A DNA stretch of 52,858 nucleotides from Rhodothermales bacterium (GCA_046756545.1 JBHHWM010000004.1:1-52858), one strand, 5' to 3'. Shown: positions 1-52,858, counted from the first letter of the stretch. Notes: generated by a model from the sequence alone, not told the origin. Numbers and translations are program-made.

Positions 1-1314
1 GGCCTCTACGACGACCCCGGGCTAACCGACTACGTGGTTCGCGTCGGCGAGAGCGTGTTGGCCGAGAGCCACATACGCCGGCCCGGAGCCGATCTGGAGT
101 TCAGTAACACCCCTTTCACCTTTCGTGTGCTCGACAGCCCCGTCGTGAATGCGTTCGCGCTGCCCGGCGGCTACGTCTACGTCACACGCGGGTTGCTCTC
201 GCATCTCAACAACGAGGCGCAACTGGCGGTGGTGCTGGGGCACGAGGTGGGGCACGTCGTGGCCCGTCATGCCTCGCAACGCGCCGCCACCCAGCAACTC
301 GGTATGCTGGGGATCATCGGGGTGGCGATTGGCGGACAGGCCATCTTCGGGGGCTCGGCGGGCGAAAACATCCTCGGGCTCGGCGGAACGGCCGCCCAGT
401 TGCTCTTCCTGAGTTACAGCCGGGACAACGAACGCGAATCCGACAACCTGGGCGTGGATTATGCCGCGCTTGCCCATTACCGGCCCAATGAAGCCGCCGC
501 GTTTTTTAGCTCGCTCAAGCGCCTCGGCGCACAGCAGGAGAGCAGCATCCCCAGCTTCCTCTCGACCCACCCTGATCCGGGCGAGCGCGAACAAACGATT
601 CCGCGCCTTTCGGCACAGTGGGAGGGCCGAGGTGCGACCCTCGTTAACCAAGAGGACTATTACGAGGCGCTGGGTTCGCTGGTGTTAGGGAATAATCCGC
701 GGCACGGGTTCGTGGAGAACGGCGTCTTTTATCACCCCGATCTCGAATTCCGTTTTCCGGTTCCTGACGGCTATCAGGTAGATAACCAGACGTCGCAGGT
801 TGTGATGATTGCACCGGACGAGAAGGCGGCGCTGTTCTTCACCATTGTAGATGAAGCCACGTCGGCCCGCGACGCGGCAACGAAGTTTCTGGCGCAGGAC
901 GACATTCGCGAGGTCGATAGCGGCTCGACGCGGGTGAGCGGCAATCCGGCCTTCTATGCCGTAGCCGACGCCAATCTGGATGACGGCAGCGAGGCGCGGC
1001 TATTGACCTACTACATCGAGTATGGCGGGCAGGTGTACCTCTTCCTGGGATTTGCGAACAAACAGGCTTTTTCTTCTTATCGAGATGCCTTCGAACGGTC
1101 GATGCGGGGGTTCGACCGGGTTACCGACCGGCGCGTCTTGAACATCGAACCTACGCGCCTGCGCATTGTGAGGGCTGATCGGAGCGGTCCCTTCCAGTCG
1201 TTTCTTCCCTCCAACCTGCCGAGCCAGTTTACGCCGGAGGGTTTAGCCGTTCTCAACCAGGTAGCCCTCGACGAGCACATCGAGCGCGGGCAGCGCCTGA
1301 AACTGCCGCGCTGA
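1..1314 (+). CDS. M48-family zinc metalloprotease (BepA/YfgC-like) with C-terminal extension; 5' truncated by window edge
   Basis: Frame open from base 1 (GLYDDPGLTDYVVRVG). Motifs NAFALPGG, HEVGH (HExxH), YSRDNERESD, FLSTHP; LysM-like tail LNQVALDEHIERGQRLKLP. Confidence 0.9.
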   Translation, partial: GLYDDPGLTDYVVRVGESVLAESHIRRPGADLEFSNTPFTFRVLDSPVVNAFALPGGYVYVTRGLLSHLNNEAQLAVVLGHEVGHVVARHASQRAATQQLGMLGIIGVAIGGQAIFGGSAGENILGLGGTAAQLLFLSYSRDNERESDNLGVDYAALAHYRPNEAAAFFSSLKRLGAQQESSIPSFLSTHPDPGEREQTIPRLSAQWEGRGATLVNQEDYYEALGSLVLGNNPRHGFVENGVFYHPDLEFRFPVPDGYQVDNQTSQVVMIAPDEKAALFFTIVDEATSARDAATKFLAQDDIREVDSGSTRVSGNPAFYAVADANLDDGSEARLLTYYIEYGGQVYLFLGFANKQAFSSYRDAFERSMRGFDRVTDRRVLNIEPTRLRIVRADRSGPFQSFLPSNLPSQFTPEGLAVLNQVALDEHIERGQRLKLPR

Positions 1315-1358
1315 GCAGGGGCGTCGCCGGTCAGAACAAAGCGGCACGAGCGACCCGG

Positions 1359-1808
1359 TCAGGCCGGATCGGTGTCGTTGGTGGGCGGGATCAGCGTCGC
1401 TTCGCCGGCCAGCGCCATCTTGCCTTTGTAGTAGACGTACGTCCGCCCCTTGATGTGCTTGTGCTTCTCGATCTTCCCCGTGATTTTTACTTCCACCGTG
1501 ATCTCAGAGCCCACCGGCACCGGGCGTAGGAAACGGCACGACAGCGATACGGCAATACTTCCGGGGCCGGGAAAGTCGCGCCCGAGCACTTTTGAGATGA
1601 TACCGAGCAAGAACACGCCATGCACGATAGGTTTGCCGAACCGGGTGGTTTTGGCGTATTCGGCGTCTACGTGGATCGGGTTGTCGTCGCCGGTGATGGC
1701 GGCGAAGGTGCGAACATCTTCCTCCGTAATAACGTGCGTACCTTTGAACGTATCGCCGATCTGGAGGGATTCGTAGGTATGAATCGTTGAGGACAAATTG
1801 GTAGTCAT
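1359..1808 (-). CDS. MaoC/PhaJ-like (R)-specific enoyl-CoA hydratase, hot-dog fold
   Basis: Hydratase motif FAAITGDDNPIHVD; also PIVHG and FLRPVPVG. Confidence 0.9.
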   Translation of the reverse strand: MTTNLSSTIHTYESLQIGDTFKGTHVITEEDVRTFAAITGDDNPIHVDAEYAKTTRFGKPIVHGVFLLGIISKVLGRDFPGPGSIAVSLSCRFLRPVPVGSEITVEVKITGKIEKHKHIKGRTYVYYKGKMALAGEATLIPPTNDTDPA

Positions 1809-1851
1809 GGATGCAAGGAGCCGCCCGTGCAGTGGTAGCGGATGGACGTTT

Positions 1852-1884
1852 CAAAGTAACAAATCACCTCTGCAAAACGAAACG
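1852..1884 (-). promoter_or_regulatory. Putative promoter CGTTTC-N18-GTTACTTTG upstream of the maoC-like gene
   Basis: The same bipartite motif is found upstream of the genes starting at 35505 and 37098. Confidence 0.45.
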
Positions 1885-1987
1885 TCACGCGCGCGGCTTC
1901 TTCGATTTCGCAGGGAGACGTAACGGCCTCCAATCAGCAAGATGGAGATAAGTCTCTGTTTTACAATTGATTGTGCCTTGTTTGAGC

Positions 1988-2005
1988 AGGCATTCAAGAA
2001 TGCCT
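1988..2005 (-). terminator. Inverted repeat AGGCATTC-AA-GAATGCCT at the stop codon of the P-loop gene
   Basis: 8-bp perfect inverted repeat overlapping the TAG at 2004-2006; no clear U-tract. Confidence 0.3.
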
Positions 2006-3317
2006 ACGTTGCAAAACGACGCAGCATATCAGCCAGGGTGGGCGCACCGATTTCTTGCAATTCGTAATAGGCACGGAGGGCCGGTTTATCGATCTCGATG
2101 AGGTGGCGCAGATCAATGGGCGTGGCAATGAGCACCACGTCCGCCGGTGTGCGTCGAATCGTTTCGGCGAGTTCCTCGATTTGTTGCTGGCCGTAGCCCA
2201 TAGCGGGCAACACCGGGCCTGTCGTCGGGTATTTCTCGAAGGTCTCCTGAATGGAGCCGACGGCATAGGGGCGCGGGTCGATGATGTCGGCAGCGCCGTA
2301 TCGCCGGGCAGCGACCCAGCCCGCGCCGTAGGCCATTTCACCGTGGGTTAGCGTCGGGCCGTCCTCGATGACCAGAACTCGCTTGCCGTGCATCGACACG
2401 CCGCCGTCGACGAAGATGGGGCTGGCCGCGTCGATCATGGTGGCGGCGGGGTTGAGTTCCCGGGCGATGTGGCGGGCGGTTTCCACGTCGTCCAGCGCGG
2501 CGGTGTCCACTTTGTTGACGACCACCACGTCGGCCATGCGCACGTTCGTTTCGCCCGGATGGTAGCGCGCGGCGTGGTCGGGGCGATGCGGATCGACGAC
2601 GGTAATGAGCAGGTCGGGGACGTAGAAGGAGATATCATTATTGCCGCCGTCCCAGATGACGATGTCGGCTTCCTGCTCGGCTTGGCGCAGGATGGCCTCG
2701 TAGTCGACGCCGGCATAGACGACGCGGCCGGCGCGCAGGTGCGGTTCGTACTCTTCGCGTTCCTCAATGGTGACGTCGTGCTGGTCGAGGTCTTCGAAGG
2801 TTTCGAAGCGCTGCACGGCCTGCCGGACCAGATCTCCGTAGGGCATCGGATGGCGCACCACGACGACTTGCTTGCCCATCTCGGCCAGGAGAGCCGCCAC
2901 ACGGCGGCTGGTCTGGCTTTTGCCGCAGCCGGTGCGAGCGGCGCATACGGCCACTACGGGCACCTGAGCCTTTAGCATCGTGTGATGCGGGCCGAGCAGC
3001 AGATAATCGGCTCCGGCGGCCAGGACGCGGGAGCCCAGGTGCATCACGTCTTCGTGAGAGACGTCGCTGTAGCTGAACACCGCCACGTCTACCCGGCGCT
3101 CGCGGATGATCTCGGCGAGCTGATCCTCCGGTTCAATCGGAATGCCGTCGGGGTAGCCGGAACCGGCCAGTTCGGCTGGATATCGCCGTCCGTCTATGTT
3201 AGGAATCTGGGTTGCCGTAAAGGCTACCACTTCATAGTCGGGGTTGTTGCGGAAGTAGACGTTGAAGTTGTGGAAGTCACGTCCGGCAGCACCAAGGATG
3301 AGAACACGTTGGGACAT
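2004..3317 (-). CDS. COG2403-type P-loop enzyme (cyclic 2,3-diphosphoglycerate synthetase-like / arginine synthetase ArcE-like)
   Basis: N-terminal GAAGRDFHNFN...AFTATQIP, Walker A RTGCGKSQT, RHPMPYG, IEEREEYE, WDGGNND, EDGPTLTHG, PAMGY. Confidence 0.8.
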   Translation of the reverse strand: MSQRVLILGAAGRDFHNFNVYFRNNPDYEVVAFTATQIPNIDGRRYPAELAGSGYPDGIPIEPEDQLAEIIRERRVDVAVFSYSDVSHEDVMHLGSRVLAAGADYLLLGPHHTMLKAQVPVVAVCAARTGCGKSQTSRRVAALLAEMGKQVVVVRHPMPYGDLVRQAVQRFETFEDLDQHDVTIEEREEYEPHLRAGRVVYAGVDYEAILRQAEQEADIVIWDGGNNDISFYVPDLLITVVDPHRPDHAARYHPGETNVRMADVVVVNKVDTAALDDVETARHIARELNPAATMIDAASPIFVDGGVSMHGKRVLVIEDGPTLTHGEMAYGAGWVAARRYGAADIIDPRPYAVGSIQETFEKYPTTGPVLPAMGYGQQQIEELAETIRRTPADVVLIATPIDLRHLIEIDKPALRAYYELQEIGAPTLADMLRRFAT

Positions 3318-3601
3318 AGTGTGTCGAGGAATGGTATAAGGGAGAGTGGATGTGTGCTTTTCGGCACCCGCTCAGTTTGTTTAACGCGGTGGAAAATAAG
3401 GATTGCACCGTATTGATGGTATGTCGTTCGACGCCTCCAGGGCGTTCTTCGAGAGAAGTTGCCAATGGGATACGAGCGAAGCCCTTGCCGGGCTACGAAA
3501 AGATTCGCACCGTTTGCGCGTTGTAACGGCAGCCCTCGCCGGTCGTCCAATCAGAACAGAACACCGAAGGTGTTATTCAGAAAGACACAGGATTTGACCT
3601 G

Positions 3602-4333
3602 ATGCTACGTATAAACCTATTCCCCTTGATCGGCTTGATCAGTCTCGCGGTTGCGATGTGGGGAGCCGGGGAACACCGTGCTGCGATCCGTTCGGAAGAA
3701 GTTCTGATGGTCGAGGATTTCGAATCGGTTCGGGAGAATGCCTTGCCGGAGGGCTGGGTGTATCTGGCCCGGCGAGGCGGTGACCGGGTGCCGCCGGAGC
3801 ACGTCATGAACGCGCGCGAGAAGTTTTACGTCGTGCAAGAAAACGGCAACAACGTGTTGCGGGCGTACACCGAGGGCGAATCGCAGCGCATCTCACTGGT
3901 CAATCGAGAAGACGGATTCAACTGGGACCTCCGCACGCACCCGCACCTGGCCTGGGACTGGCGCGCGCTGCAGCTTCCCGAGGGAGCCAACGAAGAAGAG
4001 ATCAACGATACCGGGGCGGCGTTCTACGTCACCTTCGGCAAAGACTGGCTGGGGCGACCTCGAAGCATCAAGTACACCTATAGCTCCTCGCTGCCCGTGG
4101 GCACCGTCGTCTCGTTCGGGGTGTTGAAAGTCATTGTGGTCGCCAGCGGCGCCGACGGCCTCGGCGATTGGGTCCGCATCGAGCGCGACGTTGTGGCCGA
4201 CTATCGCCGGGTCTTCCGCCGCGATCCGCCGGATCATCCACGGTTCATCACCCTCTGGAGCGACTCCGACGATACGAAGAGCATCGCCGAAGTCGACTTC
4301 GACAACATACGGCTGCTTCCGTTGGATGAGTGA
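3602..4333 (+). CDS. DUF3047-family exported protein (copy 1)
   Basis: Signal peptide; P-L-W-W motif (HPHLAWDW), SIKYTYSS, W..IERDVVADY...F, WSDSDDT...FDNI. Confidence 0.8.
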   Translation: MLRINLFPLIGLISLAVAMWGAGEHRAAIRSEEVLMVEDFESVRENALPEGWVYLARRGGDRVPPEHVMNAREKFYVVQENGNNVLRAYTEGESQRISLVNREDGFNWDLRTHPHLAWDWRALQLPEGANEEEINDTGAAFYVTFGKDWLGRPRSIKYTYSSSLPVGTVVSFGVLKVIVVASGADGLGDWVRIERDVVADYRRVFRRDPPDHPRFITLWSDSDDTKSIAEVDFDNIRLLPLDE

Positions 4334-4452
4334 CGGGTGCAGAGAAAGACGAACCGCGACCGCAAGCGCGGCCTTGTAAATCCCCCGTGTGTCGGTATCT
4401 TTCGTCCACATTCAAGGATGTGTGTATCCTGACATCATCGAGGGGGACAGCC

Positions 4453-5358
4453 ATGAAAAATTTGCGGTATCAAACACTATGCGTCGGGTTTCTGTTGCTC
4501 GGAGTCGTGCATACAGCAAAGGCACAAGACGCGTTGAAAATCTATATCTCAGCAGATATGGAGGGCGTGGTGGGGGTTGTAACCGGGGAGCAACTCGGTC
4601 CCTCCGGCTTCGAATACCAACGCTTTCGCACATTCATGACCCAGGAGGTGAACACCGCGATTGAGGCTGCCTTTGAAGCCGGAGCAACCGAAGTGGTGGT
4701 CAGCGACTCGCACGGCAACGGGCAAAACCTGTTACTGGAGAAGCTTCCCGACAACGTCGTCGTCGTTCGTTCCTGGCCTCGGCCCTTGTCCATGATGCAA
4801 GGCATCGACGCCTCGTTTGACGGAGCCATCTTCCTCGGCTATCACACGAGCACCACCAACACGCAGGGCGTTCGGGCGCATACGATGTCCAGCGCGCGCC
4901 TGACGGCGGTTCGGTTGAATGGCCGTCCGATGGCTGAAGCAGGCGTCAACGCGGCCATCGCCGGGCACTTCAACGTTCCGGTGATCATGGTCTCGGGAGA
5001 CGACGCCATCGTGGAAGAAACAAGCGCCCTCCTCGGTGATGTGGAAGGGGCTGTGGTCAAGTGGGCCCTCGGGTTTCACTCGGCCAGGACGCTCACGCCC
5101 GAGGCCGGCTACAAGGTAATCGCCGAAAAAGTCAAAGCCGCGATAGGGCGTATTCGGGAGTTTAAACCTTATCGATTGGAGGGGCCTGTTCAGCTTGAGG
5201 TGAGTTTTAAAAACTACCGTCCCGTCGAAGTACTGGCCTATCTGCCCATCGTGGAACGCGTCGATGCCCACACGATTCAGTTTATTGGGCGGGACATGAT
5301 CGAAGTATCCAAGTTTCTCGCCTTTATCCTGAACTACAATCCTGATCTGTCGCCTTAA
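4453..5358 (+). CDS. M55-family D-aminopeptidase (DppA-like) with signal peptide
   Basis: ISADMEG, DSHGNG, GYH, HT, EAGVNA, SGDD motifs. ATG at 4453 follows GAGGGGG RBS; N-terminus ends in AKA|QD. Confidence 0.9.
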   Translation: MKNLRYQTLCVGFLLLGVVHTAKAQDALKIYISADMEGVVGVVTGEQLGPSGFEYQRFRTFMTQEVNTAIEAAFEAGATEVVVSDSHGNGQNLLLEKLPDNVVVVRSWPRPLSMMQGIDASFDGAIFLGYHTSTTNTQGVRAHTMSSARLTAVRLNGRPMAEAGVNAAIAGHFNVPVIMVSGDDAIVEETSALLGDVEGAVVKWALGFHSARTLTPEAGYKVIAEKVKAAIGRIREFKPYRLEGPVQLEVSFKNYRPVEVLAYLPIVERVDAHTIQFIGRDMIEVSKFLAFILNYNPDLSP

Positions 5359-5476
5359 TGCCCCCGCCGCGTGACGAGTCGTTCGCCGGCGGTGGTCTAT
5401 GCGCTGCTGATGAGAGAGCGGCTGTTCCTTTTCGTGGGCCTTCCGGGCTCCATCGCTTGCTCGATCCTTCTGAATT

Positions 5477-5998
5477 ATGCATAAACGCTATTTTTCGACC
5501 CTGTTTGTTCTGATATATCTGATGCCGGTCTCGGCAGTGCAGGCGCAGTTTTCCATCGACGGCTTGCAGCCCACGTCGAGCGCCGATGTGGTGGCCGCGA
5601 CGGTGCAGCTTCCGAAGGCGGGTGTCCGAGCCGGTACGGCATTCGAGATGTTCGTCGTGGTTCACGTGGCGGAAGGCTGGCACGTGAATGCGCACCGGCC
5701 CACCCTGAAGTACCTGATCGGGACGGCGTTTACCCTGGAGGCTGCTTACGATCTGCACGTGGCCGAAACCTACTACCCCGATCCCGTCCACCGACGCTTC
5801 GGATTCACCGAGGATACGTTGGTTGTGTACGAAGGCGTTTTTTCTATCATCCTGGCCGCTCGGGCCGCGAAGTCCATGCGGGCGGGATCGTACGCGTTAA
5901 AGGGTTCGCTGCGGGTGCAGGCTTGTAACGATCAGGTGTGTCTGCGACCGTCCACGGTAGCGGTGCCCGTACTCCTCCGGGTCGTCGAAGGCGAGTGA
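5477..5998 (+). CDS. Stand-alone DsbD N-terminal (Ig-like) domain protein, exported
   Basis: Signal peptide; GWHVN, VYEG, and VQACNDQVCL (Cx4C redox pair). Confidence 0.8.
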   Translation: MHKRYFSTLFVLIYLMPVSAVQAQFSIDGLQPTSSADVVAATVQLPKAGVRAGTAFEMFVVVHVAEGWHVNAHRPTLKYLIGTAFTLEAAYDLHVAETYYPDPVHRRFGFTEDTLVVYEGVFSIILAARAAKSMRAGSYALKGSLRVQACNDQVCLRPSTVAVPVLLRVVEGE

Positions 5999-6100
5999 TG
6001 TTTTCGTAGGATGTTTCTCTGGGATCCTCTCCGAGGGGATCCGGCGCTCAACGGGCCGTATATTTCAGCACGTCTGAGCTGTGACCACAAGGGATGAACG

Positions 6101-7090
6101 ATGCTCTCGCCCCGCAATCTACTCAAACAGCGGCGAACGGGTAAAGGAAATCAGGAGATACCCGTTGAGGATTTGAACGACCTGGGGTTTGGCTCTCGGG
6201 TGGTGGAAGAAAGCCGGCTACGCCTGCTCAACCGGGATGGGAGCTTCAACGTGGCGCGCAAAGGGCTCAGCTTCTTCCGGTCCATGCATCTGTATCACGC
6301 GTTGCTCACGATGTCGTGGTCTAGATTTTTTCTCACCTCTTTGGCAGCCTACTGCGTCGTAAACGTACTTTTTGCCGTGGGCTTTGTACTCTGCGGGCCG
6401 GAGGCGCTCTCCGGCGTCACCGGCACCACGCTGTCGGCGCGATTCCTGGATGCGTTCTTTTTCAGCGTGCAGACCTTTACAACGGTGGGTTTTGGACACA
6501 TCAGCCCGAACAGCCTGGCCGCCGACCTACTCGTGACGTTCGACGCGTTTGTGGGGCTGCTCGCCTTTGCGCTGGCGGCCGGGCTGGTCTTCGCCCGGTT
6601 TTCCCGACCCTCGACCCGGATCACGTTCAGCGAACGGGCCGTCATCGCGCCTTATCGCGACGTCACCGCCTTCGAATTTCGCATCGTCAACGAGCGCCGC
6701 AGCCAGTTGATCGAAGTCGAAGCCAAGGTAGCGGTGCGGCTGACACAGCACGAGGAGGGGCAGCGCACGACCCGGTTTCATTCTCTGCCGTTGGAACGGA
6801 GCAAGGTGGCGTTCTTTCCCCTGCACTGGACCGTGGTGCATCCCATCGATGAGGACAGCCCGCTTTTCGGGTATACTCCAGAGAGGTTGCAGGCCTGCCG
6901 GGCTGAATTCTTGATCCTGCTCACGGCCATCGACGATACCTTTTTGCAGGTCGTGCATGCCCGCTCCTCGTATCGGTATGACGAGGTCGTCTTCGGTGCG
7001 AGGTTCGCAGACTTGCTGGAACCCTCAGACGAGGGCATGGTCCGCATCGACCTGCGCAGGCTCCACGATATCGAACAGGTCGCTCTCTAA
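6101..7090 (+). CDS. Inward-rectifier potassium channel (KirBac family)
   Basis: Two TM helices, pore FFFSVQTFTTVGFG, ARFSRP, WTVVHPIDEDSPL cytoplasmic domain. Confidence 0.95.
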   Translation: MLSPRNLLKQRRTGKGNQEIPVEDLNDLGFGSRVVEESRLRLLNRDGSFNVARKGLSFFRSMHLYHALLTMSWSRFFLTSLAAYCVVNVLFAVGFVLCGPEALSGVTGTTLSARFLDAFFFSVQTFTTVGFGHISPNSLAADLLVTFDAFVGLLAFALAAGLVFARFSRPSTRITFSERAVIAPYRDVTAFEFRIVNERRSQLIEVEAKVAVRLTQHEEGQRTTRFHSLPLERSKVAFFPLHWTVVHPIDEDSPLFGYTPERLQACRAEFLILLTAIDDTFLQVVHARSSYRYDEVVFGARFADLLEPSDEGMVRIDLRRLHDIEQVAL

Positions 7091-8275
7091 CCCACGGTGA
7101 TCGTCGAGACCGAGAAGCTGGTGGTATAATGCTTCGAACGAGGCGGCAGCGCGGTCCCAGGTCAGGTGTTCCCGCACGTGACACCGCCCGGCACGACCCA
7201 GTTGAAGCGCCTTCTCCGGATCCTTGAGCAGACGGGTGATTGCAGCAGCCAGCGCCTCAGGCGCATCCGGTTCGACCAGGATCCCCGTGTGGTTGTGGTG
7301 GATGATTTCGGGCGTGCCGCCTACGCGGGTACTGATGACGGGTACGCCGACCGCCATCGCACCCAGGATGGCCAGGCTGAAGTTTTCTTCCCGCGACGGC
7401 AACACGACCATCCGGGCTCCTGATAGGATGCGGGCCAACTCATCTTGAGGCATCCAGGGAAGGAGTTCGACCCGGTCGGCCAGGCCCAGGCGCTGGATCT
7501 GGCGCTCGATGGCTTGTTTTTCCGGCCCCCGGCCAATGAGGAGCGTTCGGGGGGCCTCGGCACCGATGATGCCGAGGGCATCCACCAGGGTATCGACGCC
7601 CTTGATGGCATGGAACTTACCGAAAAAGACAAGGGGGCCGCTCTCCATCGCTACGGGGTCCAGGTCGTAGGAGAGGAATTCTTCGGGCACGCCGTTGTGG
7701 ACGACGCGCACGTGGGGCGGCTTCAGATGGAAGGCACGACGTACCAGGTCGGCAGCGAAGGCACTGGGCGGCACGCACAGGTCGGCGTGGCGGGCGGCCC
7801 GGCCTTGCATCAGATATTTTCCTTCCCTGAGTGCCAGCCAAACCTTATCCAGTGAGGATAATTTGTTGTTGTTGAGCAGCGCGTGCGGATAGCGTGGATG
7901 CCGGGGCGTGGCGATGAAACCGAAGCGATAGTGCTGCCGGAGCCGGTGAATCATCCCTCCTTCTTCGCCGTTGCTGTGGATCACGGTGTCCTGTTTGCGG
8001 TCGAGCAAGGATTCAACGACACGGGCCACCGAAAAGGCGTTGAGCGGGCGCAGCGGGGCGTTCCGCCGGCTACGCACGTCGAAAAACGTGGCCCAGTGCA
8101 GGTCGTACGGCAGATGGCGGGGATGCGCGATGGTTTCCCAGGGGGGCTTGGTATAGACGACGGACACATCATGCCCCCGACGGCACAGCGCGGTAGCCAG
8201 GTTATGAGTCGAGCGCTGTGCGCCCCCTCCATGGGCTGACCAAGGTGAGAAATCAATCGTCAGGATGATGTGCAT
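7025..8275 (-). CDS. GT4 family glycosyltransferase
   Basis: GGAQRS N-terminal motif, KGVDTL, PSREENFSLAILGAMAVGVPVI, VGGTPE. The second Glu of EX7E is replaced by Gly. Confidence 0.9.
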   Translation of the reverse strand: MHIILTIDFSPWSAHGGGAQRSTHNLATALCRRGHDVSVVYTKPPWETIAHPRHLPYDLHWATFFDVRSRRNAPLRPLNAFSVARVVESLLDRKQDTVIHSNGEEGGMIHRLRQHYRFGFIATPRHPRYPHALLNNNKLSSLDKVWLALREGKYLMQGRAARHADLCVPPSAFAADLVRRAFHLKPPHVRVVHNGVPEEFLSYDLDPVAMESGPLVFFGKFHAIKGVDTLVDALGIIGAEAPRTLLIGRGPEKQAIERQIQRLGLADRVELLPWMPQDELARILSGARMVVLPSREENFSLAILGAMAVGVPVISTRVGGTPEIIHHNHTGILVEPDAPEALAAAITRLLKDPEKALQLGRAGRCHVREHLTWDRAAASFEALYHQLLGLDDHRGLESDLFDIVEPAQVDADHALV

Positions 8276-9417
8276 AGCTCCTTGGTCATGGTTTCGTAAA
8301 GGTGATGGGCCGTATGATCCCAGGTGGCCTCCTGTATTACACGTTGCTGGCCGTTAGCTCCTAAGCGGGCGGCCAGGTTGTCATCGCACAAGAGGCGGAG
8401 TAGGGCCACCGCCAGCCCGGCTTCGTCATCCGGCTCTACGAGAAGCCCGGTTTCGCCGTGGCGCACGGCGTCGGGGATACCTCCGGATCTCGCTCCGATG
8501 ACAGGCTTTGCGCAGGCATTGGCTTCCAGAAAGGCGATACCGAAGCCTTCGACGTGGGGACCGTCTTCGCGGGAAGGCATGGCGAAGACGTCGCACACAT
8601 TATAGTACGAGCGCAGTTCGTCGTGCGGGATGGTACCCAGGAAACGCACGTAGTCGGTAAGGTGTAATTCGCGGGTGAGTGCTTTCAGACGTTCCCGGTC
8701 GGGGCCGTTTCCGCCAATCAGATAATATACGTTTGGAATCGTCCGGACCACCTGCGGCAGGGCGCGCAGCACGGTATCGATCCCTTTACGCGAAACGAGT
8801 CGGCTCACGGTCAGGATGACCTTTTGGTGATCCAGGCCAAGATCCCGGCGCAGCGCCCGGACATTGTCCATGGGGCGAAAATGGGTTGGGTCGGTGCCGT
8901 TGCCCAGGACCGTGATGCGCTCGGCGGGCACGCCGTGTCGTTGGAGCAGCATGCCGGTGTACCGGCTGACAGGGAACAGCCTGTCGGCGCGACGCAGGAG
9001 ACCGGTACGGACCCGATTGAAAAACGAACCCAAAATACTATGACGCCTCCAGGGTTCGAGAAGTAACTCGCGCCCGTGGGCAGCCACAAAGATACGCCGG
9101 GGGCCTCCCAGCGGGCGTGCCATCCACGATGCCAGGACGGCCGGCCATTGGACGTGAAAAACGGCGTCGAAGCCGCGCTGACGGGCGAGCCTGAGCAGGG
9201 GGCGCAGCGTTTTGAGGCCGAACGTGTTGTACGATGCGCGTATGCGGACGACGTCGAATGGCAGCCGGGTGTCTACGGCGTCGGTGTTGGGCAGCGCAGG
9301 AGCCAGTACCGCGAAGTCTTCACACCGTTCGGCCAGGCGCCGGGCCAATTCATAGGCATAAGTTTGCGTGCCTCCTACGTCGGGAGGGAAGTCCTGAGTG
9401 ATGAGCAACAGGCGCAT
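8260..9417 (-). CDS. GT4 family glycosyltransferase (PimB'-like)
   Basis: Begins MRLLLITQDFPPDVGGTQTY; RLVSRKGID; EGFGIAFLEANAC; SGGIPDAV. Overlaps the next gene by 16 bp. Confidence 0.93.
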   Translation of the reverse strand: MRLLLITQDFPPDVGGTQTYAYELARRLAERCEDFAVLAPALPNTDAVDTRLPFDVVRIRASYNTFGLKTLRPLLRLARQRGFDAVFHVQWPAVLASWMARPLGGPRRIFVAAHGRELLLEPWRRHSILGSFFNRVRTGLLRRADRLFPVSRYTGMLLQRHGVPAERITVLGNGTDPTHFRPMDNVRALRRDLGLDHQKVILTVSRLVSRKGIDTVLRALPQVVRTIPNVYYLIGGNGPDRERLKALTRELHLTDYVRFLGTIPHDELRSYYNVCDVFAMPSREDGPHVEGFGIAFLEANACAKPVIGARSGGIPDAVRHGETGLLVEPDDEAGLAVALLRLLCDDNLAARLGANGQQRVIQEATWDHTAHHLYETMTKELCTSS

Positions 9418-9670
9418 ACAGGCAACCCAATAGAACAAACGGATCGCGAACGGCAACGTCGGGCAGCCCCAGGACGCACCGCATAAAAAGCGCCTTGTAA
9501 GCGGAGGCGCGCCGCACGTTCCCGTACGTACGGTGAGGGTGCATCCGGCCTCTGCGAATCCGACCTGGAGCCGGCATGTAGGCCCGGCACGGCCTCTCGG
9601 TAGCTGCCCGAGACGACCGATGCTCGTATATTGGCCGAAACGGAATGCTTGTTGGACCCCCGATTATCTC

Positions 9671-10297
9671 ATGGGACCGAGTTCTGAGAAGAAACCATTC
9701 TCTCTGTATCGAAAGCCGAGCGTTACCCGGATCACGCTCAACCGGGAACTGATGCGTCAGTTCGAGCGGCTTGGGCGGCGTGGAGCCGGCGTCGTGCTCG
9801 ATGTGGGCGCAAAGCAGGCCCCCTATAAAGAACTCATCGCGGCAACGAGCTATATGACGCTGGACGTGGATGAGAGCAGGAAGCCCGATATCTGTTGCGA
9901 TTTGCACGACGTGCAATGGCCGTCGGAGACCTTCGACACCGTCGTGGCGACCGAAGTTTTGGAGCACCTGTATGAACCCCAGCGCGCCGTAGAAGAGATA
10001 CGTCGTTTGTTAAAACCCGGCGGGGTGTGCCTTCTCTCGACGCGGTTTATCTATGAATATCACGCAGATCCCCGGGATTACTACCGATTCACACAGGACG
10101 CCTTGAGGCATCTGTTCAGACATTTCAGCCGGGTCGAGGTTCATGCGCACGGCAACCGCTGGCAAGCGGTGTGGCAACTCGTTGCCGGAAGTAAGCGCAC
10201 CCTCGGCCTGTTGAGTTGGGCCAATCCGCTCGTGGCCCGGATCAAGCAAAAGAACACGAAGTGCCCGCTGGGTTTTGTGATCTGGGCCGAGAAATAG
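9671..10297 (+). CDS. Class I SAM-dependent methyltransferase (type 11-like); start uncertain (9620 or 9671)
   Basis: VLDVGAK motif I, FDTVVATEVLEH, LKPGG, H..P.DYYRFT typical of glycan-cluster methyltransferases. Confidence 0.85.
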   Translation: MGPSSEKKPFSLYRKPSVTRITLNRELMRQFERLGRRGAGVVLDVGAKQAPYKELIAATSYMTLDVDESRKPDICCDLHDVQWPSETFDTVVATEVLEHLYEPQRAVEEIRRLLKPGGVCLLSTRFIYEYHADPRDYYRFTQDALRHLFRHFSRVEVHAHGNRWQAVWQLVAGSKRTLGLLSWANPLVARIKQKNTKCPLGFVIWAEK

Positions 10298-10336
10298 ACG
10301 ATATCTGGGTGCTACCCCCAGGGCCTCTATCTCCGG

Positions 10337-11239
10337 CTACGTCAGGCGTAGGCTTAGTTTTCGAATCCTCTCGAATGTCGTCGAGTTGAGGCGGCGCAGC
10401 CCCCGGTCGATAAAGAGCGCCCACGGATAGGCCAGGGCAAACAACAGGTACACATTAGCACTGAAGGATATTTTCATCGTCAACAGGATGCCTACGTGCA
10501 TGCCCAGCACCAGCGTGATGACGGCAGCCCGGTAGCGTTTGAACCACATCAGGAAGGCAAAAAACTCCACCAGCAAACCGAAGACAAGGATCGCCGTGGC
10601 CACGAAGGAGTGGTCGAGCGCCAGTTGCTGGAGCCCGTTGAGATCGACGATGCCTGTCCGCGAGAAGGTATCGACCGTCCGTTCCTGGATCCACATCCAG
10701 AGGTGTCGGCCGTCGACCCAGGCCGGGCCGGTGGCTCCCAGCTTGCACAGCGCCGCCGACGTGTAGGCGAGACCATAGAAAAAGTAGCAGAGCCCGAGGA
10801 CCATCCGCCGGATCTGCTTTCGCTCTTTGAAGGCCAGCGTGGATACGGCCAGCGCCAGCACGGCGATCCCCACGATGTTGGAGCCGTGCGAGATCTCGCC
10901 CTGGCTGTATCGCGCCACATAATGGAGGTGGAAGAGGAACAGCGTCACCAGATAGGAATAACGCCAGAGCCGGAGGTATCCCACGATGACCAGCACCGTC
11001 ATGGCCACGGCGTTGATGATCCCCAGGTTGTTTTTAAACATAAACGTGATGTCGATATACTCGGCGATGCCGAGCGGCAGCACCACGTCGCTCAGCCGTC
11101 CCAGATACGGACCCCAGCGCCAGGCGTAGCGGATCGTCAGGTAGACGACGACCAGTTCGAAGAGCCGGTAGAAGATGATTTCCCCGACCGATTCTTCACG
11201 CTCGAAATCAAACAGGTTGGTCAGCAGCTTCTGTTTCAT
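10337..11239 (-). CDS. HTTM / vitamin-K-dependent-carboxylase-like polytopic membrane protein
   Basis: Several TM helices; Y.S...K....W.DG..L motif (YTSAALCKLGATGPAWVDGRHL), VE..F...W and MH.GI...M.I.F, all typical of HTTM-like domains. Confidence 0.6.
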   Translation of the reverse strand: MKQKLLTNLFDFEREESVGEIIFYRLFELVVVYLTIRYAWRWGPYLGRLSDVVLPLGIAEYIDITFMFKNNLGIINAVAMTVLVIVGYLRLWRYSYLVTLFLFHLHYVARYSQGEISHGSNIVGIAVLALAVSTLAFKERKQIRRMVLGLCYFFYGLAYTSAALCKLGATGPAWVDGRHLWMWIQERTVDTFSRTGIVDLNGLQQLALDHSFVATAILVFGLLVEFFAFLMWFKRYRAAVITLVLGMHVGILLTMKISFSANVYLLFALAYPWALFIDRGLRRLNSTTFERIRKLSLRLT

Positions 11240-11745
11240 GGTCGGCCGGGATAGTCCAGGTGGGGGTTAAAGTAGGTGGAATCGGGACCCAGCAGCAGGA
11301 ACGGCGTGAAGGTGACGGAGACGGAATCGCCGCTGATCGATCCGTCGGCGCGCAAGATCAGCAAGTATTTATCGGCGAGGTCCCCCTCAAACACACTGCG
11401 AAACCCGGCCACTCGCGTCGCATCCCAGGTTTTCGACTTGGAGATGAAGTTGGCGATGTCGTTCTGGTTAATGCCCACGTCATTGAGCGCGTACGCCGTG
11501 CCCGGCAGGTCGTCGAAGCTGCCGGGGTGCCAGGAGATCGAGTCGTCCGGCACTTCGCGCACGAGCGACCGCACCCATGGATGACCGCCCCGCGAGAACA
11601 TGGGATAAATGCTGAAAGGCCAGAATTCGCCCAGTTCGTGGTGGCGTTCCTGGGGCCAGAACTCTCCCAGGTGCGTGAGGACCAGCAACGTGTTGAGGAC
11701 AAGCAAGCTTACCAGCAGACGGCCGGCTCTTTTGTAGAGGGGCAT
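11236..11745 (-). CDS. Membrane-anchored partner protein of the HTTM-like gene (WPFSxYPMFS motif)
   Basis: One N-terminal TM, then EFWPFSIYPMFS; 4-bp ATGA overlap with the downstream HTTM gene. Confidence 0.65.
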   Translation of the reverse strand: MPLYKRAGRLLVSLLVLNTLLVLTHLGEFWPQERHHELGEFWPFSIYPMFSRGGHPWVRSLVREVPDDSISWHPGSFDDLPGTAYALNDVGINQNDIANFISKSKTWDATRVAGFRSVFEGDLADKYLLILRADGSISGDSVSVTFTPFLLLGPDSTYFNPHLDYPGRP

Positions 11746-12012
11746 GGCGTCGAAACGGGTCGGTTGACGGGGGCGACAGGGGGTGCCGAAGGCGAAGGCC
11801 CCTGAAGAGTAGCCGGAGAACGAACCTAAGGTCCGTAAAATAGAAGCTAAGAAATAAATATGCGATTCCTTTCTGCATTCCATGAAAAAGTACCGGCAAT
11901 TCTGTATCTACTGGATAGACACGTTTGCATGCTGCGAAAAAAGCGGACAGGAGGCATCCCTGGCTACCGCAGCGATTCTACGCTCATTAACCTACACGAA
12001 GGTGTCCGTATT

Positions 12013-12948
12013 ATGGCAAACATCACCCAACACCTCTCGGAAAGCGGGACGGCAAAGCGCCTGCTGACGCTGGCACTCACCCTGATACTCTGTGCCGGCC
12101 TGACCTCGCTCGACGTTGTGGCGCAGAAGATCCGGCTCGACGAAAGAGCCGCCCACGGTGCGTCGATGGCCTATCATCAGGGACGCTATTTCATGGCCTG
12201 GGCCGGAGAGAGCAACCAGCTCTACATCATGCGCGCCGACGAAGGCGTCGACTGGCGCGCCAAAATCTCGCTCGACGAACGAAGCAGTCACGCCCCCGAC
12301 CTCGCTTCCGACGGCGAATTTCTCTATGTCCTCTGGGTCGGCGAGAACACCAACAACCTCTACGTCATGCGGTCCCGTGATGGGGTTGACTGGGTCAACA
12401 AGGTGCGTTTCGACGAACGGACGGATGCGCGCCCGGCGATCACCGGATCGGACGACGGACGCCTGTTGATTTCCTGGAAAGGCGAGGGAAGCAGCAACCT
12501 CTACGTCATGCAATCGCGCGACGGCGTCGATTGGGCCGCCAAAATACGCCTCGACGAGCGGACGAATAACGGCCCCACCCTCGCTGATCACAACGGCCGG
12601 TTCTACATTACCTGGACGGGCGAGAGCGAAAACCACATCTACGTCATGCAATCGCCCGAAGGGGTCGACTGGCGCGCCAAGATTCGGCTGGACGACCGCA
12701 GCCGGAAAGCGCCCTCGCTGGCCGTCTACAACGGCCGCCTGTACCTGGGATGGATTGGTGAAAGCGCCGGCGACATCTACGTGATGTCGAGCGACGACGG
12801 CATCGATTGGCGAAACAAGGTAAAGACCGGCGAACAAACGTTAAAAAGCATCAAACTCACCGGCGGTCACAAACTCGCCATCGCCTTTCAGGGCAAGTCG
12901 AGCGACAACATCTACTGCCTGATGTCGCGGGACGGGGTAGATTTCTAG
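12013..12948 (+). CDS. Secreted six-repeat beta-propeller protein (Asp-box/BNR-like or lectin-like)
   Basis: Signal peptide, then six ~46-aa repeats KIRLDER...P.LA...GR.Y..W.GE....YVM.S.DGVDW. Confidence 0.8.
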   Translation: MANITQHLSESGTAKRLLTLALTLILCAGLTSLDVVAQKIRLDERAAHGASMAYHQGRYFMAWAGESNQLYIMRADEGVDWRAKISLDERSSHAPDLASDGEFLYVLWVGENTNNLYVMRSRDGVDWVNKVRFDERTDARPAITGSDDGRLLISWKGEGSSNLYVMQSRDGVDWAAKIRLDERTNNGPTLADHNGRFYITWTGESENHIYVMQSPEGVDWRAKIRLDDRSRKAPSLAVYNGRLYLGWIGESAGDIYVMSSDDGIDWRNKVKTGEQTLKSIKLTGGHKLAIAFQGKSSDNIYCLMSRDGVDF

Positions 12949-13009
12949 CGTGTACACCCGATCTCTGCCCGGCGGCTGTCGTTGCCGGCAAGGCGTAGCG
13001 TAGGCATAG

Positions 13010-13053
13010 AGGCTCCCTCTTGTTCGGCGTCGAGCATGGACGAGAGGGAGCCT
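13010..13053 (+). terminator. 16-bp stem-loop downstream of the propeller gene
   Basis: AGGCTCCCTCTTGTTC ... GGACGAGAGGGAGCCT (two G-U pairs); weak U-tail. Confidence 0.5.
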
Positions 13054-13262
13054 TGCTGTGCGTGTTCGGTGCCCTGAGACGCTGTTCACATTCTGTTGTC
13101 CCTTTGAAAGTCAGGCCGCATTCGATCACGGAACAAGGGCCTGGTGTGAAGGGCGGCAGGGGACGGAACGCTGCGTTTTCGCAAAAGCTGCATCCGCTCC
13201 ACGAACCTGATCCGGGTGCTGCGTGTTCATGGTGTTCTCGTTTTGGAGCAGGATACGTCGGT

Positions 13263-14264
13263 ATGACCATAGAGACACTCAAATCGCGCTGGGCCGCCTT
13301 TGCGGCGTCGAAGGGGGGACGCCGCGTGCTGAAAGGGGTGCGGGGGCTCTTTTTGCTGGGCATTCTGGGCTTTCTGGCCTATACGCTGAAAGACATCGAC
13401 TGGCGAAGGGTAGCTGCCGAGCTACCGACGAATCCGCTATTCTACCTGCTCTTTCTGCTGCTCTACTTCATTCTACCTTTCGCCGAGCTACTCGCCTATC
13501 GGATCACCTGGACCTTCGACGCCTGGAAGAGCATCCCGGCGTTTATTAAGAAGCGCATCTATAATAAAGATGTCTTCCAGTACTCGGGGGAGGTGTTTTT
13601 CTTTACCTGGGCGCGCAAGAATGTCGGACTTTCTAACCTGGAGCTTGCCAAGACCATCCGCGATCAAAACATCGTTTCCTCGTTTTCCTCTACGATGGTT
13701 GCCTTTATGATGGTCGTCCTTTTTCTCTATGCGGGCGAGAAAACAGTGACCGACTGGGTGGGGGAGCAGGGACTTTCTATTCTTCTGGGGGCCGTCGTCG
13801 TAGTGCTGGTACTTACAGCGCTCGGGGTTCGCCTGCGAAAGTACATCTTTTCCATGGCCTGGAAAACGGCATTGCTCATTTTTGCCGTGCACGTCGTGCG
13901 GCTTGTGATCGGGCAGACGATGCAGATCAGCATCTGGGCCGTCGCGATGCCCGAGGTGCCGCTTCGGGTCTGGTTCACCTATGCCGCGCTTTCTATTGTC
14001 ATCACGCGCATCCCGTTTTTTCCTCAAACCGGGCTCCTCTTCACGTCCCTGAGCATTACGATGGCGGGCGGGATGCAGGTGTCGGAGGAGGCCATCGCTG
14101 CCATGATGTTAATGATCATCGGGCTCAGCAAGGCCCTGAACCTCCTCTTCTTTGCCATCCTTTCGCTGACGGGCCGGCGGTCGGACGTGGAGATACGTGC
14201 AGAGGAGGCTGAGCCGCCCGTCGCGATCCGGGAGGAGCAGCCTGTACCCCAAGAGGTCCTGTGA
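13263..14264 (+). CDS. Polytopic membrane protein, lysylphosphatidylglycerol-synthase-TM / UPF0104 flippase-like
   Basis: About 8 TM helices; IDW after TM1, N.....SGE motif (IYNKDVFQYSGE), IPF.P..GL. Confidence 0.55.
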   Translation: MTIETLKSRWAAFAASKGGRRVLKGVRGLFLLGILGFLAYTLKDIDWRRVAAELPTNPLFYLLFLLLYFILPFAELLAYRITWTFDAWKSIPAFIKKRIYNKDVFQYSGEVFFFTWARKNVGLSNLELAKTIRDQNIVSSFSSTMVAFMMVVLFLYAGEKTVTDWVGEQGLSILLGAVVVVLVLTALGVRLRKYIFSMAWKTALLIFAVHVVRLVIGQTMQISIWAVAMPEVPLRVWFTYAALSIVITRIPFFPQTGLLFTSLSITMAGGMQVSEEAIAAMMLMIIGLSKALNLLFFAILSLTGRRSDVEIRAEEAEPPVAIREEQPVPQEVL

Positions 14265-14392
14265 CGAAAGGCCGATCCGTCGGGATGGCATACCATTTGA
14301 TAAAATCGGAGCAACCCTGTTACCGAGTGCGTGGAATCTGCGACTGTTGGGGTACGTACAAGCGATCAATACGAACAGACCCTCTCCAGAAC

Positions 14393-15127
14393 ATGGCGAA
14401 CCGTTTTCGGTGGATCCTTTTCCTGAGTGTGCTCCTTCCGCTGACGACCGTCTCTTCGGGCATTCGGGAAGCTTACGCGCAGGCCCCCATCCTTGTCGAT
14501 GATTTTGAGGGCTACGAAGCGGGAGTGCCTCCCTACCTGTGGAAGCGGCCGCATCAACGCTCACGCTCGCTTTTGGACCTATCCCGCGAGTTGGAACGCG
14601 ACGACGACTATTTCGAGATCGTGGAGGAAAGCGGGAACAAGCGAGCCCGCGCCTACACCAGGAACGAATCCACGCAGGTCGTTCGTCCGAACGGAGACGG
14701 CTACCGGTGGAACTTGCAAACGCATCCCCGGCTGGCCTGGGAATGGAAGGCCGAACGCCTGCCCGACGGGGCGCGTGAGGACAAAGGCGGGCTCAACGAT
14801 GCCGGGGCGGCGCTCTACGTCATGTTTGCCAGTAAAGACTGGCTTGGACGGCCCCGTAGCATAAAGTATACATACAGCTCCACGTTGCCTGTCGGTAAAA
14901 CGGCGAAGTACGGGCCTCTCCGCGTCGTCGTAGTGGCCAGCGGAGCCGACGGCTTCGGGGAGTGGATGCGCATGGAGCGCGACGTGGTGGCCGACTATCG
15001 CCGGCTCTTCCGACGCGACCCCCCCGACGAGCCGGTCTACATCATGATGTGGAGCGACTCCGACAATACCGAATCCGTCGCCGAAGTGTTTTTTGACAAC
15101 ATCGAGTTGCTGCCGGAGAACGAGTAG
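14393..15127 (+). CDS. DUF3047-family exported protein (copy 2)
   Basis: Signal peptide ending AYA|Q; shares KDWLGRPRSIKYTYSS, VVASGADG, ERDVVADYRR and WSDSD motifs with 3602-4333. Confidence 0.8.
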   Translation: MANRFRWILFLSVLLPLTTVSSGIREAYAQAPILVDDFEGYEAGVPPYLWKRPHQRSRSLLDLSRELERDDDYFEIVEESGNKRARAYTRNESTQVVRPNGDGYRWNLQTHPRLAWEWKAERLPDGAREDKGGLNDAGAALYVMFASKDWLGRPRSIKYTYSSTLPVGKTAKYGPLRVVVVASGADGFGEWMRMERDVVADYRRLFRRDPPDEPVYIMMWSDSDNTESVAEVFFDNIELLPENE

Positions 15128-15217
15128 CGGCCTCCGTTGTTTGACGGTCGTTGCCTTGTTGCGGATCGTCGGTCTCACCCTGGTTTTTCCTGAACATCAA
15201 CCGTCAACGTCTACGTC

Positions 15218-17746
15218 ATGGATCGTCTATTTGAAGCGTTACGCCCTTTTATCCGAGGCGTCGTGCGCCGGGCCGGTTGGGTATTAGCCGTTGCGCTCCT
15301 TGGCTCCGGGCTCGGGGTCTACTCCGCGTTTCACCTGCGCATCGATACCGACCTCTCGAAGCTGATTCCGGAGCATTATACGAGCGTGCAGGCCCTGGAG
15401 CGGCTCCGCGCGACGGTCGGAGGGGGCGAGACGAGCGTTGACATAGCCATCGAAAGCCCGTCCTTCGAAGCGAACAAGGCGTTTGCCGAGGCACTCATTC
15501 CGGGGGCGCTCAAGCTCCGGCGAGGAGGTTCCGGAGAGCCGTATTTCGTGCGTGCCGAGCTGCGCCGGGATACGGAGTTTATCAAGGACAATGCCCTTTA
15601 TTTTGCCACGACCGCCGAACTCGATCAATTAGAGACCTATCTGGAAGACAAGATTGAGGAGGCTAAGCTGGAGGCTAACCCGTTCTTTTTCGACCTGGAA
15701 GAAGATGAAGAAGTCGATGGCGATTCGATAGCGCAGGAAATGCTGGCTACCTACGACGAGATCGTGGGCCAGGAATATCGCGTCTCGAAAGACAGCACGG
15801 CGCTCGTCGTGCGCTTTTTTACCGGGGGGTCGTCTACCAACATCAGCTACATCGAGGCGTTGTATAGCGATTTCGAAGGCTTGATTGGAGAGGTGAGCCC
15901 GGCGTCCTTCCATCCCCAGATGGAGACGACGCTGGCCGGGCGGCTGCTACGGCAGAAAATCGAGGTGCGTACCATCACCGAAGATGTCAAAGGCTCGTTC
16001 CTGGTCGGCATCATGGCCGTGTTGCTGACGGTCGTCCTCTACTTTTTTTACAAAGCCTACCGGGCGCGGTCCGGCGGGCGTTTTGATGGGCGCGTGCTGC
16101 TGTCGGAACTGGCGCGCACTCCCGTGATGGCGCTGCTCATCGGGCTGCCGCTGCTGATGAGCCTGACCTGGACTTTCGGGATGGCGTACCTGGCTTTCGG
16201 AGCACTCAACCTGATGACCTCCACGCTGGGCCTCGTGCTCTTTGGGCTCGGCATCGACTATGGCATCCATTTCTATGCGCGGTATACCGAGGAACGCGGT
16301 GCCGGGCGCACCGTGATGGAGGCCGCCGAGCGCACCTTTACCAGCACCGGCCAGGCCATCGCTATCGGTGCGTTGACCACCGCGGCGGCACTCTACATCC
16401 TGATTCTCGCCGATTTTCGAGGCTTCAGCGAATTCGGGTTTATCGCGGGTACCGGGGTGCTCTTCGCCCTCATCGCGATGACGGTTGTGATGCCTGCGCT
16501 GCTGGCGGTTTTCGAGCGTATCCGCCTGCTGAACCTGGAATCGGCTCCCGCGTCGGCCCCGGTTCGGGAGGTCGCTGCCAGGCGCTTTCCGGGGGCGCGC
16601 AGCGTCGTGCTGGTGAGCCTGGGCTTGGTCGTCGCGGCGCTTGTGTTCTCGACGAGGGTCGAGTTCGAATATCGATTCGGCGAACTGGAGCCGTCGTATC
16701 CGGAGTGGCATGCGGTCAATGTGAAAGTGCGACAAGCCTTCAGTGATCGCAATCGCCGCAATCCGGCCTACGTCGTCCTCGACAGCCAGGATGAAGTGCC
16801 GGCCGTCTTGGCGGCGTTGCGGAAACATATGGCGCAGGACACGTCCCGGACGATCCGTAGCGTCGAGAGTTTGCAAGATCGATTTCCCGTTGCGGCAGAA
16901 ACGGCGCAAGCCAAGCTGGCCCGCATCGCCGACATCCGCGCGCTGCTTGCCGATCCGTTCCTGCAAGCGGAAGCGTCGGAAGATCTGGACAAGCTACGCC
17001 GGGCCGCACAACCCCGGGCCCCTATTGCCCTGGCCGACGTGCCGGAGTTTCTGAAAAAACAGTTCACGTCGAAGTCAGGCGAGATCGGCAATTTCATCGT
17101 CATCTATCCTTCGGTGGGGCTCTCGGATGGCCGCCTGTCCATGGCCTTTGCCGACGACGTGGCCACCATTGTGACCGAAGACGGGCAGGAGTATCACGCG
17201 GGTTCTCCGTCCATTGTAGCGGCGGACATGCTCCGCTTGATGCAACGTGAAGCGCCCTGGATGGTGCTGGCCACGTTTGTGATCGTGGCGCTGTTGATGT
17301 GGTTCAACTTTCGTGCTCTGCGGTGGGCCTTGCTGGCGCTGATGCCCCTCGCCATCGGGGTATTATGGATGTTGTTGTTGATGGAAGTCTTCGGGATGCG
17401 GCTCAATTTCTACAACCTCGTCGTGTTGCCGGCAGTGCTGGGCATCGGCAACGATGCCGGAGCGCACATGGTCCATCGCTACTGCGAAGAAGGCGCGGGC
17501 TCCATTCTGGCGGTCCTTCGCTCGACGGGCGAGCACGTGACGATGGGAGCGCTCACGACCATGATTGGTTTTGCCGGCCTGCTGTTGAGCTTTCATCCGG
17601 GGCTGAATACCATCGGGGCGCTGGCCGTGGTCGGTATCGGTACGACGCTCGTCTCGGCGCTTGTCTTCCTACTGGCCTTGCTTCAATGGTTGGAAGATCG
17701 TCGCACCGTGGCCACCACCGAACCGGAAGCCTCTGCGGCGGCATAA
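15218..17746 (+). CDS. MMPL/RND-family lipid exporter
   Basis: Two-fold repeated topology; GLGIDYGIH and GIGNDAGAH TM4/TM10 motifs, ALTT, GFSEFG. Confidence 0.92.
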   Translation: MDRLFEALRPFIRGVVRRAGWVLAVALLGSGLGVYSAFHLRIDTDLSKLIPEHYTSVQALERLRATVGGGETSVDIAIESPSFEANKAFAEALIPGALKLRRGGSGEPYFVRAELRRDTEFIKDNALYFATTAELDQLETYLEDKIEEAKLEANPFFFDLEEDEEVDGDSIAQEMLATYDEIVGQEYRVSKDSTALVVRFFTGGSSTNISYIEALYSDFEGLIGEVSPASFHPQMETTLAGRLLRQKIEVRTITEDVKGSFLVGIMAVLLTVVLYFFYKAYRARSGGRFDGRVLLSELARTPVMALLIGLPLLMSLTWTFGMAYLAFGALNLMTSTLGLVLFGLGIDYGIHFYARYTEERGAGRTVMEAAERTFTSTGQAIAIGALTTAAALYILILADFRGFSEFGFIAGTGVLFALIAMTVVMPALLAVFERIRLLNLESAPASAPVREVAARRFPGARSVVLVSLGLVVAALVFSTRVEFEYRFGELEPSYPEWHAVNVKVRQAFSDRNRRNPAYVVLDSQDEVPAVLAALRKHMAQDTSRTIRSVESLQDRFPVAAETAQAKLARIADIRALLADPFLQAEASEDLDKLRRAAQPRAPIALADVPEFLKKQFTSKSGEIGNFIVIYPSVGLSDGRLSMAFADDVATIVTEDGQEYHAGSPSIVAADMLRLMQREAPWMVLATFVIVALLMWFNFRALRWALLALMPLAIGVLWMLLLMEVFGMRLNFYNLVVLPAVLGIGNDAGAHMVHRYCEEGAGSILAVLRSTGEHVTMGALTTMIGFAGLLLSFHPGLNTIGALAVVGIGTTLVSALVFLLALLQWLEDRRTVATTEPEASAAA

Positions 17747-18060
17747 GACGGCCGGACCCTTTCCATTTATGAGGATAGGGGGTGCAAACTCCCCACGCCT
17801 GTGGGGAAATCACCCACATTAAAAACGGCGTTTCTCCCCACAATGTCATAACGGATTTCTTTGCAATTACAGGGATACGCTGTTTGCTTAGGAGAACCCT
17901 TCACAGTGTTTCGGGAGGCGCTGTGGCAAATTGCGTACTTCTCCATCCTCGGTCATCCGTACGGGTCAGACGTCTCTGTGTCGTTAGTATCCCCCCTCAT
18001 CTGTGCTTTCACGGCGTTTAACCCACGGATGACCGAGGAAAACAGCAAACGCGAGGAGGT

Positions 18061-18915
18061 ATGGATTTAACCGGGAAGGTTTGCCTGGTTACCGGTGCTA
18101 CGGCTGGCATCGGGAAAGCCACCGCCGTTCACCTGGCTCGTCTCGGTGCCCACGTCGTCATTGTTTGTCGCAATGCCGAACGTGGCGAACCCGCCCTCTC
18201 ACACATCCGGCATGAAAGCGGCAACCCCGAGGTTGAACTGCTGACGGCCGACCTCTCTTCGCAGCGTGCCATTCGGGACCTGGCCGAGGCATTCAAGCGC
18301 ACACACGAACGCCTCGACGTACTTATCAATAATGCCGGGCTCTACCTCAGCGAGCGCACAGAAACCGCCGACGGCATCGAGACCACCTGGGCCGTCAACC
18401 ACCTGGCCCCGTTCCTGTTGACGAACCTGCTCCTCGATCTCATCAAGCGCAGTGCCCCTTCGCGCATTGTTACGGTGAGTAGTGAGGCGCATCGCGGGAT
18501 AGGGATCGATTTCGACGATCCGGGCATGGCGAACGGGTATAACTGGTTGCAGGCCTACAAGCAGTCGAAGCTGGGCAACGTGTTGTTTACCTACGAATTG
18601 GCGCGTCGGTTGGAGGGGACGGGGGTCACGACGACCTGCTTACATCCGGGGGTAGTGGCTACGCGCATCTGGAATCGTAATAGCAACGTGATCAGCCTGT
18701 TGATGCGGCCGCTGAAACTGTTCATGACGAGTCCCGAGGAGAGCGCCGAGGCGGTGGTTCGGCTGGCGGTGTCGCCCGAACTGGAGGGAGTGACGGGGAC
18801 GTATTTCAAGCAGAAGAAGGAAGTGCGTTCGTCGCGGGCGTCGCACGATGAGGAGATGGCTCGGCAGCTCTGGCACCTCAGCGAACAAATGACCGGGCTG
18901 GATGCTGCGGGCTAG
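18061..18915 (+). CDS. Short-chain dehydrogenase/reductase (retinol dehydrogenase/WWOX-like)
   Basis: TGATAGIG, NNAG, VNHLAPFLLT, YKQSK (YxxxK), HPGVVAT; GGAGG RBS. Confidence 0.93.
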   Translation: MDLTGKVCLVTGATAGIGKATAVHLARLGAHVVIVCRNAERGEPALSHIRHESGNPEVELLTADLSSQRAIRDLAEAFKRTHERLDVLINNAGLYLSERTETADGIETTWAVNHLAPFLLTNLLLDLIKRSAPSRIVTVSSEAHRGIGIDFDDPGMANGYNWLQAYKQSKLGNVLFTYELARRLEGTGVTTTCLHPGVVATRIWNRNSNVISLLMRPLKLFMTSPEESAEAVVRLAVSPELEGVTGTYFKQKKEVRSSRASHDEEMARQLWHLSEQMTGLDAAG

Positions 18916-18987
18916 CCCGGTGTTTTTTTCATAGATTCAGTGTTGGTACGTTCGCTGAGACAACGGATTCTACTTCGGAGAATCATT

Positions 18988-20385
18988 ATGAAGATTCTGC
19001 TGGTCAGCCCCCCCAGTGGTGAGTTGACAATCGGGTTGAAATACCTGTCCAAAGTCGAACCATTGGGACTGGAGATTCTTGGTGCGGCGGTACCCGGGCA
19101 TCAGGTTGAGGTCCTCGATATGGAACTCGACACCAATCTGATAGGCACGCTGGAACGGTTCCAGCCCGACGTTGTGGGGGTCAGCGCGCAGGTGGTGCAG
19201 ACCTACGCTGCCCGTCGCGTTCTCAAGACAGCCAAGGCATTCAATCCTAAGACGCTCACGCTGTTAGGCGGTCATCACGCAACGCTGTGCCCCGAGGAAT
19301 TCAACGCGTCGTATATCGATGCCGTCGTGCTGGGTGAAGGGGTGACGGCTTTTCAGGAGGTCATCGAGCGACAGCGTCAGGGCCGCGACTTCGAGGATGT
19401 AGCCGGGTTGGCGATTCCACGCAACGGGCACATGCACTATACGCCGACACGCCCCATCCCCGCGACACTCGATCATCACCCGTTGCCCGACCGGTCTCTG
19501 ACAGCGCGGTATCGTTCGCGTTATTATTACTTGCACGAGTCGCCCGTAGCGGCCATCCAGACCTCGTTAGGCTGTCCCTATTCGTGCAATTTCTGCTCGT
19601 GTCAAAAATTCACCCGGCGGCGCTTCATCCCGCGCGCGCTCGAACTCGTCGTAGAAGATCTGAGCCGGATCGAGGAGGAATTCGTGATATTCTGCGACGA
19701 TCACTCGTTCACCGACGTGCAGCGTATGGAGCGGCTGCACGAGTTGATAGCTGCTCGTGGGATCAAGAAACGATACTTTGCCTATACCCGTGCCGACACT
19801 GTGGTGCGGCATCCGGAAACGTTCGAACGATGGGCGCGCATCGGCTTGCAGGTTGTGATGACGGGACTGGAGGCCATCGATGATGCCAGCATAGACATCG
19901 TCGACAAAGGAACCAATGCGTCGATCAACGAGCAAGCTGTAGACATTCTGGAGAAGTGCGGCATTGGCTTGAGTGCCGGCTTTTTGGTTATGCCCGACTT
20001 TACCGAAGCCGACTTCAAGCGCATCGACGACTACATCCGCGCGCGGCCCAGCATCGTCCTGACCGAACTCACCCCCCTCACCCCCCTACCTGGAACCGAC
20101 CTACATGCCGAAATAAAAGACACCATCCTGACTCATCATCGGGAAGTGTATGATCTGGCCCACTTCGTCGTGCCGACTGAGTTGCCGTTGCCGGAAATGT
20201 ACCGCCTGATACGCAAATACTACTTTCGCGCGATATGGCGCGCTGTCATGCGTATGCGTCTGTACCGGCCCAAGATTCTCTTTCAGCGCCACATTCCGCG
20301 TTTGCTTGCCGGAATCATGCGTACGGCCAGGATCATGGGGCGCTCGGGAGCTATCAGGAACGTGCCTGTTCCGCGAGAGGTGTGA
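18988..20385 (+). CDS. Cobalamin-binding radical SAM enzyme (class B methylase-like)
   Basis: EPLGLE, GGHHAT and GEG (B12-binding domain), CPYSCNFC (CxxxCxxC), DD, GLE, TPLPGT. Confidence 0.92.
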   Translation: MKILLVSPPSGELTIGLKYLSKVEPLGLEILGAAVPGHQVEVLDMELDTNLIGTLERFQPDVVGVSAQVVQTYAARRVLKTAKAFNPKTLTLLGGHHATLCPEEFNASYIDAVVLGEGVTAFQEVIERQRQGRDFEDVAGLAIPRNGHMHYTPTRPIPATLDHHPLPDRSLTARYRSRYYYLHESPVAAIQTSLGCPYSCNFCSCQKFTRRRFIPRALELVVEDLSRIEEEFVIFCDDHSFTDVQRMERLHELIAARGIKKRYFAYTRADTVVRHPETFERWARIGLQVVMTGLEAIDDASIDIVDKGTNASINEQAVDILEKCGIGLSAGFLVMPDFTEADFKRIDDYIRARPSIVLTELTPLTPLPGTDLHAEIKDTILTHHREVYDLAHFVVPTELPLPEMYRLIRKYYFRAIWRAVMRMRLYRPKILFQRHIPRLLAGIMRTARIMGRSGAIRNVPVPREV

Positions 20386-21212
20386 TGGATATTCAGTACT
20401 TTGGTTGGTCAGGTGTGGCGATTCGGCATGCCGGCGTTTTGGTCGGGTTCGATCTGTATGGAGACGCCGTGACGTGGGACAGGCTAGGCGACGCGACGGC
20501 GACGATTTTGTGCCTGACGCACGGCCATCCCGAGCATTGCGGTTCGTTACGGCGCTTCCTGGCTACGACCGAGGCACATTCGCGCCTGCCCACCACGCAC
20601 ATTATCTCATCGCCGCCTGTTGTGAAGCATGTAGCAGGGAATGGGAGGCTTCCATCAGACCATGCCCATGGCGTCGATGATGGCGGGCGCGTTACCGTCG
20701 GCGAGGTAGAAGTTGCGGCCTTTGCCTGGAAGCATTTTCCCTTGCTTCCGCCGGGCATGCGTGCCAAGGCCACGTACACGGCCCGCTTGCTGAGACGGCC
20801 AATCCGTTTAGCGCGTATCGGTTTTAGCAGCCTGGGGCTCCCAGTGCGAGCACCTATGATCGGCTTTCATGTCACATTCGCCGATGGACGCACTGTGTTA
20901 AACTACGCCGAAGGGCTGCATCGGTTGACTGATCCAGACGAAGTTAAAACCGTCGCACGAACGCTGTCGGCGGAGGTGTTGCTGTTCGCCATTGAGCCGG
21001 AAGATGTAGAGGTGATCCCTCGTTGGCTGGAGATGTTGCGCCCTTCGACGGTGTTTTTGTACGAAGCGCACCGCCCTTGGCGCGAGCTATTCCGGCTGCC
21101 CTACGTCGATCTGCAAACCTATGCGGACGAGCTGTCAGCCCGTTTCCGGCACACCCGATTCAATACGCTGATAAGTGACAAAGCGATTGAATCAACCGTT
21201 CAGGCTTTATAA
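20385..21212 (+). CDS. Metallo-beta-lactamase-fold protein with a divergent metal motif
   Basis: MDIQYFGWSGV, FD, THGHPEH (HxHxDH with D->E); TGATG coupling to the radical SAM gene. Confidence 0.7.
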   Translation: MDIQYFGWSGVAIRHAGVLVGFDLYGDAVTWDRLGDATATILCLTHGHPEHCGSLRRFLATTEAHSRLPTTHIISSPPVVKHVAGNGRLPSDHAHGVDDGGRVTVGEVEVAAFAWKHFPLLPPGMRAKATYTARLLRRPIRLARIGFSSLGLPVRAPMIGFHVTFADGRTVLNYAEGLHRLTDPDEVKTVARTLSAEVLLFAIEPEDVEVIPRWLEMLRPSTVFLYEAHRPWRELFRLPYVDLQTYADELSARFRHTRFNTLISDKAIESTVQAL

Positions 21213-21270
21213 GAGAGGGCTCTCCCGATTCGATGCCTGTTCTGCAAAATGACCGTTGCCCCTGGCAGCA

Positions 21271-22557
21271 TTAGCTACAGGGTGTTTCGATGAGGCGCGT
21301 CGGTTCGGATGAGCCCGGATCCGACGACGCTCGGCCATTCCCCTGATACCGGCCATTGACAACCGGTTCTGGGCACAGGATATCCTGATAATAGCCGGCA
21401 ATACGATCCAATACCGCATCCCAGTTGTACCCCTGCGCACGACGCAACGCCTCGCCCCCCATCCGACGACGCAACCCCGCATCCAGCACCAGACGCTCCA
21501 CACACTCAGCAAAACTAGTCACAACCCCCGGCACCGCCAAGTACCCCGTCTGATCCGGCACTACCAGCGAACGACTCCCCAGCGCATCGGCACACACCGT
21601 CGGCAACCCCGAAGCCATCGCCTCCAACGTCACGTTGCCGAAGGTCTCAGTCTCGCTCGGAAACAGAAACACGTCCGACGACGCATACGCACGCGCCAAT
21701 GCCTCGCCCCTGAGGTACCCGGTGAACGTCGTCTCCGGCAGGCGCTTGCGGAGGGTAGCCTCGATGGGACCTTCGCCGACGATGAGGCTTCGATGCGGAA
21801 TCCCCCGCGCACGCAACACCTCCAACACCTCCGCAAACACCGCCAACCCCTTCTCCCACACCAACCGACCCACAAACGCAATCACTACCTCCTGTTCCCC
21901 TATACCCTGCGACCCCCGCCAAGCCTGCGAACGACGCCCCGGATGAAACAACGACGTGTCCACCCCCCGCTGCCACAATCGCAACCCCTCCGTGATACCG
22001 TGCGAACGCAACACCGACGCCATCGCCTCCGACGGCACGTAGATGTGCCGACAGTGCCCGTAGAACCACCGCAGGTACCACCAGACAAAGCCCTCGGCAA
22101 ACGAGAGGTTGTAATACTTGAGATAGGAAGTGAAATGCGTGTGACAGGAGGCCACTACGGGGATGCCCCACTGTCGCCCCAGGCGCACGCCCCGGCGTCC
22201 GAGCAGGTCGGGCGAGGCGATGTGGATCATCATGGGGTTGAAGGCGGCGACCTGTCGGTAGATCGAGCGGGGTAGACCGCGAGAGACGGGGTAGTCGGGG
22301 CGTCCGGGGAAGGGGAAGGAGGGGACGGGAACGAGGGTGCCGACGTGGTTGATGGGGGGGTTGTCGATGGTGGGGGCGAAGATCTGTACGTGGGCTTGTA
22401 GGTGTTCGAGGTGGGCCACGAGTCGGTTGAGGGTGAGCGAGGATCCGTCGGCGATGTGGTTGTAGGCGCCGGTGAAGATGGCGATGCGTTTGCCGGCCAG
22501 GGATGCACCGGGCACCGCATGCCCGTTTAGTTTGCTGAAGTTGGGTATACCTGTCAT
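21271..22557 (-). CDS. GT4 glycosyltransferase (MgtA/SQD2-like), copy A
   Basis: HTHF, RGVD..LFHP, VGRLVWEKG, YASSDVFLFPSETETFGNVTLEAMASGLP. Confidence 0.92.
   Translation of the reverse strand: MTGIPNFSKLNGHAVPGASLAGKRIAIFTGAYNHIADGSSLTLNRLVAHLEHLQAHVQIFAPTIDNPPINHVGTLVPVPSFPFPGRPDYPVSRGLPRSIYRQVAAFNPMMIHIASPDLLGRRGVRLGRQWGIPVVASCHTHFTSYLKYYNLSFAEGFVWWYLRWFYGHCRHIYVPSEAMASVLRSHGITEGLRLWQRGVDTSLFHPGRRSQAWRGSQGIGEQEVVIAFVGRLVWEKGLAVFAEVLEVLRARGIPHRSLIVGEGPIEATLRKRLPETTFTGYLRGEALARAYASSDVFLFPSETETFGNVTLEAMASGLPTVCADALGSRSLVVPDQTGYLAVPGVVTSFAECVERLVLDAGLRRRMGGEALRRAQGYNWDAVLDRIAGYYQDILCPEPVVNGRYQGNGRASSDPGSSEPTRLIETPCS
21383..22508. repeat. 1126-bp direct repeat, copy 1 (matches 24125-25250, offset 2742)
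   Basis: ORF-track translations of the two copies are identical in several frames; boundaries read by eye (mismatch at 21382/24124, divergence after GGATGCAC). Confidence 0.92.
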
Positions 22558-22812
22558 AAGGAAATAGCTGTCCCTGGAATGGATGCTTTTTGCCGAGTGC
22601 GGCCTGGGAAGTTACGTAGCTTAAGTGGGTGATGAAAGAGGAGCAGCCCGGCCAGACAAAACGGTCTCATCCTTCAAACTCAAACCAGCCGCCCCGAGCG
22701 CAGAGAAAGTAACACCGTGGATGAAAAGGAGGGCAGATCGGTGTGAAGAACGTTTTCGCTATCCCCGCTATCATGGTGGGCGGAGGCCGTTCACGGCGGT
22801 ATGGTGGTTCGG

Positions 22813-23997
22813 TTAGAGAAGTATTTTTTCCACCGATACCGGTGATTCATCGGTTGGGATGTGAGGCAGCAAGGCTCTCATCGCCTGCGCGTATTGATCT
22901 GCTACGGTGGCCCACTGGAAGGTCTGGGTGGTGTGTCGGGTCGCCTGCCGGGAAGCGGCTTCCAGTGCTGCCCGGTGGTGATAGTAGGTCATGATCGCTT
23001 CGGAGAACGCCCATGCATTACCGCTCTCGACGAGGTGCCCGTTGATTCCTTCTGTGATGACGTCCTGAATGCCTTCGAGCCGGGAGGCTATTGTGGGCAG
23101 CCCGGAGAGCCCGGCTTCCAGCATAACTACGCCGAACCCCTCTATGTCGCCTGGCACCGGGATGTTGGGCATGAGGAACAGGTCGGCCCCGCGATAGAGC
23201 GCTGCGAGATTCTCTTCCGACACCCGGCCCAGCAGACGGACGCGCTGTTCCAGGCCGTGTCGTCGAATAGCGTCGGCGATGGCGGGCGCTTCGGGGCCGT
23301 TTCCTGCAAGCCAGTAGTGCACGTCGTCTGGCAGGAGCGGCATCACGTTATCAATGAACCATGCAAATCCTTTGCGTTCCACCTGTCGCCCCACACTACA
23401 CAACAGCAAAGCATCGTCCGGCAATCGATAGTCCGGGGAGCCCAGCGTCTCTAAGAGCACCCGGCGTCGTGCCTCGAAAGAGTGAAGGGGTGCAAAGCGG
23501 TCAGGGTTGATGCCGTTGGGGATGACACGCAGCTTATCGTTGGGGAGTCCACGCTCCAGGCAGGCTGCGCCGGTGGCCCGGCTGACGGGGAACACAGCGT
23601 CGCACGCGGCAAACATGCGACGCACGAGGCGCTGGTACGGACCGGGTTGGGTCACGTCCCGGCCGTGGGCAATGATGGCCATCGGAATGCCGAGTGGGGC
23701 CAGGGTACGCTGCAGGAGAACAACCAGCGTACCCGAAACCATCGAAGAGAAGAGCACCGCGTCGATCTCGCCCCGTTCGGCCTTGCGTTGGATCTGTCGA
23801 CACGTTCTGAGCAGCCAGGGAATACCAACCACGTGATGCATGCGCCAGGAACTGCGCAAGATGATCGCATCGAGCGCGACATTGGTATGCCGTTGCAGGG
23901 CCTGATACAGTTCGACTGCTACACGCTGCATCCCGCCAAGATTGGCGAGTGGGCGATTTGGGGGAGGAAAAGATTGGGATATGTATAAAAGGCGCAC
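22813..23997 (-). CDS. GT4 family glycosyltransferase
   Basis: GTG start; GGMQRV, HGRD, VGRQVERKGF, EGFGVVMLEAG. Confidence 0.92.
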   Translation of the reverse strand: MRLLYISQSFPPPNRPLANLGGMQRVAVELYQALQRHTNVALDAIILRSSWRMHHVVGIPWLLRTCRQIQRKAERGEIDAVLFSSMVSGTLVVLLQRTLAPLGIPMAIIAHGRDVTQPGPYQRLVRRMFAACDAVFPVSRATGAACLERGLPNDKLRVIPNGINPDRFAPLHSFEARRRVLLETLGSPDYRLPDDALLLCSVGRQVERKGFAWFIDNVMPLLPDDVHYWLAGNGPEAPAIADAIRRHGLEQRVRLLGRVSEENLAALYRGADLFLMPNIPVPGDIEGFGVVMLEAGLSGLPTIASRLEGIQDVITEGINGHLVESGNAWAFSEAIMTYYHHRAALEAASRQATRHTTQTFQWATVADQYAQAMRALLPHIPTDESPVSVEKILL

Positions 23998-24003
23998 GAT
24001 ATA

Positions 24004-25299
24004 TTAACCGGTTACGGGTTCATTCGAAGTGGGGACCAGCACGGGCTCGGAGAACGCAAGATCGGACGATGCCATCCCGTCTCCTTCGGCCTCGCTGACC
24101 GTGATTCGCGGCGAGCACAGGATGTCCTGATAATAGCCGGCAATACGATCCAATACCGCATCCCAGTTGTACCCCTGCGCACGACGCAACGCCTCGCCCC
24201 CCATCCGACGACGCAACCCCGCATCCAGCACCAGACGCTCCACACACTCAGCAAAACTAGTCACAACCCCCGGCACCGCCAAGTACCCCGTCTGATCCGG
24301 CACTACCAGCGAACGACTCCCCAGCGCATCGGCACACACCGTCGGCAACCCCGAAGCCATCGCCTCCAACGTCACGTTGCCGAAGGTCTCAGTCTCGCTC
24401 GGAAACAGAAACACGTCCGACGACGCATACGCACGCGCCAATGCCTCGCCCCTGAGGTACCCGGTGAACGTCGTCTCCGGCAGGCGCTTGCGGAGGGTAG
24501 CCTCGATGGGACCTTCGCCGACGATGAGGCTTCGATGCGGAATCCCCCGCGCACGCAACACCTCCAACACCTCCGCAAACACCGCCAACCCCTTCTCCCA
24601 CACCAACCGACCCACAAACGCAATCACTACCTCCTGTTCCCCTATACCCTGCGACCCCCGCCAAGCCTGCGAACGACGCCCCGGATGAAACAACGACGTG
24701 TCCACCCCCCGCTGCCACAATCGCAACCCCTCCGTGATACCGTGCGAACGCAACACCGACGCCATCGCCTCCGACGGCACGTAGATGTGCCGACAGTGCC
24801 CGTAGAACCACCGCAGGTACCACCAGACAAAGCCCTCGGCAAACGAGAGGTTGTAATACTTGAGATAGGAAGTGAAATGCGTGTGACAGGAGGCCACTAC
24901 GGGGATGCCCCACTGTCGCCCCAGGCGCACGCCCCGGCGTCCGAGCAGGTCGGGCGAGGCGATGTGGATCATCATGGGGTTGAAGGCGGCGACCTGTCGG
25001 TAGATCGAGCGGGGTAGACCGCGAGAGACGGGGTAGTCGGGGCGTCCGGGGAAGGGGAAGGAGGGGACGGGAACGAGGGTGCCGACGTGGTTGATGGGGG
25101 GGTTGTCGATGGTGGGGGCGAAGATCTGTACGTGGGCTTGTAGGTGTTCGAGGTGGGCCACGAGTCGGTTGAGGGTGAGCGAGGATCCGTCGGCGATGTG
25201 GTTGTAGGCGCCGGTGAAGATGGCGATGCGTTTGCCGGCCAGGGATGCACGAGGCACTGCGTGCCCGTTAACCGATTCTAGATGCGGGGTATCTGCCAT
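24004..25299 (-). CDS. GT4 glycosyltransferase (MgtA/SQD2-like), copy B
   Basis: Core identical to 21271-22557; N- and C-terminal ends are different but homologous. Confidence 0.92.
   Translation of the reverse strand: MADTPHLESVNGHAVPRASLAGKRIAIFTGAYNHIADGSSLTLNRLVAHLEHLQAHVQIFAPTIDNPPINHVGTLVPVPSFPFPGRPDYPVSRGLPRSIYRQVAAFNPMMIHIASPDLLGRRGVRLGRQWGIPVVASCHTHFTSYLKYYNLSFAEGFVWWYLRWFYGHCRHIYVPSEAMASVLRSHGITEGLRLWQRGVDTSLFHPGRRSQAWRGSQGIGEQEVVIAFVGRLVWEKGLAVFAEVLEVLRARGIPHRSLIVGEGPIEATLRKRLPETTFTGYLRGEALARAYASSDVFLFPSETETFGNVTLEAMASGLPTVCADALGSRSLVVPDQTGYLAVPGVVTSFAECVERLVLDAGLRRRMGGEALRRAQGYNWDAVLDRIAGYYQDILCSPRITVSEAEGDGMASSDLAFSEPVLVPTSNEPVTG
24125..25250. repeat. 1126-bp direct repeat, copy 2
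   Basis: See copy 1. Confidence 0.92.
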
Positions 25300-25699
25300 A
25301 AGGTTGTAATACGTCTCCTGGACACACCTTTGAAGTGAACGGAGTGCCTCGGAAATCCACGCATGGGTGAAAGTTAGGAACCTGGGTGTGGGCAGTAATG
25401 CCCCGTCCCCAACCGGCGACGAGTATCCTCCTTAGTATCGTCACCATGTCCAACATTACGCCGCCCTGAACGGGAAGAATCAACCGAAGGTTCTACCGCC
25501 AGGCTCGCCGAAAAGACGAGGAGCACCTGGATCGTTGAATTTCACTCGATTCTCATGAGGCGACGCATCGTGGACAAAGACGCTGCTACCCGTCAAATAA
25601 ATACTAGCCGCACTCAACGTGCACGAAGTAACATGGCGACGAAAGAAATGAGGGACAACAGTCTCAAGCAGTATAGGAAAAGTCTAGCAATAGCACCAG

Positions 25700-28573
<2,874 letters not shown>

Positions 28574-28800
28574 CGGGAAGGGAAGGACAGAGGGTGGGCG
28601 AAGGTGCTACGGTGGATCAGGCCTTATACGCACATGTGCAAAACATGATGCCGCAGAGGGGAGGAAAAATTACGATCTCGTCCGCATGGGTCCCTTCGAA
28701 TTGCTCTGAGGGTGCGGAACAGCCCGGTAGGGGCTCCGGTTGCAGGCAGTCCGGGGCCAGGCGGTTTCGGCGATCCTATCGTTTCCTGTGCAGATACTCC

Positions 28801-30930
28801 ATGGCGTTTCTGAATCCGCTCGTGCTGTTTGGGTTGGCGGCGGCGGCCATCCCGCTGATCATTCACCTCTTCAATTTTCGTCGGCCCAAGAAGATAGACT
28901 TCAGTTCGCTGGCGTTTCTAAAGGAGCTTCAGCGCAGCACCATGCAGCGCGTGCGGATCAAGCAATGGCTGCTTCTGCTGCTCCGGACCTTCGCTATTGC
29001 CTGCCTCGTTCTGGCCTTCGCCCGCCCCACGCTGGAGGGCGATCTGACCGGGTCGCTGGGCGGTCGGGTTCATTCGTCCATCGCCCTTGTGCTCGATAAT
29101 TCGCTCTCGATGACCCTGCGCGATACGCAGGGCGAATACCTGGAACAAGCCCGCGACATGGCGGCGGGCCTCGTGGATCGGACAGAGCCGGGCGACGAGC
29201 TTTTTATTCTTCCTACCGCCTCGACTTCGGATGTGCTGCCCTCGGCCTACAAGAATCACGGCCCGGCCCTCGACGCCCTTGCCGACATCACGGTGCAGCC
29301 CGGCGCATCCAATGTCGCACGTGCGCTGGAGCGGGCCGCGACGCTACTCCAGGAAGCCTCCCATCCCAATAGAGAAATCTATCTGCTCTCGGATCTCCAG
29401 CGGAGCACCCTCCTCGATTCGATTCAAACCCAGATGCCGCATGACGTTCGGGTAATACTCCTGCCTGTTGGGGACCGTGCGCATGCCAACGTGGCGATCA
29501 CCGAGGTGCGGGTGACCAGCCGGATCGTCGAGGTGGGCCAGGCGGCCCAGGTCGAGGCTACGTTAACCAACCATGGCACGGAGCGTCTGGACGGATACGT
29601 GGCGAGCCTTTACCTCGAAGGAGAACGCGTGGCGCAGGCGACCGCCGACCTCAACCCCGGCGTCTCGACCCCCGTGCGTTTTGCCGTTACGCCGCAGGCA
29701 CGGGGTTGGCTTGCAGGGCTTGTGCAGATCGAGGACGACGCCTTCGAACACGACAACCTGCGCTACTTTGCACTGCATGTGCCCGAGAGGCGACGGCTCC
29801 TCATGGTGCGGGGTGAAGGACAGCAGACGCAGTTTGTCGAACTGGCGCTTTCTTCTCAACTAACGCGTGGACGCGTCACGTTCGACCTGGAAACCATCGA
29901 TGAATCGACACTGACTGCCACGACGCTGGGCACCTACGATGCCGTTGTGCTCGTAGGCCCGCGCGACCTGTCGAGCGGGGAGGTGGCGTCCCTGACGCGC
30001 TACATCGATGGCGGCGGAGGCGTGTTGTTCTTCCCCAGCGAAGCGGCGCGCGCCCCTGACTACAACGCCCTTTTCGGGGGGCTCGGTGGCGGCACCTTCA
30101 GCGGCTTCAGCGGCTCGTTGAACGCGGGGCGTTCCATAGCTACCTTCGACCGCGTCGATCTGGAGCACCCGCTCTTCGAGGGCGTCTTCGAACAGACCGG
30201 GCTCCGGGGGCAGGCCGAAATCGAAAGCCCGGAAGTGTACTATGCGATGAACTATACCCCCAGTTCGGGCACCGAGCAGACGCTCATTCAGCTTTCGAGC
30301 GGTTTTCCGTTCATGCAGGAGATCCGGTACGGGCGTGGGGCCGCGTTCATTCTTACGGTAGCGCCCACCGTCGGTTGGAGCGACCTGCCGGTGCGCGGCC
30401 TGTTCATCCCGCTGCTCTACCGGTCAATCTACTATCTCTCCTCCAGTGAGTCGGTTCAGGGGGAACAACTCGTTGTCGGGAAGGCCGGTGAACTGCGGCT
30501 GACCGGAATCCCGGTGGGCGAATCGCTGCGCCTTGTCGCGCCGGACGGGGAAGAAATTACGCCGGAACAACGGAGCCTCTTTGGTGCCGTCCTGCTCCAG
30601 ACCGACGCTTCCTTGCGCGCACCGGGTCTGTACGACATCCGGGCGGGTCAGGCGCTCGTCCGGCGGGTTGCGTTGAATCTGGACAGCCGGGAATCCGACC
30701 TGAACGTATTTGCGCCTGACGAAGCCGCCACGCGCCTCGCCGCTGCGACGGGCCTGTCCGTGCGGGTGCTCGATCCGGGGGCGGGGGGAGCCGAGGGGGT
30801 CGTCGCGGCCATCGAAGCCGAACGAACCGGCGTCGAACTGTGGAACGTCTTTCTCCTCGTGGCGTTGCTGTTTATGATCGCTGAAATGCTTGTCTCCATG
30901 CAGTGGCGTCCCGAAGCTGTCCCGGCCTGA
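28801..30930 (+). CDS. BatA-domain / vWA / CARDB-like membrane protein
   Basis: MAFLNPLVLFGL..IPLIIHL N-terminal double TM, LARP-like motif, MIDAS DNSLS, SD; C-terminal ESDL and TM helix. Confidence 0.88.
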   Translation: MAFLNPLVLFGLAAAAIPLIIHLFNFRRPKKIDFSSLAFLKELQRSTMQRVRIKQWLLLLLRTFAIACLVLAFARPTLEGDLTGSLGGRVHSSIALVLDNSLSMTLRDTQGEYLEQARDMAAGLVDRTEPGDELFILPTASTSDVLPSAYKNHGPALDALADITVQPGASNVARALERAATLLQEASHPNREIYLLSDLQRSTLLDSIQTQMPHDVRVILLPVGDRAHANVAITEVRVTSRIVEVGQAAQVEATLTNHGTERLDGYVASLYLEGERVAQATADLNPGVSTPVRFAVTPQARGWLAGLVQIEDDAFEHDNLRYFALHVPERRRLLMVRGEGQQTQFVELALSSQLTRGRVTFDLETIDESTLTATTLGTYDAVVLVGPRDLSSGEVASLTRYIDGGGGVLFFPSEAARAPDYNALFGGLGGGTFSGFSGSLNAGRSIATFDRVDLEHPLFEGVFEQTGLRGQAEIESPEVYYAMNYTPSSGTEQTLIQLSSGFPFMQEIRYGRGAAFILTVAPTVGWSDLPVRGLFIPLLYRSIYYLSSSESVQGEQLVVGKAGELRLTGIPVGESLRLVAPDGEEITPEQRSLFGAVLLQTDASLRAPGLYDIRAGQALVRRVALNLDSRESDLNVFAPDEAATRLAAATGLSVRVLDPGAGGAEGVVAAIEAERTGVELWNVFLLVALLFMIAEMLVSMQWRPEAVPA

Positions 30931-31024
30931 ATGGCCGTCGGATTCCAATACAGCGGCTCCCTCCTTTCATTAGATCATACCCTGGTTCTGAATAGGACAT
31001 GCGCCTGTATCTCGTCTCAAATCG

Positions 31025-31603
31025 ATGCCTGTCGCCGCCGACGTATTAACCACGCTGCACTTTATTCTACAAATTGGCTTTATAGCCGTCACGCTGATGC
31101 TACTGCTTGTGACGGCTATAAATCGGTTGCGCGTGCGTCGTGTGCGCCTGACGTGGCGTACGGGGAAGCTTTTCGGGGTGCCGGTGTGGCCCACGCTGTT
31201 TCTGGGCGCGGTGCTCCTTTTTTTCGGAGGGGCCCTCGTAATGGGGCAGCCGCTTCCCCTTTTCCTGATCGTCGGTTATCTCCTGGGCGGGATCTTCTGG
31301 TTCATGGCCGGGCTGCTTTCGAACGCGGTGCTGGTCACCGAATATGGCCTGATTCGTCATCCGAACCGGGCGGAGGAAGCCGTTGCATGGGGCCAGGTGG
31401 TCGATTATTTCGAAGTGACGAAGGGCCGAAAGCATCGATACGTCTTTTTTTACCTCGATTATGCCGATACGCGCCGCCGCCTGGAACTGACGGTGCCCCG
31501 GTTGCAGCACGAGGCATTCTGCCGGATCGTCCGTGAAAAACTCGACGCCCGCTTCGAACTCTCGGCGCAGAAAGTCTACGGTAAGAAGGCGCTCGAAGGA
31601 TGA
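31025..31603 (+). CDS. Hypothetical membrane protein (3 TM plus PH-like soluble tail)
   Basis: Hydrophobic helices followed by VTEYGL...VAWGQVVDY. Confidence 0.7.
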   Translation: MPVAADVLTTLHFILQIGFIAVTLMLLLVTAINRLRVRRVRLTWRTGKLFGVPVWPTLFLGAVLLFFGGALVMGQPLPLFLIVGYLLGGIFWFMAGLLSNAVLVTEYGLIRHPNRAEEAVAWGQVVDYFEVTKGRKHRYVFFYLDYADTRRRLELTVPRLQHEAFCRIVREKLDARFELSAQKVYGKKALEG

Positions 31604-31746
31604 AGGGATTTGGTTATTGGGACACGAGGGCGAAGCCCGACTGACGAAGTAATTGGTTATTGGGAAGTAGAGAGGCGTACGCGGCTATACCTTCCGCCCG
31701 TTTCCCACTCCCCCATTTCCCGTTTTCCAATACCCACTACCCCATC
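31604..31746. repeat. Short heptamer-period repeats in inverted arrangement
   Basis: TTGGTTATTGGG occurs twice; downstream is the 7-periodic C-rich run TTTCCCA CTCCCCC ATTTCCC GTTTTCC AATACCC ACTACCC. Confidence 0.5.
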
Positions 31747-31859
31747 TTGCAACAGTGGCCGATTCGACAGGTATAAGCAATTCTACGTATCTTGTCCTGT
31801 GTGTGCCTTCGCATGAAGCGCCGGGGCCTTGATGTCTGTATCACAACGTTCGCTAGCCT

Positions 31860-33185
31860 TTGTATACTACCCAACCTTCGGTCACTGAATCTGCCATTAT
31901 TGTCGGCGTCGTAACTCCCGGCATCTCGCGTTGGGAGGTGGAAGATTCGCTCAACGAACTCGAACTGCTGGCCGATACCGCCGGCGCGCACGTCACGGAT
32001 CGTATCATTCAACTCCTGCCTCGTCTCAGTGCTTCGACCTATATCGGAAAGGGCAAGGTGGCCGAACTCAAACAACTTGTCGGGACCCGCAAGACCGACC
32101 TGGTGATTTTCGACGACGATCTGGCCCCGGTGCAGATTCGCAACCTGGAGAAGACGCTCGGCTGTAAAATGCTCGACCGTTCGGCGCTCATCCTCGACAT
32201 CTTCGCTACGCGGGCCAAAACCGCCGTTGCTAAAACGCAGGTCGAACTGGCCCAACTCGAATACCTGCGCACGCGTCTGACTCGCCAGTGGACACACCTT
32301 TCCCGGCAAAAAGGCGGCATCGGCACCAAAGGACCCGGCGAAACGCAGATCGAGACGGACCGCCGCCTCATCGGCAGCCGTATCGCTACCCTGACCGAGC
32401 GCCTGAAGAAGATCGACCGGCAGCGTACGACACAGCGCAAGGGACGTGAGCAGCACACCCGCGTCTCGCTCGTCGGGTACACCAACGCGGGAAAATCCAC
32501 GTTGATGAATGCGCTGGCCCATACGAATGTCGTTGCCGAGGACCGGCTCTTTGCCACCCTCGATGCCACCACGCGCCTCGTCAACCTCGCGCCCAACAAA
32601 GACGTCTTACTCTCCGACACGGTCGGCTTCATTCGCAAGCTGCCGCACAAGCTCATCGAGAGTTTCAAAAGTACACTCGATGAGGTGCGCGAGAGCGACG
32701 TGCTGCTTCACGTAGTGGATGTGACGCATCCGCGCTACGAAGATCAGGTCCGCATCGTCAATGAGACGCTCAAAGAACTCGGGGCGCTCGACAAGCCGAC
32801 GCTCACGGTGTTCAACAAAGTGGACGCTCTCGACGAGCATGGCGTACTCGGTGCCCTGCGCCATGAGTATCCGGAAGCGGCTTTCGTCTCGGCGCTACGC
32901 GGCATCGGTCTGGAAGACCTCAAAGGACGTCTCTTCGACGTGATTGAACAAGATTTCGTCGAGCGGATCGCTTATGTGCCGCTTTCGGAGGCTAAAGCGA
33001 TTTCGCACATTCATCGCGTGGCCGATGTGCTCTCGGAGGAGTATATGTATGCGGAAAACGGCGATGGGAGCGCTGAACCCCAGGCTGTGGCGCGGCTTCG
33101 CTTCCGGGCTGCGCGGAAGCACGTCCAGGACTTATCGCCCCTGCTGGCAAGATTTTCCTGCCTCATGCCGCTTCCCTCTGGCTAA
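31860..33185 (+). CDS. hflX: Ribosome-splitting GTPase HflX
   Basis: GPGETQIETDRR, GYTNAGKS, LFATLD, DTVGF, NKVD; TTG start. Confidence 0.97.
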   Translation: MYTTQPSVTESAIIVGVVTPGISRWEVEDSLNELELLADTAGAHVTDRIIQLLPRLSASTYIGKGKVAELKQLVGTRKTDLVIFDDDLAPVQIRNLEKTLGCKMLDRSALILDIFATRAKTAVAKTQVELAQLEYLRTRLTRQWTHLSRQKGGIGTKGPGETQIETDRRLIGSRIATLTERLKKIDRQRTTQRKGREQHTRVSLVGYTNAGKSTLMNALAHTNVVAEDRLFATLDATTRLVNLAPNKDVLLSDTVGFIRKLPHKLIESFKSTLDEVRESDVLLHVVDVTHPRYEDQVRIVNETLKELGALDKPTLTVFNKVDALDEHGVLGALRHEYPEAAFVSALRGIGLEDLKGRLFDVIEQDFVERIAYVPLSEAKAISHIHRVADVLSEEYMYAENGDGSAEPQAVARLRFRAARKHVQDLSPLLARFSCLMPLPSG

Positions 33186-33297
33186 GGGAAACGTAATTTT
33201 TTACTTTTGGGGCGAAAAAAAAGGACGGGCATCTAAAAATCGCTTGCGTCTCGACGATGATATTCGTAAAAACCTGTCCGACGATCTGTTACGCTGA

Positions 33298-33319
33298 TCA
33301 GCAACATTATCGTTGCTGA
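33298..33319. promoter_or_regulatory. Palindromic candidate operator TCAGCAAC-N6-GTTGCTGA
   Basis: Perfect 8-bp arms in an AT-rich intergenic region about 90 bp upstream of the CBS gene. Confidence 0.4.
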
Positions 33320-33410
33320 AGTTACTAACAAGAGAACGCAAAACGGTACGGCAATTGCAGCGTTTCATAGGTGTACGACGAAACGCATGCACTGACCCTT
33401 TGTCAGCATC

Positions 33411-34073
33411 ATGACCATCCAGGCGCTCATCAATCAATCCACTCCGCCGCTCAAGCCGAGCGACACGGTGGAGCATGCGCTGGGCTTGATGATGGAACTG
33501 CGCGTGCGGCATTTGCCGGTCGTCAACGGCATGGGCCTGTTGCTCGGGGTTGTTTCGGAAGATCAATTGCTCGACGCTTCCGGCCCGGAGGCCCTGATCA
33601 GCAGCCTGTTAGGGCCGAATCCGCTAATCGTCGAGCCGGATGCCCACGTGTTCGATGTCACGAAGATCATGGTGCGGCACGACCTGACGACGGTGCCGGT
33701 GGCCACCGAAGGGAGGCGCTACGCCGGGCTCGTCCGGCGCTACGACATTTTCGACCAGTTTGCGCGCATGCTCTCGACGCAGGAAGCCGGTGCCATCCTG
33801 GCCATCGAGGTCGATCCTCGCGATTATTCGCTGAGCCAACTCGTCTATTTCATCGAGCAGAACGATGTCAAGATTCTCTCGATTGCTACGGAGACGCCGA
33901 GCACCCCGACCGGCACGATCCGCATCACGCTGAAGCTCAACGTAAGCGACACCTCTCGTGTGCGTCACGTGCTGGAGCATCACGGCTACCACGTGGTGGC
34001 CTCGTTCAGCGACGAGGACGACGAAGAACTACAGTTTCGCGTGCAGGAATTCATGCGGTATCTCGAAGTGTGA
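33411..34073 (+). CDS. CBS-pair plus ACT-like domain protein (AcuB-like)
   Basis: HLPVVN..GVVSE, TVPV; C-terminal DYSLSQL..IEQND.KILS and F.RYLEV. Confidence 0.88.
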   Translation: MTIQALINQSTPPLKPSDTVEHALGLMMELRVRHLPVVNGMGLLLGVVSEDQLLDASGPEALISSLLGPNPLIVEPDAHVFDVTKIMVRHDLTTVPVATEGRRYAGLVRRYDIFDQFARMLSTQEAGAILAIEVDPRDYSLSQLVYFIEQNDVKILSIATETPSTPTGTIRITLKLNVSDTSRVRHVLEHHGYHVVASFSDEDDEELQFRVQEFMRYLEV

Positions 34074-34093
34074 CGACCCCGCTTTTCGTATAG

Positions 34094-34128
34094 AAGAAGG
34101 GACCTCGCTTGCCGTGAGGTCCCTTCTT
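34094..34128. terminator. Bidirectional intrinsic terminator
   Basis: AAGAAGGGACCTC-N9-GAGGTCCCTTCTT, a 13-bp stem between convergent genes. Confidence 0.75.
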
Positions 34129-34176
34129 TGTTGGGGCTGTTTGCTTTAACGACGCCCGGGCGACGGCAGGAGTTTT

Positions 34177-35505
34177 CTACCGGCTGGCAGGAAGTATTTC
34201 CACCGGGGTGCCGTTCATTTTGTACACCGTGCCTGCCTTCATCACGAACGACACGTCGCGTATCACCGAAATGTCGTCGAGCGGGTTGCGCGGCACGGCG
34301 ACGACGTCGGCGAACTTGCCGGGCTCCAGCGTGCCGAGGTGGTCGAGTTGTCCCAGCAAGTCGGCGGCGTTCCAGGTGGCCGTGCGGAGGGTTTCCATCG
34401 GCGGCATCCCGGCCTCGACCATGTAGGTGAATTCTTTCCAGTTACGCCCGTGTTTGAATACACCGGCGTCAGTACCGAACGCGATGGGCACACCGGCCTG
34501 GTAGGCTTTGGCAAAGGTGCCCTGGATGACCGGACCCACTTCCAGCGCTTTCTTCGTGACCACCGGCACGTAGTACCCGGCAATCCGGGCCGAGTCGGCG
34601 ACGCTCTTCCCGGCGGTGATGGTCGGCACGAGGTAGACGCCGTGATCCTTCATCATCTGCATGGTTTCGGCGCTCATGTAGGTGCCGTGCTCGATGGAGG
34701 CGATACCGGCGCGGATGGCGCGTTTCATCCCTTCGTCGCCGTGGGCATGGGCCGTCACTTTGAGGCCGTGGTCGCGGGCCGTCTCGACGATGGCGCGGAT
34801 TTCTTCTTCTTTGAAATGCGCGCCGGTACCGTCGCCGGCGATGGAGAGCACGCCGCCGGTAGCCGTGATTTTGATGACGTCGGCCCCGCGTTTGATGGCG
34901 ATACGCGTGGCGCGGATGGCGCTCTCGACGCCGTCCACGATGCCTTCTGCTTCATCGGGGACGCCCATGATGTCTTCGCGATAGCCGTTCGTGGCATCGG
35001 CATGGCCGCCGGTGACGGCGAGGCTCTTGCCGGCCACAAACATGCGTGGCCCCACCACATCGCCCCGATTGATTGCTTTTTTGAGCGAGGGACCGACGCC
35101 TTCGTTGCTCCCTACATTGCGGACGGAGGTGAACCCGGCCATCAACGTGGTGCGCGCATAGCGTGTGGCCTGGAGTGCCTGGTCGACGGGCGTGAGGCGG
35201 AAACGGTCGATGTATCCGCCTTTACGGCTTTCGCCGGTGAGGTGCGTGTGCATGTCGATCAGGCCCGGCATGCAGTAGGCGTCCCGCAAATCTACGACCG
35301 TGTCGGCGGCACGCGGATTCGTGTAGCCGTCCTCCACGGCGGCCACCCGCCGGCCTTCGACGATGATGGTGCGTTGCGTCATCGGGGTCATCGAGACGCC
35401 GGGGTCGAGCAGCGTGCCGCAGTGAACGAGTGTGCGCTGTGCATGGGCGGATGCTACGCCGAGCAGCAGGCCCACCACCGCACAGATAAACCATCGAGGA
35501 TGCAT
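34177..35505 (-). CDS. Secreted amidohydrolase (Xaa-Pro dipeptidase / carboxypeptidase-like)
   Basis: Signal peptide AHA|Q; PGLIDMHTH, IKITATGGVLS, AHAHG, IEHG, FGTDAG. Confidence 0.92.
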   Translation of the reverse strand: MHPRWFICAVVGLLLGVASAHAQRTLVHCGTLLDPGVSMTPMTQRTIIVEGRRVAAVEDGYTNPRAADTVVDLRDAYCMPGLIDMHTHLTGESRKGGYIDRFRLTPVDQALQATRYARTTLMAGFTSVRNVGSNEGVGPSLKKAINRGDVVGPRMFVAGKSLAVTGGHADATNGYREDIMGVPDEAEGIVDGVESAIRATRIAIKRGADVIKITATGGVLSIAGDGTGAHFKEEEIRAIVETARDHGLKVTAHAHGDEGMKRAIRAGIASIEHGTYMSAETMQMMKDHGVYLVPTITAGKSVADSARIAGYYVPVVTKKALEVGPVIQGTFAKAYQAGVPIAFGTDAGVFKHGRNWKEFTYMVEAGMPPMETLRTATWNAADLLGQLDHLGTLEPGKFADVVAVPRNPLDDISVIRDVSFVMKAGTVYKMNGTPVEILPASR

Positions 35506-35546
35506 ATCTCTTTTCAGGGCTGAGGTGGAGAGGACGGAGAACCCCC

Positions 35547-35580
35547 CAAAGTAACGGAATTTGCCTTCGGAGGAAATGTA
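35547..35580 (-). promoter_or_regulatory. Putative promoter CATTTC-N17-GTTACTTTG
   Basis: 25/34 ungapped identity with 37126-37159. Confidence 0.5.
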
Positions 35581-35634
35581 AAACCGTTTTTCAGTTAGAA
35601 TCGGCGGCAGGATTGCCTCTGGACGTCCGACCAG

Positions 35635-37098
35635 TTAGCCATCCACGCACGAGGCGTCGAGGCCGGAGGCCGCGCCCGATTCGATAAACTGCCGGTTGAT
35701 GCGTTGCACGCAGGGAGTGAGGGGCACATGACCGGCGTCGGGAATGACGAGGTGGAGGCTGTTGGGGAGCGCGGCGGCAATCTCCTCGCCCCATCCTACT
35801 GGGGTGGCCGGGTCCCGCTCGCCCGAGATGATCAGCACCGGCATCTCGGAGGCGACGAGTTGGTGGTAGTCGTTCGGAATGTCGCCGCGAGGCCAGTGTG
35901 TGCAGGCGCGCTCATACCTCCGAAAGAGCGACTCGCCCAGCAAGGTGTCCTTCGTGAGCGCCGCGATTTCTGCGTCGGTGGTGAAGGGAATGTCCTCGGC
36001 GCAGAACACCGAAAGGTGCATGCCTGTGGCGAAGTTGGACGCTACCCAGCGAGACCGTTGCACGTAATAGCCCGGAAATCCCGACCACCCCCCGGTTGTG
36101 GTTGCCTCGGCGACCCAGGCGGGAATGTTCTCGGCCAGGCTGCCATAGAGCATGCCCCGGACGGCGTAGCCGAAGTCCCCCATGGAAAACGGGACCGTCG
36201 CTGTCGAGCCGTCCGACAGCGACGCCGAGACCTCCACGGGACCGTGTTCGAAGCGCGCCACGAGGGCATCGAACTGGGCTCGCAACTCTGGAAACCGGGT
36301 GGAGCAGGCCGCATCGTGCTCGCAGTCCGTGAACAGCCATTCCAGGGACCGGTCCACGTTTTGCGCGTCGTGCAGGTGTACGTTGACGTGCGGCGGCGCG
36401 ACTCCGTTTACGATGACGGAACGGACGCGCTCCGGGTGCCGCCGGAGAAAGACCAGCGCCACACGTGTGCCGTACGAAGTGCCGAAGAGGTTCACGCGCT
36501 CATACCCGAGCCATTCCAGCACTTCGTCGATGTCGTCGACGGCGATGGGGGTGGAGTAGAGCCTGAGGTCGGCCACAACGCCTAACCTGGCGGCACACGC
36601 CCGGATGTGATCGTCCGGGAAGAGCGTGCCGAAGAGCGAGGCCTCGCCGCCAGGGAGCGTCGTATTGCAGGCAAGCCGCGCGGAAGCTCCCGTCCCTCGC
36701 TGATCCACGAAGACGAGGTCTCGCCGTCGCCGGATGTTCGGGAGCACATCGACCAGGAAGCGCGCCACATCGACCGACGATCCGCCGGGGCCGCCCTCGA
36801 AATAGACGACCGGGTCGGGCTCGGCGTTCGATTCCAGGGCCTTGACTACCAGGACGTTGAGGTCGATGGTTCGTCCCGACCGGGCGGATCGATCCTCGTA
36901 CACCGTGTAGGTGCCGCACAGGGTCGAGCCTGCGATGCCGGGCACTGTGCAGGGCTCCAGGGTGCGAGCGAAGGAGGAAGGAATGGAGTCTGTCGCGCTG
37001 CCGTCTTGCCCGTCATCCGGCTGGACGGCGGCGACGGGGTCCGAAGCACACGCGACGAGGACGAGCGCGGCGGTAGCCAGTAGCGTTATCCGTTCCAT
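35635..37098 (-). CDS. Alpha/beta hydrolase lipoprotein (TAP-like peptidase, S33)
   Basis: Lipobox LVAC; GGPGGS, DQRGTG, GTSYG nucleophile, DPATP, GH. Confidence 0.9.
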   Translation of the reverse strand: MERITLLATAALVLVACASDPVAAVQPDDGQDGSATDSIPSSFARTLEPCTVPGIAGSTLCGTYTVYEDRSARSGRTIDLNVLVVKALESNAEPDPVVYFEGGPGGSSVDVARFLVDVLPNIRRRRDLVFVDQRGTGASARLACNTTLPGGEASLFGTLFPDDHIRACAARLGVVADLRLYSTPIAVDDIDEVLEWLGYERVNLFGTSYGTRVALVFLRRHPERVRSVIVNGVAPPHVNVHLHDAQNVDRSLEWLFTDCEHDAACSTRFPELRAQFDALVARFEHGPVEVSASLSDGSTATVPFSMGDFGYAVRGMLYGSLAENIPAWVAEATTTGGWSGFPGYYVQRSRWVASNFATGMHLSVFCAEDIPFTTDAEIAALTKDTLLGESLFRRYERACTHWPRGDIPNDYHQLVASEMPVLIISGERDPATPVGWGEEIAAALPNSLHLVIPDAGHVPLTPCVQRINRQFIESGAASGLDASCVDG

Positions 37099-37125
37099 CG
37101 TTGTCTGTCTGGATAGAAGATGGCG

Positions 37126-37159
37126 CAAAGTAACCGATTCCGCCTTTGAGAGAAATGCA
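37126..37159 (-). promoter_or_regulatory. Putative promoter CATTTC-N17-GTTACTTTG
   Basis: Matches 35547-35580; lies 28 bp upstream of the ATG at 37098. Confidence 0.5.
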
Positions 37160-37330
37160 CTTTTTTTGCCGGGGGAGCATTGTGCCGCGCTGGAAAGGCG
37201 AGGCCGGGATGCTGAAAAGGACCGCCGGGCACCGTTCAGCAGGGCCTCCCGGTGATACGATCCGGCTGAAATATCCATGGGATCTTCGGTACGGCGGCGT
37301 TCGTTGCATCAGCACGTTGACACACTGCGA

Positions 37331-39434
<2,104 letters not shown>

Positions 39435-39444
39435 GTTCGTGCGG

Positions 39445-39948
39445 ATGAACCCCCTGCCTCAGGACGACCGGGCCGAAGCCGCCGTATGGCAGGCCATGGT
39501 GCTGTTTTCGACGCTCTCGACGGCGACGGAGGTGTGGCGCGCCGCGCGAGAACGCCGGGCCGGGCATGACCCGTCGGAGCAGGAAGAGGCGGTCTTTGTG
39601 CGGTCTTATCTGCGCGAAGCCGCCGGTGTGTTGCAGGCGCGGCTAATGCGGATGCAGGCCGGTCTCATTCAGGCCGAGCGCGAGGAGCCGGGGTACCTCG
39701 CCGCGTTGGTGCGCCGCTATCACGACCTGATGGCCCTGCATCGCGTGGTAAAGCACCTGCATGTCGTTCACCAGCGCCTGCTCAGCCTCTACCCTGGCAT
39801 CCCGGAAGTGCTCGTTGAGGAGGCGCGGTTGTTGGAGGGCGAGGGGCACGTGTTGCTCGAAGCAGAGAGCAACGTCTTTCTGGCGCAGTTGGGGCCGTTT
39901 TTGCATCGCGCGCTGGTTTTCACCGGAGATCTCCACCGGTTCGTTTAA
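39445..39948 (+). CDS. Hypothetical all-helical protein
   Basis: ATG 10 bp after the thiC stop; 167 codons with host-like codon usage; no recognisable motif. Confidence 0.6.
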   Translation: MNPLPQDDRAEAAVWQAMVLFSTLSTATEVWRAARERRAGHDPSEQEEAVFVRSYLREAAGVLQARLMRMQAGLIQAEREEPGYLAALVRRYHDLMALHRVVKHLHVVHQRLLSLYPGIPEVLVEEARLLEGEGHVLLEAESNVFLAQLGPFLHRALVFTGDLHRFV

Positions 39949-40179
39949 ACAGGGATAAGGAGAACAGGGCAGGAACGACCTTTTCTGTTTTCTCATACTC
40001 CTTTCCCGTTTCCGCTTCGTATTTTCGGGTCGTCGAAGGGTCAGGCGCGACGGCTCGTTGGCAGAACATGAAAGCGCGGAGTGCGTTCTATACCGAATGT
40101 GCGAAACCTGGCTTTTCAGTCTAATAAGCAAGATTTTTAAGATACCTCATCCACCAGCCATGTTGTGGCGGAAGCATCT

Positions 40180-42132
<1,953 letters not shown>

Positions 42133-42152
42133 GAGAAACGATAGCATTAAGG

Positions 42153-42180
42153 GTAGGTGCGCAGCACGCCGTGCTCCTAC
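42153..42180. repeat. GTAG-type REP-like palindrome
   Basis: GTAGGTGCGCAGCACGCCGTGCTCCTAC, an imperfect palindrome bounded by GTAG/CTAC just after the gyrB stop; single copy in the window. Confidence 0.55.
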
Positions 42181-42218
42181 GTCGTTTATTTCCTGGTCTT
42201 GCCTAATCTGATACGTCC

Positions 42219-43199
42219 ATGCCCGCCTTCGAGCCGGACCTGACCGTCGTTGTGCCTGTCTTCGAGGAAGAGGAGTCGTTACCCGAACTGGCCCGGCAGA
42301 TTCAGGCCGCCTGCGAGGCCGAAGGCTTTTCCTTCGAAGTGTTGTTCATCGACGACGGATCGCAGGACGGTTCGTGGCAGGTGATCCAGGGCCTGCACGC
42401 CGCCGACACTCGGTTCTGCGGACTGCGCTTTCGGCGGAACTACGGCAAGTCGGCGGCGCTAGACGCCGGGTTCGAGCAGGCGCAGGGCCGCTACGTTCTC
42501 ACCATGGACGCCGACTTGCAGGACGATCCCGCCGAGATCCCCGCGCTCGTGGCCATGTTGGAGGAGGGGTGCGACCTCGTCAGCGGTTGGAAGAAAAAGC
42601 GGCATGATCCGCTCCGCAAGACCATCCCGAGCCGGTTCTTTAACCTGATCACGCGCATCGTCTCGGGCATCAAACTGCACGATTTCAACTGTGGACTCAA
42701 AGCTTATCGGCGGGAGGTCGTCAAGAGCATCCATGTCTACGGCGAAATGCACCGATACATCCCGCTGCTGGCCAAGTGGGAAGGCTACGAGCGCATTGGG
42801 GAGAAGGTTGTTCATCACCGTGCGCGTCAGTACGGCCGCACGAAGTTCGGGCTGGAGCGCTACATTCGCGGCTTCCTCGACCTGATCTCCGTGGCCTTCC
42901 TCACGCGCTTTGCGGCCCGTCCGTTGCACTTCTTCGGTATGCTCGGTACGCTGGCCTTTCTGGGCGGCATTGCCATTAGCCTGTGGCTGTCCATCGACAA
43001 GCTTTTTTTCGGCAATCCCATTGGCGACCGCCCGCTCTTGCTTTTCGGCGCGCTGCTCATTTTGCTCGGCGCGCAACTCTTCTCCACCGGCCTGCTGGGT
43101 GACATGATCATCCGCCGCCGCATGGAGGAGGGCCGGGTCTATCAGATCAGCGAGATCATCGAACCCGCCGAGGCAGGAGATAGATACAGTGCCCATTGA
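42219..43199 (+). CDS. GT2 polyprenyl-phosphate glycosyltransferase (ArnC/GtrB/DPM1-like)
   Basis: IDDGSQDGS, RNYGKSAAL, DADLQDDP, two C-terminal TM helices. Confidence 0.93.
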   Translation: MPAFEPDLTVVVPVFEEEESLPELARQIQAACEAEGFSFEVLFIDDGSQDGSWQVIQGLHAADTRFCGLRFRRNYGKSAALDAGFEQAQGRYVLTMDADLQDDPAEIPALVAMLEEGCDLVSGWKKKRHDPLRKTIPSRFFNLITRIVSGIKLHDFNCGLKAYRREVVKSIHVYGEMHRYIPLLAKWEGYERIGEKVVHHRARQYGRTKFGLERYIRGFLDLISVAFLTRFAARPLHFFGMLGTLAFLGGIAISLWLSIDKLFFGNPIGDRPLLLFGALLILLGAQLFSTGLLGDMIIRRRMEEGRVYQISEIIEPAEAGDRYSAH

Positions 43200-43217
43200 A
43201 CATGGTCCGTTGAAGCG

Positions 43218-44372
43218 TTGAAGTTGCCAGTTTCTACCTCGCACAGGCGTAAAAGGGTTGTGTTTGTCGGCCCCATGCATCCGTATCGGGGAGGGATCGC
43301 CCATTTTTTTGAAACGATGTACCGGGGGATGCAGCAGCGGGGGCACGAGGTGCACGCCGTCACCTTCACCCGGCAGTATCCCGAACTGTTGTTCCCCGGC
43401 AAGACGCAGTATGAAACCGGTACGGTAGATCATCCCGTGCCGGCGGTTCGATTGATCGACACCATCAATCCGCTGAGTTGGCGACGCACCGCCCGGTTCA
43501 TCGAGGACGTGCACCCCGATGCCGTCGTCTTCAAATACTGGATGCCCTTTTTTGCCCCTTCCTTCGGAACGATCGCACGCCGGGTGCGCCGGAAGGACAT
43601 CAACGTGGTGGTCGTCGTCGATAATGCCATTCCCCACGAGCGACGTCCGGGCGACCTGGCGCTGGGGCGTTATTTTCTGAAGACCGCCGCCGGCTTCATC
43701 GTCATGTCGGATGCCGTTCGAGAGGATGTGCGTTTTCTCGGAATGGAAGCCCCCGTTCGACAAATCGTGCACCCCGTCTATGACCTGTTCGGGGAAGCCT
43801 TGCCCCGGGATCAGGCCCGATGGCAACTCGGGCTGCCTCCGGACGCCCCGGTGCTCTTGTTCTTCGGGTTCGTCCGGAGGTACAAAGGCTTACACGTTTT
43901 GCTGGAGAGCATGCCCCGTGTGGTCGAAGCGTTGCCCCAGGTACGCCTGGTCGTCGCCGGTGAATTCTACGACGATGAAGCCCCCTACCGCGCCTTCATC
44001 GAGCAACACGGGTTGCAGGAGTCCGTGCAGATCCACGCGGATTACATCCCGAACAGCGACGTGCCCCACTTTTTTTCCGCAGCGGATGTGGTGGTCCAGC
44101 CCTATGTGTCAGCGACTCAGAGCGGAGTGGCCCAGATCGCGTTTCATTTCGACACCCCTTCGATCATTACCGACGTCGGTGGGTTGGCCGAAGTGGTGCC
44201 GCACGAGAGAGCGGGGCTCGTCGTGCCGCCTGAGGACCCCGACGCCCTCGCCGGGGCCATCCTTCGCTTTTTCGAAGAGAACCTGAGTGAACGCCTGGTG
44301 GAGGGCGTGCGGCACGAGAAGAAAAAATATAGCTGGGATCGATTATATGAGGCCCTGGAAGAACTACTTTGA
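43218..44372 (+). CDS. GT4 family glycosyltransferase
   Basis: PYRGGIA, FFGFVRRYKGL, PYVSATQSGV, VGGLAE; start uncertain (TTG). Confidence 0.9.
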   Translation: MKLPVSTSHRRKRVVFVGPMHPYRGGIAHFFETMYRGMQQRGHEVHAVTFTRQYPELLFPGKTQYETGTVDHPVPAVRLIDTINPLSWRRTARFIEDVHPDAVVFKYWMPFFAPSFGTIARRVRRKDINVVVVVDNAIPHERRPGDLALGRYFLKTAAGFIVMSDAVREDVRFLGMEAPVRQIVHPVYDLFGEALPRDQARWQLGLPPDAPVLLFFGFVRRYKGLHVLLESMPRVVEALPQVRLVVAGEFYDDEAPYRAFIEQHGLQESVQIHADYIPNSDVPHFFSAADVVVQPYVSATQSGVAQIAFHFDTPSIITDVGGLAEVVPHERAGLVVPPEDPDALAGAILRFFEENLSERLVEGVRHEKKKYSWDRLYEALEELL

Positions 44373-44577
44373 TTCTTTTCATGGTCGCATACTCCAGGGG
44401 AAGCCTCGCGGTGTCCTCCTGGGTGTGCGACGACGTATCGGAGACAAGGAAGCGGGGACGCTGGTTCGTCGATTCCTCAGCTTTCGGTCTCTTCGGTTCC
44501 AGGTGGCAATCCGTGGGCACAACGTGAATTACATTACCTCTTCCGGATACCGCGCAGCTTGCGGCGAGGAGTAGCCT

Positions 44578-45306
44578 ATGATGCCCGTCGTAATTCTATG
44601 TGGAGGACTCGGCACCCGGCTGCGTGCCGTGATGGATGATCGCCCCAAGGTGCTCGCGCCAATCGAAGGGGAACCCTTCCTGGGCTATGTGCTTCATCAT
44701 CTATGCAGGCAAGGCTTCGACGAGGTGTTTCTGAGTACCGGCTATCTTGGCGAGATGGTGGCCGACTATGCAGGCGACGGGGCGCGGTGGCAATTGCAGG
44801 TGCAGTGCGTGCACGAGCCCGCGCCGCTGAGCACGGGAGGCGCGCTGCGCTACGTAGCCGATAAAATGAACGTGCACGAACCGTTTCTGGCACTCAACGG
44901 GGATACGTTTTTTTCCGGTTCGCTCGCCCGTCTCGTGGCCTTCCACGCGTCGACGCCGGGTGCGCAGGCGAGCCTGGCTCTGGTGCAGGTGCCGAGAGCC
45001 GATCGGTACGGGATCGTTCAGGCCGAGTCCCGGAATGGTGCCATACGGGCGTTCCTGGAAAAGCCGGCCGGTCCTGCGGAGCCCGCCTGGATCAACGCCG
45101 GCGTCTATGTTCTCGCCCCGGCGCTCATCGAGGCTATACCGGCTGACCGGAACGTATCACTGGAACGCGACGTTTTTCCTCGCTGGATCGGACGGGGGCT
45201 CTACGGGTGCCGGTTTCCCGAGGCCCGTTTCCTCGATATCGGCACGCCGGAAGAGTACGCGCAGGCCCCGACGGTGCTGCCGCCTTTGCCGGGCCGCGCT
45301 CCGTGA
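44578..45306 (+). CDS. hddC: Sugar-1-phosphate nucleotidyltransferase, probably heptose-1-phosphate guanylyltransferase
   Basis: GGLGTRL..PK, NGDT, INAGVY, SLERD, FLDIGTPE; adjacent to hddA, gmhA and gmhB. Confidence 0.8.
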   Translation: MMPVVILCGGLGTRLRAVMDDRPKVLAPIEGEPFLGYVLHHLCRQGFDEVFLSTGYLGEMVADYAGDGARWQLQVQCVHEPAPLSTGGALRYVADKMNVHEPFLALNGDTFFSGSLARLVAFHASTPGAQASLALVQVPRADRYGIVQAESRNGAIRAFLEKPAGPAEPAWINAGVYVLAPALIEAIPADRNVSLERDVFPRWIGRGLYGCRFPEARFLDIGTPEEYAQAPTVLPPLPGRAP

Positions 45307-45348
45307 CAGGCCGGTCCCGTTCCCACGACGTCCCAACCCCTCGATGTT

Positions 45349-46374
45349 TTGAGTAAAGTGATCCGAGCCCGTGCTCCGCTGCGCCTCAGTTTCGGCGGCG
45401 GCGGCACCGATGTGGCACCCTACGCCGACGAGCGCGGCGGCTACTGTATCAACGGCACGATCAACCTCTACGCCTACGTTACCCTGGTTCCCAACCAGAC
45501 GCGGACGATCCGCATCCACTCCCTCGATTACGGGGAACAGGTTGCCTACTCCCTCGATGACGGCCCCGACCCCGAAGATTTTCAGATGAATCTGGCCAAG
45601 GGCGTCATGGATCGCCTGGAGGTTACCCGGCGACGTGCGACCGGGTTCGACCTGTATACCCACGCCGACTGCCCGCCCGGCTCAGGGCTGGGCGCGTCCT
45701 CTACGATGGTTGCTGCCCTCATCGGAACCTTCGACCGCTGGCTGCAACTCGGCCTTGATCGCTACGAAACGGCCCATCTCGCCTTCGAGATCGAACGAAA
45801 GGATCTCGGCATTCAGGGCGGCAAACAGGATCAGTATGCGGCCACCTTCGGCGGATTCAACTTCATGGAATTCAACGGCGACGAGGTGTTGGTCAATCCG
45901 CTCCGTATTTTGCCTGAGTGGGTCAATGAACTCGAGTATTCTATGGTGCTGGCCTATTCCGGGCAAAGTCGTAACTCCGCAGACATCGTCAGCGACCAGA
46001 TAGACAACTACCGGCACCAACGTCAGGAGTACGTCGAGGCCATGGACTGTACCAAGGCGCTGGCCTTCGAGATGAAGCACCGGCTGTTGAAGGGCGAGTT
46101 TGAAGCCCTGGGGATCTTGCTGCACGATGCCTGGCTGGCGAAGAAAGGCATGTCCGATAAGGTCTCCAATCCCCATATCGACGCGCTCTACGAGGCGGCT
46201 ATGGCCGAGGGAGCCCTCGGGGGCAAAGTCTCGGGGGCCGGTGGCGGGGGGTTTATGTTCTTTTTTACGGGCTTCGACAGGCGGCACCACGTGATCGAGG
46301 CGCTCGAAAAGCGAGGGGCCCAGGTTGTGCATTTTGGATTTACAGACGCAGGGATTCAGACATGGATACGCTAA
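45349..46374 (+). CDS. hddA: D-glycero-alpha-D-manno-heptose-7-phosphate kinase (GHMP family)
   Basis: RAPLRLSFGGGGTD, PPGSGLGASS, GGKQDQYAATFGGFN, GAGGGG. Confidence 0.92.
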   Translation: MSKVIRARAPLRLSFGGGGTDVAPYADERGGYCINGTINLYAYVTLVPNQTRTIRIHSLDYGEQVAYSLDDGPDPEDFQMNLAKGVMDRLEVTRRRATGFDLYTHADCPPGSGLGASSTMVAALIGTFDRWLQLGLDRYETAHLAFEIERKDLGIQGGKQDQYAATFGGFNFMEFNGDEVLVNPLRILPEWVNELEYSMVLAYSGQSRNSADIVSDQIDNYRHQRQEYVEAMDCTKALAFEMKHRLLKGEFEALGILLHDAWLAKKGMSDKVSNPHIDALYEAAMAEGALGGKVSGAGGGGFMFFFTGFDRRHHVIEALEKRGAQVVHFGFTDAGIQTWIR

Positions 46375-46961
46375 CCGACACGGGGACTATCGCCCAGATG
46401 CGCCGGCAGCTCGCCGAAGCGCGCCGCGTGCAGGAGGCTGTTCAGGAACTGGTGCCCGCTCTCGCTGCGCTCGCCGAGCATATCGCCGACGCGTATCGAA
46501 ACCAGCGACAGGTCATCTTTTTCGGCAACGGGGGCAGTGCCGCCGCCGCCCAGCACTGGGCCGCTGAACTCTCCGGGCGGCTTTACATGGATCGGAGCAC
46601 CCTCCCTGCGCTGGCGTTGACAACCAACACCTCGCAACTTACAGCTATCGCCAACGACTACGGCTACGACGAGGTTTTTGCGCGCCCGCTCTCCGGCCTG
46701 GCGCGGCCCGGCGACGTCGCCGTCGGCATTTCTACGAGCGGCCGGTCGGTCAACGTGCTGCGGGGGCTCGAAGCGGCGCGGCAACGCGGTGCCCTGACCG
46801 TGGGGTTCACCGGGGCCTCCGGCGATGCGATGGCCCCCCTGTGCGATTATCTGATCCGGATTCCGTCGGACGACGTGGCGCGCATCCAGGAAGGGCACGA
46901 GCTATGCGGGCACCTCATCTGGGCCGCCGTCGAGGAATTGTTGTTCGGGGAACAAACCTAG
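46362..46961 (+). CDS. gmhA: Sedoheptulose-7-phosphate isomerase
   Basis: GNGGSAA.AQH.AAEL, TAIANDYGY, STSGRS.N, IQEGH. Confidence 0.93.
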   Translation: MDTLTDTGTIAQMRRQLAEARRVQEAVQELVPALAALAEHIADAYRNQRQVIFFGNGGSAAAAQHWAAELSGRLYMDRSTLPALALTTNTSQLTAIANDYGYDEVFARPLSGLARPGDVAVGISTSGRSVNVLRGLEAARQRGALTVGFTGASGDAMAPLCDYLIRIPSDDVARIQEGHELCGHLIWAAVEELLFGEQT

Positions 46962-46967
46962 CCTCCC

Positions 46968-47552
46968 ATGGCTCGCAGACGCACCCACCGCCGTGCCGTT
47001 TTTCTGGATCGAGACGGCACGTTGAACCGGGAGGTTACGTATCTCTACCGTGCCGAAGATTTTGCCTGGATACCCGGAGCCCCGGCGGCGGTGCGTCGCC
47101 TGAACGAGGCGAGTCTGCTGGTGATCGTGGTCACCAACCAGGCGGGAGTAGCACGGGGCTACTACACGGAAGACGATGTGCGCGTCCTCCATGCGTTCAT
47201 GCAAGACAGGTTGCACCAGGAGGCGAGAGCCCATATCGACGCATTCTATTATTGTCCCTGCCATCCCGAGGGCGTGGTCGAACCGTACCGGCAGCGCAGC
47301 CCCGATCGAAAGCCGGGCACCGGGATGTTTGAGCGAGCGTTCCGGGAATGGTCGATTGATCCAGCCCAATCCTTCGTCGTAGGAGATCGCAATACGGACA
47401 TCGAGCCGGGACGCCGCCTGGGCATGACGACGTTGCTCGTGGAGACCGGCTACGGCGCGCAGGAAAAAGCCGTGACGCGGGCCGACTACGTGGTGGAAAA
47501 CGTCGAGGCCGCTATTGCTCTTATTCTAACACTATGCGCTACGACCCCATAA
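46968..47552 (+). CDS. gmhB: Heptose-1,7-bisphosphate 7-phosphatase (HAD)
   Basis: FLDRDGTLN, VTNQAG, YCP.HP, RKPG.GM, GDR.TD. Confidence 0.93.
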   Translation: MARRRTHRRAVFLDRDGTLNREVTYLYRAEDFAWIPGAPAAVRRLNEASLLVIVVTNQAGVARGYYTEDDVRVLHAFMQDRLHQEARAHIDAFYYCPCHPEGVVEPYRQRSPDRKPGTGMFERAFREWSIDPAQSFVVGDRNTDIEPGRRLGMTTLLVETGYGAQEKAVTRADYVVENVEAAIALILTLCATTP

Positions 47553-48373
47553 AAGACCGACTGGGACGCTTTTTCAGCCGCAGGCCGTTGCTGCAACGAT
47601 TGTTCTATGGCCTGTTGAACCTGTTCTTCTTGCGGGCCTGGTACGTCCGGCGCGAAGTGCGGCGGCTACTCGGCGCAATGTCCCCGCAGCAACCGATCCG
47701 TGTGCTGGATGCCGGGACGGGCTTCGGCCAGTATGCCTATTTCATCGCCTGCACGTTTCCCCACGCCACGGTGCTGGCCGTCGACGTCAAGCAGGATTAT
47801 CTCGACAACGCACGCCACTTTCTGGGCCAAACGCCGCAGGCCGCGCAGGTGGACCTGGCCTACGAAGACCTGACGCAACTACAGGCCCAGGGGCCATTCG
47901 ATTTCATTCTTTCCGTGGACGTGATGGAGCACATCGAGGACGACCGCGCCGTGTTCCGCAACTTCGCGCGCGTGTTGCGGCCCGGCGGCCAGGTGCTCAT
48001 CAACACGCCGTCGGACCTGGGGGGCTCGGATGTGCAGGAAGAGGGCGAAGCGAGCTTCATCGAAGAACACGTCCGCGACGGCTACAACCAGGGCGACCTC
48101 GAAGGGAAGCTGCGTGAAGCCGGGCTCGAGCCGATCCGCACCCTCTATACCTACGGGCCCTATGGGTCGCTCGCGTGGCGGCTGCTCATCAAGTGGCCCA
48201 TCAAGATGCTGAATCTGACGTGGGCTTTCTTGATTGTGCTGCCTTTCTACTATCTCATCCTGTTGCCCGTCGGCCTCGTGCTCCACGCCCTGGATCTCCG
48301 GCGGGACAACGAAGCCGGGACCGGGTTGCTCGTCGTGGCACGAAAACCGGGACGCGACGAAGATAGCGCGTAG
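47534..48373 (+). CDS. Class I SAM-dependent methyltransferase
   Basis: VLDAGTGFG, DVMEHIEDD, LRPGG, HVRDGY; hydrophobic C-terminal segment. Confidence 0.88.
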   Translation: MRYDPIKDRLGRFFSRRPLLQRLFYGLLNLFFLRAWYVRREVRRLLGAMSPQQPIRVLDAGTGFGQYAYFIACTFPHATVLAVDVKQDYLDNARHFLGQTPQAAQVDLAYEDLTQLQAQGPFDFILSVDVMEHIEDDRAVFRNFARVLRPGGQVLINTPSDLGGSDVQEEGEASFIEEHVRDGYNQGDLEGKLREAGLEPIRTLYTYGPYGSLAWRLLIKWPIKMLNLTWAFLIVLPFYYLILLPVGLVLHALDLRRDNEAGTGLLVVARKPGRDEDSA

Positions 48374-48601
48374 CCGGAGTCGAATCGATCCGACGTTGTC
48401 GATCCTCCGTTTGTCAACACCTCACACGAGTTTTGCAGAACGGCCATTGCCAAGGGGCCTGCCCCTGCCGTATTTTAGGCGGGCACCTCTTTGGTTTGTG
48501 CCTCTCCTCCCCGACCGTCTTTGCCTTTTGTTGCGTTCCGTTGTAGTGCGGGTCGAAACGTTTGGCTGTTTTGGGTGGTTCGTTTTAAAAAACAACCGGT
48601 T

Positions 48602-50308
48602 ATGTCTGTGCAAACCAAGTATATCTTCGTCACTGGCGGTGTTACCTCTTCTCTGGGTAAAGGCATCGTCTGTGCGTCGCTGGGGCGGCTGCTCAACGCG
48701 CGCGGCCTCCGCGTCACCATCCAGAAGTTCGATCCTTACATCAACGTCGATCCCGGCACGATGAACCCCTACGAGCACGGGGAAGTCTACGTCACCGACG
48801 ACGGGGCCGAGACAGACCTCGACCTGGGGCATTACGAACGGTTCCTGGGGCGACCGACCAGCCAGGCCAACAATGTGACGACGGGGCGGGTCTACCAGGA
48901 GGTGATTACGAAAGAACGTGCCGGGGCCTACCTGGGCAAGACGGTCCAGGTCGTGCCGCACATCATCGATGAGATCAAGCACTGGATGCTGAAACTCGGC
49001 GAAACCGGCCGGTTTGATGTGGTCATCACGGAGATCGGCGGGACGGTCGGCGACATCGAGAGCCAACCGTACCTGGAAGCCATTCGCCAGTTGCGCTATG
49101 AGCTGGGTTCCCGCAATACGCTCAACGTTCACCTGACGCTCGTGCCCTACCTGGCTGCTGCAGGCGAACTCAAAACGAAGCCGACGCAGCACTCCGTCAA
49201 GACGCTGCTGTCCTACGGATTACAGCCGGACATCCTGGTCTGCCGTGCCGAGCACCCGCTCGATGCCGACCTGCGCCGCAAGATTGCCCTGTTTTGCAAC
49301 GTCGAGCCGCGCGGGGTCATTCAGTCGCTCGATGCCGAAACGATCTACGAAGTTCCTCTGCTCCTGGCCGAACAGGACCTCGACGGGCTCGTTATGGAAC
49401 GACTCCACATCTGCAGCGATTTCGAAGGCGAGCGGACGATTACCGAGCCGAAGATGGACGCCTGGATGACCTTCCTGCGTAAGCTCAAGAATCCGGAAGC
49501 CACCCTCCGTGTGGCGCTTGTGGGCAAATATGTGGAGCATCAAGATGCCTACAAATCGATCTCCGAGAGCCTCATGCTGGCCGGGGTCAAAAACGGGGTT
49601 CAGGTCGAGGTCAAGTATGTGCTCTCCGACGATGTATCGGAGGAAAACGTGGCGGATATTCTCAGCGACGTATCCGGCGTGCTGGTAGCGCCCGGCTTCG
49701 GCGAGCGTGGCATTGATGGAAAAATCGCGGCCGTGCGATATGCGCGCGAGAACGACCTGCCGTTTTTCGGCATCTGCCTGGGTATGCAGTGTGCCGTCGT
49801 CGAGTATGCGCGCAACGTGTGCGGCTGGACGGATGCTCATTCCACTGAATTCGACGAGGACTCGGCGCATGCTGTGATCGACATCATGGAGGAGCAGAAG
49901 AAGATCACGGACAAGGGCGGCACGATGCGGCTGGGGTCGTACGATTGCCATCTCGTCGAAGGGTCTCGCGTCCGGGAAATCTACGGTGAAACGGACGTGC
50001 AGGAACGGCACCGGCACCGCTACGAAGTGAATAACGTGCTGCGCTATAAGCTTCTCGAAAACGGCATGCAGTGTGTCGGTCTCAACCTCGAACGCGATCT
50101 TGTCGAGATTATTGAACTGCCCGAGAAGCGCTGGTTCATCGGTGTGCAATTCCACCCTGAATACAAATCCACGGTGGGTCGGCCGCATCCGCTGTTTGCC
50201 TCGTTCGTCGAGGCATGCACGGCGTATGCGCGCGAGAACGACATGATGACTACGCCGTTGCCGCCACGCCGCCGGAAGGTGTCGCGCCTGGCGGCGGCCA
50301 AGATGTAG
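48602..50308 (+). CDS. pyrG: CTP synthase
   Basis: [47 protein letters not shown]. Confidence 0.98.
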
Positions 50309-50342
50309 CGATGTTGGATGTAACGCAGGCACTCCGACATCG

Positions 50343-50996
50343 TCAGAACCGCCGCATCAATCCGATCACACATCCGATGATATAGCAGCCCGGATCGCTG
50401 GGAGAGAAGGTCTCCTCGGTATAATGGCGATTGGCCGGGCGCAGGTGGATGCGTCCGTTCGTCAGATCATAGCGCCGGATGAGCAACGTCTCTCGAACCA
50501 GCGCGGCGGCAATGGTCCCGTTCCGCACTTCTCGTAGGGAGAGTTGTTCGATGATCAGGAGGTCTCCCTTGCGGATGCCGTCCCCGTTCATCCCGTCGTC
50601 GCCGGCTCGGCCCAGGATGCATGATTTCGGGTCGCGCGCATTGCGGAGGAAGAAAGGGTCCACCGAAAAGATGGCCGACGGGTTATCACGGAGCAGTTCC
50701 GGCTGATCGCTCGCCGTGCGGCTGACGACGATGAGGCGGCCGGGGCCGTCGTCGGGGGCAAAGGGGTCCTGGTCGGCGTCGACGTTGAGCAGGCGAATGC
50801 CGCGTGCGGCGTGCCGCTCCCGTTCTATATAGCCTTTCTGTTCGAGCGTCTGTAGCAATTTGAACGTGCCGTTCGTTGAGCGGATACCCAGCGCATCGCC
50901 AATCTCCTTGAGGGTTGGCGGTTTGCGAAAGGTGTGCATGTAGGTGCGGATATAGTTCAGGGCGTCGTTCTGGCGCTGGGTAAGGCTCGGCTGCAT
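50343..50996 (-). CDS. lexA: LexA-family repressor with a degenerate (non-autocleavable) S24 domain
   Basis: N-terminal LTQRQ...PPTLKEI..LGI.S.N....L..LEQKGYI....ARGIRL; S24 fold recognisable, but AG->SD, Ser->Gly and Lys->Arg. Confidence 0.88.
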   Translation of the reverse strand: MQPSLTQRQNDALNYIRTYMHTFRKPPTLKEIGDALGIRSTNGTFKLLQTLEQKGYIERERHAARGIRLLNVDADQDPFAPDDGPGRLIVVSRTASDQPELLRDNPSAIFSVDPFFLRNARDPKSCILGRAGDDGMNGDGIRKGDLLIIEQLSLREVRNGTIAAALVRETLLIRRYDLTNGRIHLRPANRHYTEETFSPSDPGCYIIGCVIGLMRRF

Positions 50997-51048
50997 GGCA
51001 AGACGGAGAATATATGTGTGCACATCAAGCAGGAGGAATATAGGGATT

Positions 51049-51097
51049 GGTGAATAAATTTTCACCCGGCAAAATAATAGGTGAACAAATTTTCACT
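51049..51097. promoter_or_regulatory. Two tandem palindromes GGTGAA-N6-TTCAC(C/T)
   Basis: 51049-51066 GGTGAATAAATTTTCACC and 51080-51097 GGTGAACAAATTTTCACT, 31 bp apart. Confidence 0.6.
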
Positions 51098-51185
51098 TCA
51101 GGGGTGTTGTGAACAGGGGGTGTGGAAAAGTGCATATGTGTATATAAGAGAAGCACACAAAAAATCAACTTTCCGGCCAAAATGC

Positions 51186-51247
51186 TTGACTTTCGACCCA
51201 AATACAGTACCTTTGAAGCGGTGGGGAAATGTGGGGAGAAATCCCAT
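51186..51247 (+). promoter_or_regulatory. mraZ (dcw) promoter and MraZ-box-like GTGGG repeats
   Basis: TTGACT (51186) and TACCTTTG (51208, fits TAnnTTTG), followed by GTGGGGAAAT GTGGGGAGAA at 10-bp period. Confidence 0.65.
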
Positions 51248-51294
51248 ATCCTCTTGGTTGAAGACAAAGAGTGCCTTTCACTTCCACGAAAGTC

Positions 51295-51735
51295 ATGTCG
51301 TTCAAAGGGCAAGCAGAGTACTCCGTTGATTCGAAAGGCCGGGTTGCCATCCCGGCCAAGATGAGAAGTGCCCTGAATCCGGAAGCGAAAAGCACCTTCA
51401 CGATCACCCGCGGCTTCGAGAAATGCATCTTTTTGTATCCGCTCGACCGGTGGCAGAAAATGGAAGAGGAAATTGGTGCGCTGAGTTCCTATGACCGGGA
51501 AGCCCGGGCTTTCACCCGCCGCATCATGATGTGGGCCGACGAGGTGACGCTCGACGGTCAGGGGCGCATCGGGTTGCCGAAGTCGCTAGCCGATTTTGCC
51601 GACATCAAGGATCGGGCGCTGATGCTCGGAGCCTATGATCGCATTGAGATCTGGAATCCGGAGGCCTTCGAGCAATACCTGAACGAAGAAACAGCCGACT
51701 ATGAGACGCTCGCCGAGCGGGTGATGGGCGTGTAA
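51295..51735 (+). CDS. mraZ: Transcriptional regulator MraZ
   Basis: FKG...[31 protein letters not shown]. Confidence 0.96.
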
Positions 51736-52766
51736 TGGAGCCGGATGAATCAGAGCGTCAGCAGGAAGCTTTCGACCATACCGTGCAAGGGGCCGAGGAT
51801 CCGTTACAGTACGCCACGGCCTACCATGCACCTGTTCTTTGCCAAGCTGTTATCGAAAGACTCGTGACCGACCCTGCGGGCCTCTACGTAGATGCCACGC
51901 TCGGCGGGGGCGGGCACTCCGCTGCCTTGCTCGACGCACTGGACCCGGAAGGGCGCGTCGTCGGGATCGACCGGGATGCCGATGCCCTGGAAGCTGCCGG
52001 CGTACGCCTGAGCAACGAAATGAAACGCAGTCGCTTCCGGATGATTCAGGGCGACTTCGGTGACCTCCAGCGGCTGCTGGACAAGATCGGCGTGACACAG
52101 GTCGACGGACTTTTGCTGGACCTCGGCGTCTCCTCGCACCAGATCGACGAGCCGGGCCGGGGGTTCAGCTACGCGGCGGAGGGGCGTCTCGACATGCGCA
52201 TGGATGTGCGTGGCGGGTTCATGGCCGACGAGGTGGTAAACCGATGGAGCGAAGAAGCCGTGCGCGACGTGCTGCGGCACTACGGGGAAGAGACCCGGGC
52301 GCGCAAGATTGCCCGCGCTATCGTCGCGGCCCGGCCCATCGCCACAACGACCCGCCTGGCCGATGTCGTCCGAAGCATCGTGCCCACCCGTGAAGAAGTC
52401 AAAACGCTGGCGCGTGTTTTTCAGGCCATCCGCATCGCCGTCAATGATGAATTAGACCGGCTGGAGCAGGTGCTGCTGGTGGGGCGCACCCTCGTAAAGC
52501 CCGGCGGGCGGATGGCCGTTATTTCGTATCACTCGCTGGAAGACCGTCGCGTGAAGCGCTACTTCCGCTACGGAAATTTTCGAGGCGAGCCCGTGCGCGA
52601 CTTCTATGGCAATCTGCTCACGCCCTGGCGTGTCATCACGCGAAGGCCCGTCCAGGCCGATGTTGCCGAGGTCGCAGCCAATCCACGCGCCCGGAGCGCG
52701 CGGCTACGCGTCGCCGAACGCCTCGAAGATCCGTCTTCGGACGATGACCTGAATCAGCCTCTATAA
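51735..52766 (+). CDS. rsmH: 16S rRNA m4C1402 methyltransferase
   Basis: [55 protein letters not shown]. Confidence 0.97.
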
Positions 52767-52778
52767 AGAAGTTAGGAA

Positions 52779-52858
52779 ATGCCAACATCTCGTGCTAATA
52801 AGGTGCGCCGCCGCCCGGCCACTCGGAAGGCAAGTAGCAGCAAGCCGACGAAAAACGC
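52779..52858 (+). CDS. 5' fragment of probable FtsL-like protein (truncated by window edge)
   Basis: ATG after AGGAA, basic N-terminus MPTSRANKVRRRPATRK; assigned only from dcw gene order. Confidence 0.4.
   Translation, partial: MPTSRANKVRRRPATRKASSSKPTKN

Follow-up and report, generated by a model that had tools for sequence, protein, structure and literature searches.

LexA is the textbook repressor whose whole logic is self-cleavage. What, then, can a member of this family do once its cleavage apparatus is gone, and why does such a gene lie head to head with mraZ? The question is raised by a stretch of 52,858 nucleotides from a Rhodothermales bacterium (GCA_046756545.1, JBHHWM010000004.1:1-52858; hereafter the window), whose minus strand encodes, at 50343..50996 (stop codon included), a catalytically dead LexA paralogue of 217 residues that we name LexL. 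The original prediction, made from the sequence alone, took it for a naturally non-cleavable, repurposed and RecA-independent regulator that either controls cell-division genes or dampens a canonical LexA as a heterodimer partner.

The lexL reading frame is uninterrupted from its ATG at 50996, a start backed by the N-termini of 18 orthologues, and the winged-helix domain that the original prediction had called intact is indeed found by Pfam at residues 4-66 (50799..50987, minus strand; PF01726, E 5.1e-17; Foldseek match to 1lea), followed by a Peptidase_S24 domain (PF00717) over residues 107-211 (E 8.4e-13). LexL scores 110.2 bits with the NCBIfam lexA model TIGR00498, below its cut-off of 110.95; this cut-off alone decides little, because the canonical LexA of the same genome also stays under it (107.1 bits). 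Residue equivalences were obtained by HMMER alignment to the E. coli LexA structures 1jhf, 1jhh and 7b5g, and they reproduce in every detail the substitutions originally read by eye at A84-G85, S119 and E152/K156. At the former cleavage site (50706..50711, minus strand), VSRTASDQP of LexL aligns with VGRVAAGEP of E. coli LexA, such that the scissile A84-G85 is replaced by S96-D97. The Ser119 nucleophile is replaced by G135 within a GDDGM motif (50589..50603, minus strand; RAGDDGM aligned with RVSGMSM), and the general base Lys156 by R174 (50475..50477, minus strand; ETLLIRR aligned with DEVTVKR, with E152 changed to Thr), the codons having been read directly in both cases. In the alignment of orthologues D133, G135, M136 and R174 are invariant and D134 is nearly so; S40, N42 and K46 of the recognition helix are likewise invariant. 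LexL thus combines a LexA-type winged helix with an S24 fold that has neither the scissile Ala-Gly nor the Ser-Lys dyad. As nucleophile, general base and scissile bond are all missing from its sequence, LexL cannot carry out the S24 self-cleavage reaction, and its RecA-dependent inactivation is excluded by inference from the established mechanism of LexA. Assays of self-cleavage, whether stimulated by RecA filaments or by alkaline pH, are predicted from the missing residues to be negative.

The AF2 model of LexL (mean pLDDT 88.3) retrieved only LexA structures among its top Foldseek matches, with a TMt of 0.87 to the LexA DNA-binding domain 1lea and of 0.76-0.83 to LexA C-domains. The C-terminal domain (residues 86-217; 50346..50741, minus strand), an S24 fold devoid of catalytic residues, is predicted from PF00717, AF2, Foldseek and a homodimer model to be a dimerisation domain. 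In this last model, in which residues 110-116 and 210-217 form the contact, the C-domain pair scored 0.76 compared to 0.00 for the best of three controls, the runs agreed in at least 100% of contacts and the partner pLDDT was at least 91. Among proteins solved as one-chain pairs, 20 of 30 attain this score mark, and among those solved as single chains one of 23 does; since LexA dimers have been solved, the pass may stem from the memory of the model, and is a sign of likeness rather than proof.

Such a protein could be a decaying lexA duplicate confined to one strain, a pseudogene in progress, as its score just under the NCBIfam cut-off might suggest. Conservation data refute this explanation, whose probability we regard as practically nil. 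All 19 extracted orthologues (Rhodothermales by their database names) carry the same substitutions: Ala-Gly is absent, Gly stands in for Ser as part of an xD(D/A)GM motif in every case, and Arg stands in for Lys; none retains Ser or Lys, which is the conserved loss that the original prediction had proposed to look for. A profile search of 1.84 billion representatives returned 190 proteins at E up to 1e-30. Among the best 150 of these 190, the dyad state was Gly/Arg in 56, Ala/Arg in nine, Thr/Arg in two, Ser/Arg in five, canonical Ser/Lys in 64 and other or gapped in 14, and all full-length matches above about 155 bits were without the Ser-Lys dyad. In a FastTree phylogeny of 186 rows (22 representatives outside 195-260 residues having been dropped), one branch (support 99) set all 90 dead rows together with two Ser/Arg rows apart from the others. 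An IQ-TREE quick run under a site-mixture model, with 61 of these 186 rows drawn at random within categories, separated 30 dead and two Ser/Arg rows from 26 canonical and three Ser/Arg rows (SH-aLRT 96). Both trees, which are unrooted, support a clade-wide loss of the active site with a single origin.

The C-terminal domain of LexL is under strong purifying selection: its dN/dS was 0.03 at a dS of 0.83 between L021 and L022, the most divergent Rhodothermales members, and below 0.3 in three other, partly saturated pairs; six pairs were tried, and two were not computable (one near-identical, one saturated). LexL does evolve faster than canonical LexA, a point in favour of decay, with a mean identity of 54% against 70% over the whole protein and of 53% against 77% over the C-domain (36 pairs from nine genomes). 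An intact frame, a confident fold and a dead clade of single origin with dN/dS of 0.03-0.3 nevertheless argue against it. Taken together, clade-wide loss, single origin on two trees and purifying selection uphold the notion of a repurposed, RecA-independent regulator.

The same data bear on the idea that LexL is still removed by proteolysis, either through an external protease of the Lon/ClpXP type or through a variant catalytic mechanism, and hence is a repressor cleaved upon damage or stress. The two Ser/Arg rows inside the dead clade and the two Thr/Arg representatives are compatible with it, as is the conservation of the former cleavage loop and pocket. LexL itself, however, is without Ala-Gly and carries Gly in place of the nucleophile, its sequence gave no hint of a degradation tag, and the Gly/Arg state is common to the 56 representatives mentioned above; we consider this explanation quite improbable.

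LexL is not the SOS repressor of its organism. The genome assembly (5.4 Mb in 570 contigs, 96% complete) also encodes a canonical LexA downstream of recO, with IAAGQ, VSGQSM and SLKR at the three sites, and a UmuD with an intact site that adjoins the Y-family polymerase UmuC; LexL is therefore a third, additional S24 protein. The second, catalytic LexA for which a search had been proposed is thus present.

Which genes accompany lexL? Pfam confirms that, as originally described, lexL is head to head with mraZ (51295..51735, plus strand; MraZ, E 1.6e-30) and rsmH (mraW; 51735..52766, plus strand; Methyltransf_5, the MraW methylase, E 7.6e-93), both on the opposite strand; as the window ends 92 bases past rsmH, this confirmation covers the first two genes of the mraZ-rsmH-ftsL series named in the original prediction. 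This divergent arrangement was kept in 19 of 19 loci of relatives and in 35 of 35 named Rhodothermales loci, including Roseithermus, Salinibacter, Salinivenus and Rubrivirga; the two sets overlap partly in genomes, and the named loci were found with peptide patterns of a seven-row alignment that favour close relatives. On the other side of lexL, pyrG was present in only part of the loci. Beyond the order, we sampled 300 genomes of the phylum and fetched 20 full-length matches. Seven of the 20, all from other classes, have dead sites, and six of these seven are divergent from mraZ-rsmH, the exception (L101) being a gene inside an operon of unrelated genes. The remaining 13 are canonical (AAG, G.SM, K), and none adjoins mraZ. 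The synteny with mraZ on which the original prediction built therefore holds within the order and beyond it. In one genome (G035) the LexL match and mraZ are on different contigs.

The family is dispensable: in about 15 of 40 relatives from the order the LexL query had no full-length match, although MraZ is present in 39 of 41 genomes of the order. A full-length match was found in about 24 of the 40, a 25th, more divergent copy adjoins mraZ in G004, and the regions upstream of mraZ in relatives without a LexL match held a divergent member in just one of 13. Co-occurrence of LexL with MraZ was discarded as evidence, being uninformative when MraZ is nearly universal in the order.

The intergenic region between lexL and mraZ contains two helically phased palindromes of 16 bp, GTGAA-N6-TTCAC, which we consider to be operators. 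With a matrix derived solely from other genomes (29 sites in 15 of them), the predicted operator O1 (51048..51067; core palindrome GTGAATAAATTTTCAC at 51050-51065) scores 28.2 bits and the predicted operator O2 (51079..51098; core palindrome GTGAACAAATTTTCAC at 51081-51096) scores 28.9 bits, the best match of the genome. When the whole 5.4-Mb genome was scanned, only O1 and O2 exceeded the reversed-genome control, which reaches 20.2 bits, the next match being at 18.2 bits. No LexL-type box was found upstream of recA or uvrA in this genome, and the boxes at repair genes that mark a DNA-damage regulon were thus not seen for LexL in silico. Because the genome is 96% complete in 570 contigs, a further site could lie in unassembled DNA.

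The motif recurs in relatives, for GGTGAA-N6-TTCACC with at most two core mismatches occurs as two boxes in 15 of 19 orthologous intergenic regions and as one box in two others (L006 and L024). At the same tolerance L021 and L022 gave nothing but a stray match; they have TGGTAC-N4-GTTCCA-like pairs instead, and members of another class have CTGAAC-N4/5-GTTCAG pairs, so that the motif co-varies with the protein. A looser pattern, GGTGAW-N6-WTCACY with one mismatch, met mostly coding sequence in five relatives. Among the matches listed, sites with 0 mismatches were only the two at the locus in G013, the two at the locus plus two other places in G038, and one at the locus plus two other places in G021. 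The operator core TGAAC-N4-(G/T)TTCA resembles the GAAC-N4-GTTC box of Gram-positive LexA.

A consensus scan predicts a lexL promoter at 51037..51065 (minus strand), with a -35 GTGAAA (51060-51065), a 17-nt spacer and a -10 TATATT (51037-51042), the -35 being supplied by the O1 core; an ATA-containing, -10-like block beside O1 is conserved in a 13-locus alignment. The mraZ promoter that we predict from reading the sequence lies at 51186..51215 (plus strand) and consists of TTGACT (51186-51191), a 16-nt spacer and TACCTTTG (51208-51215). It was not called by the sigma-70 consensus scan, and its TTGAC and TAC.TT columns are conserved in the 13 loci. Just downstream, at 51221..51246 (plus strand), are MraZ boxes made of GTGGGG, 4 nt and GTGGGG (GTGG cores 6 nt apart) with an inverted CCCA, invariant in the 13-locus alignment and matching the GTG(G/T)-6 nt type of MraZ box in the published descriptions consulted.

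These operators bear on the second proposal of the original prediction, namely that LexL pairs with canonical LexA in mixed dimers and thereby damps or adjusts the SOS response. This genome does encode the two proteins, and by fold match their S24-type C-domains are dimerisation modules. Yet LexL has palindromic operators of its own, distinct from the words at canonical lexA promoters and found only at its own locus, and the two proteins are only about 32% identical over the aligned part. Moreover, when five genomes from other classes were searched with the lexA model at E up to 1e-5, three of them (G150 and G129, both 100% complete, and G042, 89% complete) gave no match but the mraZ-linked dead protein. 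We regard mixed dimers as highly improbable and have abandoned this part of the prediction.

Does LexL act on mraZ, or solely on itself? O1 overlaps the promoter of lexL alone, and the mraZ -35 follows some 100 bp downstream of the two operators, neither of which overlaps the -35 or -10 of mraZ. LexL might accordingly be a pure autoregulator whose real output is not the dcw genes (its C-domain could, for example, act on another protein), the pairing with mraZ being a frozen accident or a by-product of a compact shared region. The loss of the family from, or failure to find it in, many relatives that keep mraZ would fit such an account, as would the different gene context of L101. On the other hand, a regulator that targets just its own promoter would have no output, and adjacency to mraZ in 35 of 35 loci, and in six of seven members across classes, contrasts with the variation of flanking genes such as pyrG.

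Geometry provides a further argument. In the window, O1 and O2 are 31 nt apart and the centre of O2 is 132 nt from the first MraZ box. Of the 35 named loci, 29 have two operators and MraZ boxes; in these, the O1-O2 spacing is 22-23 nt (three loci), 31-33 nt (18), 43 nt (three) or 54-56 nt (five), classes that correspond to two to five helical turns. The distance from the O2 centre to the first MraZ box falls in the same loci into classes of 122-124 nt (five), 135-139 nt (five), 145-148 nt (17) and 158-160 nt (two), with steps of about 9.5-14 nt that are only roughly one helical turn, the classes being uncorrected for shared ancestry. The lexL start to O1 distance, by contrast, spreads from 52 to 226 nt. 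In other classes of the phylum the last operator is 138-139 nt (three loci), 170.5 nt (one) or 221 nt (one) from the MraZ box. Discrete distances from O2 to the MraZ boxes, with the lexL side free to vary, speak against a pure autoregulator, which we consider unlikely while granting it an appreciable chance.

Additional conserved elements flank the operators. Multi-locus alignment revealed a word A, TATGTGTG (51013..51020, plus strand), 44 nt left of the O1 centre, and a word B, TATGTGTA (51135..51142, plus strand), 46 nt right of the O2 centre. Among the 30 of 36 loci with two operators (the window and L043-L077), 19 have a same-strand YATGTG to the left of the O1 centre at 42-46 nt, and 19 have one to the right of the O2 centre at 44-48 nt, with five more having it on the O2 side at 34-36 nt. 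YATGTGYR is not enriched in the window (eight found, 8.5 expected). Related words, for example TATACTGTG-N5-CATGTG, are found at the promoters of canonical lexA in 18 relatives and in this genome. We considered whether the YATGTG words are canonical SOS boxes and rejected this, as the lexL region has no match to the lexA-promoter matrix. That matrix (seven sites) identified only the genome's own lexA promoter, at 25.5 bits, with the next match at 20.0 and the control at 19.5; the regions upstream of recA and uvrA held no YATGTG-type word. Perfect matches to the DnaA-box consensus are present in 10 of the 19 orthologous intergenic regions, where shuffles lead one to expect 0.07, and the intergenic region of the window has a match at eight of nine positions.

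Our overall reading, which we hold to be fairly probable, is that LexL is a non-cleaving, dimeric and autoregulated local regulator of the dcw control region. Most likely, a LexL homodimer would bind each of the two 16-bp palindromes, three helical turns apart; palindromic operators, the predicted C-domain homodimer and whole-turn spacing suggest that the dimers would cooperate on one face of the helix. From O1, which covers the lexL -35, LexL would repress its own synthesis, a position that points to negative autoregulation. LexL would further act upstream of the MraZ-controlled promoter, probably together with factors at the flanking words and the DnaA boxes, and its constrained C-domain would serve dimerisation and perhaps the sensing of a signal or partner. 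DNA binding, autorepression, an effect on mraZ and signal sensing are all deduced from sequence. We propose a dedicated local dcw regulator because no other sites of this quality occur in the genome, the pairing with mraZ extends across the phylum and the O2-MraZ distance is discrete, and LexL probably acts in the shared lexL-mraZ control region independently of DNA damage.

An influence on mraZ is suggested by the same genome-unique sites, by a pairing that persists across classes and by an O2-MraZ distance that is kept while the lexL side drifts. A direct effect is our conjecture, given that some 100 bp separate the operators from the mraZ -35 downstream of them and that the one promoter they overlap is that of lexL. 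Control of cell-division genes, the first proposal of the original prediction, thus stands in part: the synteny and the discrete distance classes favour it, and the overlap of the operators with lexL's own promoter weighs against it. In a more ambitious scenario, which is possible but doubtful, an ancient lexA duplication in the Bacteroidota lineage gave rise to a pseudo-protease that was captured by a cell-division control region; with MraZ, DnaA and a factor reading YATGTG, it would build a nucleoprotein complex of fixed geometry upstream of mraZ, which would set dcw transcription according to a signal sensed in the former active-site pocket (the invariant Asp-Asp-Gly-Met and Arg). Were this true, LexL would represent a division checkpoint that derives from the SOS switch but needs no RecA.

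How does LexL compare to known systems? With canonical LexA (E. coli LexA, TIGR00498, MEROPS S24) it shares the two-domain architecture and fold, palindromic operators, an operator over its own promoter (implying autoregulation) and a C-domain dimer, which for LexL is predicted. Canonical LexA has Ala-Gly, Ser and Lys; LexL, judged by its residues, would be without RecA-triggered self-cleavage, forms a separate clade, has no regulon beyond its own locus in silico and coexists with a canonical copy. The LexA of Synechocystis sp. PCC 6803 (sll1626) is described, in the parts of the sources consulted, as naturally non-cleaving, being without Ala-Gly and the catalytic Ser (two of the three elements), and as a regulator of many non-SOS genes of various processes (PMC1524924, PMC7567884). 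Akin to sll1626 as so described, LexL has lost cleavage site and nucleophile; unlike it, LexL has lost all three elements, is a paralogue beside a canonical LexA, is linked to mraZ and has predicted sites confined to one intergenic region rather than spread over many genes. The non-canonical SOS repressors of Bacteroidetes (HTH_XRE and S24; Sanchez-Osuna et al. 2021, PMC8565304) are, in the text consulted, phage-type five-helix HTH proteins in which Ala-Gly and the Ser-Lys dyad are retained and whose targets are SOS genes. They belong broadly to the same phylum and have an S24 C-domain fused to a DNA-binding domain, as does LexL, whereas LexL has the LexA winged helix and a dead dyad; the consulted text does not mention Rhodotherm*, Salinibacter or mraZ. 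For other regulators acting on this part of the chromosome, DnaA repression of B. subtilis yllB-ftsL is a precedent cited in the introduction of PMC2533591. The MraZ boxes at the mraZ promoter and the DnaA boxes in 10 of 19 regions liken the lexL-mraZ region to MraZ autorepression and to this DnaA repression.

In open-access full text we found no report of a LexA-family protein in the mraZ/dcw control region and no description of a dead LexA paralogue tied to mraZ. New here is a group of LexA-derived pseudo-proteases that have a predicted operator pair to themselves and are wired into the dcw control region. Regulation of dcw is poorly understood outside a few model organisms, and the locus offers a testable operator map in which two operators with a conserved word on either side, DnaA boxes and MraZ boxes are set at discrete distances. 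That an entire clade gave up self-cleavage while strong selection preserved its fold, and that it is bound to the promoter region of the first division gene, also makes it a clean natural case of a pseudo-enzyme transcription factor.

Database records of clade members read 'repressor LexA' or 'S24 family peptidase', and for one cluster of the clade the source name is 'repressor LexA [Candidatus Thermokryptus mobilis]'; such labels can mislead the inference of SOS regulons in Rhodothermales, Kryptonia-type and related genomes. LexL displays the features diagnostic of the clade, that is, Arg at the Lys156 position, an xDDGM-type motif without Ser, a divergent mraZ across a pair of phased palindromes and placement within the dead clade.

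The intergenic region between lexL, the gene for the catalytically dead LexA paralogue, and mraZ carries further short elements around the predicted lexL operators O1 (51048-51067) and O2 (51079-51098). Of 19 orthologous intergenic regions, 10 carry a DnaA-box 9-mer (TTATCCACA or its complement) in the stretch that separates the operators from the mraZ promoter, versus 0.07 in shuffled sequences. Perfect copies occur in loci L006, L007, L010, L015, L018, L019, L021, L022, L023 and L024, and the window itself holds a DnaA-box-like 9-mer with an 8/9 match (51121-51129). This arrangement is reminiscent of the DnaA control of yllB-ftsL in Bacillus subtilis.

On either side of the O1/O2 pair lies a directional YATGTG(Y) word on the mraZ-sense strand, ∼44 nt to the left of O1 (51013-51020) and ∼46 nt to the right of O2 (51135-51142). 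These distances are nearly fixed, and the words recur at orthologous positions in loci L006-L022 and L043-L075. Related words are present in the canonical lexA promoters of Rhodothermales and also upstream of umuD. A loose search with the operator pattern additionally returned GGTGAAAACCACAACAC repeated three times in tandem, once every 33 nt, in another genome (G021:C1:647835-647918).

The canonical LexA proteins of Rhodothermales sit on a very long stem within the canonical group (1.34 changes per column in an unrooted tree of 61 rows); the SOS repressor in Rhodothermales is an unusually divergent protein in its own right. The window holds a second uvrA-family gene (25748-28495, minus strand; 1116.7 bits to TIGR00630); contig C309 of the same genome carries the primary uvrA. 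A TGCACATGTGCG palindrome (28629-28640) lies ∼135 nt upstream of the window's copy. This palindrome is similar to CACATGTGC, a word found just past the -10 in the canonical lexA promoter of this genome, and is a candidate SOS box for the lineage.

Two dead-site family members stand out. The member at locus L101 (2489-3112), from another class, is an exception to the mraZ synteny rule, as it lies within a co-directional gene row with radical-SAM-like and ATP-grasp-like neighbours. The member at L118 (347-1078, genome G004) is highly divergent (VPDNGM, TVRR) and has a long Gly/Pro-rich linker insertion, yet is still encoded divergently from mraZ; its C-domain escaped the single-protein search.

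Five representative proteins keep the catalytic Ser and have Arg in place of Lys, two inside the dead clade (P0173, P0235) and three outside it (P0168, P0203, P0214), with Ala-Gly also kept in P0168 and P0214. These five may represent intermediate stages on the way to losing catalytic activity. A UmuD-like protein of a Syntrophaceae MAG (L080, 2315-2899), encoded upstream of a Y-family polymerase gene, keeps Ser (ARDDSM) and lacks Lys at the general-base position (WLLRY). In a Calditrichota MAG (L078), canonical lexA (1673-2290) is directly followed by a gene (2351-2782) for a stand-alone S24-like domain of 143 aa, devoid of a DNA-binding domain and with a dead site (APDNRM, FIRR).
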